A stretch of 64,000 nucleotides of DNA from Candidatus Nanosyncoccus sp. (GTDB lineage Bacteria; Patescibacteriota; Saccharimonadia; Saccharimonadales; Saccharimonadaceae). Location of the stretch: contig JAZMZP010000013.1 of NCBI GenBank assembly GCA_045586015.1, positions 2,374-66,373 on the forward strand, in the 5' to 3' direction. The translations under genes and the position numbers were made by a program. Shown in pieces: positions 1-64,000 of this stretch (positions are counted from its first letter, which is position 1; every line of letters begins with the position of its first letter). Under the pieces are notes generated by a model. The model made no database searches and was not told the DNA's origin. It saw only the letters and a program-made list of their open reading frames with translations.

Positions 1-116
1 ACAGCCAGCGATGACATTATGACAAAAACTAAGCCAATGCTATTGTCCACTGCGCCAAATATCTTCATTATTAGACAAACTGCGATAATCAATAAATGAT
101 AGAATAATAGAGTCAT
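1..116 (-). CDS. partial CDS (first 38 codons; continues past window start) of a hydrophobic membrane protein at the end of the glycosyltransferase operon
   Basis: ATG at 116-114, one nt after the stop of the upstream GT (TAA-T-ATG). Translation MTLLFYHLLIIAVCLIMKIFGAVDNSIGLVFVIMSSLA is TM-like and open to the window edge. Confidence 0.35.
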   Translation of the reverse strand, partial: MTLLFYHLLIIAVCLIMKIFGAVDNSIGLVFVIMSSLA

Positions 117-117
117 A

Positions 118-1242
118 TTAGTCATTGCCTCGCAAAATGCTTTTTATACAAAGATACCATCTTTTTTTAACTCTCTTCAAACTATTTTTTTCTCTGATCA
201 ATAATGCTTCCTTAGAAAATTTATCGCGCATGTTCTTATTGTCTATTAACTTACATATTGCATAAGCCAATTCATCCTGATTCTCATTTTTTACTAAAAT
301 TCCGCTTTCGCCATTTTCTATTATACTCCTTGGACCGCCGCACGGACAATCAGTAGATATGCATGGTAATCCCATCGCCATTGCCTCAATTAAAGCATTC
401 GGCATCCCCTCATAACGAGAGCTTAAAACAAAGATTTTTGCTTCATTAAGCTCTTCTGATACATTATTCACTTGGCCCATTAAGAAAGCCCTATCAGAAA
501 TTTTTAGCTCATCAATCAATTCTTGTAAATGTCTACGCAAAGACCCCTCGCCATATATTTTTAGCAAATAGCTATGTTCCTTTTTTTTCAAAGTGCTGGC
601 AAAAGCCCTTACCAGCATCTCCTGATTCTTTTGTTCTTCAAGCCTTCCAACGGAAATAATTATACTTTTTCTTTGTTCGTCTTTTTTCGGTTCCACAAGC
701 ATAGTAGGGTCTATCGGGTTTTGGATAATTACTTGATGTTTGGTTTTTATAATGTGCTCAAAAAACTTTTTAGCATCATCAGTCTGGTACACCATTCCAT
801 CGGCATCTTTATATAATGTTTCCATCACCCCCCTTATTATTGGGTTGCTAAACTCTTTCTCTGGATCATTCCGGATTGAAATAATTTTTGGAACATTTTT
901 AATTCTTCGGGATATTTTAGACAAGAACATTAATCTGAGCGATGGTTCTGGAAGAAAACTAATTATAATGTCTGGTTTTTCCGATATAATTAATTTCTTT
1001 AATTTTCTTAATCGCGCGATGGATAATTTCCTTGTTATCTTTCTGAATCTATTATCAGCTTTGTAATTAGTATCATCCACTCGTAATCTTTTAACTTTTG
1101 GTTCTAGCTTATATGCATCTTCACTTCTCGTTAGAGTCAAAATACTAACATCATTTTCCTTCGAAAACTCATTTGCAAGCAAAGCAATTACTCTCTCTGC
1201 ACCACCCCTTTCCATAGTTAAACAATTGAATAGTATCTTCAT
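118..1242 (-). CDS. glycosyltransferase, GT4 (group 1) family
   Basis: 374-aa ORF. N-terminal MKILFNCLTMERGGAERV and C-terminal EGMPNALIEAMAMGLPCISTD...GESGILV are the typical GT-B/GT4 signature. Confidence 0.85.
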   Translation of the reverse strand: MKILFNCLTMERGGAERVIALLANEFSKENDVSILTLTRSEDAYKLEPKVKRLRVDDTNYKADNRFRKITRKLSIARLRKLKKLIISEKPDIIISFLPEPSLRLMFLSKISRRIKNVPKIISIRNDPEKEFSNPIIRGVMETLYKDADGMVYQTDDAKKFFEHIIKTKHQVIIQNPIDPTMLVEPKKDEQRKSIIISVGRLEEQKNQEMLVRAFASTLKKKEHSYLLKIYGEGSLRRHLQELIDELKISDRAFLMGQVNNVSEELNEAKIFVLSSRYEGMPNALIEAMAMGLPCISTDCPCGGPRSIIENGESGILVKNENQDELAYAICKLIDNKNMRDKFSKEALLIREKNSLKRVKKRWYLCIKSILRGND

Positions 1243-1245
1243 ATA

Positions 1246-1749
1246 TTACTTATAGGTTATATTTTTTATATCTACTTTGTCCGATTGTTTTACTAGTTTA
1301 TTCGATCCGAATTCTGAATTAATAATTGTATTAGCGCCAAATACATTATTATCGCCAATCTTTGCTTTACTCAAAATTATCACATTACTTCCGAACCAAT
1401 TTTTGTTCCCAATGACAATAGGATTAGTCTTATAGCTCTTTTCCATATCAACATTCTTGTTATTAAAAACATGGTTATGGTCATACACTTTAACCCCTTC
1501 GCCAAACAAATTATTCTTACCAATTTTTATCGAGTTATGGCAATTTATCGAACAATAATTATTAAAGAATGTCCTATCTCCTATTTCTACTTTCCCGTTC
1601 TTAGAAACGTTAACGATAAATCCTTTTCTAAAATGAATTCCCTTCCCAAGTTTTAATCGCTTACCATATTTTAACTTATAATATGAAAGCTTGGAAATAA
1701 CCTTAACGCCCCGAAATAATTTTTCTGTCGCTGAAAAGACCGTATACAT
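1246..1749 (-). CDS. hexapeptide-repeat (LbH) acetyl/acyltransferase
   Basis: 167-aa ORF with repeated [IV]G.N hexapeptide pattern (IGDRTFFNNYCSINCHNSIKIGKNNLFGEGVKV...IGNKNWFGSNVIILSKAKIGDNNVFGANTII). Tightly packed between two GT genes. Confidence 0.8.
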   Translation of the reverse strand: MYTVFSATEKLFRGVKVISKLSYYKLKYGKRLKLGKGIHFRKGFIVNVSKNGKVEIGDRTFFNNYCSINCHNSIKIGKNNLFGEGVKVYDHNHVFNNKNVDMEKSYKTNPIVIGNKNWFGSNVIILSKAKIGDNNVFGANTIINSEFGSNKLVKQSDKVDIKNITYK

Positions 1750-1751
1750 TT

Positions 1752-2879
1752 TTACTCTACCTTCATTATTTTCATCATTCTGTTATTAATAATATCAATC
1801 GTAAACTTTTCTAAACACATTTTATATGATTCGTCACCCATTTTTTGTAATTTATCACGATGTTCAATCATCCAAATCATCTTCTCCGCCAAATCATTTG
1901 CTCTTTTAACTTTTACGAAGAAACCATTCTCGCCTTCTACTATCGTCTCACGACAACCCGGCGTGTTAGTCGTTAAAACCGGTCTTCCCATCGCTAATGC
2001 TTCTAAAATTGTTCTCGGAATCCCCTCCCGATAATAAGTCGGCAAAACAAATACGCTACACTTCGCTACATATTTTTCCACTTCTTTTGTTTCCGGAATA
2101 TACTCGACTACCTTAGCATCAATATACGGTTTTAAAACACTTAAATCTACTGCATTTTTATTTTTATCAATCGCTCCAATATAAGAGAATTTCGCTTCCG
2201 GATATTTTTCTTTCACTATCTTCGCTGCTTTAAAATACTCTATAACCCCTTTCTCTTTTAAAACTCTCGACACCATCAAGAACGCCACCGGGCCATCGGG
2301 TATCTTATTCCGCGAAAACTTCTTCAAATTCACACCCGACCCATTTACTAACTCACACTTCCTCTCGTCGACATAACCTCTTCCGACAAATTCATCAATA
2401 TCATCCTGATTTTGGAAAATAACTTTTGTATTATATTTAAGTGCGTGCTTGTATAATCTACCACCTACAATTCTTAAAACTTTTATTTTTAAAGAATCCG
2501 AACAGAACAACATCCCTAACCCACAAATTAATGAATATATTTCTTTTACTCCCGCCCGCTTTGCCGCCATTGAACCGAAGATGACCGGTTTTATAGTAAA
2601 TGAAAATACTTTATCGGGTTTCTCTTCGCGAATTATTCTCGTTAAATTTTTGTAATACGAAATCACATTGAATACTGATAAAGAATTCTTCTTTAAATTA
2701 ATCAGCCGTACCTTTACGCCATTCTTCTTAAAAAAGTCCTTATTATTATCTTCCGGAACAATAACAACGACATCATACCTTTTTTTTCTAATATCACAAA
2801 TTAAATCCCCACGAAAATTGACGACTGTATCCGTCTTCGGACCAATCATCAAAAACTTCTTCGCAGTTTTTTCATTCAT
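1752..2879 (-). CDS. glycosyltransferase, GT4 family
   Basis: C-terminal YREGIPRTILEALAMGRPVLTTNTPGCRETIVEGENGFFV is a GT4 E-x7-E-type motif. Start moved to the ATG at 2879 (MNEKTAKKF...) because the ORF-track ATG at 2891 lies inside the -10 box. Confidence 0.8.
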   Translation of the reverse strand: MNEKTAKKFLMIGPKTDTVVNFRGDLICDIRKKRYDVVVIVPEDNNKDFFKKNGVKVRLINLKKNSLSVFNVISYYKNLTRIIREEKPDKVFSFTIKPVIFGSMAAKRAGVKEIYSLICGLGMLFCSDSLKIKVLRIVGGRLYKHALKYNTKVIFQNQDDIDEFVGRGYVDERKCELVNGSGVNLKKFSRNKIPDGPVAFLMVSRVLKEKGVIEYFKAAKIVKEKYPEAKFSYIGAIDKNKNAVDLSVLKPYIDAKVVEYIPETKEVEKYVAKCSVFVLPTYYREGIPRTILEALAMGRPVLTTNTPGCRETIVEGENGFFVKVKRANDLAEKMIWMIEHRDKLQKMGDESYKMCLEKFTIDIINNRMMKIMKVE

Positions 2880-2889
2880 TCCACTTATC

Positions 2890-2898
2890 ATTATACCA
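2890..2898 (-). promoter_or_regulatory. extended -10 promoter (TGGTATAAT), 10 nt upstream of the GT start codon
   Basis: Minus strand reads tggtataat-gataagtgga-ATG, so the leader would be only 3-4 nt. Confidence 0.5.
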
Positions 2899-2987
2899 CA
2901 CTAAATAATAATAAAACGCATAAAATAGCCCTGAAATTGCATGCTTTCATATAATAAAAAGAACTGCGTTAAAACGAAAAGAACTCG

Positions 2988-3016
2988 TTGACAATCCTTA
3001 TCTTAATATATATAAT
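2988..3016 (+). promoter_or_regulatory. consensus sigma70-type promoter TTGACA-17-TATAAT
   Basis: ttgaca (2988-2993), 17-nt spacer, tataat (3011-3016). No ORF follows. Confidence 0.6.
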
Positions 3017-3022
3017 AAAGTC

Positions 3023-3096
3023 ATAAGGAATATAGCGTTAGGAACTATATTCCGTGGGTTTTGGTTCTAGTCGGTCTTACCGACTAGAATTTTTTC
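3023..3096 (+). ncRNA. candidate ~74-nt small RNA (promoter + two hairpins + intrinsic terminator)
   Basis: Perfect 9-bp hairpin ggaatatag/ctatattcc (3027-3035 and 3045-3053). A 10-bp terminator stem ttctagtcgg/ccgactagaa follows, then a T-run. No ATG-initiated ORF in the transcript. Confidence 0.4.
3065..3096 (+). terminator. intrinsic terminator
   Basis: 10-bp perfect stem, 5-nt loop, then TTTTTT (3090-3095). Confidence 0.65.
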
Positions 3097-3351
3097 TTCG
3101 GCTTCCTCGCCGTAATGAGAGCTTTACAGTAATCTGAATCCGCCATAACGAAAACTTCATACTCATCTTTCTCCTTTCCGAACTTCTGGCACGCCTAACA
3201 TAGCTGTTTAATGAAGCTCCACACCCGCACGAGTATTTATGGTATACTCCCGCCGTCTTTAATCAAACCCACTAAACACCGAAGCCAACCCGAACGCATC
3301 TAAACATATCATATTCAAAATTTCAACCCCCACTTTAAGCTAGTGGCTATT

Positions 3352-6300
3352 TTATTTCCTCTTCGCTCTTCTACTCGTAAATCCGAAACCTATCATCAAA
3401 ACCACCGCTGCTCCGCCGATCCACATACTCACTACTCCATTCTCAACCGAACCAACGCCAGTCCCCTTCGTAAACCGTCCCGTATCCGGTGTTTCCGGAG
3501 GAACTACGCCGCCACATCCGCCGAACGCACAAGAATCGGTACTTCGGTTCGTAATTACAAATCCATTTTCGGCATCGCCTTCGACTTTCGTACTATAGTC
3601 GTTGCTCAGCGCACCTTCTTCGACCGTATATTCAATCTCGGAACCTTCGCTATATTTATATAGTCCTTCGAACGTATAGACCCACTCACCATTTTCGTTC
3701 TCACTAATCGTCGCCGAATCCGCCTCCTCGCCATTAGCCAGCAAAACTACATAAATACTACTCGGTCTAATACCTAACTTATTATCTCCGTCTTCCCAAA
3801 TCTTCTTCACATTAATCTCGCCAGTTTTATTAATTAATTCCGGTTCGTGGAAATTCGTAAAGGTCGTTGAATATTCATCGCTTTCCGGGTCCACCGCTTC
3901 ATAATCATCAGAATCTAATACTTCTTCTGCCGAATATTCAATCACTTCCCCATCTTTATTTGCGATTGGTAACTCTTCCCAAGTAACGGTCCATACATTC
4001 TCTTCGTCAGTAGCATTCTCTTCCGTTAGCAACTCAGTTTCTACAACTTTATTATCCGCAGACAACTTAACCGTTAACTCGCCCGGTCGTTTGCCGTCTT
4101 GGTCGTGGTTATCTTCCCAAATCTTCGTTACGGTATAAGAAGTTTCATCTGCGACATACTTATTTGTAATCTTAAAGACGACATCTGCTCCGCTCTCAAC
4201 ATCCTTCGTAGTATTATCGCCGGTTGTCGTTCGTTCAAAGTACTCTACATCCGCATTGTTTTCTTTTACAGTATAACTACCAGTTGTGATTTTCCCTTTT
4301 ACCTCACAAGTCGCTTTACTACCCGAAATACTACAATCGCTAAACTTAACTGTCATCTCGCCATTCTTTCCGAAGTCATCCGGCCCAGTTACCGTAAAGG
4401 TCAAATTCTTCAAAGCTTTTTCAGAAACCCCGGAGAAAGTCTTCTCAATCTTTAACGAATTCGCCGTACTTCGTTCATTCGTTACGATATACTCGCCTTT
4501 ATTCCACACATAGCCATCGGCATCAGTAGGCGTGAATGTATAAGTCTTCGTGTAATAGTTCTTGAGTTCTTCTTCGCTTGCACTCGCCCAAGTGCTTTTA
4601 CTAGTAACTTTCAAAACTTCAGTACCTTCAACTAAATCATAACCATCCGCTTCAATTTCTTTAATTTCGTACTTCAAATTATCTTCTGCGGTCGCTTTAT
4701 TCTCCGGCACAGTAATTTTAATCTTACCGTTTTTATCTGTCGTATATGATTTACCATTAATCTCAAACTTCACACCACTTAGTATCTCATCATCCTCGTC
4801 AACCTTCTTTATACTAAACTCAGTACTCCCTTCATAAACCGGAGTTGCCGGTGTCCAAGTATTTTTAACTGCCAACTCTCCATTCTTTTCCGCCGTCCAC
4901 TTTCCTTCTAGGACATTGCCTTCATAAACATACAAAACATCTTTATCTTCGCCAGTCAAACTACTTCCATTAATTCCAGTTTCTTTTACTTCATACTCAA
5001 TTTCTTCGCCCTGATTTTTGTAAACCAATACTTCAATCTCTTCCGATTCCCATTCGCCGTAACCATTCCCTTCTAGACGAATCGTCTTAACTTCGTCATT
5101 ATCATCATTTGTCATCTCAACCATGACGAAGGTTGGCGCCGTAGTCGGTAAACCAGATTCTGGTACGACCCAAGCCTTCTTAATTTTAATCTTCTTAGTT
5201 TCCGGAGTGTGAGTATTAGTTATAACATTATTTTCAATCGTTCTACTATAAACTGTATCGCCAGTAAACTCCGTACAACTTATCTTCCCATTACTTTCCT
5301 TACAATTCTTCGCCTCGACGATAGTATATTCAATCTCATTCCCATTTCCGTCAGTCTTTTGAAGACCCGAAAATTCGAAATTCTGCTCTTTTTCATCAGC
5401 ATCAATCGTCTTAAACGCGACGAACTCATCATCTTGCTTTACCGCAACATAAAGATTATCATAGTCGCTTCGCTTCCCATCTCGGTCATTATCATCGTTC
5501 CAAACCTTCTTCGCCGTCAAATTCGTCGTTTCATAAATATTCGTGAAAGTATTATTATAGTCGGAAACCTTTAGATTTAATTTACCGTCTTCAGTATATT
5601 CTACTTCAACCGTAAAGCTAATCCCTTCCGCAACCTCTTCCGCCGGTACCACACTTTGGATCTTTGAGGTATCAAACGACTCGGAAACCGTATAATGATA
5701 AACCTTATTAACGTCTGCTTCGCTAAAACTAATTGTTCCAAAATCGACTTTATGGTCAGCCGTACTCTTTTTAACGGTCAATGTTTGATTTTTCGGCATC
5801 GGTGCGTCTTCATCGGTACTCGAAATCGTGAAAGTAAATTCATCAGTATTCTCCCAACCCCGGCCTTCTAATACTTTCTCGAATTCTAATTCTTTATTTT
5901 TTCCGTAAGTCGTAGTGCCTTTATATTGGTTATAAATAGTCTGATCTTCCTTTGAGTAAGATTTTTCCTTTAGCACCAAATTCCCCTCGCCATCATCTTC
6001 GACCACAATCTTCGCGACAACATCCTCATCATCTTCAACCCGCGACACGCCATCACGGAAGCCTTCCTCTAACTCAGTAATTGTATACTGATATTCGCCC
6101 TCATCAGTGATAGTAACATCAAAGGTTGCAGTTTCCGTTTTGTCGTTGCCTAACTTTACTGTCTTGCTTTCTTTTACTGTGTTATTGTATTTTAATTGGA
6201 AAGTAAAGTTATCCGAAGGCAACCAGAATACTCTATTGGTAAACGCTTTCTTCGCGAAAACTGCTTCAGTTATTGGCGTAACTTTATAAACATTTACAAA

Positions 6301-9057
6301 TTCCTCATCGTTGTCGCCTTGCTTGATTGTCCCGGTTCTTACAGTTTCTTTACCATTATTAAACCCGGCTTTAGCAGCTTCCGTAATTTCATAATACCAA
6401 CCTTTCGGAATGTTCTTAATCTCGCAGGTATCGCCGTGTTTTAAGCCTTTACAAGTTTCTGTATCGGTCTTTACCGGTTTTTCATCGCCCTGCTTTTCGT
6501 AGAAGTTAACCGTAAAATCAAATTCTTGACCTTCCGCTTTATCTTTGTTCCCGCTCTTAACATCTACAGTTTTCGAAATAGTCAAATCGCCAGACTCGAG
6601 GTAATTAGTTACAGTCGCTTGTGAGCTTGCGTTACCAAATACTTCCTGTACGCCTTCCTTGTCGTCTGTGCCATCATACATTACAACTGTATAATCGACC
6701 TTATTTCTAGTATAACCATTCGGCAATACTTCGGTTACCTCGTATGTAGTACCAGTAGGTACATCTTGTACTCTAATCTTTTGGTTAACTGTTATCTTTT
6801 CGTTAATCACGCCGCCAGTATAAGTTTTCTTCTCTGACCTCTCCTTCTCTGTGCCATCAGGATTATATGTATAAATACGGTAAACGCCAGTATCCTCACT
6901 TAACGTAATGGTGATGTCGTACTCGTCTTCAATTGTTTTATCTTCTTTATCGTTATTGATTACAGTCTTTCCGACCAAAATACCACCATTTAAAGTATTC
7001 TCGAGCGATAGTTTCGTTAATACTCCGTCTTCAATCGTTGCTGTCTTTCCGTCATCGCTAAATACAACGTCATGGATATTGCCGCCCTCGCCAATAATCA
7101 TTGGATGATATTTGCGTTTCGTAATATGATAGTGGTTCGAACCGTCCTCGGTTAGAGAAAGTTGTTCATTATCGAACTCGTAATCACGCCCAGCCTCAAG
7201 TACCACATATTCATCGTTACCTACCCTAACAACAGGACCTAGCCCTCTTAAGCCCTCAGTTTCTGGCGTACCATCAAGTTTTTTCATTACGCCAGGAGCT
7301 ACAGTATATTCACTCTTTCCATTTTCGTCTTCGCCAACCCATTCATTACCACTTCCATCTCCTTTAGTAAAGGTATAATGCCTTTCTCGGTCAGGATTAT
7401 CTTCTCTATCGACAAACAAATCTACTGTTACATCGCTAATATCATCTCGTTGGTCAGCATCCATTGAATCTAACCAAACCTTTACGACGTCTAATGTTGT
7501 TTCCGGTAAATTAGTCGGGTCGCGTTCTTCATCGAAATCAATTGGAATTGAGATATCGGAATAAGTTGTCTCGCCGGTATCCTCGTTCTTTGTTGCCGTC
7601 TTAAATCTAAAGGTTGCTGTATTGTTTGTAATTAGTCTAAAACTACCATCACTATTCACGCCTAAACCAAATTTGGTCAAATCAGATTCGTCGCAAGTAC
7701 CATCATTTCTAATCGATGCGATACAATCCATCGCTTCTTGGCTTGGCCAAACTGTAAAGGTTACCGAAGCTTTCTCGCCATTGGATAATGTTTTATGTTC
7801 ACCTGGGTTCCAATGTACGCTTCCGCCTTCGAAACTTGCTTTACCCCAATCATCACCCCAAGAATCTGGAACGCTGTAACGGAAGTTGCCCGCCGTCCCA
7901 TCAACTTCAGTAGAAGTTGCCGGAGTAATACCATCTTCGATTTGAAGATCTGCTACCGAAAGCCCCATTTTAATCTTATCAACAATTTCTGCAAATGCTT
8001 CTTCGAGAGCATCTTGGTTAGTTGCATTATAGTATGTTCCGCCAAGGTTTTGCATATTTGTAGCATCACCAAAAGTCCCAACAGTATAGAATTCTACATT
8101 TTCAGTACCAATTATTTCATCCGCTACGTCTTTAGCTGCGCCAAAGTTCCAACCATTGTTATCATTCCTACCATTTCCCCATACTTCATCGCATACCGTA
8201 GTCCATCCATCGGTGTAACAATTATCTGTTGCATTAGAATTATATTTGCTGTCACGGAAAGTTGGGTTGCCATCAGATACGAAGATAATATAAGTTTTAT
8301 CATCATCGCCAAACGAAATACTTTTTGCCGTAGTCAATGCAGCTTCCCAGTTAGTACCACCGCCATAGTTAGTGGCATTTACCCAGCCTTTAAAAGTATC
8401 AAGGTCGGTAGTTGGCGCAGTATGAGTTGTATTTGTTTTTACACTTGTAGCGAAATCAACAAAAGCCATCTCTACCACATCTTCGAGCCCAGGAGTACTA
8501 GGATCATTTTGCGAAAGAAGTTCATTAGCCAAAACATTAACAGCCGACTTTGCAACCGTCAATCTCGTTCCATTTATAGTTGTACGAGTATAGCGCGTAC
8601 CAGTAAACAAATTAGTACGATTTACGCAGTCATTATAGGTTGCATAAACCTGTGTCGATGAATTATCGCCATCCATTCTAGAGCAACTACCGTAACTCCT
8701 TCTGTATAATTGTACATAATCGCCATCGACTTTTCTGTAGCGACCACTTGCACTTTCTGAGTAAGAATAAGTCGTTGCTCCTCCATTCATACTTCCAGAC
8801 GAATCGAATACAACTACAACGTTCGCCTTAGTAGCGTCAGTTTTCTGCTTTGAAACACCTTCAATTTCAAGTGTGATATCATAAGTACCATCTTTATTAG
8901 ATTTTACTGACTTTAGACTTTTCGGGATATTTTCCTCCGCTGGGACAATCCCTTGTTCGTCATCCGCAGCATATGTATTCAAAAAGGCCGTCGGCATCGT
9001 GCCAAAGACCATTACGACCGCTGCGAAAATATTTAATATTTTTCGCTTTATTTTCAT
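3352..9057 (-). CDS. giant cell-surface adhesin: signal peptide, vWA domain, many CnaB / pilin-isopeptide-type Ig-like domains, LPXTG-like sorting tail
   Basis: Start set at MKIKRKILNIFAAVVMVFGTMPTAFLNTYAADD, preceded by AAGGAG. vWA MIDAS motifs VVVVFDSSGSMNG and IIFVSDGNPT. Repeated K[VI]W.D..D.DG.RP CnaB motifs and FTF.L...GEYQYTITE pilin-type motifs. C-terminus is PETPDTG...hydrophobic stretch...RRAKRK. Confidence 0.9.
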   Translation of the reverse strand: MKIKRKILNIFAAVVMVFGTMPTAFLNTYAADDEQGIVPAEENIPKSLKSVKSNKDGTYDITLEIEGVSKQKTDATKANVVVVFDSSGSMNGGATTYSYSESASGRYRKVDGDYVQLYRRSYGSCSRMDGDNSSTQVYATYNDCVNRTNLFTGTRYTRTTINGTRLTVAKSAVNVLANELLSQNDPSTPGLEDVVEMAFVDFATSVKTNTTHTAPTTDLDTFKGWVNATNYGGGTNWEAALTTAKSISFGDDDKTYIIFVSDGNPTFRDSKYNSNATDNCYTDGWTTVCDEVWGNGRNDNNGWNFGAAKDVADEIIGTENVEFYTVGTFGDATNMQNLGGTYYNATNQDALEEAFAEIVDKIKMGLSVADLQIEDGITPATSTEVDGTAGNFRYSVPDSWGDDWGKASFEGGSVHWNPGEHKTLSNGEKASVTFTVWPSQEAMDCIASIRNDGTCDESDLTKFGLGVNSDGSFRLITNNTATFRFKTATKNEDTGETTYSDISIPIDFDEERDPTNLPETTLDVVKVWLDSMDADQRDDISDVTVDLFVDREDNPDRERHYTFTKGDGSGNEWVGEDENGKSEYTVAPGVMKKLDGTPETEGLRGLGPVVRVGNDEYVVLEAGRDYEFDNEQLSLTEDGSNHYHITKRKYHPMIIGEGGNIHDVVFSDDGKTATIEDGVLTKLSLENTLNGGILVGKTVINNDKEDKTIEDEYDITITLSEDTGVYRIYTYNPDGTEKERSEKKTYTGGVINEKITVNQKIRVQDVPTGTTYEVTEVLPNGYTRNKVDYTVVMYDGTDDKEGVQEVFGNASSQATVTNYLESGDLTISKTVDVKSGNKDKAEGQEFDFTVNFYEKQGDEKPVKTDTETCKGLKHGDTCEIKNIPKGWYYEITEAAKAGFNNGKETVRTGTIKQGDNDEEFVNVYKVTPITEAVFAKKAFTNRVFWLPSDNFTFQLKYNNTVKESKTVKLGNDKTETATFDVTITDEGEYQYTITELEEGFRDGVSRVEDDEDVVAKIVVEDDGEGNLVLKEKSYSKEDQTIYNQYKGTTTYGKNKELEFEKVLEGRGWENTDEFTFTISSTDEDAPMPKNQTLTVKKSTADHKVDFGTISFSEADVNKVYHYTVSESFDTSKIQSVVPAEEVAEGISFTVEVEYTEDGKLNLKVSDYNNTFTNIYETTNLTAKKVWNDDNDRDGKRSDYDNLYVAVKQDDEFVAFKTIDADEKEQNFEFSGLQKTDGNGNEIEYTIVEAKNCKESNGKISCTEFTGDTVYSRTIENNVITNTHTPETKKIKIKKAWVVPESGLPTTAPTFVMVEMTNDDNDEVKTIRLEGNGYGEWESEEIEVLVYKNQGEEIEYEVKETGINGSSLTGEDKDVLYVYEGNVLEGKWTAEKNGELAVKNTWTPATPVYEGSTEFSIKKVDEDDEILSGVKFEINGKSYTTDKNGKIKITVPENKATAEDNLKYEIKEIEADGYDLVEGTEVLKVTSKSTWASASEEELKNYYTKTYTFTPTDADGYVWNKGEYIVTNERSTANSLKIEKTFSGVSEKALKNLTFTVTGPDDFGKNGEMTVKFSDCSISGSKATCEVKGKITTGSYTVKENNADVEYFERTTTGDNTTKDVESGADVVFKITNKYVADETSYTVTKIWEDNHDQDGKRPGELTVKLSADNKVVETELLTEENATDEENVWTVTWEELPIANKDGEVIEYSAEEVLDSDDYEAVDPESDEYSTTFTNFHEPELINKTGEINVKKIWEDGDNKLGIRPSSIYVVLLANGEEADSATISENENGEWVYTFEGLYKYSEGSEIEYTVEEGALSNDYSTKVEGDAENGFVITNRSTDSCAFGGCGGVVPPETPDTGRFTKGTGVGSVENGVVSMWIGGAAVVLMIGFGFTSRRAKRK

Positions 9058-9085
9058 TTTATACTCCTTCGCTAGTATTGCCGCC

Positions 9086-9114
9086 ATTATATCACTCGCG
9101 TCAAGTAGGAGCAA
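9086..9114 (-). promoter_or_regulatory. promoter of adhesin gene (TTGCTC-17-TGaTATAAT)
   Basis: Minus strand reads ttgctc-N17-tataat with the TG extension. A ~24-nt leader carries AAGGAG. Confidence 0.5.
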
Positions 9115-9165
9115 CGATAAGCATTATTCAGAAACGAATTTACCTACCCAAAGAAAAAGTCGTCG

Positions 9166-9174
9166 TGCTATAAT
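9166..9174 (+). promoter_or_regulatory. extended -10 promoter (TGCTATAAT) for the 9229 gene
   Basis: tgctataat-aaactt-ATG; the ATG (9181) opens only a 6-codon mini-ORF (MLRLYS*, 9181-9201) ahead of the real gene. Confidence 0.45.
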
Positions 9175-9228
9175 AAACTTATGCTAAGATTATATAGCTA
9201 AAATATATAAAGGGCGAGAATAGTAAAA

Positions 9229-10845
9229 ATGGGAAAATCAACGATAACATTATTTAGTTTAACAGGCTTAACTCTTCTTTCTGGTCTTATCTTATCTTCC
9301 TCTCGCGTTTCCGCTGACAACTCCGTTATTGACGAAGTCAACATCGTAGTCCCAGTTTCTTGTAGTCTTTCTGGTGTCGGTATGACCTCGCATAATACTA
9401 GTATTAATAACGGCACTTACGCTTCTGATATTGGTACTACTGCTCTGAAAGCTTCGTGTAACGACTTAAACGGTTTTGCTATCTATGCTGCCGGCTATAC
9501 CGGCGATGAGGTAGGCGGAACTGATAGTACTAAACTAGTCGGAGAAAATGATATAGGTAACATCTTAACCGGAACCGGAACTAGCGGTAACTCCCAATGG
9601 GCAATGAAACTGGCTACTGACTCTAACGCTACTTATCCAATTACCATAGAATCAGACGCTAACGGCTCCTTCGCCTCTTATCATATTGTTCCAGAAGACT
9701 TTGTTAAAGTCGCTTCAAGAAACTCTAGTACCGATATCGGCTCGGCTTCTATCGGCGCAGTTCTAACTACGACTTACCAAGTCTACATCTCCGCCACCCA
9801 ACCCGCCGGAACCTACTCAGGCAAGGTTATTTATGCTTTAGTCCACCCAGCTAACCACTCCGCCCCAGTCATTTGTAATGAAAATGCCACTACTATTTCA
9901 GAAGTCAAATGTATGCAGGATTTCGCAACTGTTTCTAGCACCAACCGAACTGCTATTGTCAACTCTATGACTTTAGGACAGCAATACACTCTAAAAGATA
10001 AACGCGATGGAAAAACTTATACTGTCGCTAAACTCGCTGATGGGAATGTCTGGATGACACAGAACTTAGACTTAAATCTAGATTCTGGAACTACTTATAC
10101 TAATTTAGATACTGATATTGGTTATAATACAAGTACCGGAACTTATGATACAGCGGCTTGGAGTCCGACTCGTTCTACTTATGCTACTACTCTTGATGAT
10201 CTTCATGCATGGTGTCAGGGTGGAATTTGGGATTCGGAGAATTATACTTGTACAGATAATACTATTCCTGAATCATACGATGCAGGGGACTTGTATTGGA
10301 ATGGCACTCCTTGGCCTTTAAACCAGGCAGATTGTATCTCAGCGAATGGGGTTTGGGATGATGATTGGTGTAGTGGCGTTGTTGTATCTGGTTCTACTGG
10401 TATTGCGCAGTATCACTTAGGTAATTATTATAACTGGGCGGCAGCGCTCGCGACTAATGATAGCTCGGTGTTTGGCGCCCAGAATCAGAATGAAATAGTC
10501 GAACAATCTATTTGCCCAGTCGGTTGGACTTTGCCAAGGAGTCATGGAAGCGTAGATACATTCCAGGGCCTTTGGGAGGCATATGGATATGATGATGAAG
10601 ATGGGATTGCTAATGTTTCGACTTTATGGTCTAATCCGCTTTATATGCCTCCGAGCGGGTATTATGTGGGTGGCATATATGGGGTTGGGTTTGATGGCAA
10701 TTTTTGGTCAGCGGTTGCTGCTGGGTCGACTGATGCGAGAGCTGCAGCTTTCTATGTTGTCAATTCTACTTATCCGACAAACATTTATGTAAGAGGTAAT
10801 GCTTTTTCTGTGCGTTGCATAGCCCGTCCAGTCGTAAGCGAGTAA
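9229..10845 (+). CDS. secreted surface protein: signal peptide + N-terminal beta-rich module + C-terminal FISUMP (TIGR02145-like) domain
   Basis: Signal peptide MGKSTITLFSLTGLTLLSGLILSSSRVSA. FISUMP motifs KDKRDGKTYTVAKLADGNVWMTQNL, YYNWAAA, CPVGWTLP, FWSA, AFSVRCIARP. Confidence 0.85.
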   Translation: MGKSTITLFSLTGLTLLSGLILSSSRVSADNSVIDEVNIVVPVSCSLSGVGMTSHNTSINNGTYASDIGTTALKASCNDLNGFAIYAAGYTGDEVGGTDSTKLVGENDIGNILTGTGTSGNSQWAMKLATDSNATYPITIESDANGSFASYHIVPEDFVKVASRNSSTDIGSASIGAVLTTTYQVYISATQPAGTYSGKVIYALVHPANHSAPVICNENATTISEVKCMQDFATVSSTNRTAIVNSMTLGQQYTLKDKRDGKTYTVAKLADGNVWMTQNLDLNLDSGTTYTNLDTDIGYNTSTGTYDTAAWSPTRSTYATTLDDLHAWCQGGIWDSENYTCTDNTIPESYDAGDLYWNGTPWPLNQADCISANGVWDDDWCSGVVVSGSTGIAQYHLGNYYNWAAALATNDSSVFGAQNQNEIVEQSICPVGWTLPRSHGSVDTFQGLWEAYGYDDEDGIANVSTLWSNPLYMPPSGYYVGGIYGVGFDGNFWSAVAAGSTDARAAAFYVVNSTYPTNIYVRGNAFSVRCIARPVVSE

Positions 10846-10873
10846 CAACAAAACTGATTTCCTTTTTATGGAA

Positions 10874-11032
10874 AAACAATAGTTTGCAATTTCGAAATAT
10901 GTGAAATCGCCCATATAAAAAATACAACTCTCCGGATTGTTGAGGAAACTGTAATTTCCGAAACAATCCGACGAGCGTTGTATTTTTTATCTTGGTGCGC
11001 ATTTCACCATTGAGAAATGCAAACTACTGTTT
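10874..11032. repeat. ~159-nt imperfect palindrome filling the convergent gap next to the rpsH stop
   Basis: Left arm aaacaatagtttgcaatttc...gtgaaatcgc...aaaaaatacaac...cggattgtt mirrors right arm aacaatccg...gttgtatttttt...gcgcatttcac...gaaatgcaaactactgttt. Confidence 0.7.
10917..10988. terminator. bidirectional intrinsic terminator (core of the long palindrome)
   Basis: aaaaaatacaac ... cggattgtt-loop-aacaatccg ... gttgtatttttt, with an A-run and T-run flanking nested stems. Confidence 0.6.
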
Positions 11033-11434
11033 TTACCAAACCTTGACTAAAATTTCGCCACCTAAACGATTTTTCTTCGCTTCGCGCCCAGTCATTAAGC
11101 CTTTCGATGTAGATATAATAATCATACCTCGTCCAGACTTAACCGTCGGAATATCATCCGCCGAAGAATAGACTCTTCGACCTGGTTTCGAAACTTTCGA
11201 AATCTCGTTAATCTTTGCGTTCGTTCCTTGTTCGTTAATTACGACTCTTAAGAGGCCGCGTGGCTCGCCAGCTTGAATTTCAAAGCTAGAAATGTAACCA
11301 TTTTTCGCTAAAACTTCAACCACTCCTCGTTTTAACTTAGAAGTAGGAACGAGAATTTCATTTTTACCAACCGCTACCGCATTACGAATGCGAGTGACGA
11401 GGTCTGCAATTTGATCTGTAGATTGTAATGACAT
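11033..11434 (-). CDS. rpsH: 30S ribosomal protein S8
   Basis: MSLQSTDQIADLVTRIRNA...; start at the ATG preceded by AGGAGAAAGGAG. Canonical position after S14. Confidence 0.93.
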   Translation of the reverse strand: MSLQSTDQIADLVTRIRNAVAVGKNEILVPTSKLKRGVVEVLAKNGYISSFEIQAGEPRGLLRVVINEQGTNAKINEISKVSKPGRRVYSSADDIPTVKSGRGMIIISTSKGLMTGREAKKNRLGGEILVKVW

Positions 11435-11448
11435 ATTTCTCCTTTCTC

Positions 11449-11718
11449 CTACCAACTACTCTTTGTTACACCAGGAATTTCGCCTTTCGATGCTTTTTCC
11501 CGGAAATTAATACGGCTAAGCCCGAATCGTCGCATATATCCACGCGGACGACCGTCGAGCATATCGCGGTTTTTTAATCTCGTTGGCGAGGCGTTGCGTG
11601 GCAACTTCTGTAACCCTTCGAGATCGCCGGCCGCTTTTAGCTCAGCGCGTTTAGCTTTATATTTTTCATACATTTTGCGTCGTTTTTCGTCGCGGAGAAC
11701 TGCAGATTTTTTCGCCAT
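11449..11718 (-). CDS. rpsN: 30S ribosomal protein S14 (long, non-zinc type)
   Basis: [20 protein letters not shown]...[18 protein letters not shown]...W. Confidence 0.92.
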
Positions 11719-11719
11719 C

Positions 11720-12331
11720 TTACTTTTCTCCTCTCTCAAACGGCATTCCGAAAAGTTCTAACAACTTTAGACTTCCTTCCTTTGAACCATTTTTAATTAT
11801 AAACGTTATCTCGAGGCCGTGAAGAACTGATGCATCCTCGAAAGTAATCTCCGGGAACACAGTTTGTTCTTTAAGCCCTAAATTGTAATTTCCTTGTGCG
11901 TCGAAAGCTTTTCTCGAGACGCCGTGGAAATCACGTACGCGCGGTAAAGCTACGTTGATTAATCTATCGACAAATTCATACATTTTATCGTTTCTTAAAG
12001 TCACGAGATAGCCAACCGGCGCACCCATTCCCTTACGAATTTTAAAGGTCGCAATCGACTTTTTCGCGAGTCTCGAAGTCGGTGCTTGACCGGTAATTTT
12101 CGCCAGTGTCAAAGCAACTGTTTCGGTGAACTTCTTATCTTCGCGTTTTTTACCGACACCAGACGAAACTACAACTTTCTTTAGTTCCGGAACTTGGTTG
12201 ATATTTCCTAATCCGAGTTCTTTTTCTAATTTCGCCTTCAACTCTTTGTTATAGAGCTCTTTAAGACGTGGTTGTGCTTTCGCTACAGACTTTTTCGCTG
12301 TAGTTTTGGCAGCCGTTTTCTTTTCCGCCAT
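11720..12331 (-). CDS. rplE: 50S ribosomal protein L5 (Lys/Ala-rich N-terminal extension)
   Basis: [10 protein letters not shown]...[35 protein letters not shown]; operon position. Confidence 0.93.
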
Positions 12332-12648
12332 TATTTAGCTCCTTTCTTATCTTTCTTATCTTTTTTGTCGGCTTTTTTATCGACCTTCTTGTCAATTTTT
12401 TTCACAGCAGGCTTCACAAATTTTGCCGCTTCGACTAACTTCAAATTCGATAAATCAATTCCAACGTGAATCGTTTTCTTGCCGCCAGCCGGATTTAGGT
12501 AAGACTTTCGCATATGTCGCTCAACCAAACCAATTCCATCTAGCATTGCTTTGTGATTTTCGCGATCGATTTTCACGATTTTAGCTTCTTTTCCTTTGTT
12601 ATCGCCGGAAATTACTAAAACTTTGTCACCAATTTTCAGACTTTTCAT
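12331..12648 (-). CDS. rplX: 50S ribosomal protein L24 (Lys-rich C-terminal tail)
   Basis: KIGDKVLVISGDNKGKEAKIVKI KOW motif; operon position. Confidence 0.92.
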   Translation of the reverse strand: MKSLKIGDKVLVISGDNKGKEAKIVKIDRENHKAMLDGIGLVERHMRKSYLNPAGGKKTIHVGIDLSNLKLVEAAKFVKPAVKKIDKKVDKKADKKDKKDKKGAK

Positions 12649-12649
12649 T

Positions 12650-13018
12650 TTAGAGTACCTCCGGAGCTAAGCTAATAATCTTCGTAAAGCCGGCGTCACG
12701 TAATTCTCTCGGGATTGGTCCGAAGACACGCGTTCCGCGCGGGGTTTTATCTTCGTTTACCAAAACTGCCGCGTTTTCGTCGAAACGAATGGTCGAACCA
12801 TCTGGGCGACGAATCGGTTGAACCGTGCGTACGATTACTGCCTTTACGACAGCTTTCTTCTTTACGCCACCAGTCGGAGAAGCATCCTTGACCGAACAAG
12901 TTACGATATCGCCGACCCGAGCATATCTCGCTCGCGTTCCGCCGAGCACACGGATTACTCCGAGTTCCTTCGCGCCGGAATTATCCGCGACTTTTAATCT
13001 AGTTTCCTGTTGTATCAT
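12650..13018 (-). CDS. rplN: 50S ribosomal protein L14
   Basis: [18 protein letters not shown]...[10 protein letters not shown]. Confidence 0.96.
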
Positions 13019-13377
13019 TATTCTTCCTCCCCTTCTGTGTATTTCCGGAATGCTCTTTTAGCTTTAGCTTCCGCATCAGCGCCGACCTTTTTCTCTTCCT
13101 TGACCGCGACTACATCGTCTTTAAGCTCAACGGTTCCACGCGACTTCTCAATAATCTTGACTAAGCTGTAAGCTTTCGTCTTCGAAATCGGGCGAACCAT
13201 CTTAATTTCTACACGATCTCCGACTTTTGCCTCATTCTTTTCATCGTGAGCAGTATATTTACGGGTCTTCGTGTATTGCTTTCGATAAAGCGGATGCGTT
13301 TCACGTGAAACGATGGAGACCGTAATGGTCTTATCACGCTTATCGGAGGTTACTGTACCTATGAGTGTGTGTGCCAT
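13018..13377 (-). CDS. rpsQ: 30S ribosomal protein S17 with ~35-aa acidic/Lys C-terminal extension
   Basis: [42 protein letters not shown]...VGDRVEI. Abuts the rplP stop, so there is no room for rpmC. Confidence 0.92.
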
Positions 13378-13378
13378 C

Positions 13379-13798
13379 CTAGAACTCCTCTTTCTTAATT
13401 ATTTTACATTTTACCGGTAACTTGTGAGAAGCTAGCCTTAAAGCTTCTTTAGCTTGTTCGTCAGTTACGTCCGCGATTTCAAACATGACTGTTCCGGCTT
13501 TTACTTTTGCCACAAAGAATTGCGGTTCGCCTTTACCGGAACCCATTTTCACATCAAGCGGTTTCTTCGTGACCGGCGTATGCGGGAAAATCCGAATCCA
13601 GATTTTACCACCACGCTTTATATAACGCGTAATCGCTTGACGAGCTGCCTCGATTTGACGCGAATTGATGCGTTCGTTATCGAGTGACATTAAACCATAG
13701 TCACCAAACGCGACTGTATTACAACGAGTTGCAACGCCTTCGTTTTTACCTTTGCGTACCTTGCGGTGTGCAGTTTTTCTTGGAAGTAAAATAGCCAT
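13379..13798 (-). CDS. rplP: 50S ribosomal protein L16
   Basis: MAILLPRKTAHRKVRKGK...AARQAITRYIKRGGKIWIRIFP. Confidence 0.96.
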   Translation of the reverse strand: MAILLPRKTAHRKVRKGKNEGVATRCNTVAFGDYGLMSLDNERINSRQIEAARQAITRYIKRGGKIWIRIFPHTPVTKKPLDVKMGSGKGEPQFFVAKVKAGTVMFEIADVTDEQAKEALRLASHKLPVKCKIIKKEEF

Positions 13799-13799
13799 C

Positions 13800-14426
13800 T
13801 TATTTCTCCCCCTTATAAATCCAGACCTTTACTCCTACGATACCAGCAATCGTCGGTGCGTGATGACAATAAAAGTCAATATCCGCACGAAGCGTATGTA
13901 GAGGAACTGAACCCTCAATAAACTTTTCACGGCGACTCATTTCTGCGCCATTAAGACGCCCAGCAACTTCGATGCGCACACCTTTAGCTCCGGCGTTCAT
14001 CGTCGATTGCAAAGCCATCTTAACCGCTCGGCGGAAATTCATACGCTTGCCGAGTTGGAAACCGACATTTTCTGCTACTAATTTAGCGTTTAATTCCGGT
14101 TTCTTGACTTCTTCGACATTAATTCGAATCGGTCCTTCGACAATCTTTTCTAATTCTTTCTTTAATTCATTAATACCGGCGCCCTGCTTACCAATTACAG
14201 CACCCGCCTTTGCGGTCAAAATTGTAATTGTCGTAAGATTAGCGGAGCGTTCGATATTAACGCGCGCAATCGTCGGGCGAGCCTTAAATCGCTCTTCGAT
14301 CGTCTTGCGAATCTTATCGTCCTCAACTAGCCAGCGACGAAAATCTGATTTTCTCGTAAACCATTTCGAGGACCAGTCCTTACTGACTTGGAGACGGTAA
14401 GAGATGGGATTAACTTTCTGACCCAT
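13800..14426 (-). CDS. rpsC: 30S ribosomal protein S3
   Basis: MGQKVNPISYRL...KH domain GAVIGKQGAGINELKKEL. Confidence 0.96.
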   Translation of the reverse strand: MGQKVNPISYRLQVSKDWSSKWFTRKSDFRRWLVEDDKIRKTIEERFKARPTIARVNIERSANLTTITILTAKAGAVIGKQGAGINELKKELEKIVEGPIRINVEEVKKPELNAKLVAENVGFQLGKRMNFRRAVKMALQSTMNAGAKGVRIEVAGRLNGAEMSRREKFIEGSVPLHTLRADIDFYCHHAPTIAGIVGVKVWIYKGEK

Positions 14427-14427
14427 A

Positions 14428-14799
14428 TTACTTTTTCTCCTTCTTTACTTTTTCTTCGCCGGCGACCTCGACGAAAATATTACTACTAATCTTCTCAAAC
14501 GGTAAAGCGCGACCACGGGACGCCGGTTTGTATCGGCGCATTCTCGTACCGCTAGTTACCGAGATTCTTGAGATTCTCACTGTTTTCGGGTCAATACTAA
14601 CTTTCGAATTATTAAGTAAGTTAGCATTCGCCGATTCGACCGCTTTCAATACTGCTCGAGCTGCGCGTCGAGGGGTATTCTCTAAAATCACTACTGCGTC
14701 TTGGACATAGCGATCGCGTACTAAACTCGCCACGATGCTAGTTTTGCGCGGCATCGAATCGATACCTTTTTCATATGCGTGGGCAAAATGAGTAGCCAT
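14428..14799 (-). CDS. rplV: 50S ribosomal protein L22
   Basis: Operon position; MPRKTSIVASLVRDRYVQDAVVILENTPRRAA. Confidence 0.92.
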   Translation of the reverse strand: MATHFAHAYEKGIDSMPRKTSIVASLVRDRYVQDAVVILENTPRRAARAVLKAVESANANLLNNSKVSIDPKTVRISRISVTSGTRMRRYKPASRGRALPFEKISSNIFVEVAGEEKVKKEKK

Positions 14800-15092
14800 T
14801 AGTTACCCCCTTTCGCCGCTGCGGCTTCCGCAGCTTTCTTACCACCGTGTCGTTTAAACTTACGAGTTGGTGCAAATTCCCCTAATTTATGACCAACCAT
14901 ATTTTCCGAAATATAAACTGGAACGTGGACTTTACCGTTATGAACGGCAATCGTTCGCCCGACCATTTCCGGAGAAATTGTCGATTGTCTCGCCCAGGTT
15001 TTAATCACCGTACGGTCCTCAGAAGAGAGCGCGGCAACTTTCTTAGCGAGTTTATAGTCTACAAACGGACCTTTTTTAAGACTCCTAGACAT
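14799..15092 (-). CDS. rpsS: 30S ribosomal protein S19
   Basis: [12 protein letters not shown]...[31 protein letters not shown]. Confidence 0.96.
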
Positions 15093-15928
15093 TATTTCCT
15101 CTTTCCTTCGTGACGACTACGCACGATCATTTTATTAGTTTTCTTATTATGACGAGTACGATAACCTAAGGTTAATTGACCCCAAGGCGTTCTCGGCGCC
15201 TTACCCGAACCGTGACGACCGCCATCACCACCACCGTGCGGGTGATCCGTCGCGTTCATTACAACACCTCTTACTGTCGGGCGAATGCCTTTACGACGAC
15301 GTCGTCCAGCCGCACCGACCTTAATGTTTTGGTGTTGCAAATTCGAAACTGTACCAATCGAAGCCTCACAGCTCGAAAGTACTTTGCGAACCTCGCCAGA
15401 TGGCATCTTCAAGGTTGCGTACCCATCTTCTTTTGCCATCAACTGTGCCGAAGCGCCAGCTGCACGTACCATTTGTGCACCTTTGCCCGGAGTTAATTCA
15501 ACTGCATATACAAATGTACCAACCGGGATATTTTCGAGCGGCATTCTCGAAGAATCTTCAACTTCAATTTCCTTACCAGTCTTAAAAGTCGAACCCTTAG
15601 TCATTTTAGTATCTGCGAGTACATAATAATATGTACCGTTTTGATCCTTTACGCGAGCAATTCTTGCGCTACGATTTGGATCGTATTCAATTTCTTCAAC
15701 CGTAAATACCGAATCCTTCGGCAAATTATAGGTCATAATTCGGTAGTGTCGTTTAACACCACCACCACGGTGTCTAACCGTGATTCGGCCTTGGTTATTC
15801 TTACCGGCCTGTTGTTTCTTCGCCTTCGTTAACGATTTGAGCGGCTTCTTCGTCGTAATCTGATCGTAATCTTCGGTCGTCTTTTGACGTTGCGCCGGCG
15901 TAATCGGGCGGTATGCTTTAATTGCCAT
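15092..15928 (-). CDS. rplB: 50S ribosomal protein L2
   Basis: [18 protein letters not shown]...; 278 aa. Confidence 0.97.
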
Positions 15929-16299
15929 TACTTGTCTCCCTTCTTAGCTGACTTTGCTGGCTTTTTAGTATTATCCTCTTTTTCTGGCTCATCGAATACC
16001 TTAATCGAATCACCCTTCTTTAATCTTACATATGCAAATTTCTTATCTTGGCGATGAGTAATGCCCGGATAAGCGTGTTTGCCTTTACTGAATTTCGTTT
16101 TCTTACCTTTTCTGGTCAAAGTTCTTACATCGGTTACCGTAACTTTAAATTCTTCTTCAATCATTTTCGCAATAGCTTGTTTCGAAGCCGATTTCTTTAC
16201 CGGGAAAACATAAATTCGGTTAGTTTGTTCTAAATAACTTTTCTCAGTCGCCCGCGGCTCTAAGAGATTTAATTTAATGTCGCTTTTAACTTCCGCCAT
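15928..16299 (-). CDS. rplW: 50S ribosomal protein L23 (extended Lys-rich C-terminus)
   Basis: Operon position; RATEKSYLEQTNRIYVFPVKKSASKQAIAKMIEEEFKVTV. Confidence 0.9.
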   Translation of the reverse strand: MAEVKSDIKLNLLEPRATEKSYLEQTNRIYVFPVKKSASKQAIAKMIEEEFKVTVTDVRTLTRKGKKTKFSKGKHAYPGITHRQDKKFAYVRLKKGDSIKVFDEPEKEDNTKKPAKSAKKGDK

Positions 16300-16300
16300 C

Positions 16301-16897
16301 TTACTTCTCCTCTCCTAATAACCATTTTTCGGCTGCTTTCAATGCTTCTTCTGAAAAGACGATTGCGTCTGCATTCATAATGTCGAAAACATTCAAATAA
16401 GTCGCACGGACTAATTTAACATTCGGTAAATTGTTTGTTGAGCGCAAAACTTCCGGAGTTTTTTCTGCTGCTACTGCAAGCACATTTTTACCCTCAAGTT
16501 TCATATCTTTCAAAACTTTTACTGCGTCTTTTGTTTTACCCTTTAGTTTAACTGTCGGGTCTAAGACGAAAATCGCTTTTTCTGCATTCTTCATCGAAAG
16601 AGCTTGTCTGACCGCAAGTTGTTTCGAACTCTTAGTCAATCTCTTTGTGAAATTCTCATTTCCAGTTCGTCCGAACGCAACACCACCGTGCCGCCAAATC
16701 GGGTTACGAGTCGAACCGAAACGCGCCCGACCGGTACCTTTTTGTCTCCACGGTTTCTTACCACCACCACGAACTTCGCCTCGCTTCAAAGTCTTTGCGT
16801 GTGAAGAGCGGGAATTAGCAAGATATGCATCATAAGCTAACTTGACGAGCTCGTGATTTTCTACTTTTAAGCCAAATATATCTTTATTAAGCGCCAT
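16301..16897 (-). CDS. rplD: 50S ribosomal protein L4
   Basis: RGEVRGGGKKPWRQKGTGRARFGSTRNPIWRHGGVAFG. Confidence 0.96.
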   Translation of the reverse strand: MALNKDIFGLKVENHELVKLAYDAYLANSRSSHAKTLKRGEVRGGGKKPWRQKGTGRARFGSTRNPIWRHGGVAFGRTGNENFTKRLTKSSKQLAVRQALSMKNAEKAIFVLDPTVKLKGKTKDAVKVLKDMKLEGKNVLAVAAEKTPEVLRSTNNLPNVKLVRATYLNVFDIMNADAIVFSEEALKAAEKWLLGEEK

Positions 16898-16898
16898 A

Positions 16899-17519
16899 TT
16901 ACTCCTTTCCCTCTACCGACACAATGCCTTTTTTCGGACCTGGAACCGCGCCTTTAAGTCCAATCAAATTGTTCGCGGCGTCAATATAAGCTACTACTAG
17001 ATTTTTAACTGTGACTTTGTCGTGTCCCATTCGTCCCGGCATTTTCTTACCTTTAAAGACTTTTTGTGGATACATCGAACCGATTGAACCAACTCGACGA
17101 ATGTTTCCTTTGAAACCGTGAGTATTTCTCGATTCATTGAAATTATGTCGTTTAACCGTACCGGCGAAGCCTTTACCCTTCGAAGTTCCAGTTACTGCGA
17201 CCTTGTCGCCGAGCTTAAACGCTTCGACTGTGATTGTGTCGCCGACTTTAAGTCCTTCCGGAATTTCCTCAACGCGGAATTCTTTGAGAACTTTAGGATT
17301 TATATTTTCACCAGCCTTTTTAACGTGGCCAGTAACCGACTTGCTCAGATTCTTACCCTGACCATAACCCACTTGCACAGCGTTATAACCGTCGGTTTCG
17401 ACAGTTTTAATCTGAGTCACTGTGGCGGGCCCAGCTTGAAGGATTGTAACCGGAGTTACGATACCATCTTCGCCGATAATCTGGGTCATACCAATTTTGG
17501 TGCCGAGAATGACTTGCAT
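16899..17519 (-). CDS. rplC: 50S ribosomal protein L3
   Basis: ILGTKIGMTQI...GKGFAGTVKRHNF...HG...RRVGSIG. Confidence 0.96.
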   Translation of the reverse strand: MQVILGTKIGMTQIIGEDGIVTPVTILQAGPATVTQIKTVETDGYNAVQVGYGQGKNLSKSVTGHVKKAGENINPKVLKEFRVEEIPEGLKVGDTITVEAFKLGDKVAVTGTSKGKGFAGTVKRHNFNESRNTHGFKGNIRRVGSIGSMYPQKVFKGKKMPGRMGHDKVTVKNLVVAYIDAANNLIGLKGAVPGPKKGIVSVEGKE

Positions 17520-17623
17520 TGCTTACCTTTCCTTTATTTTTTACACTACTAAAACTAGACTTTTAGGCCGGTTTCCTCTGATAAAAATCATCGGACCTCT
17601 CCTTATGTCTAGATAACAACTTT

Positions 17624-17652
17624 ATTTTACCACACTTTTCTAATCTTGTGAA
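17624..17652 (-). promoter_or_regulatory. promoter of the rplC operon (TTCACA-17-TGgTAAAAT)
   Basis: Minus strand reads ttcaca-N17-taaaat with the TG extension, ~100 nt upstream of the rplC ATG. Confidence 0.5.
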
Positions 17653-17663
17653 CCCCTATTTTT

Positions 17664-18734
17664 CTAGATTTCAAGAAAACTGTCAATAAAACCCTCGATC
17701 TCTCCGTCTAAAACCTTATCTGGATCCGTTTCTTCATAACCAGTTCGCGTATCTTTTACGAGCTTATAAGGCTGCAAAACATAATTCCGAATTTGTTGTC
17801 CCCAACCTGCTGACTCGCCCGCGCGAAGCTCCCCGATTGTCGCCGCGTGTTGCTCTAGCTGCATCTGGACCAATTTACCTCTTAAAATATCCATCGCTTT
17901 TTCTTTATTTTGTAACTGTGACCGTTCGTTCTGAATCGCGACAACCGTATTCGTCGGAAGATGTGTGATTCGAACCGCCGAATTCGTCGTGTTAACCGAC
18001 TGCCCGCCGTGCCCGCCTGAATGATAAACATCGATTCGTAAGTCTTTATCGTCAATCTGAACCTCTGTATCCGCCTTAATTACCGGTAAAATTTCAACTA
18101 GCGCGAACGAAGTCTGGCGTAAATTATTCGCATTAAACGGCGATAATCGGACAAGTCGATGGACCCCGTGCTCTGACTTCAAAAGCCCATAAACATTCGT
18201 TCCCGACACTTCATAAACCGCCGTTTTTATCCCCGCTTCTTCGCCGGTTACCCGTTCTAAACAAGTCGCCTTAAACCCTTTTCGTTCAAAAAACCTCAAA
18301 TACATCCGCTCGAGCATTCCCGCCCAGTCCATCGCTTCCGTTCCGCCCGCCCCAGAAGTAATTCGAATAATCGCATCTTTCCCATCGTACGGCCCCTGAA
18401 ATCTTAAAGCCTTTTTAAGCTCCGAAAATTCACTCTCCATTCCTTCGATTTGACCGCTAATTTCTTCTTTTAAATCTTCGTCCGAAAGTGTCATTAATTC
18501 ACTTAAATCATTAATCTGGGTCTTTAAAAGCGCCCAAGGCTGCACTTCGTCCTGTAATTTCGAGAGCTCCTGATTTTTTGCCGTCGCCACTTCAACATCT
18601 CGCCAAATTTCCGGCTCCGCCACCTCTTTTTCGAGTTCCTCAATTTTTAAAACCTTATCAGATATTAGAAGTTTCTCATAGACCTTTAAAAACTCTTCTT
18701 TTAATGCCTCTAGTCGTTTCTGTAATTCCTGCAT
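17664..18734 (-). CDS. prfB: peptide chain release factor 2, single uninterrupted ORF (no +1 frameshift site)
   Basis: SPF tripeptide (RLSPFNANN) and GGQ (SGGHGGQSVN). N-terminus is continuous from MQELQKRLEALKEEF. Confidence 0.93.
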   Translation of the reverse strand: MQELQKRLEALKEEFLKVYEKLLISDKVLKIEELEKEVAEPEIWRDVEVATAKNQELSKLQDEVQPWALLKTQINDLSELMTLSDEDLKEEISGQIEGMESEFSELKKALRFQGPYDGKDAIIRITSGAGGTEAMDWAGMLERMYLRFFERKGFKATCLERVTGEEAGIKTAVYEVSGTNVYGLLKSEHGVHRLVRLSPFNANNLRQTSFALVEILPVIKADTEVQIDDKDLRIDVYHSGGHGGQSVNTTNSAVRITHLPTNTVVAIQNERSQLQNKEKAMDILRGKLVQMQLEQHAATIGELRAGESAGWGQQIRNYVLQPYKLVKDTRTGYEETDPDKVLDGEIEGFIDSFLEI

Positions 18735-18740
18735 AGGAAA

Positions 18741-18749
18741 ATTATAACA
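18741..18749 (-). promoter_or_regulatory. extended -10 (TGTTATAAT) exactly 6 nt upstream of the prfB ATG (leaderless architecture)
   Basis: Minus strand reads tgttataat-tttcct-ATGcag; no Shine-Dalgarno is possible. Confidence 0.6.
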
Positions 18750-18776
18750 TAAAAAACCCGCCTTTAAAGGCGGGTT
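18749..18776 (-). terminator. intrinsic terminator of the 18781 gene
   Basis: aacccgcc-tttaaa-ggcgggtt followed by TTTTTT on the minus strand. Confidence 0.7.
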
Positions 18777-18780
18777 AGGG

Positions 18781-19143
18781 TTATTCCCGGATTAGTCTCG
18801 AAATATCATTCCGAATGAATTCTAACCCCTTAAAAATATCTTTAACTCCAGTTTCCTGATTGGTATACGAAACTTTCACTTCGATAATACCAGTTCTCAG
18901 GTCGAGATAACGATATGGGAATAGTCTCTGGTGAGACACCGTTTCAACCGCATTGAAGATGTCTTCCACCATTCTCTTTTCGATATCTTGCTTCACTTTG
19001 AAAAGAAACCTAAATTCGAAGCTAAGCAAAACACCATTACTTATTATCGCGGAGACTTTTACATCCGGGTTCTTATCGTTATTGATATTTACCCATTTTC
19101 TTACCTCTTTTAAGTCTTCCGGTTTCAAAATCATACCACGCAT
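18781..19143 (-). CDS. hypothetical protein (120 aa), orphan island gene A
   Basis: Start moved to the ATG at 19143 (MRGMILKPEDL), preceded by GGAAGGTGGTGA. The ORF-track TTG start at 19209 is the -35 hexamer of its own promoter. Confidence 0.6.
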   Translation of the reverse strand: MRGMILKPEDLKEVRKWVNINNDKNPDVKVSAIISNGVLLSFEFRFLFKVKQDIEKRMVEDIFNAVETVSHQRLFPYRYLDLRTGIIEVKVSYTNQETGVKDIFKGLEFIRNDISRLIRE

Positions 19144-19180
19144 CAACTCACCACCTTCCTTAAAGCGCGTATGTCCTCTA

Positions 19181-19209
19181 ATTATAGCATACTTTACTAA
19201 AAAAGTCAA
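19181..19209 (-). promoter_or_regulatory. sigma70-type promoter TTGACT-17-TATAAT (copy 1 of a repeated promoter sequence)
   Basis: Minus strand reads ttgacttttttagtaaagtatgctataat. Confidence 0.65.
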
Positions 19210-19218
19210 AATCCCATA

Positions 19219-19240
19219 GAAAAGCCCCTTTCGGGGCTTA
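19219..19240 (-). terminator. intrinsic terminator of gene B
   Basis: aagcccc-tttc-ggggctt; the minus strand continues TTTTCT. Confidence 0.6.
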
Positions 19241-19242
19241 AT

Positions 19243-19494
19243 CTATTGTGTGAGATGCCAGGAAAGATTCCCCGAGTCGAACTCGAGTCGTTTCGTTTCC
19301 CGACCAACAAGCACATCGAAGATATGTAACGCGACTCCTCCGACGAACCGGATTTGGGTTCGGAGCAGTTCCGTTACCTCGGTTTCGCTCTCCCCTTGCC
19401 GCCTAAAAGAAAGTGGCTGGCAGGGTGTCATCTCGTAACCGAAAAGTGCCATTACTTCGACACGCTCTTTTTGATTTTTATTAAAGTTTTTCAT
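19243..19494 (-). CDS. hypothetical protein (83 aa), orphan island gene B
   Basis: Start set at MKNFNKNQKERVEV, preceded by AGGAG-tctat-ATG. Confidence 0.5.
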   Translation of the reverse strand: MKNFNKNQKERVEVMALFGYEMTPCQPLSFRRQGESETEVTELLRTQIRFVGGVALHIFDVLVGRETKRLEFDSGNLSWHLTQ

Positions 19495-19727
19495 ATAGAC
19501 TCCTAAAATTATTTGATAGAAGTCATCTATGTGAGCCATTTTTCGGCTCATAGCAGAGGGCATAAATGACGATACCCAGAGCCTTAAACTTTTCTCGAAG
19601 CCAGTGACCGAAGTTTAGCTCGAGCAATTTTATTATAACATAGGAGTAGCAATAATTTCTAAAATGGTGTATCATAAAAGCATAAATATATTAGTATACT
19701 ATTAATTTAAAAAATAAGGATAAAAAA

Positions 19728-21716
19728 ATGAAAGAAGCATTACCGAAACGTCCTGCCGGCGGTCGCGAAGATGATTTCGATGATCTCAACGATTGGACAT
19801 TAATGGACATTGCCACGGCACCAAATACTTCCCCAGAAGACAGAGAGAACGCCGAGGCGGAAATCGCGAGACGCGAAAAAGCGGGAACTTTTGACCCAGA
19901 TAATGCTTCCCAAGACGTTTTTTCTGACCTCACTTCACACGGCTACGATCTAGGTGACGGAAAAATTCTTTATCCGAAGTCAGAATACAAATCTTGGCTA
20001 AAATCCGATCGTAGTACACCGATTCCTACAGGTATAGTTCGCGAATCCATCGAAGAAAGATTGGCAGACGAAGAGCGTTCAAGGGACCTTGACCGGGCTA
20101 CTGGTAAAATAGCCATGCAGGCTTCTGAGGACAAATACGAAGCCGAATACGGAGCCGAATACGGAGCCGAATACGGAGGAATAGAAAAAATTAACCATCC
20201 AACCAGGGTTGTTTCAGCAAATGACGAAAGAAAGAGAGAATATAGAGCCAATGAAAAAGCGCGGGATATTGAAATAAATGAGCAGCGCAATTTAAAAGAA
20301 TCGAATAAATACGAGAACCCCTTCTTCGGTCCCGCTAAAAAAGCTGCCGCCGAAAAGGAAGCAAATTTGCCTATTTATGAAGAGGTTGAAGAACAACTGC
20401 CAAAATCGCCTGAAGCCCGAGCCAGAAGACTATACAACTATTACGAAAGACCGTTCAAGGCTAACGCCTCTGAATGGGTTTCTTTTGGCGTTTCTAACTT
20501 ACTGGAAAAAGGCATCGTAGACCCATCAACTAGTTTATTGCTCCATTCCGGCTTTGGGTCGCGCGAGGAAGGAATGATTCATGAATACATTGACCCAGAT
20601 AATAGTCTAAGTACAGAAACTATCAATGCCGAAGCTGAATTAAAAACCCGCGTAACAAGAGACCTAATAGACAAAAGAAGCGAAGAAATTTCTGAAGAAA
20701 CATTGCGTGCCGCAAAATATGACGGCTCACTTCGTGCATTGGCTACTGGCGCTAGAGTCGAAAACTACGACGGCGAAGATGTCGTTTTCTATTCTATACC
20801 GGTCAAACAAGGTGAAGAAGTCCGCGAGTTCATGGAGGATGTCGGGATAAGTTTTGAATACGACGAAGAAAACAAAGCTCTTGCCGCATCATTCCAAGGT
20901 TTTGCTAACATCATCGAAGCTATTAAAAATAACGACAAAGAAACCGAAAAAGCCTTCCAGGTGCTCGATTGGTATTATGACAATTTTCACTATAAGAAAC
21001 ATTTAAGCAGTTTTCTTGGCACCATGGATTCATTCCAAGAGAAAGCCGATGTCGCTTGGATGGCTAAATTCGAAGAATATTGTAAACATCGCGAAGAAAT
21101 CGAAAAATACTACGAAGAGTTAGAAAAAAAAGAAAAAGTTCCAGAATTTGAAAGTATCAAAGAAATATCGGAAGAAGATTTAGAAAAGTTATATCAAGAT
21201 CTTCTCGGCAATATCGTTCCCATTGACTCTAATTCTAATCCTTTCTTGTTCCCAGACAAAGAACTATTCCCACCTGTGAACAGCACGGGTTCAGTACCTC
21301 CAGTCAATCGGCCTCCTATTGCTGCTGATAAATTATATGCAATAATTAAGGAATACGGCAACATCAAATTATCAGATCCTTATCTCAATGTTTACCGTGC
21401 CGTAACTAAAGACAGGAAACAATATATTGTTATTCGATTTGGTATTCGAAATAGTAATATTGCAATAGTTGCCCCAATCACCGAAAAAACCAATGATGCT
21501 TCTTATGTCTGGATAGAGCAAGACGGCAATAATCGTGATGCCTGGATGTATGACTTTCTTGAAAACAGCCAAAATCCAAATCCAATCAGTAAATATCGAG
21601 CACATCATAACGAAAAAATTAAAGCACACAATCACATAGCTGCACCTAAACAGGGGCTCAAGCCCGTGGACAATATGTGGCGCAATATTTACAAAGATAT
21701 TGATAAAAGAGCTTAA
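19728..21716 (+). CDS. hypothetical protein (662 aa), acidic, no recognisable domain; orphan island gene C
   Basis: Long ORF preceded by AAGGA. Contains a 12-nt x3 tandem repeat encoding AEYGAEYGAEYG (~20140-20180). Confidence 0.8.
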   Translation: MKEALPKRPAGGREDDFDDLNDWTLMDIATAPNTSPEDRENAEAEIARREKAGTFDPDNASQDVFSDLTSHGYDLGDGKILYPKSEYKSWLKSDRSTPIPTGIVRESIEERLADEERSRDLDRATGKIAMQASEDKYEAEYGAEYGAEYGGIEKINHPTRVVSANDERKREYRANEKARDIEINEQRNLKESNKYENPFFGPAKKAAAEKEANLPIYEEVEEQLPKSPEARARRLYNYYERPFKANASEWVSFGVSNLLEKGIVDPSTSLLLHSGFGSREEGMIHEYIDPDNSLSTETINAEAELKTRVTRDLIDKRSEEISEETLRAAKYDGSLRALATGARVENYDGEDVVFYSIPVKQGEEVREFMEDVGISFEYDEENKALAASFQGFANIIEAIKNNDKETEKAFQVLDWYYDNFHYKKHLSSFLGTMDSFQEKADVAWMAKFEEYCKHREEIEKYYEELEKKEKVPEFESIKEISEEDLEKLYQDLLGNIVPIDSNSNPFLFPDKELFPPVNSTGSVPPVNRPPIAADKLYAIIKEYGNIKLSDPYLNVYRAVTKDRKQYIVIRFGIRNSNIAIVAPITEKTNDASYVWIEQDGNNRDAWMYDFLENSQNPNPISKYRAHHNEKIKAHNHIAAPKQGLKPVDNMWRNIYKDIDKRA

Positions 21717-21720
21717 AAAG

Positions 21721-21742
21721 CGGCCCACCTTTAGGTGGGCCG
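21721..21742. terminator. hairpin terminator shared by convergent genes C and D
   Basis: cggcccacc-ttta-ggtgggccg, with an A-run on one side and the T-run on the minus strand. Confidence 0.65.
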
Positions 21743-21748
21743 AACTAG

Positions 21749-22012
21749 CTAATCAAGCCAGAAAGGTTTTAGTCCGGTAGTGGCCTCGTAGACTAATTCA
21801 TTCGTACTGTCCGGAAGACTACCGTTCCTGTTTAATAGTCCTAACCTTATTAATTTCTTTTTTATCTCTGGGTCAATCTTGTTTGTGAATAATTCGCAAA
21901 AATTGCAAAGTTGCACATACGCTACAGGATCTTCCCAGAACAAATTATCGAGAACGACACCAAGACGTTCTTTTTCTATTTCCTTCCTCTCTTTCTCGAA
22001 ATCAATTATCAT
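21749..22012 (-). CDS. hypothetical protein (87 aa), orphan island gene D
   Basis: ATG at 22012 preceded by GGGGGTGGA. The ORF track starts 9 nt upstream at a GTG inside that SD. Confidence 0.55.
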   Translation of the reverse strand: MIIDFEKERKEIEKERLGVVLDNLFWEDPVAYVQLCNFCELFTNKIDPEIKKKLIRLGLLNRNGSLPDSTNELVYEATTGLKPFWLD

Positions 22013-22069
22013 GTTTTCCACCCCCTTACTTCTTTAAAAAAGAACCAACCGCTTTTGCGACTCTTCATT

Positions 22070-22098
22070 ATTATAACACGTATGACTAAAAAAGTCAA
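22070..22098 (-). promoter_or_regulatory. sigma70-type promoter TTGACT-17-TATAAT (copy 2)
   Basis: Minus strand reads ttgacttttttagtcatacgtgttataat. Confidence 0.7.
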
Positions 22099-22116
22099 TA
22101 GAAAAATACAAAACTA

Positions 22117-22145
22117 TTGACAAATTAGTAAATCTATGCTAAAAT
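22117..22145 (+). promoter_or_regulatory. sigma70-type promoter TTGACA-17-TAAAAT, back-to-back with the 22070 promoter
   Basis: ttgaca (22117-22122), 17-nt spacer ending tatgc, taaaat (22140-22145). Confidence 0.7.
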
Positions 22146-22154
22146 ATACAAACA

Positions 22155-22170
22155 ATGCCCATTTGGGCAT
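22155..22170 (+). promoter_or_regulatory. 7-2-7 inverted repeat ATGCCCA-TT-TGGGCAT just downstream of the -10 (operator or 5' hairpin candidate)
   Basis: Perfect arms, extendable to acaat...attgt (22152-22177). Sits between the promoter and the SD of gene E. Confidence 0.45.
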
Positions 22171-22202
22171 ATATTGTTCTTTAAGAAGGAGGGGATATAT
22201 GT

Positions 22203-22793
22203 ATGGGTGAAATTATCAACTTCGCAGCTAGAAGGGAGAAGGCACTGCAGAGAGAGCCTTGTCTTAGCCCTATTACGGTGGAGCGAATCCATCCGAAGTA
22301 TGTTAAAATCGGGTTTCATCATGACTGTTTCACGATGCCGTTTCTGGAAAATGGGCTTCGTGGCCTCTCTCATGGCGAAAAACCCATTTGGGAACTTTAC
22401 AAAGCGACCGAGGATGACTCGCCGTACTATTCCTATTATATTAAGTTGAATAGAGACTTGGGAGAAGAAACGGAAGATATTCTGACTACGATTGTCGATA
22501 GAGCTATTAAGAAGTCTTATTTAAAAGAGGTTAGGACCTGGGATATCCGTGTTGATATTTCGGAACTCGCAAAACCGCTCAGCTATCAGCTCGAAGATGG
22601 ATTCAACATTGATAGTCGAACCAAGAGACTTCTTGAGAGCACCGGCATCAAAAACGCTCGAGAGTTATCCGAAATGACAAGAGAGGATCTCTGCGAAATT
22701 CCTGGCATGTCAACAGAAGATATCGCCAGAATAGAGAAGAGTCTTGCTGTCCGTGGAATTTTCTTAAGGACGGCTAAAGTTTCAACAATGTAA
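22203..22793 (+). CDS. hypothetical protein (196 aa) with C-terminal RNA polymerase alpha-subunit CTD-like helix-hairpin-helix domain; orphan island gene E
   Basis: IDSRTKRLLESTGIKNARELSEMTREDLCEIPGMSTEDIARIEKSLAVRGIFL aligns by eye to RpoA CTD [53 protein letters not shown]. GGAGG precedes the ATG. Confidence 0.75.
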   Translation: MGEIINFAARREKALQREPCLSPITVERIHPKYVKIGFHHDCFTMPFLENGLRGLSHGEKPIWELYKATEDDSPYYSYYIKLNRDLGEETEDILTTIVDRAIKKSYLKEVRTWDIRVDISELAKPLSYQLEDGFNIDSRTKRLLESTGIKNARELSEMTREDLCEIPGMSTEDIARIEKSLAVRGIFLRTAKVSTM

Positions 22794-22794
22794 C

Positions 22795-22822
22795 AAAAAG
22801 CCACCAGTATTGGTGGCTTTTT
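22795..22822. terminator. bidirectional intrinsic terminator between genes E and F
   Basis: aaaaa-gccacca-gtat-tggtggc-ttttt. Confidence 0.75.
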
Positions 22823-22832
22823 CTCTTATTAT

Positions 22833-23153
22833 TTATACTACATCTTCTTTGTCATCATCGTTCGCATTATCTATACTCTCTTTATCATTTTCGTTTTCAG
22901 AATCTGGATTCATCGAACTCATTGCGGTCTTCGCCAACTCTGCCTCAGCCTTTTTTAGGAATTCAGCCGTCGCATCCTCAAGTTCTGGGTCTTCCCCTTC
23001 CTTAACGCCTTCGGCTACTTTTGGACCCTCATATTGTTTTTTGGCTCTCGTGTCCTTCTTATCTGTCATGTTTTGGTAATCGACACCATCTAAATCATCC
23101 GGCCCGCGACCATCTCCAAAACCATCGTAATCCGGGGTACGTTCATTTTTCAT
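22833..23153 (-). CDS. hypothetical highly acidic, probably disordered protein (106 aa); orphan island gene F
   Basis: GGAGG 6 nt upstream of the ATG, with its own extended -10 promoter. Confidence 0.6.
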   Translation of the reverse strand: MKNERTPDYDGFGDGRGPDDLDGVDYQNMTDKKDTRAKKQYEGPKVAEGVKEGEDPELEDATAEFLKKAEAELAKTAMSSMNPDSENENDKESIDNANDDDKEDVV

Positions 23154-23184
23154 ATTTTACCTCCATTTAACTGTTATTATTAAG

Positions 23185-23193
23185 ATTATAACA
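23185..23193 (-). promoter_or_regulatory. extended -10 promoter (TGTTATAAT) of gene F
   Basis: Minus strand reads tgttataat followed by a ~31-nt leader with GGAGG. Confidence 0.5.
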
Positions 23194-23198
23194 CATAT

Positions 23199-24512
23199 TT
23201 AATAGGAACTGTGCTCAATTGCTTTAATTCTTTTGTTCTCGAAAACTACCGCTTTGTTTCTAGTTTGCATCTTTCTCAATTCATCACTAGCATCATCGTC
23301 TTCCGCGCATTCAATAAAACTATCTGCCGCAGACATAATCCCATCATAAGTCGGATCATAATGAAAATCATTATCCTTCCTTTTTGGGTCTCTAAACATA
23401 TTCTCCAAAATAATCACCTTTTCCTCTTCGTCTTTTCCATCCAACTCTTTTTTAATATCTTCGGGTAAAATGCCCTTTCTATTCATTGTTTCAATCGTTA
23501 ACTTCGCACTCTTTTTTAGGGCCTCATCAGTCAAATGTTTAATAACTTCAAGCTTCTTCATCGCCAAGACTAAATCTGATCTTTTTTCATAATCCTTCGG
23601 CATCATTTTTATCATCATCTCTGCTTGTTTATTAATCTCGGACAATATTTTAAACTGGGCAAGCACAGTTCTTGGGTCGTCATTCACTACACTTTCGCTT
23701 TTCGGGCTAAACTTTTTTCGTTTTTCGTCATAATCAAAATCATATTGCCTAATCGAATCGGCGATTTCTCCATTAATGCCAATCACGAACCTCGGGATCA
23801 TGCCTATTTTCTTTTTGTCATGTTTACCTGTTTCCTCATTCCTCCAGGGGTTAGTATAAAAATCTAACTGTGAAAAACCAAACGGCAGGGGCTTCTGGAA
23901 TGTGTCATTTTCGTTGTTTGACCTTGAAATTTTTTCCGCAAAATACCGTTTCGCCTGTACCTCCGCAGCCTCTTTTGGCAGCTGTTCATCTTTTTTCCAA
24001 GTAGTAGCATCAATTCCAATTTCAATTTTATTCCCAACGGGCGGGAAACGTTCTCGTACGGTTTTACCGAGAGATAATGTCGCTACAGAATCAATCCTGT
24101 GTCTTTTATCATCAAATTCTCTCGCAGAGCAACAAAAAGCCTTAAAATGAACCTTCCCGTCTTTCGGGAAATTCCCAAGCCACCTCAAATGCGAAATCCC
24201 ATAATTAGTTAATACTTCTAAAACTTCAGCATTTTTTGCATTTTTACTCTTTCCGAATTTCAACAAAGAATCATACTCACTATTTGCGACATGTATTAGC
24301 TTTCCTTCACTCCAGATTTCCCCCCATCCATCATCTTTTAATCTTTGTAGACGTTTCCCGACTTCTGTTTTTCTGTCTGTTAAAGCTGTGCCACCAACTT
24401 TCTTTGTTTTGCCTCTATCTCCGGCCTGTTGTTTATTGTTTACGAAATTATTTTTGTTTTGCCGCTCTTCACGCTCGATATTGCGAAGAGCTAAATCTTC
24501 AACGCTGCTCAT
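23199..24512 (-). CDS. hypothetical protein (437 aa), no recognisable domain; orphan island gene G
   Basis: Long ORF with leaderless-type promoter geometry. Confidence 0.8.
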   Translation of the reverse strand: MSSVEDLALRNIEREERQNKNNFVNNKQQAGDRGKTKKVGGTALTDRKTEVGKRLQRLKDDGWGEIWSEGKLIHVANSEYDSLLKFGKSKNAKNAEVLEVLTNYGISHLRWLGNFPKDGKVHFKAFCCSAREFDDKRHRIDSVATLSLGKTVRERFPPVGNKIEIGIDATTWKKDEQLPKEAAEVQAKRYFAEKISRSNNENDTFQKPLPFGFSQLDFYTNPWRNEETGKHDKKKIGMIPRFVIGINGEIADSIRQYDFDYDEKRKKFSPKSESVVNDDPRTVLAQFKILSEINKQAEMMIKMMPKDYEKRSDLVLAMKKLEVIKHLTDEALKKSAKLTIETMNRKGILPEDIKKELDGKDEEEKVIILENMFRDPKRKDNDFHYDPTYDGIMSAADSFIECAEDDDASDELRKMQTRNKAVVFENKRIKAIEHSSY

Positions 24513-24518
24513 AAGACC

Positions 24519-24527
24519 ATTCTAACA
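24519..24527 (-). promoter_or_regulatory. extended -10 (TGTTAGAAT) exactly 6 nt upstream of the gene G ATG (leaderless architecture)
   Basis: Minus strand reads tgttagaat-ggtctt-ATGagc, immediately after the gene H terminator. Confidence 0.55.
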
Positions 24528-24530
24528 TAA

Positions 24531-24556
24531 AAAGAGCGCCACCTACAAGGTGGCGC
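24531..24556 (-). terminator. intrinsic terminator of gene H
   Basis: gcgccacc-tacaa-ggtggcgc with TCTTTTT on the minus strand. The gene H stop codon lies inside the stem-loop. Confidence 0.75.
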
Positions 24557-24839
24557 GATATGATGGATGTGCATTTAAAAATGCAACCACTTTTTTTACA
24601 GATTCCTCGAGAGAATCTTCTTCGAATCTGTATGCTAAGTTGCACTCCACCCTAATTACCCCGAATAAAAAATCACTTTTGCTCGAGGATAAACGTACAC
24701 TCCAAGCAGTTTGCTCTGAAATATCGTTGAAAAGACTGTCAAGATCATCATAATCAACGTCGAACAAGAGCGGCTCGAAGAAAATATTGAATGTTGATTC
24801 GCTTATTTTTTCCGTTACAATTGGTTTGTCTTCTAACAT
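24543..24839 (-). CDS. hypothetical acidic protein (98 aa); orphan island gene H
   Basis: Start set at MLEDKPIVTEK, preceded by GGGGGGTGA. Confidence 0.6.
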   Translation of the reverse strand: MLEDKPIVTEKISESTFNIFFEPLLFDVDYDDLDSLFNDISEQTAWSVRLSSSKSDFLFGVIRVECNLAYRFEEDSLEESVKKVVAFLNAHPSYRATL

Positions 24840-24873
24840 ACTTTCACCCCCCAAAGTCTAACCAACTCTGTTA

Positions 24874-24902
24874 ATTATAGCACACTTTTATAAAAAAGTC
24901 AA
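24874..24902 (-). promoter_or_regulatory. sigma70-type promoter TTGACT-17-TATAAT (copy 3)
   Basis: Minus strand reads ttgacttttttataaaagtgtgctataat. Confidence 0.7.
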
Positions 24903-24919
24903 TTTTAATTATATAACTA

Positions 24920-24948
24920 TTGACATTTAAAATAAAGTATGCTATAAT
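24920..24948 (+). promoter_or_regulatory. sigma70-type promoter TTGACA-17-TATAAT, back-to-back with the 24874 promoter
   Basis: ttgaca (24920-24925), 17-nt spacer ending tatgc, tataat (24943-24948). Confidence 0.7.
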
Positions 24949-25154
24949 AAGGGCAGCCATTAAGAATAGTTTATCAAGGAGGTGTGTTTCTAATGGCGAA
25001 GATTTACATCGACATCGGTCTCCTTTCCGAGATTAACCCTGCTTAGATGAATGATGCCGGAGTGGGTATCTCCGACTTAAATAAAAACTACCCGAGGGAA
25101 GTTTTTTAAACCTCCCTTTGCCATATTTCAATACAGAAACATAGGAGGAGAACT

Positions 25155-25409
25155 ATGAGTTATGATATTGATGCATGCAAGAATTTAATAGTTGCGTTAG
25201 GCGCAGTTCGTAGCGAAGAATATCGAAAAGCATATCGGAGATACTTGGTCAACAAGACCAAAGCTAATGAAGCCACGCTCAAATACTGGGCGGACATGTT
25301 GAAAGACCCGTTCACGAATTGCACGGATGCAGATCTGAGGACGATTCAGCGACAAGTAGAGGCCGGAATTAATAAAAACTTCAGATACAATCCCAACGAA
25401 ATTTTTTAG
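25155..25409 (+). CDS. hypothetical protein (84 aa); orphan island gene I
   Basis: AGGAGGAG 5 nt upstream of the ATG. Followed by a strong terminator. Confidence 0.6.
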   Translation: MSYDIDACKNLIVALGAVRSEEYRKAYRRYLVNKTKANEATLKYWADMLKDPFTNCTDADLRTIQRQVEAGINKNFRYNPNEIF

Positions 25410-25428
25410 AATTTCAGACTTCGCACTT

Positions 25429-25454
25429 GGCCCAACCACGGTTGGGCCTTTTTT
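25429..25454 (+). terminator. intrinsic terminator of gene I
   Basis: ggcccaac-cacg-gttgggcc-tttttt. Confidence 0.8.
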
Positions 25455-25468
25455 CATGCGCAATATTA

Positions 25469-25477
25469 TGTTATAAT
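25469..25477 (+). promoter_or_regulatory. extended -10 (TGTTATAAT) exactly 6 nt upstream of the dus ATG (leaderless architecture)
   Basis: tgttataat-aaactt-ATGaat. Confidence 0.6.
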
Positions 25478-25483
25478 AAACTT

Positions 25484-26416
25484 ATGAATATCTGGGAAAA
25501 ACTGCCGAGGCCTTTTTTAGTGCTCGCGCCGATGGAAGGCGTGACCGATGTGATTTTTCGTCAAATCGTCGCGAAAGCTGGTCGTCCAGATTTATTTTTT
25601 ACGGAATTTACTAATGTTTCCTCCTATGCCTCCGAAAAAGGTCGCGCGAACGCTCTCGAGCGTCTTGAAATTGCCCCGACCGACTCTCCGATTATTGCTC
25701 AAATCTGGGGCAAAAACCCAGAACACTTTTCAGAATGCGCCAGAGCGCTTGAATCTCTCGGTTTTTCTGGTATTGATTTAAATTTCGGTTGTCCCGACAA
25801 ACATGTCAACAAAACTGGCGGTGGCGCCGCGATGATTAAAACTCCTGACCTCGCCGTTGAATGCTTTAGGAACGCGAAAAAATCCACCAATCTCCCAGTC
25901 TCGATTAAAACTCGACTCGGATGGTCTAGCCCAGATGAGTTTAAAACCTGGCTTCCGACTCTTCTAAATGAACATCCTGCCGCTCTTACAATCCATCTTC
26001 GAACGAAAAAAGAAATGTCAAAAGTCCCAGCCCACTACGAACTCATCCCTGAAATTATCGAACTATGCAACCAGATTAGCCCCGAAACAAAGCTAATTGT
26101 TAACGGAGACATTAAAACAAAAGCCCATGCGCTTGAATTATACGAAAAATACCCCGAAGTTGACGGTTTTATGATTGGTCGCGGCGTCTTCGAAAACCCT
26201 TATTGTTTTACTTCTCACACCCCTTCTCGCGAGGAATTGATGGAGCTTTTGAAATTACACTTAAAACTATTCGAAGAATATCAATTTCACTCTTATGAGC
26301 CTCTAAAGCATTTCTTTAAAATCTATATCAATAATTTCCCCGGCGCTAAAGAATTGCGAGCAAAACTAATGGAGACTCATTCTGTCTCCGAAGCCCGTAA
26401 GATATTGACTTTTTAA
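25484..26416 (+). CDS. dus: tRNA-dihydrouridine synthase
   Basis: LAPMEGVTDVIFRQI...IAQIWG...GIDLNFGCP TIM-barrel Dus motifs. Start at MNIWEKLPRPF. Confidence 0.88.
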   Translation: MNIWEKLPRPFLVLAPMEGVTDVIFRQIVAKAGRPDLFFTEFTNVSSYASEKGRANALERLEIAPTDSPIIAQIWGKNPEHFSECARALESLGFSGIDLNFGCPDKHVNKTGGGAAMIKTPDLAVECFRNAKKSTNLPVSIKTRLGWSSPDEFKTWLPTLLNEHPAALTIHLRTKKEMSKVPAHYELIPEIIELCNQISPETKLIVNGDIKTKAHALELYEKYPEVDGFMIGRGVFENPYCFTSHTPSREELMELLKLHLKLFEEYQFHSYEPLKHFFKIYINNFPGAKELRAKLMETHSVSEARKILTF

Positions 26417-26457
26417 AAGAGAACGAGGCGTCAATCTCGGACAAACGAAAGGACTAC

Positions 26458-27039
26458 ATGAATCGTCGGCTCGTTGAGGTTTTTCGTCTCAACCACAAGG
26501 AGATTCTAGATTGTCGGACAAAGGGTAGAGTTCTGTCCGATTATTTAGAGTGTGTGATGACTCAGGCTCTGAAGCGAATTAAAGAAAGAAAGGGTCTAGA
26601 ATGGGACAACTACACCCTCGCAACGGAAGAAGCAAGAATTCATTCTATGCTGAGGATAGGAGATTATATCCGAATAGACGAGGTCGACCAAGCCTTGATG
26701 GTTGCGAGAGTCTTTAAGGGTCCCATTCCACAGAAGAGCGAGGATGGGCGTACTGACTTTGGTTGGCTCGAGTTTAAGGAAGACAATCTTGGCTCGTTAT
26801 ACGAGAAGATTAAGCCGGTTACCGGATACGAGCTTAGCCTCATCCTTGATTCGTTAAAAGAGACGCTGCCGCCATCCCAATACGAAATAATTCGTCATTA
26901 TCTGTCGATGGCATGGAAGGCTCCGTATGCTTATACTGCCGCAGAATGCGAAAGTCTAATCGCGGCAATCACAAACATCCAGGAGATTCGGCTAATGCGT
27001 AATAAAATTTACGCAATAATGAGCGGAACTCTGTATTAA
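26458..27039 (+). CDS. hypothetical protein (193 aa)
   Basis: ORF with a weak SD (AAAGGA) and a terminator downstream. No recognisable motif. Confidence 0.65.
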   Translation: MNRRLVEVFRLNHKEILDCRTKGRVLSDYLECVMTQALKRIKERKGLEWDNYTLATEEARIHSMLRIGDYIRIDEVDQALMVARVFKGPIPQKSEDGRTDFGWLEFKEDNLGSLYEKIKPVTGYELSLILDSLKETLPPSQYEIIRHYLSMAWKAPYAYTAAECESLIAAITNIQEIRLMRNKIYAIMSGTLY

Positions 27040-27047
27040 CCTTTAGG

Positions 27048-27072
27048 CTCCCGACTAAGTCGGGGGCTTTTT
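27048..27072 (+). terminator. intrinsic terminator
   Basis: cccgac-taa-gtcggg (plus flanking pairs), then CTTTTT. Confidence 0.65.
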
Positions 27073-27073
27073 G

Positions 27074-27082
27074 TGTTATAAT
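27074..27082 (+). promoter_or_regulatory. extended -10 (TGTTATAAT) exactly 6 nt upstream of the murD ATG (leaderless architecture)
   Basis: tgttataat-attctt-ATGaaa. Confidence 0.6.
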
Positions 27083-27088
27083 ATTCTT

Positions 27089-28339
27089 ATGAAAATAGCA
27101 TTATTAGGTTATGGTAAAGAAGGTAAATCTGCCGAAGCATATCTAAAAAACCATTTCGAAAACACCGAGATTGACATTTTTGAAAATTTCAAACCCGAAG
27201 AGATAAAAGTTAAGGATTTTTCATTTTATGATATGATTTTTCGTTCCCCGTCTGTCCCGCCCCTTAATCTTGAGAACGAAACCGGTATCACGAAGTTCTT
27301 TTTCGACCACTGTCCCTGCCCGATTATCGGTGTCACCGCGACAAAAGGCAAGGGGACGACCTGTTCTTTCATTAAAGCTCTATTAGATGCCATGAACGAA
27401 AAAGCTTATCTCGTCGGAAACATCGGTGCCCCAGCTATTGATATCCTCGACGAACTCGACGATAATTCCGTCGTTGTCTATGAAATGTCCAGTTTCCAAC
27501 TCTGGGACCTCAAAAAATCCCCAAAAGTTGCCGTTCTCGGTCAGTTAGAGCCCGATCATCTTAACATTCATAAAGATTACGAAGATTATCTAAACGCAAA
27601 AGCGAATATTACAAGGTACCAAAACGAAACTGACTATCTAATCTATTTCAAAAATAACCCCGAAACAGTAAAAATCGCCGAAACCTCGAAAGCTCAAAAA
27701 ATACCCTATCCTTTCGAAATCCCAGAGGAAGTTAAATCTGCGATTAAAATCCCGGGTCAACATAATAGCGAGAACGCTATCGCCGCGATTGCCGCGGTCG
27801 CAAGTTATAAAAATATCTCACCAGATGAATATTTAAGAGAGTATAAAGCTGAAATTATAGAGGGCCTCGAAAGTTTCAAAGGCCTTCCGCATCGTCTAGA
27901 ATTTCTCCGCGAGCTAAATGGAGTCAAATACTATGATGATAATTTCTCGACTAACCCCTCCTCGACTCGCGTCGCCGTTAACGCTTTCCCGGACGACAAT
28001 CTTGTCGTTATTGTTGGCGGGCGCGATAAAACCGACTACGAAGATCTTCTCGAAATCTATGAAATTCTAAAAGCTCCCCAGGTCAAGAAGATTGTCCTTC
28101 TCGGCGAATCTGGCCACGAACTTAAAAACAGATACGAAGACGACCGCTTTATTCTCGCCGAATCCTTAAAAGAAGCCGTCGAAACCGCGAAAAAACTAGC
28201 TGAAGAGAGCGCCTACGATTCTTCCGAAAAAAACACCGTCGTCTTAATGTCCCCCGCTGCCGCTTCGTTTGATATGTTCGAAAATGTTTATGACCGCGGC
28301 GACCAATTTAAATCATTAATTGCTAATTTAGAAGTTTAA
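27089..28339 (+). CDS. murD: UDP-N-acetylmuramoylalanine--D-glutamate ligase
   Basis: Mur ligase P-loop GVTATKGKGTT, HNSENAIAAIA and GLPHRLE motifs. ~416 aa from MKIALLGYGKEG. Confidence 0.85.
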   Translation: MKIALLGYGKEGKSAEAYLKNHFENTEIDIFENFKPEEIKVKDFSFYDMIFRSPSVPPLNLENETGITKFFFDHCPCPIIGVTATKGKGTTCSFIKALLDAMNEKAYLVGNIGAPAIDILDELDDNSVVVYEMSSFQLWDLKKSPKVAVLGQLEPDHLNIHKDYEDYLNAKANITRYQNETDYLIYFKNNPETVKIAETSKAQKIPYPFEIPEEVKSAIKIPGQHNSENAIAAIAAVASYKNISPDEYLREYKAEIIEGLESFKGLPHRLEFLRELNGVKYYDDNFSTNPSSTRVAVNAFPDDNLVVIVGGRDKTDYEDLLEIYEILKAPQVKKIVLLGESGHELKNRYEDDRFILAESLKEAVETAKKLAEESAYDSSEKNTVVLMSPAAASFDMFENVYDRGDQFKSLIANLEV

Positions 28340-29599
28340 CCTAGTTTCCAAACCAGAAATAAACGCCTTCTCGGTCGAAGAAACAGCCGCGAAGCCCTTT
28401 ATACCAGAACCTGCGAACTCGCGCGCGAGCTCAATCATTTTTGCCTTGTCTATCCCCTTAATCAAATTCGGCATATTATCATATCGCTCAATAGTCCCAT
28501 TTGTAAAATAGCCGTCCGCATAATAATCCGCAATCTGCCCAACCGTTTGTGCCCCCATCTGAAATCGCCCTAAGGCATATGATTTTGCTGCCTCGAAATC
28601 TTTTTCCTCAATTTCGCCATTTAAAGCCTTCATCAGCTCAACCTGGATTAATTCAAACAACGCATCCGCATTCTCGACATTCACTTCGCCATCAAAATCC
28701 CAGTACGAATTCGTCGCGTTGCTTGCGACCGACGACCCCATACCATAAACAAGTCCGCGCTTCCTTGCCGTTCCGAATATTTTCGAATTTGTTGTTCCGT
28801 TTAAGATATGATTTAGACAATTCATCGCGAATACCTCATTCGGTTCTAAATGCCGAGGCGTTACAAGCGAAAAACCGAAGGTAATGTTCGAAGCATCTTT
28901 TCGCCGAATCGAAACTGCCTCTCCGGCGTGTAGGTCTGAAAACGGAATCTCGAATTTTTCGCCCTCTTTTAGCTCCCATTCCTCTAACATCCTAGCAATT
29001 TTATGCTTTCGCCCTCTAATTTTCCCCGCAACAATAAACAACATATTCTTCGCCGTATGCGTCCGGCGATAATGCTCGCGAATGTCTTTTAATTCGATAT
29101 TCGAAATCGTCTTCAATCTCTCCGGCAAATCTAAAATATCTTCCCCAACCGCTTGCTGAACTCTCGGCCACAACAACCGATAATAGTCATTCATATAACC
29201 AGTCAACTCGCTCCGTACATTCGCCTTCTCACTCTTTAACTCTTCCTCATTAAACCGCGGCTCGCAAATCGAAACTCGCTGTAAATTCATTATTCTTTCC
29301 CACTCAAAATCCGCGCATTCCGTCTCATAACAAACCGAAATATCACTCGTCCAAGCGTTATGATAAGCACCATTTTTCGTAAACTCCGCCTCGAACGCCT
29401 GCTCATCTTTAAATTTCGCATTTGCCCCGAAAGCTAAATGCTCTACAAGATGCGGAATTTCATAAACCTCTTTCTTTCTGGCATACATCATCCCCGCCCG
29501 AAACTGAATTCGCGTCGCCATCACGCTCGCGCCCGGAATATCAATCAAAATTCCCCTCGCCCCATTTTTTAGCTGAATCTCCTCAACTGAATGTTTCAT
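28328..29599 (-). CDS. M16 (pitrilysin/insulinase) family zinc peptidase
   Basis: HxxEH zinc motif in IPHLVEHLAFG; 423 aa. Confidence 0.85.
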   Translation of the reverse strand: MKHSVEEIQLKNGARGILIDIPGASVMATRIQFRAGMMYARKKEVYEIPHLVEHLAFGANAKFKDEQAFEAEFTKNGAYHNAWTSDISVCYETECADFEWERIMNLQRVSICEPRFNEEELKSEKANVRSELTGYMNDYYRLLWPRVQQAVGEDILDLPERLKTISNIELKDIREHYRRTHTAKNMLFIVAGKIRGRKHKIARMLEEWELKEGEKFEIPFSDLHAGEAVSIRRKDASNITFGFSLVTPRHLEPNEVFAMNCLNHILNGTTNSKIFGTARKRGLVYGMGSSVASNATNSYWDFDGEVNVENADALFELIQVELMKALNGEIEEKDFEAAKSYALGRFQMGAQTVGQIADYYADGYFTNGTIERYDNMPNLIKGIDKAKMIELAREFAGSGIKGFAAVSSTEKAFISGLETRLNF

Positions 29600-29610
29600 A
29601 CTAATACAAT

Positions 29611-32412
29611 TTATTTACGACTCTTTTTGCGTGACTTTTTTCGCTTTTTTGAACCCGATTTCTTCGAGGCAACCTTTTTTGTTGCCGAGCGCTTCGGCGT
29701 TGATTTTTTAAATTCATCATCTAGATTCTTATCTCCAGCCGAAATTTCATTTACCCCTCTCTCCGTCTGGCCTTCTGCCATCTTTGTCAACTCCGATTCG
29801 TATTCTTCGCCGTCTGTTACATTATCCATCGCTGCTTCAGTCGGTGTAATCGAAAGTAGAATCTTCAAAACTTCCTCGCGCAAATTCCTCTGTAAACCGT
29901 CAAATAATTTCTGTGACTCCGAGCGGTATTCAACTAACGGATCTCTCTGACCAACTGAACGCCAGTGAATTCCTTCGCGTAAATGTTGCATATTCTCGAG
30001 GTGTTGCATCCATAAAGTATCAAGCACCTTTAGATACACCTCGCGCTCAACTTTTCGCATCGTTTCCGCACCAAATTCATCCTCTTTTTTCTTATAAGCT
30101 TCCTCAACTGCCTCAAGCGCTAATTTATAACGCTCTTTCTCTTTCCGCTTTAGCCCAATTTCGTGAATTAAATCATTATCAAAATCAAATACCGACTTAA
30201 ATTCTTCATCGAAATTCTTATTCACGCGCGACGAAAATTCAGTCAACATCGCAACTTCTTCGCGCATCAATCTCTGAATTTCCGGATATATTTCCTCGCC
30301 ATCGAGAATCTTCCTCCGCATCATATAAACGACTTTACGATGACGATTAATTACGTTATCGTATTGAACGACATTTTTACGGGAATCGAAATTGAATCCT
30401 TCAATTCTCTTTTGCGCCGCCTCGAGAGTTCTCGAAATCGCTTTCGTTTGAATCGGCGTTTCTTCATCTACTCCGAGTCGAGTCATTAACATCTTTACTC
30501 GATCACCCTGGAAAATACGCATCAAATCATCTTCGCACGAAACAAAGAATTGCGTCGTTCCCGGATCGCCCTGACGACCACCGCGACCTCTTAGCTGGTT
30601 ATCAACTCGCCTTGAATCGTGTCGCTCCGAGCCAATCACTACTAAACCACCGAGCTCCTTTACACCTTCGCCGAGTTTAATATCGGTACCACGACCCGCC
30701 ATATTCGTCGCAAGCGTAATCGCACCTTTCTCGCCCGCCTTTGCGATAATCGCCGCCTCACGCTCGTTATTCTTTGCGTTTAAAATCTCATAAGGCAACT
30801 TATAACCATCGAGATAACGCGCAATTTCCTCGTTGTTCGCAATCGAACCCGAACCAACTAGTACCGGCTGACCTTTTTCGTGATACTTCTTGATTTCTTC
30901 CGCAATCGCTTTTAATTTTCCGGCTTTAGTCTTATAGATTAAATCATCTTTATCAACACGGATAATCGGCTTATTCGGTGGAATCTGAATTACATCTAGA
31001 GCATAAATCTGTTGGAATTCTTCTGCTTCCGTAAATGCCGTACCGGTCATCCCAGACAACTTCTTATACAAACGGAAGAAATTCTGGAACGAAATCGTCG
31101 CTAGAGTCATCGATTCTTGTTTTACTACGACGCCTTCTTTCGCTTCAATCGCCTGGTGTAAACCTTCATTATAGCGTCGCCCTTGCATTAACCGTCCAGT
31201 ATGCTCATCGACGATGATAACTTCGCCCGAATTCGTTACCACATAATCTTTATCGCGTTTAAAGATAATCTCTGCCCGAATTGCTTGTTCAAGATGATAA
31301 ACCAAGCGCGTATTCTTCGTCGAATATAGATTATCGACTCCTAGAATACCTTGTATTTTCTCGATACCTTTATCAGTCAAAGTTACCGAACGGCGCTTTT
31401 CGTCGAAAATATAATCTTCCGGCGTCAATCTTGCTGCAACTTTCGCAAATTGATAATAAGATTCCGGATTGTCTGCCGACGGAGCCGAAATAATAAGCGG
31501 TGTTCTCGCTTCATCGATTAAAATTGAGTCGACCTCATCCACAATCGCAAAATTAAGCTCTCTCTGACGGAGATATTGTACCTCACTCGTCATATTATCG
31601 CGTAGATAATCGAATCCGAACTCATTGTTCGTTCCGTAAGTAATATCCGCATTGTAAGCTTCTTTTCTTGTTGCCGGGCGTAGGTGCTTAAATCTATCGT
31701 CAGCGTGCTCATCATTTTCGTATTCCGGATCATAAACAAACGAAGCATTATTAATGATTACCCCGACTGAAAGCCCAAGAAAATCATAAATCGGGCCATT
31801 CCAACCCGCATCACGTTGTGCCAAATAATCATTTACAGTCACAACGTGAACTCCGCGACCCGTCAAACCGTTTAAATATGCCGGTAACATCGCGACCAAG
31901 GTCTTACCTTCGCCAGTTTTCATCTCGGCGACCGCACCTTCATTTAGAACCATACCACCGATTAACTGTACATCGTACGGACGAAGTCCTAAAATACGTT
32001 TCGCCGCCTCTCTTGCGACCGCAAACGCGTCTGGCAGTAATTCATTCAAAATCTTCGTGTCATCAACCGGCTGGCGCTTCTTGCCGGCCTTCTTTTTAGC
32101 TTTCTTGCTAGTTTTTTCAGTCTCTTTTTCGGTTTTTGCGGTTTTTAATGCTTTCTGAATCTTGGCTTTAAAGATTTCTGTCTGTTCCCGGAGCTCCTCG
32201 TCGCTCATTTTTTCATATTTTGGCTCTAATTTGTTGATTTCTTGTGCCCGTTTCCATAGTTTTCTTAAAATTTTCTTCTGGGCGTCGCCAAAAATCCCCT
32301 GTAAAAACTTCGTTAAAGCGGTTCGATCCGCTAACTTATCGGTCGGTTTTTTCTCTTTCCGGCCTTTTGATTTTTTGCTGGACAAAACAGCCTTATCAGT
32401 TTTTTTCGTCAT
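29611..32412 (-). CDS. secA: preprotein translocase ATPase SecA (Lys-rich N- and C-terminal extensions, no C-terminal zinc finger)
   Basis: MKTGEGKTLVA Walker A, DEVDSILIDEARTPLIIS, TNMAGRGTDIKLG; 933 aa. Confidence 0.96.
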   Translation of the reverse strand: MTKKTDKAVLSSKKSKGRKEKKPTDKLADRTALTKFLQGIFGDAQKKILRKLWKRAQEINKLEPKYEKMSDEELREQTEIFKAKIQKALKTAKTEKETEKTSKKAKKKAGKKRQPVDDTKILNELLPDAFAVAREAAKRILGLRPYDVQLIGGMVLNEGAVAEMKTGEGKTLVAMLPAYLNGLTGRGVHVVTVNDYLAQRDAGWNGPIYDFLGLSVGVIINNASFVYDPEYENDEHADDRFKHLRPATRKEAYNADITYGTNNEFGFDYLRDNMTSEVQYLRQRELNFAIVDEVDSILIDEARTPLIISAPSADNPESYYQFAKVAARLTPEDYIFDEKRRSVTLTDKGIEKIQGILGVDNLYSTKNTRLVYHLEQAIRAEIIFKRDKDYVVTNSGEVIIVDEHTGRLMQGRRYNEGLHQAIEAKEGVVVKQESMTLATISFQNFFRLYKKLSGMTGTAFTEAEEFQQIYALDVIQIPPNKPIIRVDKDDLIYKTKAGKLKAIAEEIKKYHEKGQPVLVGSGSIANNEEIARYLDGYKLPYEILNAKNNEREAAIIAKAGEKGAITLATNMAGRGTDIKLGEGVKELGGLVVIGSERHDSRRVDNQLRGRGGRQGDPGTTQFFVSCEDDLMRIFQGDRVKMLMTRLGVDEETPIQTKAISRTLEAAQKRIEGFNFDSRKNVVQYDNVINRHRKVVYMMRRKILDGEEIYPEIQRLMREEVAMLTEFSSRVNKNFDEEFKSVFDFDNDLIHEIGLKRKEKERYKLALEAVEEAYKKKEDEFGAETMRKVEREVYLKVLDTLWMQHLENMQHLREGIHWRSVGQRDPLVEYRSESQKLFDGLQRNLREEVLKILLSITPTEAAMDNVTDGEEYESELTKMAEGQTERGVNEISAGDKNLDDEFKKSTPKRSATKKVASKKSGSKKRKKSRKKSRK

Positions 32413-32452
32413 AAGCCTCCAAACAGAATTATATCCCCTTTATTCTACCATA

Positions 32453-32815
32453 TTATTTCTTTCTAATAAAGAGTTTTCGCCAATTTTTCTTCTGGCGATG
32501 AGGCTGTGACTCGAGTTTATAACGCCGGATTTGTCCAGTTAATTTTGCCTCAACTAAATCAACCCCCGCGAAGACGTTAGAACACTCATCTTTTGCCGCA
32601 ATAACTTTCCCGCCAGGAATGTCCATCGCGACTGATATTTCGTATTTTTCTCCTTTACTTTTACCGATTTCGGAAACAATCGTTTTTACTACTACGTCTT
32701 TTTTAGAACCGCGCGGTAGATATTTATCTAACTTCCCGATTCTTTTCTCAACGTATTTCTTAAACGGTTCTTCAACTTTGTAACCATTTCCGCTTATTTC
32801 TATTTTGTCAATCAT
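32453..32815 (-). CDS. hpf: ribosome hibernation promoting factor / RaiA family (short form)
   Basis: 120 aa; IEISGNGYKVEEPFKKYVEKRIGKLDKYL...VFAGVDLVEAKLTGQIRRYK. Confidence 0.8.
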   Translation of the reverse strand: MIDKIEISGNGYKVEEPFKKYVEKRIGKLDKYLPRGSKKDVVVKTIVSEIGKSKGEKYEISVAMDIPGGKVIAAKDECSNVFAGVDLVEAKLTGQIRRYKLESQPHRQKKNWRKLFIRKK

Positions 32816-32816
32816 T

Positions 32817-34061
32817 TTAGATCTCCTCTCTATTATTCATATATGGTCTCAAAACTTTCGGGACCTTCATCTTCCCACCCTCTTTTGCATAATTTTCCAA
32901 CAAAACCACCAGCGCCCTAGCTAGCGGAATCGCCGTCCCATTCAAAGTATGCACAAACTCAACCGTTCCGTCTTTTCTTCGTACACGGCAATTCACGGCT
33001 CTCGCTTGAAAGTCAGTACAGTTACTACAAGAAGTAATTTCTTGGTATTTTTGGTTCACTGGCGACCAGTATTCCATATCATATTTTTTCGCCGCTGGCG
33101 CACCTAAATCGCCCGCCGCGATATTAATAATATGATAAGGTATCTCAAGCCCTTGCCAAATCTCTTCCTCAATCTCTAGGATTTTCTCGTGCATTTCTTT
33201 ACTTTTTTCTGGTAGACAAAAAACATACATTTCGAGTTTATTAAACTGATGAACCCTGAAGAGACCGCGTGTGTATTTGCCGGCCGCCCCAGCTTCTTTT
33301 CTAAAACAAGCCGAATATCCAGCATAAAACAACGGCAATTTCTCTTCGTCGATTATCTCATCCATATGATAACCGGTAAGAGGCATTTCCGCAGTCGCAA
33401 TCATCGCCAAATCTTCGCCCTCGATATAATATTCATCACTCTGGTCAGAAGTTCGCGGGTTAAAGCCGCACCCTTCCAGTACCCTAGAAGAAACCATATC
33501 CGGCACTGTCATAAACGTAAAGCCGTGTTCGAGCACCTTCGAAAGTCCATATTGCAATAGTGCATTTTCAAGTAACGCTAAATCGCCTTTAAGATAATAA
33601 AACTTCGCTCCAGCCACTTTTGCGCCTCGTTCAAAATCAACCCAATCTCGGCTTACCGCATAATCTAAATGGTCAACACCGGACTTTTTATTCTCGCCCC
33701 ACTTCTTTATTTCAACACTACATTCCTCTCCTCCGAGCGGCACATCATCGAAAATAATATTCGGGATTACTTTTAACTTCGTCTTAAGTTCACTCTCGAC
33801 CTTCTCGAGCCCTTCCTCAAGTTTCACAAGCTCATTTTTGACCTTTTTACCTTGTTCTATTAAACTTGTTTCCGGTTTTCCGCCCTTCATCTTCGCCGCA
33901 ATCTCATTTTTCTGCCTTCGCAGTTCCTCTACCGTCGAAAGTTCTTCGCGTCTCTTTTCGTCTAGCTTCAAGATTTCTTTAATATTTATCTTATAACCCT
34001 TTTCTTTCGCCGATTTTTCTACAAGCTCAAGATTTTCTCGTATAAATTTTATGTCTAACAT
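32817..34061 (-). CDS. serS: seryl-tRNA synthetase
   Basis: MLDIKFIRENLELV..., class II motifs FRKEAGAAGKYTRGLFRVHQF and GTAIPLARALVVLLEN. Confidence 0.96.
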   Translation of the reverse strand: MLDIKFIRENLELVEKSAKEKGYKINIKEILKLDEKRREELSTVEELRRQKNEIAAKMKGGKPETSLIEQGKKVKNELVKLEEGLEKVESELKTKLKVIPNIIFDDVPLGGEECSVEIKKWGENKKSGVDHLDYAVSRDWVDFERGAKVAGAKFYYLKGDLALLENALLQYGLSKVLEHGFTFMTVPDMVSSRVLEGCGFNPRTSDQSDEYYIEGEDLAMIATAEMPLTGYHMDEIIDEEKLPLFYAGYSACFRKEAGAAGKYTRGLFRVHQFNKLEMYVFCLPEKSKEMHEKILEIEEEIWQGLEIPYHIINIAAGDLGAPAAKKYDMEYWSPVNQKYQEITSCSNCTDFQARAVNCRVRRKDGTVEFVHTLNGTAIPLARALVVLLENYAKEGGKMKVPKVLRPYMNNREEI

Positions 34062-34068
34062 ACCAAAT

Positions 34069-34077
34069 ATTATACCA
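34069..34077 (-). promoter_or_regulatory. extended -10 (TGGTATAAT) 7 nt upstream of the serS ATG (leaderless architecture)
   Basis: Minus strand reads tggtataat-atttggt-ATGtta. Confidence 0.55.
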
Positions 34078-34089
34078 TATATTTCCGAC

Positions 34090-34117
34090 TTGATTTTTTA
34101 AATTTCTGTGCTAAAAT
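34090..34117 (+). promoter_or_regulatory. promoter TTGATT-16-TGcTAAAAT for the small basic membrane protein gene
   Basis: ttgatt (34090-34095), 16-nt spacer, taaaat (34112-34117), with the TG extension. Confidence 0.55.
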
Positions 34118-34155
34118 AAGCGTAAGAATTATTTTTAAATAAAAAAGGAAGTTAT

Positions 34156-34362
34156 ATGGCACAAGCAAAAAAGAAACAAGCTACCAAAACCGCGAAGAAA
34201 CAAACTCGCAGTACTAAAACCGCGCAAAGAAAAACTGGTTCTAAGCAAGCTCGTCGTACTCAATGCGACAATACTGAGCGTAACCACATCTATTTTGTTA
34301 CTGTTCTGGGTTTGATTGCCGCAATCTTGCTCTGCGCAAATGCCGCGATGATGATGGTCTAA
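34156..34362 (+). CDS. small (68 aa) tail-anchored protein: Lys/Arg-rich N-terminus + C-terminal TM helix
   Basis: Own promoter and an AGGAAG SD. MAQAKKKQATKTAKKQTRSTK...IYFVTVLGLIAAILLCANAAMMMV. Confidence 0.55.
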   Translation: MAQAKKKQATKTAKKQTRSTKTAQRKTGSKQARRTQCDNTERNHIYFVTVLGLIAAILLCANAAMMMV

Positions 34363-35588
34363 ACGATTATTCCGCCGCCGAGACAAATCTCGCCGTCGTA
34401 GAATACAGCGCTCTGCCCCGAAGCAGGGCGCTTTATTTTATTCTCAAAATGTAACCTTTCCCCATCGAAACTTGCCGGAATTAAAGGTGCTCGATGTCGT
34501 AAACGAACTAAAAGATTTCTAACCGGCAACTGTGAACTGACTTTCCGGGGGCTTGCGGAGGTTACGACCGAGCATGAGGGCGCTTTCCCCGTGACGACGG
34601 GCGAAAGCGACCCGTCCCCCAGGAAGTCAAGTTCAAGTTGCCGTAATAAGACGTCTTTTAGTCTTAGCTCATTAGTCCATAAATTCTCATCATTCAAATT
34701 TTTCGAAACATAAACGATGTTCTTTTTCAAATCTTTCTTTACGACATAGTACGGCATTCCATCATTTACTACGCCTTTTTCGCCATTTAAATAAAGCCCG
34801 TGCCTTTGCCCAATTGTATAAAATACGGCTCCCTCGTGATATCCTAAGACTTTTTCACTTTCAACTTCGCGAATCTCGCCCGGTTTTATATCAATATATT
34901 CCTTCAAAAAATCCTTCATCCCGACCTCCCCGACAAAACACACCCCCATTGACTCTTTTTTATAAGCGTTATGCAGCCCATTTTCTTTCGCGAGCTTCTT
35001 TACTTCCGGTTTTTTCATCTCTCCGACCGGAAAAAGCGTATGGGCTAAAGCCTCATCGCTAATTCGATAGAGAAAATACGTCTGATCTTTATTTTCATCG
35101 ATAGCCCTAAGCAAGACGGGGGTATCTGAAAATGTTTGATTCGGGACCGTAAGCTTGGCCGAACGGCCTTGAGTGTGTCCCGAATCAAACATTTTAGATA
35201 CCCTAGTTCTTGCATAGTGTCCAGTCGCGATAAAATCCGCCCCTTCTTCCATCGCTTTCTCATAAAACAGCTTAAATTTAATCTCTTGATTACACATAAT
35301 ATCCGGATTCGGCGTATTCCCTTTTTTAAATTCCGAAAGCATATACTCGACGACTTTCTGTCGGTATGCTTCCTCAAAATCCCACACAAAAAAATCAATC
35401 CCAAGTTTCACAGCCACTCTCTTCGCATCTGCCAAATCCTCTGCCCACGGGCACTTCATCCCCGGAAGATCCCTAGACCAGTTTTTCATATAAACTCCAA
35501 CTACTTTATAACCCTGTTCTTTTAAAAGTAGTGCTGCTACACTCGAATCTACGCCCCCACTCATCCCGACATAAACCGTCTTAACCAT
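34359..35588 (-). CDS. mnmA: tRNA 2-thiouridine(34) synthase MnmA, carrying two in-frame insertions
   Basis: PP-loop GMSGGVDSSVAA, NPDIMCN, ATGHYAR, KDQTYFLY, SGQSAVFYDGEICLGGGII. Confidence 0.93.
   Translation of the reverse strand: MVKTVYVGMSGGVDSSVAALLLKEQGYKVVGVYMKNWSRDLPGMKCPWAEDLADAKRVAVKLGIDFFVWDFEEAYRQKVVEYMLSEFKKGNTPNPDIMCNQEIKFKLFYEKAMEEGADFIATGHYARTRVSKMFDSGHTQGRSAKLTVPNQTFSDTPVLLRAIDENKDQTYFLYRISDEALAHTLFPVGEMKKPEVKKLAKENGLHNAYKKESMGVCFVGEVGMKDFLKEYIDIKPGEIREVESEKVLGYHEGAVFYTIGQRHGLYLNGEKGVVNDGMPYYVVKKDLKKNIVYVSKNLNDENLWTNELRLKDVLLRQLELDFLGDGSLSPVVTGKAPSCSVVTSASPRKVSSQLPVRNLLVRLRHRAPLIPASFDGERLHFENKIKRPASGQSAVFYDGEICLGGGIIV
34545..34622. repeat. G+C-rich palindromic element inserted in-frame in the mnmA 3' part (family member 1)
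   Basis: ccgggggcttgcggag...gggcgctttccccgt-gacg-acgggcgaaagcgaccc...gtcccccagg. Shares termini with 36481-36588. Encodes DGSLSPVVTGKAPSCSVVTSASP, absent from MnmA homologues as I recall them. Confidence 0.6.
35120..35203. repeat. 84-nt hairpin element (27/26-nt inverted arms) inserted in-frame in mnmA
   Basis: gggtatctgaaaatgtttgattcggga - 31-nt loop containing ggcc-gaac-ggcc - tcccgaatcaaacattttagataccc. Its 28 codons fall between the conserved GHYAR and KDQTYFLY motifs. Confidence 0.7.
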
Positions 35589-36852
35589 TTATTCGCTCGC
35601 TTTCTTTAGCTACAATCTCATTGATAATCTTCGCCGCTTCACGAATTTGAGCCTCGTCATTAGTTTCCCCAAGCGAAATTCTAAGAGAGCCCGTAATTTG
35701 GACATCCGTTAAACCAATCGCCTTTAAAACATGTGATTTTTCGCCCTTCGAAGCCGCACAAGCCGCCCCTGTTGCAACATATACCTCCGACCCCTCAAGA
35801 AGAAAGATTAATCTCTCTGCATCTATACCATTATAGCACAAAACAACGAAATTGTCAAGAGAGTGCTTACGGCTAATCAATTCATACCCCTGTAATTCAG
35901 CCAATAAAATCTTTTTCAAATTAGCATATTTTTTTCGATTTCCATTCAAATGTTCCTTTGCAAGCTCAACTGCCTTCGCGAACCCAATCACACCTGGCAC
36001 ATTTTCCGTCCCCGACCTTAACCCATTCTCTTGCCCCCCGCCAACCGTCAAAGGTTTTAATCTCGCCTCGTGTGAAACATATAACGCTCCAACCCCCTTC
36101 GGCCCATACACCTTCGCAGCGTTTAAAGTCAAAAGATCAATTCCCATCCTCGCAACATTAATATCAAGTAAATTTAAAGCCTGTGACGCATCGGAATGCA
36201 ATAATAATTGTGTTTTAATTCCCCGTTTCATCCGGTCTAACTTCACTTCGCGAATAATCCTCGCGACCTCCGCCAACGGCTGAATCGTCCCGAGCTCATT
36301 GTTTACGAGCGAAACCGAAATTAACTCCGTCTCATCAGTAATCTTAGACTTTAAATCATCCAAATCAATCAACCCGTTCGGAAGCACCTTAATACTCTCC
36401 CCCCCATATCTCTCCGCAACTCTCCGCACCGAATCATGCTCAGTCACAAGATAGAGCACGGTCGGAATCTGCTTATCGAAGGGGGTGCGGAGCGCGGCAG
36501 CGCGAGCTAAAGCGCGCGAGCCCCGTGGCAGACCGCCCCTTGGGACGCGGACGACCCGAAGGGTCGACGGGAGCGAGCGACGCGCCCCAAGAGAAGCAGA
36601 TTCGACCGTCCCTAAAGCTGTAAACGCTAAATTATTCGCTTCGGTCGCCCCAGCGGTAATGATGAGGTCAGAGGCTTTCGCTCCGATTGCATGCGCAATC
36701 GTCGCTTTTGCGTTCTCATAATCAGCCGCCACCTTCTTTGCCGGCAAATACGCCGCCGACGGATTAAAGAAATCATCAGAAAAATACGGCTTCATCGCCT
36801 CGAAAACTTTTTTCGATACCGGCGTCGCCGCCGCATGATCAAGATAAATCAT
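35581..36852 (-). CDS. cysteine desulfurase (NifS/IscS class V aminotransferase) carrying one in-frame G+C-rich insertion
   Basis: MIYLDHAAATP, HSDASQA, PLP-Lys context LNAAKVYGPKGVGALYV, C-terminal GAACAS. Overlaps the mnmA start by 8 nt (operon). Confidence 0.9.
   Translation of the reverse strand: MIYLDHAAATPVSKKVFEAMKPYFSDDFFNPSAAYLPAKKVAADYENAKATIAHAIGAKASDLIITAGATEANNLAFTALGTVESASLGARRSLPSTLRVVRVPRGGLPRGSRALARAAALRTPFDKQIPTVLYLVTEHDSVRRVAERYGGESIKVLPNGLIDLDDLKSKITDETELISVSLVNNELGTIQPLAEVARIIREVKLDRMKRGIKTQLLLHSDASQALNLLDINVARMGIDLLTLNAAKVYGPKGVGALYVSHEARLKPLTVGGGQENGLRSGTENVPGVIGFAKAVELAKEHLNGNRKKYANLKKILLAELQGYELISRKHSLDNFVVLCYNGIDAERLIFLLEGSEVYVATGAACAASKGEKSHVLKAIGLTDVQITGSLRISLGETNDEAQIREAAKIINEIVAKESERING
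36481..36588. repeat. 108-nt G+C-rich element inserted in-frame in the cysteine desulfurase gene (family member 2)
   Basis: gggggtgcggag...cgaccc-gaa-gggtcg...gacgggagcgagcgacgcgcccc. Its 36 codons encode GARRSLPSTLRVVRVPRGGLPRGSRALARAAALRTP between EANNLAF and VTEHDSV. Confidence 0.65.
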
Positions 36853-36858
36853 AAATAT

Positions 36859-36867
36859 ATTATAACA
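36859..36867 (-). promoter_or_regulatory. extended -10 (TGTTATAAT) exactly 6 nt upstream of the cysteine desulfurase ATG (leaderless architecture)
   Basis: Minus strand reads tgttataat-atattt-ATGatt. Confidence 0.6.
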
Positions 36868-36919
36868 TAAAAATCTAAATTTTAAAAATGCTAAAAATCA
36901 ATAAACAGCGAATCTCCCA

Positions 36920-36928
36920 TGTTATAAT
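36920..36928 (+). promoter_or_regulatory. extended -10 (TGTTATAAT) for the DUF1846 gene (leadered, with SD)
   Basis: tgttataat followed by an 18-nt leader containing AAGGAGG, then the ATG at 36947. Confidence 0.55.
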
Positions 36929-36946
36929 TTTGTAAAAGGAGGTTTC

Positions 36947-38410
36947 ATGAAAAGATGCTTTGATGCCAGGAAGTTTTTAAAAATCCAGAAAAAGAAAATT
37001 AACGAGCGTATTAGGATGTTCGATAAGCTTTATATCGAATTCGGCGGAAAATTAATCGATGACCAACACGCCGCTCGCACCCTCCCCGGCTACCTCCCGG
37101 ACTTAAAAATCAGACTTTTCCAAGAATTCAAAGACCAAGCCGAGGTTATCCTCTGTATCAACGCCGATGCGATTGAAAAATCGAAAATTCGCGCCGACCA
37201 TATGATTACTTACGAAAGCGAAGTTCTAAGACTAATCGAATTCCTCCGCGCTAGAGAAATTACGGTCAACTCGGTTGTCATTACCCTCTTTAACGGCCAG
37301 AAAAAAGCCGAAGATTTCGCGAAAAAACTCAAAGATTATAAAATCAAAGCCTACTTCCACTCCTTTACCAAAGGCTACCCGACCGATGTTGACACAATCG
37401 TGTCCGACGAAGGTTATGGCGCGAACCCTTATATTAAAACCACGAAACCTCTTGTCATCGTTTCGGCTCCTGGCCCTGGCTCCGGAAAACTCGCCACCTG
37501 CCTTTCCCAGCTTTACCACGAATCAAAACAAGGCAAAAAAGTCGGATACGCCAAATTCGAAACTTTCCCGGTTTGGGATTTACCCTTAAAACACCCAGTT
37601 AATATCGCCTATGAAGCCGCGACGGCCGATTTGAATGATAAAAATATGATTGATAATTTCCACCTCGAGAAATATGGCGTATCGGCCGTGAATTATAATC
37701 GCGACCTCGAAACTTTCCCGGTTCTAAAAGAAATCCTAACTCGCATTTCCGGAAAAAGCATCTATAACTCTCCGACCGATATGGGTGTTAATGTTATCGG
37801 TCAATGTATTACCGACGATGTAGCTGTCCGCCGCGCCGCAAAAGACGAGATTATCCGTCGTTATCTCCGCGCCCTGACCGACTTAAAAAAAGGCCTGGTT
37901 GGCGAAGAAGTTCCAAACCGTATTAAGCTACTTATGAATGAGCTAAAAATTTCGGAAGCCGACCGCCCAGTTATTAAAAAAGCCGAAGAGAAGCGTCAAA
38001 AATCTGGCAACAAACCGAGTGCCTGTCTTGCGGTCGGGAAAAAGTTTATCGTCGGCAGAAAAACCGACTATCTCTCGCCGATTTCGAGCACCTTCTTAAA
38101 CGCAATTAAAACTTTAACTAAAATTCCGGATGAAGTCGACCTCATCGCCCCGACAATTCTAAAACCAATCCTCGAAATTAAAAACAGAACCTCGAATTTT
38201 ACTAGAAAACAACTCAATCTCGACGAGGTATTAATCGCCCTTTCGATTTGCTCGACGACAAATCCGACGGTTAAAAAAGCCTTAGAAAGCCTTGACAAAT
38301 TACAAGGAGCCGAACTTCACGCAACGCACTTAATCCCCGACGATGAGTTCGTCGTCCTCGCGAATCTCGGAATCAACGCTACTTGTGGGGTTGAACTTGA
38401 TCTCGGTTGA
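36947..38410 (+). CDS. UPF0371 / DUF1846 family protein
   Basis: KLYIEFGGKLIDDQHAARTLPGYLPDLKIRLFQEF and the overall ~490-aa length match my memory of the UPF0371 family. Confidence 0.75.
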   Translation: MKRCFDARKFLKIQKKKINERIRMFDKLYIEFGGKLIDDQHAARTLPGYLPDLKIRLFQEFKDQAEVILCINADAIEKSKIRADHMITYESEVLRLIEFLRAREITVNSVVITLFNGQKKAEDFAKKLKDYKIKAYFHSFTKGYPTDVDTIVSDEGYGANPYIKTTKPLVIVSAPGPGSGKLATCLSQLYHESKQGKKVGYAKFETFPVWDLPLKHPVNIAYEAATADLNDKNMIDNFHLEKYGVSAVNYNRDLETFPVLKEILTRISGKSIYNSPTDMGVNVIGQCITDDVAVRRAAKDEIIRRYLRALTDLKKGLVGEEVPNRIKLLMNELKISEADRPVIKKAEEKRQKSGNKPSACLAVGKKFIVGRKTDYLSPISSTFLNAIKTLTKIPDEVDLIAPTILKPILEIKNRTSNFTRKQLNLDEVLIALSICSTTNPTVKKALESLDKLQGAELHATHLIPDDEFVVLANLGINATCGVELDLG

Positions 38411-38761
38411 ATCATCCTGAATCAAAACTAAGTTCCCATCGTCAATCCGATATTCGTATTCATCATTTAGCGTATATAGCCAATCCGTCTCGATTTTCAA
38501 CTTCCCGTCCTCAATCGCCCAGATGAAGTCATAGCTATTTTCATTATTATTGGTCGTTAATTTCCCTTTCCCTATCTCAGAAAAAGTCCAAATCACGCTC
38601 GGCTCGTCTTCTTTTACCCAGCTATCCACCGAAATTAAATATTCCCCGTCCTGAAGCGAAGCGCCCTTATTTAGATTAAGAACTAAAAAAATCACGCCGA
38701 TAACAAGCGTAATTAATCCGATAATAAAAACAATAATTGAGATAATTTGCTTCTTCTTCAT
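38330..38761 (-). CDS. hypothetical membrane-anchored protein (143 aa)
   Basis: N-terminal TM helix IISIIVFIIGLITLVIGVIFLVL. The last 27 codons overlap the convergent DUF1846 3' end. Confidence 0.6.
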   Translation of the reverse strand: MKKKQIISIIVFIIGLITLVIGVIFLVLNLNKGASLQDGEYLISVDSWVKEDEPSVIWTFSEIGKGKLTTNNNENSYDFIWAIEDGKLKIETDWLYTLNDEYEYRIDDGNLVLIQDDSTEIKFNPTSSVDSEIREDDELIVGD

Positions 38762-38770
38762 ACCCCCATT

Positions 38771-39154
38771 TTAGCAATAGAGTTTTGATTTTACAAGTTC
38801 AAGATAGCTTTTTGCCGCTTGGCGGAAATTATCGAGCTCCTCTCCCTCGATTTTTACATAAGAACTACCAGCCACTTTTTTATAAACTCCATTTGGCCTA
38901 ACTTCATAACGAATAGTCATATCTTGAAGTTTTCCAAAAGTATCCGACCAATCTTCGTGCCAGAACCAGACATTTCCTTTATGCTTGAAAAATTCCCGGT
39001 TATGACCGTCAGGCACCGGTCCAAAAATCGTCTTCCCGAGCTCAGATTCGGCATTAATTAAGTCCTCATAACTTAATTTATTTGAATATGGGACTTTTGG
39101 AAGTAAATCGTTTCCGATATTAGTAATTGATTTTAACAGTTTCTTGAGCGACAT
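38771..39154 (-). CDS. hypothetical protein (127 aa)
   Basis: GAGGAG 8 nt upstream of the ATG. No recognisable motif. Confidence 0.65.
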   Translation of the reverse strand: MSLKKLLKSITNIGNDLLPKVPYSNKLSYEDLINAESELGKTIFGPVPDGHNREFFKHKGNVWFWHEDWSDTFGKLQDMTIRYEVRPNGVYKKVAGSSYVKIEGEELDNFRQAAKSYLELVKSKLYC

Positions 39155-39279
39155 TGTTCAATCTCCTCATTTATTGCATTTAATTCTTCGTAAATCTTCT
39201 TATCTTCGTCTTTAGCCTCAAAATTATAGGCCTCATCGCCCATTAGGGGTATTCTGAAAAGTTGATTCTCCCTTTCCAT
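39133..39279 (-). CDS. candidate leaderless small ORF (48 aa, acidic), below the ORF-track size cut-off
   Basis: MERENQLFRIPLMGDEAYNFEAKDEDKKIYEELNAINEEIEQCRSRNC. Its ATG is exactly 6 nt after TGATATAAT. Its 3' end overlaps the SD and start of the next gene. Confidence 0.4.
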   Translation of the reverse strand: MERENQLFRIPLMGDEAYNFEAKDEDKKIYEELNAINEEIEQCRSRNC

Positions 39280-39285
39280 ACCCTA

Positions 39286-39294
39286 ATTATATCA
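39286..39294 (-). promoter_or_regulatory. extended -10 (TGATATAAT) whose TGA is the tatD stop codon
   Basis: Minus strand reads tgatataat-tagggt-ATGgaa. Confidence 0.5.
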
Positions 39295-40041
39295 CGAAAC
39301 GCTTGAAAAGTCAACCCCAAACAGGTCAAAAACGTTATCTGTAGTGGTTTTTGCCACCTCTTTAACAGATATCTCTAATTTTTCCGCTAACCACTTCGCA
39401 ATATCGGCAATATATGCCGGCTCATTAGTTTCGCCTCGATGCGGAGTCGGCGCCAAAAATGGCGCATCAGTCTCGAGGAGAATTCTCTCAAGTGGCGGGG
39501 TTGGCAAAGTTGAATAAGTCGCAAGCCCGTTCACCCCGACATAAAAATCAGTTTCATTCAAAATCCGCTTTAGGACCTTTTTGCTGTCCGTAAAAGAATG
39601 CACCACACCACGTACCTTCGGAAAATTGCTCACCACCGCAAAAAAGTCCGAGAAAGCTTCTCTGACGTGGAACGAAACCGGCAAACCATTATCAATCGCC
39701 ATCTGCAACATTTCCTCGAATAACTTAATCTGCGCCTCTCGGTCATAACCCTCATAATGATAATCTAGTCCCACTTCCCCGATAGCTACAAGTTTATCTC
39801 GCTCGGGGGCACGCCCCGAGTAAGACAAACTTGTAGCTTGTTCGGGGTGAATGCCATAGGTCCAATAAACATTATCGTGGGAATTAGCGAAATCGCGCGC
39901 AGCTAACGAATCTTCGTGCGATGTCCCGATGCAGATAATCTTCTCGACGCCTCTTTTTTTAGCTCGTTTAATCATCTCTTCGGCTTGTTTCGCCGTAAAA
40001 AACTCTCGGTCGTGGAGATGACAATGCGAATCAATTAGCAC
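39292..40041 (-). CDS. tatD: TatD family metal-dependent DNase/hydrolase
   Basis: [26 protein letters not shown]..., LLETDAPFL motifs. Overlaps the typA 3' end by 11 nt. Confidence 0.92.
   Translation of the reverse strand: MLIDSHCHLHDREFFTAKQAEEMIKRAKKRGVEKIICIGTSHEDSLAARDFANSHDNVYWTYGIHPEQATSLSYSGRAPERDKLVAIGEVGLDYHYEGYDREAQIKLFEEMLQMAIDNGLPVSFHVREAFSDFFAVVSNFPKVRGVVHSFTDSKKVLKRILNETDFYVGVNGLATYSTLPTPPLERILLETDAPFLAPTPHRGETNEPAYIADIAKWLAEKLEISVKEVAKTTTDNVFDLFGVDFSSVS
39784..39838. repeat. 55-nt nested hairpin inside the tatD coding sequence
   Basis: agctacaagttt-atctcg-ctcgggg-gcacg-ccccgag-taagac-aaacttgtagct, with a perfect 12-bp outer stem and a perfect 7-bp inner stem. Confidence 0.6.
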
Positions 40042-41848
40042 GATTTTCTCGCTTCCTTTTAATCGGATCGAGCTGACGCTTGCGAAGTCTTAAAGATTTT
40101 GGCGTCACTTCAAGCAATTCATCATCTAATAGAAAATCTAAACACTGCTCTAGCGATAACTGCGTATAAGGCGTCAATTGTATCGCACCATCTGACGCGT
40201 GTGTCCGCATATTCGTTAATTGCTTCTCGCGACAAATATTAATATCGATATCATCTTTTTTATTCGAAAGCCCGATAATCATACCGTGATAAACCGGCAC
40301 TCCAGGCGGAATAAACAAAATCCCGCGTGCTTGCGCCGCGTCTAATGCATAAGCCGTCGAAACCCCGTCCTCGAACGCGACCAAAGCTCCATTTCTTTCC
40401 GGCTTATATCTTTCTTCAACCGGCCGATATCCGCTCGGAATCGATGACATAATTACCGTGCCTTTCGTTTCGGTCAATAAATTATTCCGAAGCCCGATTA
40501 ATGCTGCCGTTGAAATTTCATACACAAATCGCGTCGTTCCGGAGCTCGTAATTTCTTGTGATGTTAACTCAGCTTTTCTGATGCCGAGTTCTTGGCTAAC
40601 TGCTCCGACAAATTCCGGCGCGACTTCAATCGTCAAATCTTCAATCGGCTCGCACTTCTCCCCGTCAATTTCTCGGTAAACTACTTCCGGTCGCCCGACT
40701 TCGAGTTCATAACCCTCGCGTCGCATCGTTTCGATTAAAACCGACAAATGTAGTTCGCCTCGTCCCGAAACTTTATAGCCTAACCCATCCGGTTCGATTT
40801 TCAACGCGATATTCGTTTCGAGCTCTCGCTCTAGTCTTTCCGCAATTTGGCGTGAAGTCGTAAAATCGCCTTCACGTCCCTTTAATGGCGAGGTGTTTGG
40901 CCCGATATAAATTGAAAGCGTCGGCGCTTCGAGCTCAATCCCCGGCAAAGCCTCCGGATTATCGCCAGTTGCAATCGTGTCGCCAATATTTGCTTCCGAA
41001 ACTCCCGTAATCGCGACAATATCCCCCGCAATCGCCTCCGGCACCTCTTCCTTTCCTAGTCCTTTGTAAATAAATAAATTATCAATCTTACTGTTTTTTA
41101 TTTCATTATTATGTAAAATCTTTACACTTTGGTTTTTCTTTAATTTACCACTAAAAATTTTACCAATACAATACTTGCCAAGATAATTATCGCCCGCGAG
41201 CGCCGCAACGAGAAGTTGCGCCGACTCTGCGTCGGAATCAACCGAAGGCGCCGGAATATCGTTAATAATTGATTCAAAAATTACGTGTAAATCATCATCA
41301 AGCTCGGTCGTTTTTCCCGCTCGGCCTTCCCTAGCGATTGCATAATAAACCGGATAGAACAATTGTGACTCATCCGTTGCGAGTTCTAAAAACAAACTTT
41401 CAATTTCTGATAAAACTTCCGGGATGCGTGCCGCCGGTTTATCAATTTTATTAATCACTACCACCGGTTTTAATCCTAAACTGAGAGCCTTCGATAAAAC
41501 GAACTTCGTTTGTGGCATCGGCCCTTCCTGCGCATCGACGATAAGTAGAACTCCATCCGCCATATTCAAAGTCCGCTCGACCTCGCCCGAAAAATCCGCG
41601 TGTCCCGGCGTATCGATAATATTAATCTTATAACCATCATAATAAACACAAGTTTGCTTTGCCGTAATCGTAATACCTCGCTCGTGTTCCTGATCCATCG
41701 AATCCATAATTAAAGTCTGATTCATTTCAGCTTGATTATCGCGAAAAGTACGCGACTGCTTCAAAAGCCCATCGACTAAAGTCGTTTTTCCGTGATCAAC
41801 GTGTGCAATAATCGCCACGTTCCGAATTAAATCTTTGTTTGAAACCAT
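40031..41848 (-). CDS. typA: translational GTPase TypA/BipA
   Basis: [31 protein letters not shown]; 605 aa. Confidence 0.93.
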
Positions 41849-41854
41849 CCATAT

Positions 41855-41863
41855 ATTATAACA
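41855..41863 (-). promoter_or_regulatory. extended -10 (TGTTATAAT) exactly 6 nt upstream of the typA ATG (leaderless architecture)
   Basis: Minus strand reads tgttataat-atatgg-ATGgtt. Confidence 0.6.
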
Positions 41864-41867
41864 TATT

Positions 41868-43523
41868 TTATCGTTTTCCGGAATTAGGCGCTTTCGGAAT
41901 TGGCGAAATTAATTTCTGCTGAACACTAATGCTAATTCCCTCTCCTCTTAAATCGTCCGTAATCGGAACTAAAGTAATTTGATTCTTAACTCCGCTTTTT
42001 AACCCACCGATAGTAATTTCATCTAAATCTGTTACCCCTAAAATCACATCATTTAAAATCACAATCGCTTGATTGCTACTACTATTAAACTTAATCCGAA
42101 CTTCCGTCTCCGAAATTTCCGTCACTTCTTTAATTTCTAAAGCTGGCAAATCAGCCCCAAGACTTTCCTCAACACGTGGCAAACTATCATACCGCTCCAT
42201 AATATAATCCGTCAGTAAATCTAGCGTATTAAAATCAGTCACAACTTTCCCATCAGTTCTCTCAGCTAGTTCATCATAGCTTTTCGCCGATTCTTCGTTT
42301 GTAATAATATAGAAATTAACCGGATCAATTTCTTTACTTAAACGCACTACCTCATCCAAAGTCACACCATCACGGTCTGGCGTTAAAAACGGCGCATCAG
42401 TTAAAACTACTACCGACTTCGTCGCTCCAAATTTCCATTTTAAGCTTTTCATCGCCGAAAACGATGCCGAAAGTAGCGATTCGTTCGTATCGCCTCCACC
42501 ATCAACCTCAATTTCCTCCAATTTCTGTTGTATTACATCTATAGTACAAGTCTCAAAATTACAATGTTCAACCGGCGTATACGGATCGTTCAAATCTCGA
42601 TAATCATAAAGCGCCACTCTCCCGCCCGACTCAAAAGTCTTCGTCGCGAGTCTAATCGCTTCCGCTTTGTATTCGCCAATCATCCTACTCATCGATCCGG
42701 TTGAATCTAGCATAATGACCGTGTCGTGTGGCGACGAAACCATATTTTCAATCCCAAACGATTGCGCAATCTTATCAAAAATCACTTTTGATGCATCGGT
42801 ATAAAGTTCGTCTTCAATGTAAGTCAAATGATTATCCATACTATATTTCGAACTGCAAAAAATGTCACTTTTATTACACCAAGTCCCGACTTTGCCGAGT
42901 AAACTCTCCGGCTCATATGGCATATACGCCCCGAGCAGTCCTTTGTAAGCTTGACAATCCGGTACATAGGCTCGATAATCCGATAAATTTTCCCCTCGAC
43001 ATGCCGCCGGAAAAAGCCCTTTTCCTTCTGGCAGATAAATTTTCGGATCTCCAAAAGTCGCCGCAAAAATTAATCGCTCTGACTTTAAACTACCCAAAGA
43101 TTTCGAAACTACCATCGCACCCTGAGAATATCCGCCAATCACATATTTTGTATTTGGGCAGCTAGAATCATTTACCATTTTTACTAAATTATTCACACCC
43201 GCATTCACACTATCGCCGAACTCATAACTATCGCCCGAGCCGAAATAGGCCCCGAGTGTAACTCTTAAATTATCGACTCCGACTCCGACCGCTGGATAAT
43301 CTAAATCGACAAACTCATAATTTAAATTGGTTGACTCAAGTTTAGTTTGGATTGAGTTTTTAAAACTCAAATAATCATCCGTCGTCCATCTTTCTCCACC
43401 CGAACCGCGCGCGAATACGATTCTTAGCTCCGGGCAGTTTACTGCTTCCGCTTTAATTCTCGGCACCAAACTCGCGGTTAAAACAATTAAAGTTAATATT
43501 AAATATTTGATTTTACCTCGCAT
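41868..43523 (-). CDS. secreted cutinase-like serine esterase fused to a vWA domain and a C-terminal beta-rich tail
   Basis: Signal peptide MRGKIKYLILTLIVLTASLVPRIKAEA. Cutinase motifs IVFARGSGG, GGYSQGA, SDIFCSS...H. vWA MIDAS motifs VIMLDSTGSMS, GGGDTNES, VVVLTDAPF. Confidence 0.8.
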   Translation of the reverse strand: MRGKIKYLILTLIVLTASLVPRIKAEAVNCPELRIVFARGSGGERWTTDDYLSFKNSIQTKLESTNLNYEFVDLDYPAVGVGVDNLRVTLGAYFGSGDSYEFGDSVNAGVNNLVKMVNDSSCPNTKYVIGGYSQGAMVVSKSLGSLKSERLIFAATFGDPKIYLPEGKGLFPAACRGENLSDYRAYVPDCQAYKGLLGAYMPYEPESLLGKVGTWCNKSDIFCSSKYSMDNHLTYIEDELYTDASKVIFDKIAQSFGIENMVSSPHDTVIMLDSTGSMSRMIGEYKAEAIRLATKTFESGGRVALYDYRDLNDPYTPVEHCNFETCTIDVIQQKLEEIEVDGGGDTNESLLSASFSAMKSLKWKFGATKSVVVLTDAPFLTPDRDGVTLDEVVRLSKEIDPVNFYIITNEESAKSYDELAERTDGKVVTDFNTLDLLTDYIMERYDSLPRVEESLGADLPALEIKEVTEISETEVRIKFNSSSNQAIVILNDVILGVTDLDEITIGGLKSGVKNQITLVPITDDLRGEGISISVQQKLISPIPKAPNSGKR

Positions 43524-43596
43524 TTTTCTCCTTATTTTAATGTTGCGAGAGTATAGGCATAAACCAAAGAAAAATTCAACCCCGTCGCTCTGCTTA

Positions 43597-43605
43597 TGGT
43601 ATAAT
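43597..43605 (+). promoter_or_regulatory. extended -10 (TGGTATAAT) 10 nt upstream of the dCMP deaminase ATG
   Basis: tggtataat-aatagtcact-ATGagc, so the leader would be only 3-4 nt with no SD. Confidence 0.5.
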
Positions 43606-43615
43606 AATAGTCACT

Positions 43616-44161
43616 ATGAGCAAACAAACTGAATGGGACGAGTATTTTATGAACATCGCCGAAGCAGTCGCGGCGAAGTCAAAAGATCCCTCGAGTAAAA
43701 TGGGCTGCGTGATTGTCGACAAAAATAAACGCGTAGTTTCGTTAGGTTATAACGGCTTAATCCAAGGCGCCGACGAATCAAAAATGACTCTTAGTGAGCG
43801 CCCGATGAAATATTATTTCGCCATTCATTCCGAAATGAACGCCTTAATTTTCGCTCATCAAGATTTAACCGGTTGCACGATTTACAATCGTGTTGCAACT
43901 TGCGAAAACTGTTTGAAATATTGTCTCCAAGCCGGCATCAAACGCTTTGTCTACCGAGATTTACGCGTCCATTCCCATTCAACCGACCCAAAAAAATCGA
44001 TGACCAATATCGATACTGACGAAGCCGTCGTGCGTTTGCTTGTTTCGATGCCTGAAGTCGAAACCCTGAATCTTACAAACGGTAAAACCTATGTCGAAGA
44101 CATTTTAGATTCTTACGAAAAAGAATCAGAAGAATACAACCGCCTAAAAAGATGGATCTAA
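43616..44161 (+). CDS. dCMP/CMP deaminase family (ComEB-like) zinc enzyme
   Basis: WDEYFMNIA..., HSEMNAL (HxE) and CENCLKY (CxxC) zinc ligands. Confidence 0.85.
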   Translation: MSKQTEWDEYFMNIAEAVAAKSKDPSSKMGCVIVDKNKRVVSLGYNGLIQGADESKMTLSERPMKYYFAIHSEMNALIFAHQDLTGCTIYNRVATCENCLKYCLQAGIKRFVYRDLRVHSHSTDPKKSMTNIDTDEAVVRLLVSMPEVETLNLTNGKTYVEDILDSYEKESEEYNRLKRWI

Positions 44162-44164
44162 TAT

Positions 44165-44247
44165 GGACGGGTGGCGCAAATAGGGGGACCCCCAAAATAT
44201 TTGCGTAGGCAAAATTTTGGGGGAAAATTTTTTGGAAGGACCCGTCC
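44165..44247. other. 83-nt structured element between convergent genes, with mutually exclusive hairpins
   Basis: Outer pair ggacgggt/acccgtcc. Inner alternatives are cgcaaata/tatttgcg versus cccccaaaat/attttggggg. A T-run lies at 44228-44233. Confidence 0.5.
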
Positions 44248-44251
44248 AGAA

Positions 44252-44899
44252 TTACCATTCGATTGGTTTTAGGTTGTTTTTTTCCAAGAAAGCATTGGTT
44301 TTAGAAAATGGTTTACTCCCAAAAAACCCAGCGTAAGCCGAAAGTGGCGACGGATGCGCTGATTCTAGAATTAAATGCTTCGAACTATCAATGAGTGATT
44401 TTTTATTTCTCGCGTCACGCCCCCAAAGAATAAACACTAAATGCGGACGCGTTTCATTTAAATATTTAATTACTTCTGTCGTAAAAATCTCCCAACCTCT
44501 TCCGCTATGCGATTTTGGTTTGTGTGCTTCTACTGTCAAAACTGTATTTAATAATAAAACTCCTTGTTTTTGCCATTTTCTTAAACTTCCCCGCGGATTT
44601 TCGTGATGCCCGATATCCGAATCGATTTCCTTATATATATTAATTAAGGACGGTGGTATTGGTTCCGAATTTGGCACCGAAAATGCGAGCCCCATCGCCG
44701 CTCCCGGCGTATGATAAGGATCTTGCCCCAAAATTACTACCTTTACTTCGTTTAAATCAGTCGTAAAAGCCGAAAAAACTAACTCTTTTTTAGGAAAAAT
44801 CGTTTTTGTTTCATATTCAGTGTGCAGGAACTCGGACAATTCTTTAAAATATGGCTTCTTGAACTCGCTTTTTAAAAACGGCTTCCAACTCTCATGCAT
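44252..44899 (-). CDS. ung: uracil-DNA glycosylase, family 1
   Basis: GQDPYH and HPSPLS motifs. Start at MHESWKPFL. Confidence 0.93.
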   Translation of the reverse strand: MHESWKPFLKSEFKKPYFKELSEFLHTEYETKTIFPKKELVFSAFTTDLNEVKVVILGQDPYHTPGAAMGLAFSVPNSEPIPPSLINIYKEIDSDIGHHENPRGSLRKWQKQGVLLLNTVLTVEAHKPKSHSGRGWEIFTTEVIKYLNETRPHLVFILWGRDARNKKSLIDSSKHLILESAHPSPLSAYAGFFGSKPFSKTNAFLEKNNLKPIEW

Positions 44900-44916
44900 G
44901 CTATAATTATAGCATG
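44897..44916. promoter_or_regulatory. perfect 20-bp palindrome CATGCTATAATTATAGCATG holding both start codons and overlapping TGCTATAAT boxes of divergent ung and tdk
   Basis: Each strand reads TGCTATAAT-tatagc-ATG. The -10 boxes are 44902-44907 (+) and 44906-44911 (-). Confidence 0.7.
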
Positions 44917-45501
44917 GCAAAACTATATTTTAGATATGGCGCGATGGGATGTGGCAAAACGATGCAACTTCTCCAAGTCGCATTTAATTATGAAGAGCGC
45001 GGTCATAAAGTCTGCGTGATCAAACCAAAAACCGACACCAAAAATGGCACGAAACTCTTAACTCGTATCGGTCCCGAGCGTGAAACTAATTTTTGTTTCG
45101 ACAAAAATACTGACTTATTCAAAGAAATCTTGAAAAACTACGACGACGTTCATTGTGTTTTAATTGATGAAGCACAATTCTTGACCGCAAAACAAGTCGA
45201 CGAACTGATGCTGATTACTGTTAAATTAAATATTCCCGTGATGGCATATGGACTTCGCCTCAATTTTCGCCAAAAAGACGGTGGCTTCGAAGGCGCGACA
45301 AGACTACTTCAAATCGCCCACGACATCGAAGAAATAAAAACCATTTGCGAATGCGGCCATAAAGCGACCTTGAATTGCCGTTTTATGGGCGATAAGCTCG
45401 TCACTGACGGTCCTGACATTTTAATCGACAATGGGAAAAATAAAGTCGAATATCGTGCACTTTGCCCTGCTTGTTATCAAAAATATTTGGAGGCAAAATA
45501 A
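44914..45501 (+). CDS. tdk: thymidine kinase
   Basis: GAMGCGKT P-loop, IDEAQF, and zinc ribbon CECG...CPAC. Confidence 0.93.
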   Translation: MAKLYFRYGAMGCGKTMQLLQVAFNYEERGHKVCVIKPKTDTKNGTKLLTRIGPERETNFCFDKNTDLFKEILKNYDDVHCVLIDEAQFLTAKQVDELMLITVKLNIPVMAYGLRLNFRQKDGGFEGATRLLQIAHDIEEIKTICECGHKATLNCRFMGDKLVTDGPDILIDNGKNKVEYRALCPACYQKYLEAK

Positions 45502-46121
45502 TGTATATTGTAATTGAAGGCCAAGATGGCACCGGAAAAGATACTCAAGCTAAAAAACTCAAAGAATACTTTGAATCACAAGGTAAAACCGTGGTAACTT
45601 ATGCTGAATCCGGTACCGCTAGTAAAGATAAATTTATTTCCGAAATCGCCCGCTTAACTTATGGTTCAAAACAGGACATCGACCACCGCACTCGTGTGAT
45701 GTTATATTTAGTCAATCGTTATGAACAATGGCGTAAACTCGCCGAGCCAGCCTTAAAAAATGGCGACATCGTAATTACGACTCGAAACTGGTTTTCTACT
45801 TTGGTCTATGAGGGTTACGGCGGCGGCGTGAGTCGTTCGTTAATTATTAAGCTCCATAAACTAATTATGCCAGAACCATATTTCCATCCAGATAAGATTT
45901 TCCTATTTACTATAGACGAGCAAGAACAACAAAAGCGTCTCGGCACCCAAACTGATCAAAATTGGGACCGCAAACAAGAAGTCTGGAAATCTAAAGGCGA
46001 AACCTTCCAACAAAAGATTAACAAGGCTTACTTAAAAATCGCCAAAGAATTCGACGTCACTACCATCGACGCTTCCGGTACGATCGAAGAAATTTTCGAT
46101 TCAATTATCAGCAAATTGTGA
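45501..46121 (+). CDS. tmk: thymidylate kinase
   Basis: MYIVIEGQDGTGKDT P-loop. GGAGG upstream; its ATG overlaps the tdk stop (TAATG). Confidence 0.9.
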   Translation: MYIVIEGQDGTGKDTQAKKLKEYFESQGKTVVTYAESGTASKDKFISEIARLTYGSKQDIDHRTRVMLYLVNRYEQWRKLAEPALKNGDIVITTRNWFSTLVYEGYGGGVSRSLIIKLHKLIMPEPYFHPDKIFLFTIDEQEQQKRLGTQTDQNWDRKQEVWKSKGETFQQKINKAYLKIAKEFDVTTIDASGTIEEIFDSIISKL

Positions 46122-47876
46122 ATTATATAATTCAGCGTAAAACCCGCCCGCTTTTAAGAGAGAATCGTGATTTCCTTGTTCGACAATATTCCCATCGCGC
46201 ATCACAAGAATCAAATCCGAATTGCGAATTGTCGAAAGTCGATGCGCAATTACAAACGAAGTGCGTCCGTGCGTCAATTTTTCAAACGAATCCTGAATTA
46301 GTTGTTCAGTGCGCGTATCAACATTTGAAGTCGCTTCGTCTAAAATCATCATTGGCGGATTGGCGACCATCGCCCGTGCAATCGTAATTAACTGTTTTTC
46401 ACCCGCCGAAATATTGTCCGAGTCTTCGCTAATTTCTGAATGATAACCTTTCGGCAAAGCCTCGATAATATGATTAACATTGCTTGCCTTCGCCGCACGC
46501 TTCACGTCGTCTAAGCTAGCTTTCTGATTGCTATAACGTAAATTCTCTTCCACCGTCCCCGAAAACAACCAAGTATCTTGTAAAACCATACCAAATAATT
46601 TTCGCACATCAGAGCGTTTCATCTCTCGCGTCGGCACGCCATCGATCGTGATGTATCCAGAATCAGGATCATAAAACCGCATCAAAAGATTTATTAAAGT
46701 CGTTTTTCCCGCTCCGGTCGGGCCAACGATTGCCACCTTCATTCCTGGCGTTACCTTAACTGAGAAATCGTGAATAATCGGTTGATCTTTAAAATAACCA
46801 AAGTTAACATTATGAAACTCGACTTCGCCTCGTACTTGCTCAATCGTCTTCGCAGGTTCCGGGTCTGGCTTTTCTTCCGTCTCGTTCAAGAATTCAAAAA
46901 TTCTTTCGCTCGCTGCAAGTAAAGATTGTAAAGTCGAAGTCGTCGAAGCGATTTCCGTAATCGGTCGATTGAATCTCGATACGTATTGAATAAACGCCTG
47001 AATATCGCCAATATTGATTTTTCCTTCGACCACAAATATTCCACCAAGCACACAAACCGCGACATAACCTATATTTGTAAATATATGTGTTACCGGGAAC
47101 GACAATGATGAAAAAATTTGTGCTCGCCGAGTCACGGTCGCTAATTTGTCATTAGTTTTATTAAAATCTTCCAGAGCATCATCTTCATAAGAATTCGATT
47201 TAATTACAATCTGCCCCGAATAATCCTCTTCGATTTTACTATTTAAAACTCCCAAAGTATTCTGTTGTTCACGGAAATATTTTTGCGCATAACGCATAAT
47301 TTGCCCGACTACTAATACCGAAACCGGCACCACGACAAACGAAATGAGAGATAGCGGCACCGAGATTGTCAGCATGATAATCATTACGCCGATCAAAGTC
47401 GTAAGACTCATCGATATGTCAGCAATTTCTTGCGACATCGAAGTTGTCAAAACATCGACATCATTTGCCATTCTTGATAATGTATCGCCAAACTGGTGTT
47501 TATCAAAATACGAAATTGGCAATCTAGAAACTTTGTCTAAAATTTTCTCACGTAGTTCAGCTGTATATTTAGCGGAAACCACTGCTAAAATATATGCCTG
47601 AGCATAATTCAATACTGCCGAAGCCAAAAATAGAATAATTACTAAAATCGCCTTACCGCCTAAAGCCCCCCAATCCAAATCCGGATAACTATTCACCGCA
47701 ATCGTTGTCATATCGCCTAAAATCTTCGGGATAAATAAGCCTAGAATCGCTGAACTAATTGTCAGCAAAACAGAAATAACAATTGCAAAACGATACTTCT
47801 TAATTGATTTCAAGAAAATCCTAAATGACTCGCCCATCTTTTTCGGCTTGCCAGATTCCGGAATGTCATGATGCAT
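46101..47876 (-). CDS. ABC exporter, fused permease/ATPase (heterodimer partner 2)
   Basis: GPTGAGKTT Walker A, ISAGEKQL signature, MMILDEATS Walker B. Confidence 0.9.
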   Translation of the reverse strand: MHHDIPESGKPKKMGESFRIFLKSIKKYRFAIVISVLLTISSAILGLFIPKILGDMTTIAVNSYPDLDWGALGGKAILVIILFLASAVLNYAQAYILAVVSAKYTAELREKILDKVSRLPISYFDKHQFGDTLSRMANDVDVLTTSMSQEIADISMSLTTLIGVMIIMLTISVPLSLISFVVVPVSVLVVGQIMRYAQKYFREQQNTLGVLNSKIEEDYSGQIVIKSNSYEDDALEDFNKTNDKLATVTRRAQIFSSLSFPVTHIFTNIGYVAVCVLGGIFVVEGKINIGDIQAFIQYVSRFNRPITEIASTTSTLQSLLAASERIFEFLNETEEKPDPEPAKTIEQVRGEVEFHNVNFGYFKDQPIIHDFSVKVTPGMKVAIVGPTGAGKTTLINLLMRFYDPDSGYITIDGVPTREMKRSDVRKLFGMVLQDTWLFSGTVEENLRYSNQKASLDDVKRAAKASNVNHIIEALPKGYHSEISEDSDNISAGEKQLITIARAMVANPPMMILDEATSNVDTRTEQLIQDSFEKLTHGRTSFVIAHRLSTIRNSDLILVMRDGNIVEQGNHDSLLKAGGFYAELYNSQFADN

Positions 47877-49632
47877 ATTGGGACCTCCTCGCCAGCTTTA
47901 ACTCGTTTTCATATTCTCGCTCCGAAAGTTGTGACTTCACGATTTCTTGATAAATTTTACAATCTTTTAGTAGTTCCAGATGCTTCCCCTTCCCGACGAT
48001 TTTCCCATTATTTAAAACTACAATTTGGTCTGCATCTTTTATCGTGCTAATTCGTTGGGCAACTATTAAAACCACCGCATCTTCCGTAACTGGCTTCAAA
48101 GCTTCGCGTAGCTTTTTGTCCGTTTTCATATCAAGCGCAGAAAAAGCGTCATCGAAGATTAGAATATCTGGCTCTTTACAAATTGCACGTGCAATTGAAA
48201 GTCTTTGTTTTTGACCGCCCGAAACATTCGTCCCACCTTGCGAGATATGGGAATTATATTTCTCCGGTAACTTTTCGATAAAGTTTACCGCCTGTGCAAT
48301 TTCGGCCGCCTTATGAACTTGTTTATCGCTCGCATTTGGCGCCCCAAACTTAATATTTGATTTTATGGTTCCTGCGAAAAGCATTCCACGTTGCGGAACA
48401 AACCCAATCCTTCGAATTAAATCATTTTTCTCATAATTTTTTACCGAAAGACCATTAACTAAAATTTCACCTCCAGTACTTTCATAAAATCTTGGTACTA
48501 GATTTATCAGAGTTGACTTTCCTGAACCAGTTGAGCCGATAAAAGCTGTCGTCTCGCCCGCAACCGCTTTAAAAGAAATATTATCTAAAACTTTTTCTGC
48601 CGCTTCTGGATAACTAAAATCGACATTTTTAAACTCAACCGACGGCACTTTTTCTGGCATTCCTTCAGTTTTCTTTTTCCAATGAATTTTTGGTTCTTTT
48701 TTCAACACCTCATTAATACGATGCGCTGATACATTTGCTCTCGGTAACATTACAAATAGTAACGACATCATCAAAAATGACATCATTACATGCCCTACAT
48801 ATTGTGCGAAAGCCGTCATATTTCCGAGATAGGCAAAATCTTTCGAAAGTAAAGAAATCCCAATCCACGAACAAAGTAAAGTTGTGCCATTAAATATTAT
48901 ATTGATAAGTGGGTTTTGTAATTCTAAAATCTTATCGATAAAAATCAATAACTTTGTGAGTTCAGTATTAGCTTTGGTAAATTTCTTTTTTTCTAATTTT
49001 TCATTATTAAAAGCTCTAATTACGCGCAAACCAGTTAAATTTTCACGCGTAATTAAAGTAATCTTGTCAACTAAATTCTGGAAAACCTTAAACTTCGGCA
49101 TCACTATTGTCATAATTAGAATTACCGAGCCTAAAATCGCCGCCGCACCAACTAAAATAATCCAAGACATATCCGGCGCGGTCTGAATCGCCATTATAAT
49201 CGAAATAATACAAAACAGCGGCGCCCTAAGCATCATCGAAAGAATCATAATCGTAGCCATTTGGACTTGGTTCACATCATTAGTCGTTCTTGTGAGTAGC
49301 GACGCCGTACTAAAATCTTTCATATCTAAAATGTTGAAATTTATAATTTTAGTAAAGATTGCCGCTCTAATATCGCGTGCATAGCCAGCTCCGATTCGTG
49401 CCGAAAAATAACTCGAAACTAGAGACGCTATCGCAGACACAATTGCTAGCCCAATCATCCGAAGCCCAATCATCCAAATATAATCCGTGTCGCCCGGCAC
49501 AATTCCGTTATTAATAATATCCGCCATCAAAGCCGGCAACCGTAAAGTCGTCCAAACCTGCAACGCCGTCGATAGGACTAAAACTATTACTTGCCACCAA
49601 TACGGCTTTAAAAACTTAAACAATCTAAACAT
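47866..49632 (-). CDS. ABC exporter, fused permease/ATPase (heterodimer partner 1)
   Basis: GSTGSGKST Walker A, VSGGQKQRLSIAR signature, ILIFDDAFS Walker B. Confidence 0.9.
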   Translation of the reverse strand: MFRLFKFLKPYWWQVIVLVLSTALQVWTTLRLPALMADIINNGIVPGDTDYIWMIGLRMIGLAIVSAIASLVSSYFSARIGAGYARDIRAAIFTKIINFNILDMKDFSTASLLTRTTNDVNQVQMATIMILSMMLRAPLFCIISIIMAIQTAPDMSWIILVGAAAILGSVILIMTIVMPKFKVFQNLVDKITLITRENLTGLRVIRAFNNEKLEKKKFTKANTELTKLLIFIDKILELQNPLINIIFNGTTLLCSWIGISLLSKDFAYLGNMTAFAQYVGHVMMSFLMMSLLFVMLPRANVSAHRINEVLKKEPKIHWKKKTEGMPEKVPSVEFKNVDFSYPEAAEKVLDNISFKAVAGETTAFIGSTGSGKSTLINLVPRFYESTGGEILVNGLSVKNYEKNDLIRRIGFVPQRGMLFAGTIKSNIKFGAPNASDKQVHKAAEIAQAVNFIEKLPEKYNSHISQGGTNVSGGQKQRLSIARAICKEPDILIFDDAFSALDMKTDKKLREALKPVTEDAVVLIVAQRISTIKDADQIVVLNNGKIVGKGKHLELLKDCKIYQEIVKSQLSEREYENELKLARRSQYAS

Positions 49633-49649
49633 ACAGTCTTCCTATCATA

Positions 49650-50702
49650 TCACGTCTTCTTTCGTTTCTCCAGATGCATAAAGAAATAGATAATCGGTCC
49701 GAGAATTATATATATGTAATATGAGAAGAATCGCCAAACCAACATTGCCCAGAAGATATAACCCGACGACAACGCCGAAAAGACCACGAAGAAAGTCCCT
49801 TCTGCCGCGCCGGAATTACCTGGAGTAGGAATAAAGTAAATCGCCGACATTACCGCAATCGTTATCACGAAACACGACATAAAATCTACATTCCCGCCAA
49901 ACGCCGTTAATACGAAGAACGGAATCGACGCGATTAAAAAGTTATACACTAGTGACCATAAAATTACTGCTAAAAATAGACCTTTCGTTTTTAAAATCAT
50001 TTTTACTGCATCAACATATTCGTCCGCTTCATCTTCAACTTTCTGTAAAAGTTTTTCACGGTTTTTCACGATTTTTATCTTCGCAAGAATTTTAACTATG
50101 AATTTTAAAAACTTCGTCGTTTGTTTCGGAAAGAAACTCACTCCCGCGACCATCACCGGCCAAAATGCGTAAAACAAAAGCCCAATTAAAGCCGTAAAAA
50201 GTAACGCTGGATTAGAATGAATCAGCCCGCCAAAGATAAAACAAAATAGTGCGATAATAATAAACGCTATTTGAATTGAAATCATTCCGAAGACCGGTAT
50301 CGAAGTCGATGCCCCGCGCTTCAGCCCGCTATTTTTTCGCATATAATAAATTTGAAACGGCTGCCCACCAACTGCCGCTGGCGTAATATTGTCATAATAC
50401 TTTCCGAGCAGAACTGTTCGTCTCGCAACTTTTCGGATATTCTTCCTGTCGCTATTTTTGTCCAACATCTTTCTAATCATTAATGCGTACTTATGAATAT
50501 CGATCGTTAGAGCAACTAGAAAACATATCACCGCTGGAATTAAACTCCACCATTTGAGTGAAACTTCTGATAGCTCCGTCGCGTCTTTTGAATTCCCGAA
50601 TTCCGCAATCGCCGTTGCAGCAATCACTACTACATTGAGAAGAATAAACAAAAAGATGAGCAAAGGCTTCTTGAAAAATTTCGGTTTGGTTTTTTCTGAC
50701 AT
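49650..50702 (-). CDS. UPF0104 / flippase-like (LPG-synthase TM-region type) membrane protein
   Basis: Polytopic, with the characteristic IPTPGNSGAAEG motif near the C-terminus. Confidence 0.7.
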   Translation of the reverse strand: MSEKTKPKFFKKPLLIFLFILLNVVVIAATAIAEFGNSKDATELSEVSLKWWSLIPAVICFLVALTIDIHKYALMIRKMLDKNSDRKNIRKVARRTVLLGKYYDNITPAAVGGQPFQIYYMRKNSGLKRGASTSIPVFGMISIQIAFIIIALFCFIFGGLIHSNPALLFTALIGLLFYAFWPVMVAGVSFFPKQTTKFLKFIVKILAKIKIVKNREKLLQKVEDEADEYVDAVKMILKTKGLFLAVILWSLVYNFLIASIPFFVLTAFGGNVDFMSCFVITIAVMSAIYFIPTPGNSGAAEGTFFVVFSALSSGYIFWAMLVWRFFSYYIYIILGPIIYFFMHLEKRKKT

Positions 50703-51808
50703 TATTGTTCTCGTGCTTTTTCTATATTTGGATATTCATCAATTAAAACTCTAATACAGCCCGCAATCGGAATCGCAACAATCGCGCCAAGCAGACCAAA
50801 CATATACATACCGATTGTAATGGCGCATAAAATTGTTACCGGTTTTAGGTTTAACGCATCACCTTGTATCTTTGGCGAAATCACATTGTTCTCAATTTGT
50901 GCATATATTATATATATGATTGCAAAAACTAACGCTGCGACTGGATTCGAGAAGAATAACAGAATTGTCACTAAAGTTCCGCCGATAAATTGTCCAAACA
51001 TCGGAATTAAATAGAATAACATTGTGGTCATACCCATTGGAATCGCAAGACTCGGTGAAAAACCGAGAATCAACGACAAAATGAAAACGATAGTCATTGA
51101 AGCACACCCATCAATAATTGCTACTACGACTTGTCTAGAAACGTAGGTCGAAATCACATTTGCCATTTTCATTACAACTTCTTTCGCAACTTTGACTGGT
51201 TTCTTGTCTTCACCGACACCTAATGTTCTCCATAAAGTCTCCATCATTTCCGGACCATCCAACAAGAAGAGTAAAGTCAAAATCAAAACTAAAATTATTT
51301 TCATTATCACATCCGCAACTCCCCCTACACTAGAAACGATATTATTACCAAGTAGTCCCAGCATGCTATTCGATAAGTTCATCAAGGTGTTATTGATCTC
51401 TGAGTGTAAATCATCAATCCCTATATTCTTCCCGAAGTTGTTAACTCCATCCCATCCCCCAAAGGATTTTTCAAATGTTTCAGGGAAATTTTGGACAAAT
51501 TTTGCTGTTTCATTCACGACGACCGGACCAACAATCGCGATAATCGCGCCAATCACTAATACTACAATCAAATAAGCAAAGATTGCCGAAAGAGTACGGT
51601 GTTTTTTGTCGTTGCCAAAATGTTTCGAAAAGAAATTGTTCACTTTTCGGACCAGTGGTTTTAGGGCCAAAGCTAGGAAGATCGAGATACCGATAATAAC
51701 TAGCCCAGTTATCGCTTTATATAAAAACAATAAAACTACCGCAATAATTAACGGTACCAACCAAAACTTAATGAAAGTCTTCCAATCGGTTTCGATTTTT
51801 TTAGACAT
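50702..51808 (-). CDS. AI-2E family transporter (PerM/UPF0118)
   Basis: Polytopic; ...YAQIENNVISPKIQGDALNLKPV...IPIAG... matches the family consensus. Confidence 0.8.
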   Translation of the reverse strand: MSKKIETDWKTFIKFWLVPLIIAVVLLFLYKAITGLVIIGISIFLALALKPLVRKVNNFFSKHFGNDKKHRTLSAIFAYLIVVLVIGAIIAIVGPVVVNETAKFVQNFPETFEKSFGGWDGVNNFGKNIGIDDLHSEINNTLMNLSNSMLGLLGNNIVSSVGGVADVIMKIILVLILTLLFLLDGPEMMETLWRTLGVGEDKKPVKVAKEVVMKMANVISTYVSRQVVVAIIDGCASMTIVFILSLILGFSPSLAIPMGMTTMLFYLIPMFGQFIGGTLVTILLFFSNPVAALVFAIIYIIYAQIENNVISPKIQGDALNLKPVTILCAITIGMYMFGLLGAIVAIPIAGCIRVLIDEYPNIEKAREQ

Positions 51809-51827
51809 ACACCTCCTTTATAGACTT

Positions 51828-51836
51828 ATTTTATCA
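51828..51836 (-). promoter_or_regulatory. extended -10 (TGATAAAAT) for the AI-2E / UPF0104 / ABC operon
   Basis: Minus strand reads tgataaaat followed by a leader with AAGGAGGTG. Confidence 0.5.
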
Positions 51837-51840
51837 CAAA

Positions 51841-51849
51841 TGTTATAAT
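51841..51849 (+). promoter_or_regulatory. extended -10 (TGTTATAAT) 8 nt upstream of the queH ATG
   Basis: tgttataat-tctgacaa-ATGaaa; no SD. Confidence 0.5.
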
Positions 51850-51857
51850 TCTGACAA

Positions 51858-52409
51858 ATGAAAGTTTTAATGCATACGTGTTGTGCGCCTTGCAGCGTTT
51901 ACTGTATTGATGCCTTACGTTCGGAAGATATCGAACCGACGCTTTTTTGGTATAATCCAAACATTCATCCTTACATTGAATATAAAACTCGTCGCGATTG
52001 TCTAAAAGATTATGCAAAACAGGTCGGAGTCGAATTAATTCTAAAAGAAGAATATGGACTTGATGAATTTTGTAAAAATGTCGTGAATGACATTAGTAAT
52101 CGATGCGTGAACTATTGTTATCCTAAGCGCTTAGGTGAAACCGTGCGCTACGCTTTAGAAAACGGCTACGATGCTTTTACGACAACATTACTCGTCTCGC
52201 CTTATCAGAAACATGAAGAACTAAAGAAAGTTTGCGAAAAACTAGCGAAAGATTCAGGCATTGAATTTCTCTATCGCGATTTCCGAGTTGGTTTCCGCGA
52301 TGGCCAAGCGAAGGCTCGCGAACTCGGGCTCTATCTTCAGAAATATTGTGGTTGTATTTTTTCCGAAGAAGAACGCTACGAGAAACAGATTAAACGCGAT
52401 TTAGAATAG
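51858..52409 (+). CDS. queH: epoxyqueuosine reductase QueH (DUF208)
   Basis: LMHTCCAPCS N-terminal cysteine cluster and C-terminal YCGCIFSE. Confidence 0.85.
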   Translation: MKVLMHTCCAPCSVYCIDALRSEDIEPTLFWYNPNIHPYIEYKTRRDCLKDYAKQVGVELILKEEYGLDEFCKNVVNDISNRCVNYCYPKRLGETVRYALENGYDAFTTTLLVSPYQKHEELKKVCEKLAKDSGIEFLYRDFRVGFRDGQAKARELGLYLQKYCGCIFSEEERYEKQIKRDLE

Positions 52410-52414
52410 TTTTT

Positions 52415-55400
52415 TTACGGCGCCATTATAACCCATGGGTCGGTAGCTGTACCAGTCCCATCGGAAGGAGTCGTTCCGTCTTGTAGTGAAACAACAGGGC
52501 GAATACCATAAGCGGCGTCAACACGACCGTTTTGCATGTAACCATTAGTATTCATATAGAAATTGTAAGCGTATGAGCCATAGCGATAATATGGTGACAT
52601 AGTCCAGAAGGTAGAACCGGTTCGAAGGAAGGAATTGGCATTGTATCCTGAACCTTGGTTAGCGGTTTGGCTACCAGAACCAGCAAAGCTTGCTTCGTCG
52701 GCCGTAATTAAGGCTACTGGCGCGGCCAATTGTCCATTACCACCGGCCGAAGTGCTAGTACTATACACATCTACAGTACTTTTACTGCAGCCTAAGCCTG
52801 GGACCTTTGATGTACCAATATTTCTAGTGTATGCACCAAAGTAGGCTCTATAAGTCGCGCCAGTCTGGTTCGTATTAGTCGTGTACGAACGTAGAGTCGA
52901 TGTGGCGGTAGAACCCGAAGTATTCTGGAAAGCTGAGCGATCGTTGCAATAACCAGCATTTGGTTCTAGTATGCTCGTATAACTTGTCAAATTAGAGTTA
53001 TACCAACTTTCGACATTTCCTTTAATTGTAGAATTAGTATTATTAACAGAATAATTAGAATTACTACCGAACAATGTGTCTGGAGTTTGAGTAGAGTTTG
53101 ATGTTGTAGCATAAGTACTATTATGCGTATAGCCTACGCGTACGGCTTGACGAGCTACCGAAGTAGTGTTTGCAGTCCCGTTGAAGGTGCTTGTGGCGAC
53201 CGGCGAGCTAATCTGTGCACTAGTTGTCGCATTCGCGCAGGTCGAGCCAGTCCAATTCCCGTTATAAATCATCTTCGTTCCACCAGAACCAGTTGTTCTA
53301 ATAATTCTCCAACAAGTATCTGCCGTCGTCTTGGTCCCGTCGGCGTCTAAAATAACATAGTTAGGATAAGCCGCCCCATCGCCATTAGATCCGTAAGTTC
53401 CGGTAGTATTATCAAGAATCCCACGATAGTAATAAATAGTAGCCTTAGTATTGTCGCCTTTAGCCCCATCAGTATCCGCACCAAACGCTGTACTGTTGTA
53501 TTCATAAACACCCGAATTGGAGGCATTAAGACTTGCCTGAAGATTAGCTGCAGTTTGCGTTCCTCTGCTTTGATCTTCGACTTCTTCATATAGAGTTTTA
53601 CGCGTTGTTCCGGAAGTGTAATGTGCAAATAGCGTATCAGTTGTTACGGCTGATGAATTGAAGGTGGTTCTAATCCATCGACCGTTTGCATCGGTCCAGT
53701 CGGCGACTGAGTTTTGAATATTGCCGCTCCCATCGATTACTTGGTTCCCTCCGCTGGATGCAGTCCACCAACCATCAAACACCTGACCGGTTGGTGGTGT
53801 AGCTGAAGGAATCGTCCCGACGGTTGTCGCTGTGCGTGAAGAATAAGTTGTCGAATTTTCATAGGCTACATATACCGGGCTAGTCCCACTCAAAGTTCCA
53901 CCATTCGCATCGAAATTAATTCGAGAATTAAATCTCGCTACTGTAGTTCTATTCGCAACTGTACTTCCAGTCCCCGTTCCAGTTCCCGAAGTACAAGTAG
54001 ACGTAATAGAGCTGTCTGTCTTATCGGTAACCGTTACTCTTACACCATAGTATCTTGTATCGTAAAAACCATTGCTACCATTGTCAGTATTATTTTTAGT
54101 TATCTCATAGGTATTCCCGGCTTGAGTGGCACTAAAGTTACCCAAGGTATTAGTAGCAGAAGACCCATAGCCAAATGAATAGACGATATCCGCGCTACTA
54201 GTATCATAACTAGATGAATTATCTGTCGCTGTAAGTATAGTCGAAGCATAATTAAACACTTTCGTATCGCCACCTTGAATTGTACAAGTTGGCGTGATAA
54301 GGCCAGTAGCGCCTATCGTAATCGTTCCAGCCCCAGAACCAACCGTAAAAGTAGAACCACTGATACTACCACTACCAGCACTAGAGTAGCTCGTTCCGGT
54401 ATATCCAGTTTTCCGAGTTGGTGCAATTGTTGAAAGGTCAATCGTATCTCCGGCACTAAAGGCTTTTGTTAAAGTCCCAGTCCCACTTCCAGTCCAACCC
54501 GAAGCGGTAAGCGTAGAAATACCAGGACCGGCATTAATAGTCACAGTATAGCTAGAACTATTTCCATTTACGCATCTAACTGAGAGACCTTCTGCCTTGG
54601 GCCCATCCCAAGTTCCGCCAGCCACACCATTATCACCAAAGTTATAATGGAAGCCATTAGTTCCACTTTTCGTTGTAGATGTCCAATAATAACCATAGAC
54701 TCCCCTATATTCATTTGAGCTATTGTTCAAAATTCCTGAATAAATAAAATTATTAGGATAAGTTCGAATCGCTTTTGAAGCGTCGGTCCCCTCGGTATTA
54801 TTATCATCAATCCAAATCGGTGTGGTGGAGGTTGTATATTGCGCAGGCGGCGCACCAATTAAAGTCAACCATAAATTATAAATATCGTTAGTGTTAGCAT
54901 TTTGGATTATGTCTCTGTCTCCACCTCGCGGAAGTCTCCAGCCAGTCGGGCAAATAGATGTACTAGCTGTTTCAGAGGAAGTTGTTGTTGTAAAATCAGT
55001 CGTATTCGCAAGCGCTGCTGCGAAAGAATAATAATTACCATAGCCATAAACGTTAGCATTGGTTGTAGACATATTGCTGACAGCAGCATTGGTATTTCTA
55101 TTGTGATAGCGCGGGAATCTGTATCCTTGGTTACTCCCCGTAATATTACTAGTGCTATATTTGCTATTAGAAGTTGTAGAAGCAATAAAGTTACTTGTTT
55201 CGGCTGTAGCTAACCCCGAGAACGCTCCTCCGAAACCTTGTGCTTTAGTACCATCACTCGAATTCGTCGCCTCTAATCTCATATTCTCAATCATCCAACA
55301 ATTATTATCAGCTAGTTTAGCTACCGCATAGGCTTGGCTATCCCTCTGATCGGTCAAAGCAATCACATCGCCAGTATTCATAGAGTCGCAACCCTGCCAA

Positions 55401-56398
55401 TTTTGCAAATAAGCATTCTGGGCTGGTTTTACCCATATCGCATACATAGTGACGTAATATATGCCATTCTGTTCAACGGCTTGTGCCAAAAAATTCGTAT
55501 CGACAGTAACTACCTCGTTTGGACCAAATACTTTTCCAGCAGCCTTAGCTGTAGCCAAATCAGTTTGGAATGAAGCGGAGTCCGGATTGAGTTGTATAGT
55601 AGACCAACCCGCAAATCCATAACCTTGGCGTTGGTAATTGGAAGCAGCTAGCGTCACTTCATCGTTTTCTACAATGTTATGAGTAATACTCATTGTGGTC
55701 GCGGAGTTAGCCCCATTATCGTCATATTTAATTGCATAGCTGGCACAATTAGCTCCAGTGGTCAAATAATAAACTATTGTATCGTCGCCAGCACCTTGTG
55801 ACGATTCGGCTAACGTATATGTCCCTGAAGCAGTAGTACCGGATACCGAAACGCCATAATAAACCGAAAAACTATCTCCTCCGGAGGAAGAAGCACTCGC
55901 TTTAGTTTTGATTTGTGTTTGGGTACTAGTTAATCCGATAAAATTAGAAGACACCGTAGTATTATTTGCTGTACTATATCCCCAAGTCCCTAAATTATTC
56001 CCCAGAATAGATACTGGGTTAGAAACAGTTCCAGAAGATGCTGGGATAGTATCGCTGCTAGTATTATCTCCGCCTTTATATAGTGTATTATCAGTAGGAC
56101 CAACAATAGATACTGCGTAACCAGAGGGACAATCAGAACTAACTACTATATTATCGGTGCCTAGACTGGCCTTATCTCCAAACGACGCAACATCAACCGT
56201 GACATTACCAGAGGTAGAGATGGATGCGGTGTAAGCGGAAACGCTCGAAGAGATAAAACATATATTGTAAACACCAGATATTACGAATCCAAAAAACAAC
56301 ATAGTTACAATATTAAGGAGACTAATAAAGCTTACCTCCCTAACACCGGAACGATACCTCCGTACCAGAGCACAATTATAGCTATTTTTTCCTCGCAC
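52415..56398 (-). CDS. giant surface protein (about 1300 aa): N-terminal anchor + beta module, InlB-B/Listeria-Bacteroides-type repeat, FISUMP domain, one ~305-aa repeat unit, conserved ~400-aa C-terminal domain
   Basis: FISUMP motifs TDQRDSQAYAVAKLADNNCWMIENM, YGNYYSFAAALA, CPTGWRLP, YWTST, LSVRCVNG. B-repeat motifs GYGFAGWST...MYAIWV and INFDANGGTLSG...FDGWWT. The C-terminal domain is shared with the next gene. Start codon uncertain (the GTG at 56398 abuts its SD). Confidence 0.85.
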   Translation of the reverse strand: MRGKNSYNCALVRRYRSGVREVSFISLLNIVTMLFFGFVISGVYNICFISSSVSAYTASISTSGNVTVDVASFGDKASLGTDNIVVSSDCPSGYAVSIVGPTDNTLYKGGDNTSSDTIPASSGTVSNPVSILGNNLGTWGYSTANNTTVSSNFIGLTSTQTQIKTKASASSSGGDSFSVYYGVSVSGTTASGTYTLAESSQGAGDDTIVYYLTTGANCASYAIKYDDNGANSATTMSITHNIVENDEVTLAASNYQRQGYGFAGWSTIQLNPDSASFQTDLATAKAAGKVFGPNEVVTVDTNFLAQAVEQNGIYYVTMYAIWVKPAQNAYLQNWQGCDSMNTGDVIALTDQRDSQAYAVAKLADNNCWMIENMRLEATNSSDGTKAQGFGGAFSGLATAETSNFIASTTSNSKYSTSNITGSNQGYRFPRYHNRNTNAAVSNMSTTNANVYGYGNYYSFAAALANTTDFTTTTSSETASTSICPTGWRLPRGGDRDIIQNANTNDIYNLWLTLIGAPPAQYTTSTTPIWIDDNNTEGTDASKAIRTYPNNFIYSGILNNSSNEYRGVYGYYWTSTTKSGTNGFHYNFGDNGVAGGTWDGPKAEGLSVRCVNGNSSSYTVTINAGPGISTLTASGWTGSGTGTLTKAFSAGDTIDLSTIAPTRKTGYTGTSYSSAGSGSISGSTFTVGSGAGTITIGATGLITPTCTIQGGDTKVFNYASTILTATDNSSSYDTSSADIVYSFGYGSSATNTLGNFSATQAGNTYEITKNNTDNGSNGFYDTRYYGVRVTVTDKTDSSITSTCTSGTGTGTGSTVANRTTVARFNSRINFDANGGTLSGTSPVYVAYENSTTYSSRTATTVGTIPSATPPTGQVFDGWWTASSGGNQVIDGSGNIQNSVADWTDANGRWIRTTFNSSAVTTDTLFAHYTSGTTRKTLYEEVEDQSRGTQTAANLQASLNASNSGVYEYNSTAFGADTDGAKGDNTKATIYYYRGILDNTTGTYGSNGDGAAYPNYVILDADGTKTTADTCWRIIRTTGSGGTKMIYNGNWTGSTCANATTSAQISSPVATSTFNGTANTTSVARQAVRVGYTHNSTYATTSNSTQTPDTLFGSNSNYSVNNTNSTIKGNVESWYNSNLTSYTSILEPNAGYCNDRSAFQNTSGSTATSTLRSYTTNTNQTGATYRAYFGAYTRNIGTSKVPGLGCSKSTVDVYSTSTSAGGNGQLAAPVALITADEASFAGSGSQTANQGSGYNANSFLRTGSTFWTMSPYYRYGSYAYNFYMNTNGYMQNGRVDAAYGIRPVVSLQDGTTPSDGTGTATDPWVIMAP

Positions 56399-56461
56399 CT
56401 CTCCCTCTACATTTTTTAAATCTAAAAATGATAAACTCTAACGGTAAAAACCATTATCTCA

Positions 56462-56470
56462 ATTATAACA
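56462..56470 (-). promoter_or_regulatory. extended -10 (TGTTATAAT) upstream of the 52415-56398 gene
   Basis: Minus strand reads tgttataat-tgagata-ATG. The ATG (56454) opens only a 10-codon mini-ORF (56422-56454). Confidence 0.45.
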
Positions 56471-56528
56471 TGCTTATGGAAAATGTGCGGAAAAAACTTA
56501 AAATTAAATCATGCGTTTTTTATGTTTT

Positions 56529-59500
56529 TTAAGGAGCTTTAATTATCCACGGATCGGTCGCCGTACCAGAGCCAATTGCTGTAGCAGTTCCAGGTTTGAG
56601 CGAGATTACCGGGCGAACGCCTGTCGTAGTTGTACCAGTACTGATGTATGTCATTGCGCCATCCGTATTAATCTCAAATACGTTCGCGATACCAGTAGTC
56701 GCGCGGTAATATGGCGAGAGGAGGATAAATTCACTACCAGAGTTAAGGAATGAATTCGGATCATAGTCAGAACCATTTTCAGCCGCAATACGGTTACCCG
56801 AACCTGCGAATGATGCCTCATCTGCCGTAAGTAGCGCCGCCGCTCTAGTTAATTGTTTGTTGCCATTTGACGCGGCGCTCGTAGTATATAGATCTGCTGT
56901 ACTGCGTGGACAACCTAAGCTTGGGACTTGAGCAGTATTAACGTTACGGACTAGTGCTCCAAAGTTATAGCGGGTAGCACTGGTAGCATATTGAGCAACC
57001 GACACAGAATCGCCCTGAAGAGTATATGGGGTTGTATTACTATAAACTGTTCTATCGTTACAATACCCAGCACTAGGCTCTAAGATGCTCTGGTATGCAC
57101 TTACTCCATTAGCGCCAGTAAACCAAGTGCCTTCAATATAAGATTTAATGGTAGAGTTAGCAGAGTTATTAGCGAAGCTAGTATTAGTACCGAATGTGTT
57201 CCCGAGTGTTCTAGAAGTCGTTGATGTACTCGCATAGCCACTTCTATAGGTATAACCAACCCGTACCCATTGTCTTGAAGTCGTGTCGTCGGAACCATTG
57301 AATGCGCTTGTGCTGACTTGGGCGCTTGTAGTAGCGTTCGCGCAAGTAGAACCCGTCCAGTTCCCGTTATAAATCATCTTCGTTCCGCCTGAGCCAGTAG
57401 TTCTTACAATCCTCCAGCAAGTATTACCGAGTCTTACGTAATTCGGATAAGCTGCGCCATCACCGTTCGAACCATAAGTCCCAGTAGTATTATCAAGGAT
57501 GCCACGATAGTAGTAAATCTTGTAATTATTAGCTGCGTCGGTTGCCGCACCGAATACCGAAGAATTATATTCATATACCCCAGAGTTAGATTTAGTAATG
57601 TTCGCTTGAAGGTTTGCAGAGGTTTGTGTGCCCTTACTCTGCTTTGCGACATTATTGTAAAGGACCTGGCCGGCCATACAACGTACCGAATCGCCACGAT
57701 AAGTATAATTTTCAGTTGTAGCAGGAAAGACATATGTATCTCTGAATGCGAACCTATGACCACTGCCGGATAGGTGTTTAGTCGATGACCAATAATTATT
57801 AACTAAGCCTCTATCGTGAGCACTAGATCCGTCGAAGCGCCCAGAATACACAAAGTTATATGGGTATGCTCTTAGAGCTTTTGAAAGATTGGAACCCTCT
57901 CCAGCCAAATTATCGTCGGTGTATAGCCATTCATTGTCCGAATTAAATCCAGTCGGTGCTGCTCCTGCTAGAATGTAACTGAGATTATAGTAATCACTAC
58001 CGCTACTCTCTATTTTTTCTTTTTCGCCGCCAGTAGGTAGTCTCCAACCCGCTGGGCAGATAGATGTACCAGTAGATTCGGAATCATAAGGATAGAGTGT
58101 ATTTGTAGTATTAGCGGTCGCCGCCGGCCAGTTGTAATAGTTACCATAGCTATAAACATTTTGATCTGGGTCGGTCATTTCGGAAACTGTAGATTGCGTA
58201 TTGACATTATTGTAGCGCGGAATTCTATAGGCTTGATTATCTCCAGTAACATTACTCGTGCTATATTTACTATTTGCGGTCGTAACTTCGGCGAAGTTTG
58301 CATTCTCGGCATTAGCAAGTCCAGTAAATACTCCGCCATATCCTTGTGAAAGCGCTTGGTTTGTTGAGCCGGTTGTTCCCGCTGCCTCTAGTCTTAGGTT
58401 CTCAATCATCCAATAGTTCCCATCCGCATATTTAGCGACCGCATAGACCTGGTTATCGCGTGCGTCTTTAAGCGCGGTTACGTAACCAACTGGCTTAGAG
58501 TCAAGTGTACTATTATCGTTAAGTGTAACGGTTAGGAGGTTATTAGTTTGGAAGGTCAAGACATTATTAGAACTATCTTTAGCCGGCTCAACCCACATCG
58601 CATAAAGCTTCAAACTATCATTGTTTATTATATCAAGCGTTGTCTCGTCATCGATTGTCGCATTTGGACCATACATCGTTCCGCTTCCATCAGGCTCAGT
58701 ATTCCAGCCCGCAAACCCATACCCGCTTCTCTGGAAGTTTGATGCCCAAAGATTTACCGAAGTAGCACTAGAAGCAACGCTCTGGTTCCCCATCGTCGTT
58801 GAGCTATTTGCGCCATTATCATCGTAACAAATTACACCAGTAGCTCCACAAGGAAGATCTCTGTATTGCGCGTAAAGAGTATTGGCGTTTGAATTGTCGA
58901 GCGTACTAGTCAGAATCCATTGTCCACTTTCGTTTACCCAACCACTAACCGTAACCATACTTCCATCGTCATCAATAACTTTTGGTTGACCTTGCTCCGG
59001 TGCCAAATACCAACCTGCAAATACTTTTCCTGTTGGCGGAGTTACAGTTGGGATATTTCTTGTCGAGAATCCAGTGCGACTAGAATAAGTATTACTATCT
59101 TCATAAGACACATAAACTGGATTAGAATGACTCAAAGTCCCGCCATTAGGATTAAAATTAATTCTAGCGTTATACAACCTCATAATAGTTCTGGCCGCAT
59201 AAGAGTCACCACTATTCACCAATCCGCCCGTAGAAGTGCAAGTCGAAGTAATCGAACTATCAGTATTATCGGTTACGGTTACACGAACACCATAAATTCT
59301 TTCACCACGAAAGGCATTTTTAGCAACATAGAATTCATTTTTAGGCGTAGATGAACTCTGTGTAAAGTTAGCCAAAGCACCACTTAATGAAGTAGCATAT
59401 CCAAATTCGTAGACAATACTTACGCTACTCGTATCATAACTAGATGATACATCCATTGCCGTAAGCTTCGTGTCTGTATAATTATAAACTTTCGTATCTC

Positions 59501-62500
59501 CACCTTTAATTTCACAAGTTGGTGTATTAATCCCAGTAGCACTAATTTCAATCGCTGCAAGACCATTACCAACTGTAAATATTGAACCATTCAATTCCCC
59601 TCTTCCGGTAGCTTTTAAATACGCAACTCCAGAATAACCAGTCTTATAGGTAGGAATAATCGTAGATAAATCTATCGTCTCGCCTTCCACAAATTCTTTT
59701 ACCAAAGATCCGGTTCCAGTCACAGTCCAACCTGAAGCACTAATTGAGGCAATACCAACTCTGGGTATAATCTCAATTTGATGAGTAGGCACATAATGTG
59801 CATACAATACATTAACGGAATTATTGTCGGTTGTATTTGTAAGAATCCATTGACCACTCGCATTCGTCCACCCAGAAACCGAGCTCTGGATATTTCCATC
59901 TTTGTCAATTACTTGGGTCCCATTAGTTGGATCCGTCCACCACCCATTAAAGGCATTCCCGGATGGCGGCGTCACAGTAGGCAAAGAACTTACTACACCA
60001 GAAGTACGAGAGACATAAACATTCGCACTAGTATAAGAAACATAAGAATAACCGCCACCACTCCCACCATTTGCATTGAAATTAACTCTAGCATTCACTT
60101 TTGTAACTGTAGTCCTATTTGCGACAGTAGACCCAGTCGCGGTTCCAGTTCCCGAAGTACAAGTAGTTGTAATAGAACTATCAGTTTTGTCAGTAACCGT
60201 GACAGTTACACCATAATACCTCGTTCCTCTAAATGCTCCTCTCGTCACATTATAGGTATTCTCATCTTGAGTAGAGCTAAAGTCTACTAATGTGCCTGAC
60301 GCAGAAGAAGCATAACCAAACGAATATGTGATATCTACACTGCTAGAATCGTAATTAGACGAATTATCGGTAGCAGTTATAGTTGTTGGAACATAAGCAT
60401 AAACTTGCGTATCTCCGCCAGTCATCTTGCAGGTTGGTGTATTAAGCCCAGTAGCCTTAAATGTAATAGTCCCAGCGCCAGAGCCAACTGTAAATGTAGA
60501 ACCGCTCAAAGTACCACTACCACTAGTCTTTGAATAAGAGCTGCCAGTATAACCAGTCTTATCAGCCACAGTAATTGTAGAAAGATCAATTGTTTCGCCA
60601 GCCGCAAACTCTTTTGTCAATGTTCCAGTCCCAGATCCAGTCCAACCCGAGGCGGTAAGGGTAGAAATTCCAGCCCCAGCATTGATTGTTATAGTATATA
60701 CATTTATAAATTGTGCATATAACGTATCCCCAGCCACAGCATTAGCATTAGTCGTAGTTCTAGCCCAATTCCCGTTTTCAACCCAATCAGGAATAGAAGA
60801 AGCTGCAAAATCCCAAAATGGATCAATAACTTGTGCTCCGCCAGAGGCCGCAGTCCACCAGCCGTTAAACTTCTTTCCAGCAGGAGCGGTTACGTCAGGG
60901 ATCCCTCTAAGCGTAGTAGCGGTACGTGAAGAATAAGCCTGATTTTTTCCATAAGCCACATATACCGGATTGCTATGGCTTAAAGTCCCGCCGTTAGCGT
61001 TAAAGTTGACTCTAGAGTTATAACGATATACTGCAGTTCTATTAGTAGCTCCAGTCCCCGAAGTACAAGTAGACGTAATAGAACTATCAGTCTTGTCAGT
61101 CACAGTCACCTTTACGCCGTAATACCTAGTGTCGTAGAATGCATCCTTTGCGACGTCATAAGTATTGCCAGCTTGTGCAGTACTAAAGTTACCAAGAGTT
61201 CCGGTCGCGGAAGTATTGTAGCCAAACGAATATGTAATGTCTGCACTGTTCGTATCATAGCTAGATGAAACATTTGTTGCAGTAAGGTTTGTCGCAGCAT
61301 AATTATAGACTTTCGTATCACCGCCACTAATTGTACAGGTAGGTGTATTAAGCCCAGTCGCCTTAAATGTAATAGTCCCAGCGCCAGAACCAACTGTAAA
61401 AGTAGGAGCGCTGAAAGTACCACTACCACTAGTCTTTGAATAAGAGCTGCCAGTATAACCAGTCTTATCAGCCGCAGTAATCGTAGAAAGATCAATTGTT
61501 TCGCCAGCCGCAAATTCTTTAGTAAGTGTTCCAGTCCCAGTACCAGTCCAACCAGAAGCAGTAAGCGTAGAGATTCCAGCCCCAGCATTGATTGTTATTG
61601 TATAGGTGTTTACATATCGCGCGTATAAAGTATTGACCGTAGTATTATCAGTAGTGCTTGTCAGAATCCATTGGCCATTTCCATTGGTCCATCCATCAAC
61701 CGGACCAACGATACTTCCAGAAGCATTAATTACTTGGTATCCGCCAGTTGATTGTGTTGTATACCATCCATCGAATTTTTTACCAGCAGGAGCAGTTACG
61801 GTCGGAATCGCCCTAGTCGTAGTCGCGGTTCGCGAAGAATAAGTCGCTGAGTTCTCAAATGCTACATAGACCGGGCTAGTTCCGCTCAAAGTCCCGCCAT
61901 TAGCATTAAAGTTAATCCTAGAATTATACCTAGAAACAGTAGTCCTATTCGCAACCGTAGTACCAGTATTAGAACCAGTTCCAGAAGTACAAGCACTCGT
62001 AAGTGAGCTATCGGTTTTGTCGGTTACGGTAACTTTTACGCCGTAATACCTTACATTATAGAAGGCATCTTTAGCTACATCATAAGTATTACTAGCTTGT
62101 GCAGTACTAAAGTTACCAAGCGTTGCAGTCGTAGACGTAGCATAACCGAATGAATATGTAATGTCCGCGCTGCTCGTATCAAAGTTAGACGCGTTAGATG
62201 TTGCGGTTAAAGTCGTCGCGGCATAGTTATAAACCTTCGTATCGCCACCCTGAATTGTACATACAGGAGTATTAAGCCCAGTCGCCTTAAATGTGATAGT
62301 TGCGGCTCCTTCGCCTACCGTAAACGTAGAACCGCTCAAAGTACCGCTACCACTAGTCTTTGAATAGGAACTCCCAGTATACCCAGTCTTATCAGTCACA
62401 GTGATCGTAGAAAGATCAATTGTCTGTCCAGCTTCAAATTCCCTAGTAAGTGTTCCAGTTCCACTTCCAGTCCAGTCCGAAGCAGTAAGTGACGAAATCC

Positions 62501-64000
62501 CAGGACCAGCACTAATAGTAACTACATAAAGATCTGTAAAATGAGCATATAGTGTATCGCCAGCAACCGCATCAGTATTAGTTGTAGTTCTAATCCATTT
62601 TCCACCATCAACCCAGTTAGTAGCAGACGTTACGAGGTTCCCGCTTTCATTAATAACTTGGGTTCCGTTAGTAGCCGCAGTCCACCAACCCGCAAAGGTT
62701 TTACCAGCAGGCGGAGTCACCGAAGGGATTGCCTTAGCGGTTGTTCCCGTACGTGAAGAATAAGTCGCACTATTATCATAAGCTACATAGACCGGGCTAG
62801 TTCCGCTCAAAGTCCCACCATTAGCGTTAAAGTTGACCCTAGAATTATAGCGATACACGGTAGTCCTACCGCCAGTCCCAGTTCCAGTCCCCGAAGTACA
62901 AGTAGATGTAATAGAGCTATCAGTTTTATCAGTTACAGTCACCCTTACACCATAATATCTTGTGTTGTAAAATGCATTCTTAGCTACATCATAAGTATTA
63001 CCAGCTTGTGCAGTACTAAAACCACTTAATGTCCCAGTAGTTGAAGTAGCATAACCGAACGAATATGTAACATTTGCACTACTCGTATCATAGCTAGACG
63101 AAACATTTGTTGCAGTAAGGGTTGTCGCTGCATAATTATAAACTTTAGTATCACCGCCCGAAATACCACAAGTAGGAGTATTAAGCCCAGTTGCCTTAAA
63201 TGTAATAGTACCAACACCAGAACCTACTGTAAATGTAGAACCACTCAAAGTACCACTACCACTAGTCTTTGAATATGTACTACCGGTATAACCAATCTTA
63301 TTAGCCGCAGTAATCGTAGAAAGATCAATTGTCTCGCCAGCCGCAAATTCTTTAGTAAGTGTTCCAGTTCCAGTTCCAGTCCAACCTGAGGCGGTAAGTG
63401 ATGAAATACCAGACGTCGCATTGATGGTTATCGTGTATAAATCAATAAATTGTGCGTATAGATTATCAGTAGTTGCAGCATCAGAATTTGTAGAAGTTCT
63501 TACCCATTTCCCGTCTTCAAGCCAATTAGTAGCAGAGTTTACTAGATTTCCACTCTCATCAATAACTTGTACTCCACCGCTTGCCGCAGTCCACCAACCG
63601 TTAAATCTCTTACCAGAAGCAGGCGTTACGGTAGGGATAGAACCAGCAGTAGCAGCCGTACGAGAATTATATACAGCACTATTATCGTAAGCTACATATA
63701 TCGGGTTCGTGCCACTGATAGTACCACTACTCGTGACGAAATTAATTCTAGAATTAACTCTTACTACAGTAGCCCTATTCGAGGTTCCAGTCCCAGAAGT
63801 ACAAGTAGATGTAATAGAGCTATCAGTTTTATCAGTTACGGTCACCCTTACTCCATAATATCTTGTATTATAGAATGCATCCTTAACTACATCATAAGTA
63901 TTACCAGCTTGTGCAGTACTAAAGTTACCAAGAGTATTAGAAGCGGAAGAAGCATATCCGAACGAATAAGTAATATTTGCACTACTCGTATCATAACTAG
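56529..64000 (-). CDS. giant surface protein, 5'-truncated by the window (>2490 aa): at least 6 tandem ~305-aa units, InlB-B-type repeat, FISUMP domain, conserved C-terminal domain
   Basis: The frame stays open from 63845 to the window edge; the track's M is the V of the repeated RVTVTDKTDSS motif. FISUMP motifs KDARDNQVYAVAKYADGNYWMIENL, YGNYYNWPAA, CPAGWRLP, YWSST, DSVRCMAG. Confidence 0.9.
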   Translation of the reverse strand, partial: SYDTSSANITYSFGYASSASNTLGNFSTAQAGNTYDVVKDAFYNTRYYGVRVTVTDKTDSSITSTCTSGTGTSNRATVVRVNSRINFVTSSGTISGTNPIYVAYDNSAVYNSRTAATAGSIPTVTPASGKRFNGWWTAASGGVQVIDESGNLVNSATNWLEDGKWVRTSTNSDAATTDNLYAQFIDLYTITINATSGISSLTASGWTGTGTGTLTKEFAAGETIDLSTITAANKIGYTGSTYSKTSGSGTLSGSTFTVGSGVGTITFKATGLNTPTCGISGGDTKVYNYAATTLTATNVSSSYDTSSANVTYSFGYATSTTGTLSGFSTAQAGNTYDVAKNAFYNTRYYGVRVTVTDKTDSSITSTCTSGTGTGTGGRTTVYRYNSRVNFNANGGTLSGTSPVYVAYDNSATYSSRTGTTAKAIPSVTPPAGKTFAGWWTAATNGTQVINESGNLVTSATNWVDGGKWIRTTTNTDAVAGDTLYAHFTDLYVVTISAGPGISSLTASDWTGSGTGTLTREFEAGQTIDLSTITVTDKTGYTGSSYSKTSGSGTLSGSTFTVGEGAATITFKATGLNTPVCTIQGGDTKVYNYAATTLTATSNASNFDTSSADITYSFGYATSTTATLGNFSTAQASNTYDVAKDAFYNVRYYGVKVTVTDKTDSSLTSACTSGTGSNTGTTVANRTTVSRYNSRINFNANGGTLSGTSPVYVAFENSATYSSRTATTTRAIPTVTAPAGKKFDGWYTTQSTGGYQVINASGSIVGPVDGWTNGNGQWILTSTTDNTTVNTLYARYVNTYTITINAGAGISTLTASGWTGTGTGTLTKEFAAGETIDLSTITAADKTGYTGSSYSKTSGSGTFSAPTFTVGSGAGTITFKATGLNTPTCTISGGDTKVYNYAATNLTATNVSSSYDTNSADITYSFGYNTSATGTLGNFSTAQAGNTYDVAKDAFYDTRYYGVKVTVTDKTDSSITSTCTSGTGATNRTAVYRYNSRVNFNANGGTLSHSNPVYVAYGKNQAYSSRTATTLRGIPDVTAPAGKKFNGWWTAASGGAQVIDPFWDFAASSIPDWVENGNWARTTTNANAVAGDTLYAQFINVYTITINAGAGISTLTASGWTGSGTGTLTKEFAAGETIDLSTITVADKTGYTGSSYSKTSGSGTLSGSTFTVGSGAGTITFKATGLNTPTCKMTGGDTQVYAYVPTTITATDNSSNYDSSSVDITYSFGYASSASGTLVDFSSTQDENTYNVTRGAFRGTRYYGVTVTVTDKTDSSITTTCTSGTGTATGSTVANRTTVTKVNARVNFNANGGSGGGYSYVSYTSANVYVSRTSGVVSSLPTVTPPSGNAFNGWWTDPTNGTQVIDKDGNIQSSVSGWTNASGQWILTNTTDNNSVNVLYAHYVPTHQIEIIPRVGIASISASGWTVTGTGSLVKEFVEGETIDLSTIIPTYKTGYSGVAYLKATGRGELNGSIFTVGNGLAAIEISATGINTPTCEIKGGDTKVYNYTDTKLTAMDVSSSYDTSSVSIVYEFGYATSLSGALANFTQSSSTPKNEFYVAKNAFRGERIYGVRVTVTDNTDSSITSTCTSTGGLVNSGDSYAARTIMRLYNARINFNPNGGTLSHSNPVYVSYEDSNTYSSRTGFSTRNIPTVTPPTGKVFAGWYLAPEQGQPKVIDDDGSMVTVSGWVNESGQWILTSTLDNSNANTLYAQYRDLPCGATGVICYDDNGANSSTTMGNQSVASSATSVNLWASNFQRSGYGFAGWNTEPDGSGTMYGPNATIDDETTLDIINNDSLKLYAMWVEPAKDSSNNVLTFQTNNLLTVTLNDNSTLDSKPVGYVTALKDARDNQVYAVAKYADGNYWMIENLRLEAAGTTGSTNQALSQGYGGVFTGLANAENANFAEVTTANSKYSTSNVTGDNQAYRIPRYNNVNTQSTVSEMTDPDQNVYSYGNYYNWPAATANTTNTLYPYDSESTGTSICPAGWRLPTGGEKEKIESSGSDYYNLSYILAGAAPTGFNSDNEWLYTDDNLAGEGSNLSKALRAYPYNFVYSGRFDGSSAHDRGLVNNYWSSTKHLSGSGHRFAFRDTYVFPATTENYTYRGDSVRCMAGQVLYNNVAKQSKGTQTSANLQANITKSNSGVYEYNSSVFGAATDAANNYKIYYYRGILDNTTGTYGSNGDGAAYPNYVRLGNTCWRIVRTTGSGGTKMIYNGNWTGSTCANATTSAQVSTSAFNGSDDTTSRQWVRVGYTYRSGYASTSTTSRTLGNTFGTNTSFANNSANSTIKSYIEGTWFTGANGVSAYQSILEPSAGYCNDRTVYSNTTPYTLQGDSVSVAQYATSATRYNFGALVRNVNTAQVPSLGCPRSTADLYTTSAASNGNKQLTRAAALLTADEASFAGSGNRIAAENGSDYDPNSFLNSGSEFILLSPYYRATTGIANVFEINTDGAMTYISTGTTTTGVRPVISLKPGTATAIGSGTATDPWIIKAP
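58870..64000 (-). repeat. tandem coding repeats, period 906-924 bp, at least 5 full units plus a partial one
   Basis: The marker ccagtcca(a/g)(c/t)cc recurs at 59722, 60637, 61543, 62467 and 63376. A 60-nt identical run occurs at 60508-60567 and 61414-61473. One further diverged unit lies in the neighbouring gene (marker at 54490). Confidence 0.9.

Follow-up and report, generated by a model that had tools for sequence, protein, structure and literature searches.

The window, that is the whole stretch of 64,000 nucleotides analysed here, contains on its minus strand the gene mnmA with two palindromic hairpins inserted in-frame, and a third palindromic insert is located in the neighbouring gene. 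These three elements across two adjacent genes, together with their parts, are as follows:

34359..35588, minus strand: mnmA (tRNA 2-thiouridine synthase), 409 aa with an intact frame; insertion hot-spot 1 lies after the GHYAR motif and hot-spot 2 before VRLRHR
34525..34642, minus strand: second in-frame hairpin in mnmA (family A), a GC-rich multi-hairpin core of ~75 nt with unique arms, at hot-spot 2
35120..35203, minus strand: full hairpin of a palindromic element of family C, occupying 28 codons of mnmA in-frame with ~78 nt inserted net; recognised from its fold, from an indel against the relative L100 and from an identical copy in L299
35120..35144, minus strand: sense 3' arm (left arm on the plus strand), copy-specific, holding the single bulged base
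35145..35179, minus strand: apical core of 35 nt, near-invariant, sense strand GAC-ACACTCAA-GGCC-GTTC-GGCC-AAGCTTACG-GTC
35157..35168, minus strand: 4-bp hairpin nested in the core, GGCC GTTC GGCC, which covaries to GGGC/GCCC in other copies
35180..35203, minus strand: sense 5' arm, copy-specific, its inner 13 nt resembling the arms of the L083/L086/L090 sub-family
36474..36616, minus strand: composite GC-rich palindromic insert of ~143 nt, which keeps the frame of the neighbouring cysteine desulfurase gene and which the closest relative lacks

The initial annotation had described the family-C hairpin as a 27-nt arm and its near-perfect reverse complement around a 31-nt loop containing GGCC-GAAC-GGCC, and we could confirm both this anatomy and its coordinates. 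On the plus strand, the arms at 35120-35146 (27 nt) and 35178-35203 (26 nt) were complementary apart from one bulged base, and the 31 nt between them enclosed GGCC-GAAC-GGCC at 35157-35168. The 84 nt correspond to 28 in-frame codons of mnmA (VSKMFDSGHTQGRSAKLTVPNQTFSDTP). The core is built of two conserved internal-loop strands plus its own 4-bp hairpin and is set on two arms of 20-30 nt. Folded as sense-strand RNA, the element reached -58.1 kcal/mol (z = -10.85); none of 200 shuffled sequences was as stable. Screening the window against Rfam 15 at gathering thresholds gave no match, with sub-threshold hits being generic miRNA-precursor-like hairpins only. The 27-nt arm was not repeated elsewhere in the window; the core alone recurred, and all its further copies were in other genomes. 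The Logan assembly SRR27608068 (L299), which is independent of the one analysed here, contained an element 100% identical to the window copy with substitutions in the flanks only, and an assembly artefact, a concern when the hairpin was first noticed, is therefore excluded.

Within MnmA the element is placed between GHYAR and DENKDQTYF. The initial annotation had given GHYAR and KDQTYFLY as only about 10-12 residues apart in the MnmA of E. coli and B. subtilis. In insert-free Saccharibacteria orthologues, 10 residues separate GHYAR from DENKDQTYF, and the solved MnmA structures 2HMA and 9HLV showed a gap at this site (hot-spot 1) when aligned. Orthologue alignments further showed inserts of variable length at the site next to orthologues without any insert. 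The closest syntenic relative (L100, ~80% nucleotide identity) lacked exactly 78 nt (26 codons) at the element site, and a comparison with the window over 13 kb revealed one other large indel only, likewise a palindromic insert. The earlier count of 84 nt or 28 codons in-frame thus holds for the hairpin, but the net insertion relative to the nearest relative is 78 nt. Wherever an insert-free orthologue exists, the net insertion equalled the whole hairpin minus 1-3 codons (3-10 nt shorter). Exact junctions were unreadable because the filled and empty orthologues were too diverged, being only ~80% identical in the six pairs compared at the nucleotide level. A copy at the identical mnmA position was found in L001, with a core ~92% identical to that of the window and arms differing at about half of their positions. 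Since the window and L001 are filled with different arms and the closer L100 is empty, independent hits, replacement or loss are required.

Despite variable inserts at the two hot-spots, all mnmA orthologues examined (80/80) consisted of a single frame without stops, and the length of MnmA ranged from 347 to 486 aa. In the AF2 model of this one MnmA protein, residues 132-154 and 319-355 were placed at beta-hairpin tips with pLDDT < 50. According to this model both inserts would sit at surface positions compatible with the fold, in predicted disordered loops.

The core turned out to be dispersed in many copies. An exact 29-mer of it was found at 17 loci and the degenerate core at >118 loci among the matches listed (131 unique copies), in different genes and intergenic spacers, in both orientations and in two phyla. 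Across the 131 copies the identity of the core was 0.91-0.97 versus 0.40-0.44 for the arms, and the two arms of one copy showed Watson-Crick pairing of 0.80-0.90 versus 0.39-0.41 for non-self arms. Nearly every stem position showed all four pair types among the copies. Elements were 80-90 nt long with arms of 20-30 bp, and the composition of the arms followed that of the host, with Saccharibacteria arms being AT-rich and Bifidobacterium arms GC-rich. Arm sub-families were recognisable, e.g. CCGAA-N4-TTTT and GGGATTTCCTGTTC, and several pairs of copies in unrelated flanks had arms that were 82-100% identical (L120/L140, L088/L104, L035/L177, the latter in different proteins, and others). Near-identical whole hairpins at unrelated loci indicate that the unit moves intact.

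No transposase was encoded between or beside paired copies (L088, L081), and neither an autonomous parent element between paired copies nor a parent IS was found. At the base of the hairpin, direct repeats 2-5 nt long were no more common than in permuted controls, giving no sign of a target-site duplication, and no target motif was detected. Among the viral contigs, plasmids and phages scanned as possible vectors there were no copies; the single match to a "phage" with the core was a mislabelled Bifidobacterium-like chromosomal fragment. We consider it highly probable that the hairpin is a dispersed, non-autonomous palindromic mobile element, whose unusual features are the build from a conserved core and variable arms and the spread over two phyla. 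A published description of such an element was not found in the literature on Saccharibacteria/Patescibacteria or Bifidobacterium.

Genome scans with the family-C core recovered Saccharibacteria and Bifidobacterium only, among the matches listed, and this two-lineage distribution is a sample drawn from these matches rather than a census. Approximately 38 of 72 Saccharibacteria copies among the matches listed fell within ORFs 120 aa or longer; all three sense frames were used, and in antisense the one frame that is open. The other copies were in true intergenic spacers, and frame-broken genes did not occur among these copies without an ORF. Host proteins included MnmA, TopA-like and GatB-like proteins, an aminotransferase and BipA. 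Inserted in-frame, the element has left many unrelated housekeeping ORFs intact. Copies in Bifidobacterium (at least 20 species, with at least 7 copies in B. rousetti) were intergenic. Intergenic copies were close to gene 3' ends, several of them being followed by a -10-like TGnTATAAT. The presence of the core in both Saccharibacteria and Bifidobacterium points to horizontal transfer.

Palindromic inserts of other kinds were also present. Family A, to which the second mnmA hairpin belongs, was found at 83 loci. Of 81 copies, 70 (86%) were intragenic, and these favoured two frames, both coding for linker-like peptides rich in Gly/Ser/Pro/Thr. The insert at 36474..36616 in the cysteine desulfurase gene is the same phenomenon as the mnmA hairpin with different core modules. 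For a hairpin in TatD (39784-39838) no tie to any dispersed family was found.

Among the known systems compared, the closest analogue appears to be the Rickettsia palindromic elements (RPEs). As far as Ogata et al. (2000) is relayed in PMC10969869, RPEs are short, hairpin-forming palindromic repeats located in-frame in many Rickettsia housekeeping ORFs. By description, the element resembles them in having no coding capacity, in being intergenic as well, in its surface-compatible positions, in the lack of a known mobilising enzyme and in its occurrence in a host-dependent bacterium with a reduced genome. RPEs are, however, ~100-150 bp long and conserved along their full length, whereas here conservation is confined to the apical core of 35 nt, with arms that vary strongly in sequence but remain complementary. 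The host also differs, being a member of the Saccharibacteria/CPR, and the core is common to Bifidobacterium, where it is intergenic. What defines MITEs are conserved terminal inverted repeats, matching those of a parent IS, together with target-site duplications. Representatives such as Correia/NEMIS, ERIC and Nezha are small, non-autonomous, multi-copy elements with hairpin transcripts and are occasionally intragenic in-frame (PMC10969869). The element studied here is likewise small (under ~300 bp), non-autonomous, multi-copy and dispersed, with inverted-repeat termini, but these inverted repeats are its least conserved part (40-44%), and neither a target-site duplication nor a parent IS was detectable. 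The initial annotation had regarded the hairpin as a MITE-like in-frame insertion. Dispersal, polymorphism between relatives, recurrence of whole hairpins and the absence of a transposase beside paired copies agree with that proposal, while the missing target-site duplication and the variability of the arms do not and place the element closer to RPEs than to a DDE-type MITE.

REPs are extragenic repeats of 20-40 bp whose stem foot carries a conserved GTAG/CGTC head (PMC3733652). REP/BIME repeats and the IS200/IS605-derived PATEs share with the present element that they are hairpin DNA repeats without target-site duplication, presumably mobilised as folded single strands and found, like the Bifidobacterium copies, at gene 3' ends. 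In contrast to REP/BIME, the element is 80-90 nt long, has no GTAG/CGTC consensus at its foot, is conserved in the loop and is intragenic in half of the Saccharibacteria copies. Fungal mitochondrial GC clusters, double-hairpin elements and byps are also GC-rich palindromes; the compact genome that they invade is AT-richer, and its coding genes are among their targets. Mitochondrial byps disrupt the frame and the ribosome hops over them, whereas here the frame was always kept (all genic copies, 80/80 mnmA).

Several explanations other than a mobile hairpin were weighed. An ordinary lineage-specific loop might have grown by small indels, its palindrome being accidental or due to local quasi-palindrome correction without any mobility, and the varying length of MnmA sites 1 and 2 in many species as well as in-situ compensatory arm changes in orthologous copies (L086/L093, L083/L097) would suit such a history. 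The same core of 35-39 nt at more than 118 unrelated loci among the matches listed, in both orientations and in another phylum, effectively refutes it, and identical whole hairpins in unrelated flanks and the clean 78-nt indel towards the nearest relative also speak against it, so that we attach next to no probability to this reading. It is also very improbable that the core alone is mobile and that every insertion event creates the arms anew, by copying the target flank in inverted form through fold-back or template switching. The net insertion approximates the whole hairpin and not the core plus one arm, and arms fall into sub-families and are near-identical at unrelated loci; for these reasons we rejected arms made from the target, even though the arms match the base composition of the host, the net insertion falls 3-10 nt below the hairpin length and an alignment of the outermost window arm (GGGTATCTAAA) with TTGATGGTAAA of the relative is possible.

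Two further alternatives assign the hairpin a role at the RNA level. It might act as a cis-regulatory structure of the mRNA, maintained by selection in mnmA as in further genes because it tunes translation or decay, with mobility being secondary. The very stable fold, the complementarity of the arms kept through sequence turnover and the intergenic copies at gene 3' ends, which could terminate or stabilise transcripts and in several cases precede TGnTATAAT, are in line with this. Selection on an RNA helix of one strand should favour G.U, but stem mismatches were symmetric (G.T 26 versus A.C 33), and we rejected RNA-level selection on these counts. Genic copies occur in both orientations, the closest relative manages without the element and there is no gene specificity. 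Taken together, symmetric mismatches, both orientations and intergenic copies give no sign of regulatory selection on the RNA hairpin specific to mnmA, and we regard this explanation as unlikely, if somewhat less so than the other three. Alternatively, the hairpin could be an intervening element that is cut from the mRNA by an RNase III-type activity with re-ligation, or bypassed by ribosomal hopping, similar to byps and yeast mitochondrial GC clusters. Endonucleases could plausibly cleave a perfect stem of 27 bp, and in being GC-rich palindromes within an AT-richer genome the cores are similar to the mitochondrial GC clusters. Removal or bypass would, however, free the insert from constraints on length and stops, yet all genic copies keep their frame open, those in antisense occupy the one frame that lacks stops, mnmA is in one frame throughout, the copies without an ORF include no frame-broken genes and family A is concentrated in two frames for linker-like peptides. 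We give an intervening element a very low probability.

In the mobile-element explanation that we prefer, a non-autonomous palindromic element of ~80-90 nt would move as a whole hairpin, the arms of which may vary freely in sequence as long as they stay complementary to each other. In mnmA it would have landed in the codons for a beta-hairpin tip of the N-terminal catalytic domain and added 26 codons net. Because the copy length is a multiple of three and the used frame has no stop, the ribosome would read through and produce an MnmA with a disordered surface loop of 26-28 residues (…SGHTQGRSAK…), so that the gene would stay functional. The conservation of the frame suggests that the insert is indeed translated, and it may be near-neutral for MnmA. 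Selection would act as a filter by which, inside genes, only in-frame and stop-free copies in permissive loops persist, and this could account for the stacking of many element families at the same two mnmA sites across species. The conserved core is probably the part recognised by a trans-acting mobilising enzyme acting on hairpin or cruciform DNA.

A more far-reaching and tentative idea is that the element stands for an undescribed class of mobile palindromes organised inside-out compared to MITEs, with the invariant core as recognition module and a free stem, that it crossed recently between Bifidobacterium, a genus of the Actinomycetota, and gut or rumen Saccharibacteria, and that it has adapted to coding sequence. 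The trans-acting machinery would then work on hairpin or cruciform DNA without target duplication, and the linker-like peptides in the used frames would suit the coding sequence of Saccharibacteria. Saccharibacteria are known as epibionts on Actinobacteria. A crossing would fit this lifestyle, and the shared element might serve as a molecular marker of the host-epibiont pair.

So far, the colonisation of essential genes by in-frame palindromes has largely been treated as a peculiarity of Rickettsia (PMC10969869). Its large-scale occurrence in Saccharibacteria, with several element families and up to 86% of copies being intragenic, suggests a recurrent outcome in reduced, host-dependent genomes, which offer little intergenic DNA. 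Such inserts inflate protein lengths and alignments in CPR bacteria and will confront homology and structure pipelines with spurious "disordered regions". The conserved-core/variable-arm build and the lack of target duplication point to an uncharacterised mobilisation mechanism, and the near-identical core in Bifidobacterium and Saccharibacteria provides a lead for DNA exchange, and possibly for a host relationship, of gut Saccharibacteria with bifidobacteria.

Candidate peptides across element junctions are, for example, …MFDSGHTQGRSAK… and …GDGSLAPVVTG….

A 28-codon segment of the mnmA gene in the window is a single instance of a far wider phenomenon, which appears to be undescribed. On the plus strand, positions 35120-35203 comprise a left arm of 27 nt and, complementary to it, a right arm of 26 nt, separated by 31 nt within which GGCC-GAAC-GGCC forms a smaller hairpin, as the initial annotation had described, and the sense-strand RNA of these 84 nt folds strongly (-58.1 kcal/mol, z = -10.85; 0 of 200 shuffles equal). 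The segment lies in-frame within an intact minus-strand ORF (34359..35588, 409 aa) identified as MnmA by Pfam (three of three MnmA domains), flanked by GHYAR and DENKDQTYF, which agrees with its earlier placement between GHYAR and the KDQTYF region. An assembly artefact is excluded, since the identical element (100%) was present in the independent Logan assembly SRR27608068 (locus L299), with differences at a few flanking positions only. The hairpin elements discussed here are the following:

35120-35203, read on the plus strand as gggtatctgaaaatgtttgattcggga / ccgtaagcttggccgaacggccttgagtgtg / tcccgaatcaaacattttagataccc: whole family-C hairpin in mnmA
34525-34642, minus strand: family-A hairpin, the second element in mnmA, in-frame, RNA fold z = -6.1
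36474-36616, minus strand: composite insert in the cysteine desulfurase gene, about 143 nt, in-frame, about 69% GC, palindromic
39784-39838, minus strand: hairpin in a TatD-like ORF (39292..40041), 25-nt arms, fold z = -6.9

The top protein matches were MnmA sequences from Candidatus Saccharibacteria (TM7, CPR), for the most part in MAGs from rumen and gut that carry the label Ca. Nanosyncoccus. Orthologues with 70-88% identity were 347-486 aa long, and an alignment of 33 sequences confined all length variation to two points, one after GHYAR (site 1) and one before V(R)LRHR (site 2). Proteins without insert have 10 residues at site 1. The same insert peptides occur at different sites across species (GDGSLAPVVTGLAPSSSVVTSGSP at site 1 in some, at site 2 in the window), which argues for a mobile sequence and not a lineage-specific loop. 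Most site-1 inserts of other species likewise form, as DNA, long hairpins with a GC-rich centre. In L100, the closest relative with DNA available (encoding protein P0002), gene order matches the window for more than 13 kb, with nt identity of about 80%. At site 1 it is shorter by exactly 78 nt (26 codons), and these 13 kb contain just one further large indel, the GC-rich palindromic block in the neighbouring cysteine desulfurase gene.

The 27-nt arm, for which a search had been proposed, has no second copy in the window, but the centre of the hairpin is repeated among other genomes. The 29-mer GGGACACACTCAAGGCCGTTCGGCCAAGC was found exactly in 17 genome contigs (14 Saccharibacteria and 3 Bifidobacterium isolates), and a genome scan with a degenerate core pattern gave more than 118 loci among the matches listed. 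These belonged to Saccharibacteria or at least 20 Bifidobacterium species, except for those in a small number of bins that carry the label Bulleidia, Clostridiales or just 'bacterium' and are probably mis-binned Saccharibacteria; viral contigs gave zero matches to the core. The near-invariant part of this family C comprises only 35 nt, GAC-ACRCTCAA-GGSC-GYTC-GSCC-RAGCYTAYG-GTC, with covariation of its inner 4-bp helix between GGCC/GGCC and GGGC/GCCC, and caps a long stem in 131 of 131 unique copies. Mean pairwise identity is 0.91-0.97 for cores and 0.40-0.44 for arms. Each 5' arm is 0.80-0.90 Watson-Crick complementary to its own 3' arm and 0.39-0.41 to those of other copies; almost all stem positions show each of the four pair types. 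Saccharibacteria copies have AT-rich arms and Bifidobacterium copies GC-rich ones. The stem in Bifidobacterium is typically 28-30 bp long and follows a weak consensus; short motifs at the stem foot are conserved. Hairpins have a median length of 80 nt in Saccharibacteria and 87 nt in Bifidobacterium. A single bulge 16-20 bp from the core recurs in 17 copies. Among the matches listed, the link between the two groups through this core is striking and could reflect strong core constraint rather than recent transfer.

Saccharibacteria-type contigs occurred in genome bins with a Firmicutes or plain 'bacterium' label (L008/L107 in CAVDHS, 'Bulleidia sp.'; L141/L254 in CAVEVP, 'Clostridiales bacterium'; L102/L118/L170 in CAVDXX; L029/L117/L138 in CAVEVN), with signs of origin such as an mnmA 64-72% identical to that of the window and a GC content of about 0.44-0.47. 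The reference collection has probably mis-binned or mislabelled these contigs.

In every case with an insert-free orthologue for comparison, the net insertion fell only 1-3 codons short of the complete hairpin (84 nt versus 26 aa, 84 versus 27, 80 versus 24, 91 versus 27 and 77 versus 24), consistently 3-10 nt shorter than the hairpin. Several copy pairs, including L035/L177, whose host proteins differ, and L120/L140 and L088/L104, each from two Bifidobacterium species, had arms 82-100% identical and outer flanks at chance similarity, and the arms sort into recognisable sub-families. These observations together indicate that core and arms move as a unit and that the arms change quickly in sequence. 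Movement of the core only, with arms made by inverted duplication of the target, was rejected because the net insertion does not equal the core plus one arm and because such similar arms stand in unrelated flanks. Transition-type stem mismatches were symmetric (26 G.T versus 33 A.C), which disfavours a one-strand RNA helix, since a selected RNA would strongly favour G.U; genic copies were present in both orientations. This evidence favours a palindrome at the DNA level (hairpin or cruciform), decaying neutrally once inserted, over an mRNA structure under selection.

No Rfam family matched the element, no transposase was found between or beside paired family-C copies, and no plasmid or phage carrier was found. 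A typical copy in MT837054.1 (L298, 40-130), labelled 'UNVERIFIED: Bacteriophage sp.', lies downstream of trxB on a Bifidobacterium-like chromosomal fragment (trxB, murJ). Flanking direct repeats were no more frequent than in permuted controls, and filled/empty pairs were too diverged for junctions to be read. Given the conserved structured apex, the free but paired stem and the lack of TSDs, a trans-acting enzyme recognizing a folded single strand or cruciform would be a better fit than a TIR-binding DDE transposase.

In Bifidobacterium, 55 of 58 family-C copies had no spanning high-GC3 ORF and were intergenic, with examples just downstream of genes. About 38 of 72 copies in Saccharibacteria lay inside ORFs of at least 120 aa, and the rest occupied genuine intergenic spacers tight against gene ends or starts. 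Host proteins include MnmA, TopA-like, GatB-like, an aminotransferase and BipA/TypA. Each of the three sense frames is used by genic copies (GHTQGRSAK, DTLKAVRPSLRS, THSRPFGQAYG), and antisense copies use the sole stop-free frame (D[RH]KLGR[TA][AP]LSVS); genes split by an out-of-frame copy were not seen. All 80 mnmA loci retrieved keep one frame throughout with zero stops. RNA-level removal or ribosomal bypass is very unlikely, as neither would constrain length or stops, yet frames are kept in these loci and in the other genic copies; the conserved frame suggests that the insert is translated within MnmA.

The window's BipA/TypA gene (40031..41848, minus strand; region 40037-41260) is the empty-site orthologue of a family-C insertion in locus L215 (83% aa identity, 22-aa gap), so that the window holds both a filled site, in mnmA, and an empty one. 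Many intergenic Saccharibacteria copies (e.g. L085, L087, L156, L162, L168, L174, L176, L212, L214) carried an extended -10-like TGnTATAAT in the 3' arm or the next ~20 nt, sometimes with its complement in the 5' arm, which could represent outward-facing promoters or an insertion preference for promoter regions. In Bifidobacterium, close pairs 130-260 nt apart, inverted or direct (L092 6475-6635; L104 3087-3314; L155 6828-7117), are reminiscent of BIME-like clusters.

An AlphaFold2 model of MnmA from the 33-sequence alignment (mean pLDDT 68.9) predicted the core fold with reasonable confidence. Both inserts (132-154, 319-355) were its lowest-confidence segments (pLDDT <50), between strands of beta-hairpins (E127-130/E157-160 and E304-315/E359-362), and the solved structures 2HMA and 9HLV show a gap at the 'EDG' turn when aligned across site 1, which indicates that the insert is a surface loop that the protein tolerates. 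Selection for permissive positions best accounts for the two hot-spots, with targeting of pre-existing palindromes as a possible alternative.

The original reading of the mnmA hairpin as MITE-like and in-frame is supported with qualifications: family C is small, non-autonomous and multi-copy as MITEs are, but has no conserved TIRs or detectable TSDs. Fungal mitochondria offer another analogue in their mobile GC clusters and 'byp' elements; there the reading frame is broken, whereas here it is kept. Their nearest described counterparts are the Rickettsia palindromic elements, repeats that are short and palindromic and lie in-frame in numerous metabolic genes of a bacterium with a reduced genome (PMC10969869). 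Family C shares the behaviour of the Rickettsia elements but differs in architecture, host phylum and cross-phylum spread. Compared with REPs, the present elements are too long, too often intragenic and without the GTAG/CGTC head (PMC3733652). Literature searches brought up no earlier account of elements of this kind from Saccharibacteria or Bifidobacterium.

Family A, whose mnmA copy is also present in L100, has a conserved, GC-rich core of about 75 nt with several hairpins and arms unique to each locus. Its core pattern gave 83 loci, several per genome and all from Saccharibacteria but for one likely chance match; 70 of 81 unique copies (86%) were intragenic in ORFs of at least 150 aa. Both preferred frames, sense GDGSLAPVVTGLAPSSSVVTSGSPR (40 copies) and antisense RGLPEVTTEDEGASPVTTGASDPS (23 copies), are Gly/Ser/Pro/Thr-rich. 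The cysteine desulfurase insert encodes ARRSLPSTLRVVRVPRGGLPRGSRALARAAALRTP and consists of at least two modules, each found separately in other Saccharibacteria loci; L100 is without it. The TatD-like hairpin lies within coding sequence, is shared with L100 at equal protein length and showed no tie to any dispersed family. In locus L102 (~6150-6290), a complete family-A hairpin stands immediately next to a family-C core of which only the 5' half is present (CGGACACGCTCAAGGCCGC), suggesting that one family inserted into the other, either nested or with truncation. Strong intergenic or gene-end hairpins at 10910-10995, ~26981-27080 and ~44161-44260 of the window (local fold z -4 to -5) are probably ordinary terminators unrelated to the element families.

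Follow-up and report, generated by a model that had tools for sequence, protein, structure and literature searches.

A 20-bp palindrome between ung and tdk in Candidatus Nanosyncoccus: a putative minimal bidirectional promoter for two leaderless mRNAs

The ung–tdk junction

The DNA analysed here is a 64,000-nucleotide stretch, called the window throughout, from Candidatus Nanosyncoccus, a member of the Saccharibacteria (TM7 group G3) found in ruminant guts. The genes annotated between 41868 and 46121 encode a cutinase/VWA protein, a dCMP deaminase and the products of ung, tdk and tmk (Table 1). tdk and tmk form an operon, with tdk as its first gene and tmk as its second, and ung is divergent from them. 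Between the start codons of ung and tdk lie 14 nt (44900–44913), and the gap and both codons together make up the sequence CATGCTATAATTATAGCATG, a perfect palindrome whose arms are 10 bp long and no longer.

Table 1. Genes and promoter elements at the ung–tdk junction (window coordinates)
Feature	Position	Strand	Remarks
ung, uracil-DNA glycosylase, 215 aa	44252–44899	-	ATG at 44899
tdk, thymidine kinase, 195 aa	44914–45501	+	ATG at 44914
tmk, dTMP kinase	45501–46121	+	ATG overlaps the tdk stop codon; own Shine-Dalgarno GGAGG
Bidirectional cassette, 20-bp palindrome	44897–44916		Two start codons, two extended -10 elements, two 6-nt spacers
tdk extended -10 element, TGCTATAAT	44899–44907	+	T at 44899 lies opposite the first base (A) of the ung ATG
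ung extended -10 element, TGCTATAAT	44906–44914	-	T lies opposite the first base (A) of the tdk ATG, 44914

An earlier note made from the letters of this DNA had described a perfect 20-bp palindrome here that reads the same way on both strands, with two -10 boxes overlapping by 2 bp and start codons 14 nt apart, and a reverse-complement check of 44897–44916 confirmed each of these points. Both strands read TGCTATAAT-TATAGC-ATG, and the TATAAT boxes, at 44902–44907 on the + strand and 44911–44906 on the - strand, have 44906–44907 in common. Perfect palindromes with arms of at least 10 bp occur twice in the window, where 0.07 would be expected from base composition and 0.135 from the mean of 200 first-order Markov simulations, none of which contained two or more (0/200). 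The second, at 18755–18776, is a terminator-like hairpin. An intrinsic terminator or RNA hairpin was also considered for the ung–tdk site and rejected: its stem is rich in AT, it lacks a T-run, and the terminator scan does not include it. If transcription starts at the two ATGs, the palindrome would never be transcribed as one unit.

The assignment of both start codons to the palindrome is borne out by the alignment of tdk to its protein family, by the lack of an alternative for tdk and by the poor conservation of the alternative for ung. The tdk product matches NF003300 (E 3.8e-65), its first residue falling at profile position 1; its open reading frame (ORF) contains no start codon further upstream, and the next ATG lies within the P-loop GAMGCGKT. 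A comparison of tdk with PDB sequences gave no match at E 1e-20 or better. The ung product matches NCBIfam NF003592 (E 1.7e-93), its first residue falling at profile position 5, and its residue 2 aligns with residue 6 of the uracil-DNA glycosylase in PDB chain 3zoq_A. The earlier note had named a TTG at 44920 as a start codon that, if used by ung, would undo its reading. This TTG is kept in 7 of the 19 species that carry the palindrome between ung and tdk; in the other 12, no in-frame start is found upstream before a stop codon. No Shine-Dalgarno motif precedes the TTG; we therefore rejected it, and the ATG at 44899 stands.

A promoter scan that requires a -35 element (TTGACA/TATAAT) found no site at the cassette, as may happen with a design ill-suited to extended -10 promoters. 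Visual inspection of the hexamers that lie 17 bp before the two boxes, CGGCTT and ATCTAA, showed no likeness to a -35 element, in keeping with promoters of the extended -10 type. Judged from their sequences, the housekeeping promoters of Nanosyncoccus appear to be of this type in general (TGnTATAAT), often without a recognisable -35 box.

Start signals in the window and in Nanosyncoccus

We inspected the 50 nt upstream of every long ORF in the window. The sequence TGNTATAAT occurs 25 times against 3.3 expected, and the arrangement TGNTATAAT-N6-ATG occurs nine times against 0.04 expected, a count reached in none of 100 shuffles. In 13 genes a TGnTAnnnT element ends mostly 6 nt, and rarely 7–10 nt, before the ATG. 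When a GGAG-like motif was sought in the 20 nt upstream of the start, it was missing in 12 of these 13 genes, and in the thirteenth, at 38761, it is just the G-run of the gene's own spacer. Most of the remaining window genes, including all those for ribosomal proteins and also tmk, have a GGAG-type Shine-Dalgarno sequence. ATG is the start codon of all leaderless candidates in the window. The earlier description of ung and tdk as leaderless genes agrees with this pattern: both have a consensus extended -10 element exactly 6 nt upstream and no Shine-Dalgarno sequence, the layout of about a quarter of the window genes.

Counting the distance from TGNTATAAT to the first ATG of ORFs of at least 80 aa in 545 kb of Nanosyncoccus DNA gave a sharp peak at 6 nt (60 cases), with shoulders at 7–9 nt, although this sample is rich in homologous loci and is not independent evidence; a second peak at 17–20 nt corresponds to leadered genes. 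With a 6-nt spacer between the -10 hexamer and the ATG, the canonical start site, 7 nt past the hexamer, is the A of the ATG. We infer that 44899 on the - strand and 44914 on the + strand are the transcription start sites, which would give leaderless ung and tdk mRNAs. In relatives with spacers of 8–10 nt, the transcript may carry a leader of 1–4 nt, and the term leaderless is then approximate.

The same layout is known from other genomes. Those with a Pribnow box 6–8 nt from leaderless starts make up a recognised class, group C of GeneMarkS-2 (Actinobacteria, Deinococcus-Thermus; Lomsadze et al. 2018, PMC6028130; Shell et al. 2015, PMC4633059), in which the box precedes the start codons of genes that are first in their operons, a large minority of transcription units (PMC6028130). 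The window shows both marks of leaderless genes, a -10 box 6–8 nt upstream and the absence of a Shine-Dalgarno sequence that is present in other genes. The resemblance to group C extends to the division of labour, as the leaderless candidates lack a Shine-Dalgarno sequence and the internal or leadered genes keep one. In contrast to the weaker actinobacterial TAnnnT, the -10 element of the host is a strong extended consensus, TGnTATAAT. Saccharibacteria and Patescibacteria are not named among the group C taxa in the available text of PMC6028130, and our literature search found no description of leaderless mRNAs, start-site maps or this cassette for either group.

The two genes might instead be transcribed with a leader from promoters farther upstream, inside the coding region of the neighbouring gene, the TATAAT boxes being incidental AT-rich sequence and translation proceeding without a Shine-Dalgarno sequence in some other way. 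RNA reading through the junction could fold into a hairpin of 8–10 bp (-9.9 kcal/mol, z = -2.8) that sequesters both start codons, and about nine relatives have a leadered tdk that depends on a Shine-Dalgarno sequence (see below). We nevertheless think this improbable, because the count of nine motifs against 0.04, the 6-nt peak and the split between genes with a Shine-Dalgarno sequence and genes with a -10 box would all have to be coincidences, as would the invariance of the promoter positions in 19 species and the 69 of 76 saccharibacterial cassettes, among the matches listed, in which both ATGs open an ORF. A simple promoter scan moreover found no better promoter upstream within either ung or tdk.

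Several other start regions in the window deserve mention. At 18732–18776 (-), a terminator, a promoter and a start codon are fused: a GC-rich hairpin, whose 18755–18776 is the second perfect palindrome mentioned above, and its T-run continue into the TGTTATAAT-N6-ATG of the next gene. The same fusion is found upstream of 24512 (-), 25484 (+) and 27089 (+), and at these sites the T-tract of the terminator may also serve the promoter as its AT-rich upstream part. At 9166–9201 (+), a consensus TGCTATAAT-N6-ATG opens an ORF of six codons (MLRLYS, then a stop), and the gene at 9229, which has a Shine-Dalgarno sequence, follows after about 30 nt. The short ORF could be a leaderless mini-ORF within a 5' leader, or a start site may coincide with an ATG by accident. 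At 39130–39294 (-) there is probably a small leaderless gene that has escaped annotation, with a product of about 49 aa (MERENQLFRIPLMGDEAYNF...); the TG of its extended -10 element belongs to the TGA stop codon of an upstream TatD-like gene, and its 3' end overlaps the ATG at 39154. At 2890–2898 and 9086–9094 (-), TGGTATAATG and TGATATAATG are placed so that the -10 hexamer shares bases with the ORF's first ATG; these two genes, one of which encodes a 1,900-aa protein (3352–9114), probably start in reality at an ATG farther downstream.

Origin of the symmetry and recurrence of the cassette

The earlier note had called the palindrome an ideal site for a dimeric repressor. Two TGnTATAAT-N6-ATG modules were placed on opposite strands, and the bases at which they clash were counted gap by gap. 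With 6-nt spacers and gaps of 4–29 nt, the 14-nt gap alone is free of conflict. In this register the terminal AT of the hexamers is common to both boxes, and each TG places its T opposite the A of the other gene's start codon and its G opposite a C at -1 of the other start site. The register thus fixes 18 of the 20 bases and leaves free only the two 'n' positions of TGn. As the stacked modules force these 18 bases, the symmetry is a by-product that implies no extra constraint, and it is no evidence for a repressor site.

A search of the ung–tdk junction in relatives, which the earlier note had suggested as a check, showed that the positions of the palindrome are kept in 19 species but for the two free bases. 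In the window and the 18 other species with the 14-nt gap, the 18 forced positions are invariant and each of the two 'n' positions varies, with four alleles. The free positions are complementary in 9 of the 19, against 8.1 expected from base counts if they were independent. In the flanks of the cassette, 18 of the 22 variable columns among these species are third codon positions.

In our sample of the 80 best tdk loci plus the window, ung is divergent at a 14-nt gap in 19 loci, and other short gaps are found at 18 nt (10 loci), 17 nt (4) and 16 nt (1). At gaps of 16–18 nt, nearly all junctions use the same TATAAT boxes in a palindrome that is perfect or almost so, the exception being L009 (16 nt). 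Gaps of 37–42 nt occur in about nine loci, in which tdk has a leader of about 20 nt with an AAGAGG Shine-Dalgarno sequence and ung keeps TATAAT-N6-ATG. The relatives with leadered tdk are L025, L030, L034, L042, L046, L054, L057 (region ~2958–3001), L059 and L078; their two -10 boxes are adjacent and do not overlap, a natural switch of one orthologous gene from the leaderless to the leadered state. The leaderless state is therefore not obligatory for tdk. In 27 other loci, ung is on the same strand, is divergent at a distance of at least 48 nt or is missing from the flank. An exact TGnTATAAT-N6-ATG is nevertheless kept before tdk in 18 of these 27, the rest having mostly a near-match or a leader with a Shine-Dalgarno sequence. 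Two further loci, with tdk at a contig end, were unreadable. The leaderless promoter travels with each gene, and the palindrome arises whenever ung and tdk abut. In L004 (2981–3003), which has no ung within 3 kb of tdk, the latter is preceded by half a cassette, CGTGTTATAATTATAGCATG; this still contains the mirror-image ATTATA box but has ACG at the opposite start codon, which suggests that ung was recently lost or moved.

We then scanned one genome per species, for 185,579 species, with the pattern CATGnTATAATTATAnCATG, and found at least 120 loci in public genomes; these and the other cross-species counts of the cassette are not phylogenetically independent. An ORF was accepted if it began exactly at the ATG and ran for at least 60 aa or to the contig end. 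Among the matches listed, both ATGs open such an ORF in 85 of 120 cassettes, compared with about 24% for a random ATG. Of these 85, Saccharibacteria account for 69 (out of 76 cassettes), other Patescibacteria for 7 (out of 11) and the remaining taxa for 9 (out of 33), again among the matches listed. Across all taxa, at least 29 types of gene pair flank the cassette in the matches listed, among them ung/tdk (14 loci), GlyRS/ABC transporter (14) and DnaG/204-aa protein (8); further pairs in the same list are glycosyltransferase/SmpB, GpsA-like/IscU-like and glutaredoxin/SpoU methylase. In representatives of the DnaG, GpsA-like, IscU-like, glutaredoxin-like and SpoU-like proteins, the first Pfam domain begins within 8 residues of the ATG.

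Related forms differ in the length of the spacers. A 24-bp form, with 8-nt spacers on both sides (8/8), is found at 74 loci against about 0.03 expected by our own estimate (596 Gb / 4^22), and both ORFs are present in 69 of the 74, at the same orthologous pairs. An asymmetric 22-bp form (6/8) is found at 40 loci, 35 of which have both ORFs. For the states 6/6, 6/8 and 8/8, the numbers of loci are thus at least 120, 40 and 74, and those at the DnaG pair 8 (among the matches listed), 15 and 47. The 6/8 form is rarer than an independence model predicts, with 40 loci against about 188 or more (from the counts of at least 120 and 74), a comparison in which species are not independent samples. At the ung/tdk pair, both the 6/6 and the 8/8 form were found in the scanned genomes, and no 6/8 intermediate (0 of the 40 loci). 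The scarcity of 6/8 forms and their absence at ung/tdk may be due to shared ancestry; selection for balanced halves, or mutation templated by the palindrome, is possible as well. We do not take the scarcity as evidence for an operator. An asymmetric 22-bp cassette, CATGATATAATTATATCATATG (…ACCATATG in L313), is also present in the Pelagibacteraceae L281, L287, L304, L306, L311 and L313. In these six SAR11 genomes it lies between ORFs of about 173–179 aa and 77–86 aa that start at its ATGs, and the same device may therefore exist outside the Patescibacteria.

With these counts in hand, two further readings of the palindrome can be weighed. It could be primarily an operator at which a dimeric transcription factor represses or co-regulates ung and tdk-tmk, its symmetry having been selected for binding. 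The 20-bp symmetry is indeed perfect, the ung/tdk pair shows symmetric forms only (6/6 and 8/8), and perfect palindromes are slightly more frequent than expected, 40 against 32.1 among the 120 cassette matches listed. We regard this reading as very unlikely. The promoter and start modules already dictate 18 of the 20 bases, and the two positions left free behave independently, both in the 19 species and, at 40 against 32.1, in the matches listed. Asymmetric 6/8 versions are tolerated at other gene pairs and are common at the DnaG pair, and a single ancestral transition could explain why intermediates are missing at ung/tdk. Service to at least 29 unrelated types of housekeeping gene pair, in several phyla, is a misfit with a dedicated regulator, and none of the five genes at 41868–46121 matches a family of DNA-binding regulators. 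The earlier suggestion of an ideal repressor site is thus not upheld.

The palindrome might also be a chance product of AT-rich intergenic DNA with no particular function, given that the sequence is AT-rich and that TATAAT is itself partly symmetric. This is almost certainly wrong. Only 0.07–0.14 such palindromes are expected per window, the site has been kept in 19 species while the flanking codons drifted, and the 24-bp relative occurs at 74 loci against about 0.03 expected by our own estimate. Conservation and recurrence refute it.

A putative minimal bidirectional promoter

We consider it likely, from sequence comparisons, that the palindrome serves as a minimal promoter in both directions and that each of its two mRNAs is leaderless. 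A sigma-70-type holoenzyme would bind the extended -10 element in either orientation, melt the DNA from about -11 to +2 and start at the A of the ATG. The mRNA would have neither a 5' UTR nor a Shine-Dalgarno sequence, and the ribosome would load directly on the 5'-terminal AUG. Because both open complexes would need the same 8–10 bp and the footprint of each would cover the opposite promoter, only one polymerase could be accommodated at a time. The direction would presumably be chosen stochastically, with any bias coming from sequence outside the 20 bp only. The positions of the start sites, the leaderless translation and the mutual exclusion of polymerases are all predictions of this model. 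Our search of the literature returned no transcript 5' ends, N-terminal peptides or promoter assays for the host or any other Saccharibacterium.

Bidirectional promoters with overlapping -10 elements have been described by Warman, Forrest, Wade and Grainger (10.1101/2020.01.31.928960; Nucleic Acids Res 2026, PMC12825309). In these promoters, divergent start sites lie 7–25 bp apart around shared pseudo-symmetric -10 elements, sequence alone drives transcription in both directions, and use for mRNAs is frequent; such promoters, and steric exclusion between their polymerases, are established in E. coli and other bacteria (10.1101/2020.01.31.928960; PMC12825309). The cassette resembles them in that its -10 elements, on opposite strands, overlap within a short pseudo-symmetric sequence, and its predicted start sites, 15 bp apart, fall inside the range of 7–25 bp. 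This 15-bp register differs from those preferred in E. coli (18, 10, 23, 12, 29 and 7 bp), which reflect a preference and not a strict criterion. The offset of the cassette appears to be set by the TG of the extended -10 element and the ATG, and not by pairing of -10 positions 2 and 6. In E. coli, one base pair can serve as +1 and as a contact of the opposite promoter, a +1/-18 overlap (10.1101/2020.01.31.928960; PMC12825309), whereas in the cassette the shared contact would be between the T of the TG motif (-15) and the opposite +1 A. The cassette differs further in that both mRNAs are predicted to be leaderless, with the promoter enclosing both start codons and an intergenic region of 14 bp in all. 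Each of its halves is full consensus, in contrast to the weak E. coli promoters tested.

Archaeal bidirectional promoters, in Thermococcus kodakarensis and Haloferax volcanii, are built from TATA/BRE elements and TBP/TFB with spacings of 36–52 bp, and the opposite start site in T. kodakarensis can coincide with the first C-G base pair of the BRE (10.1101/2020.01.31.928960). As in these archaea, the promoter element of one strand of the cassette would be the start site of the other; unlike them, the cassette is of the sigma-70 type. We found no specific case in the literature searched of two divergent leaderless genes with one common promoter. What sets the cassette apart is its register, the sharing of bases between TG and start codon, the predicted double leaderless arrangement, the two consensus halves and the lineage; the mechanism is what would be expected from combining two known phenomena.

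Mutual exclusion of two polymerases, as predicted here, follows from the established bidirectional promoters (PMC12825309). At those promoters, competition matters only when promoter activity is high (PMC12825309), and at low occupancy the competition between ung and tdk may be negligible. A designed trade-off between the two genes is unlikely, because the cassette serves at least 29 unrelated types of gene pair and because the adjacency of ung and tdk is absent or differently spaced in most relatives. A more far-reaching proposal is that, in Saccharibacteria and other ultrasmall Patescibacteria, CATGnTATAATTATAnCATG and its 22- and 24-bp relatives are a selected device that works without transcription factors. 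Its halves, both of consensus strength and using the same melted DNA, would block each other and so give the two housekeeping genes of a pair a fixed, anti-correlated, low-noise ratio that replaces the regulators missing from these reduced genomes. Selection or palindrome-templated repair would keep the halves balanced, and this would account for the near-absence of asymmetric intermediates at ung/tdk. We put this forward as a speculation that is rather unlikely to be correct.

Should the start sites lie elsewhere, the cassette would be merely a conserved curiosity. If they are confirmed, it would be about the most compact regulatory unit conceivable in a bacterium, with two promoters and two translation starts in 20 bp and no untranslated RNA. 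Its consensus halves make it a natural test of whether competition between polymerases sets expression ratios and noise, a question raised and left open for E. coli, where the promoters tested were weak (PMC12825309). For the new genetic systems in Patescibacteria, it offers a ready-made bidirectional expression part defined by its sequence. Gene calling in these genomes would be affected too, as start codons without a Shine-Dalgarno sequence and small leaderless ORFs are easily missed. If our reading is true, Saccharibacteria would rely heavily on leaderless mRNAs.
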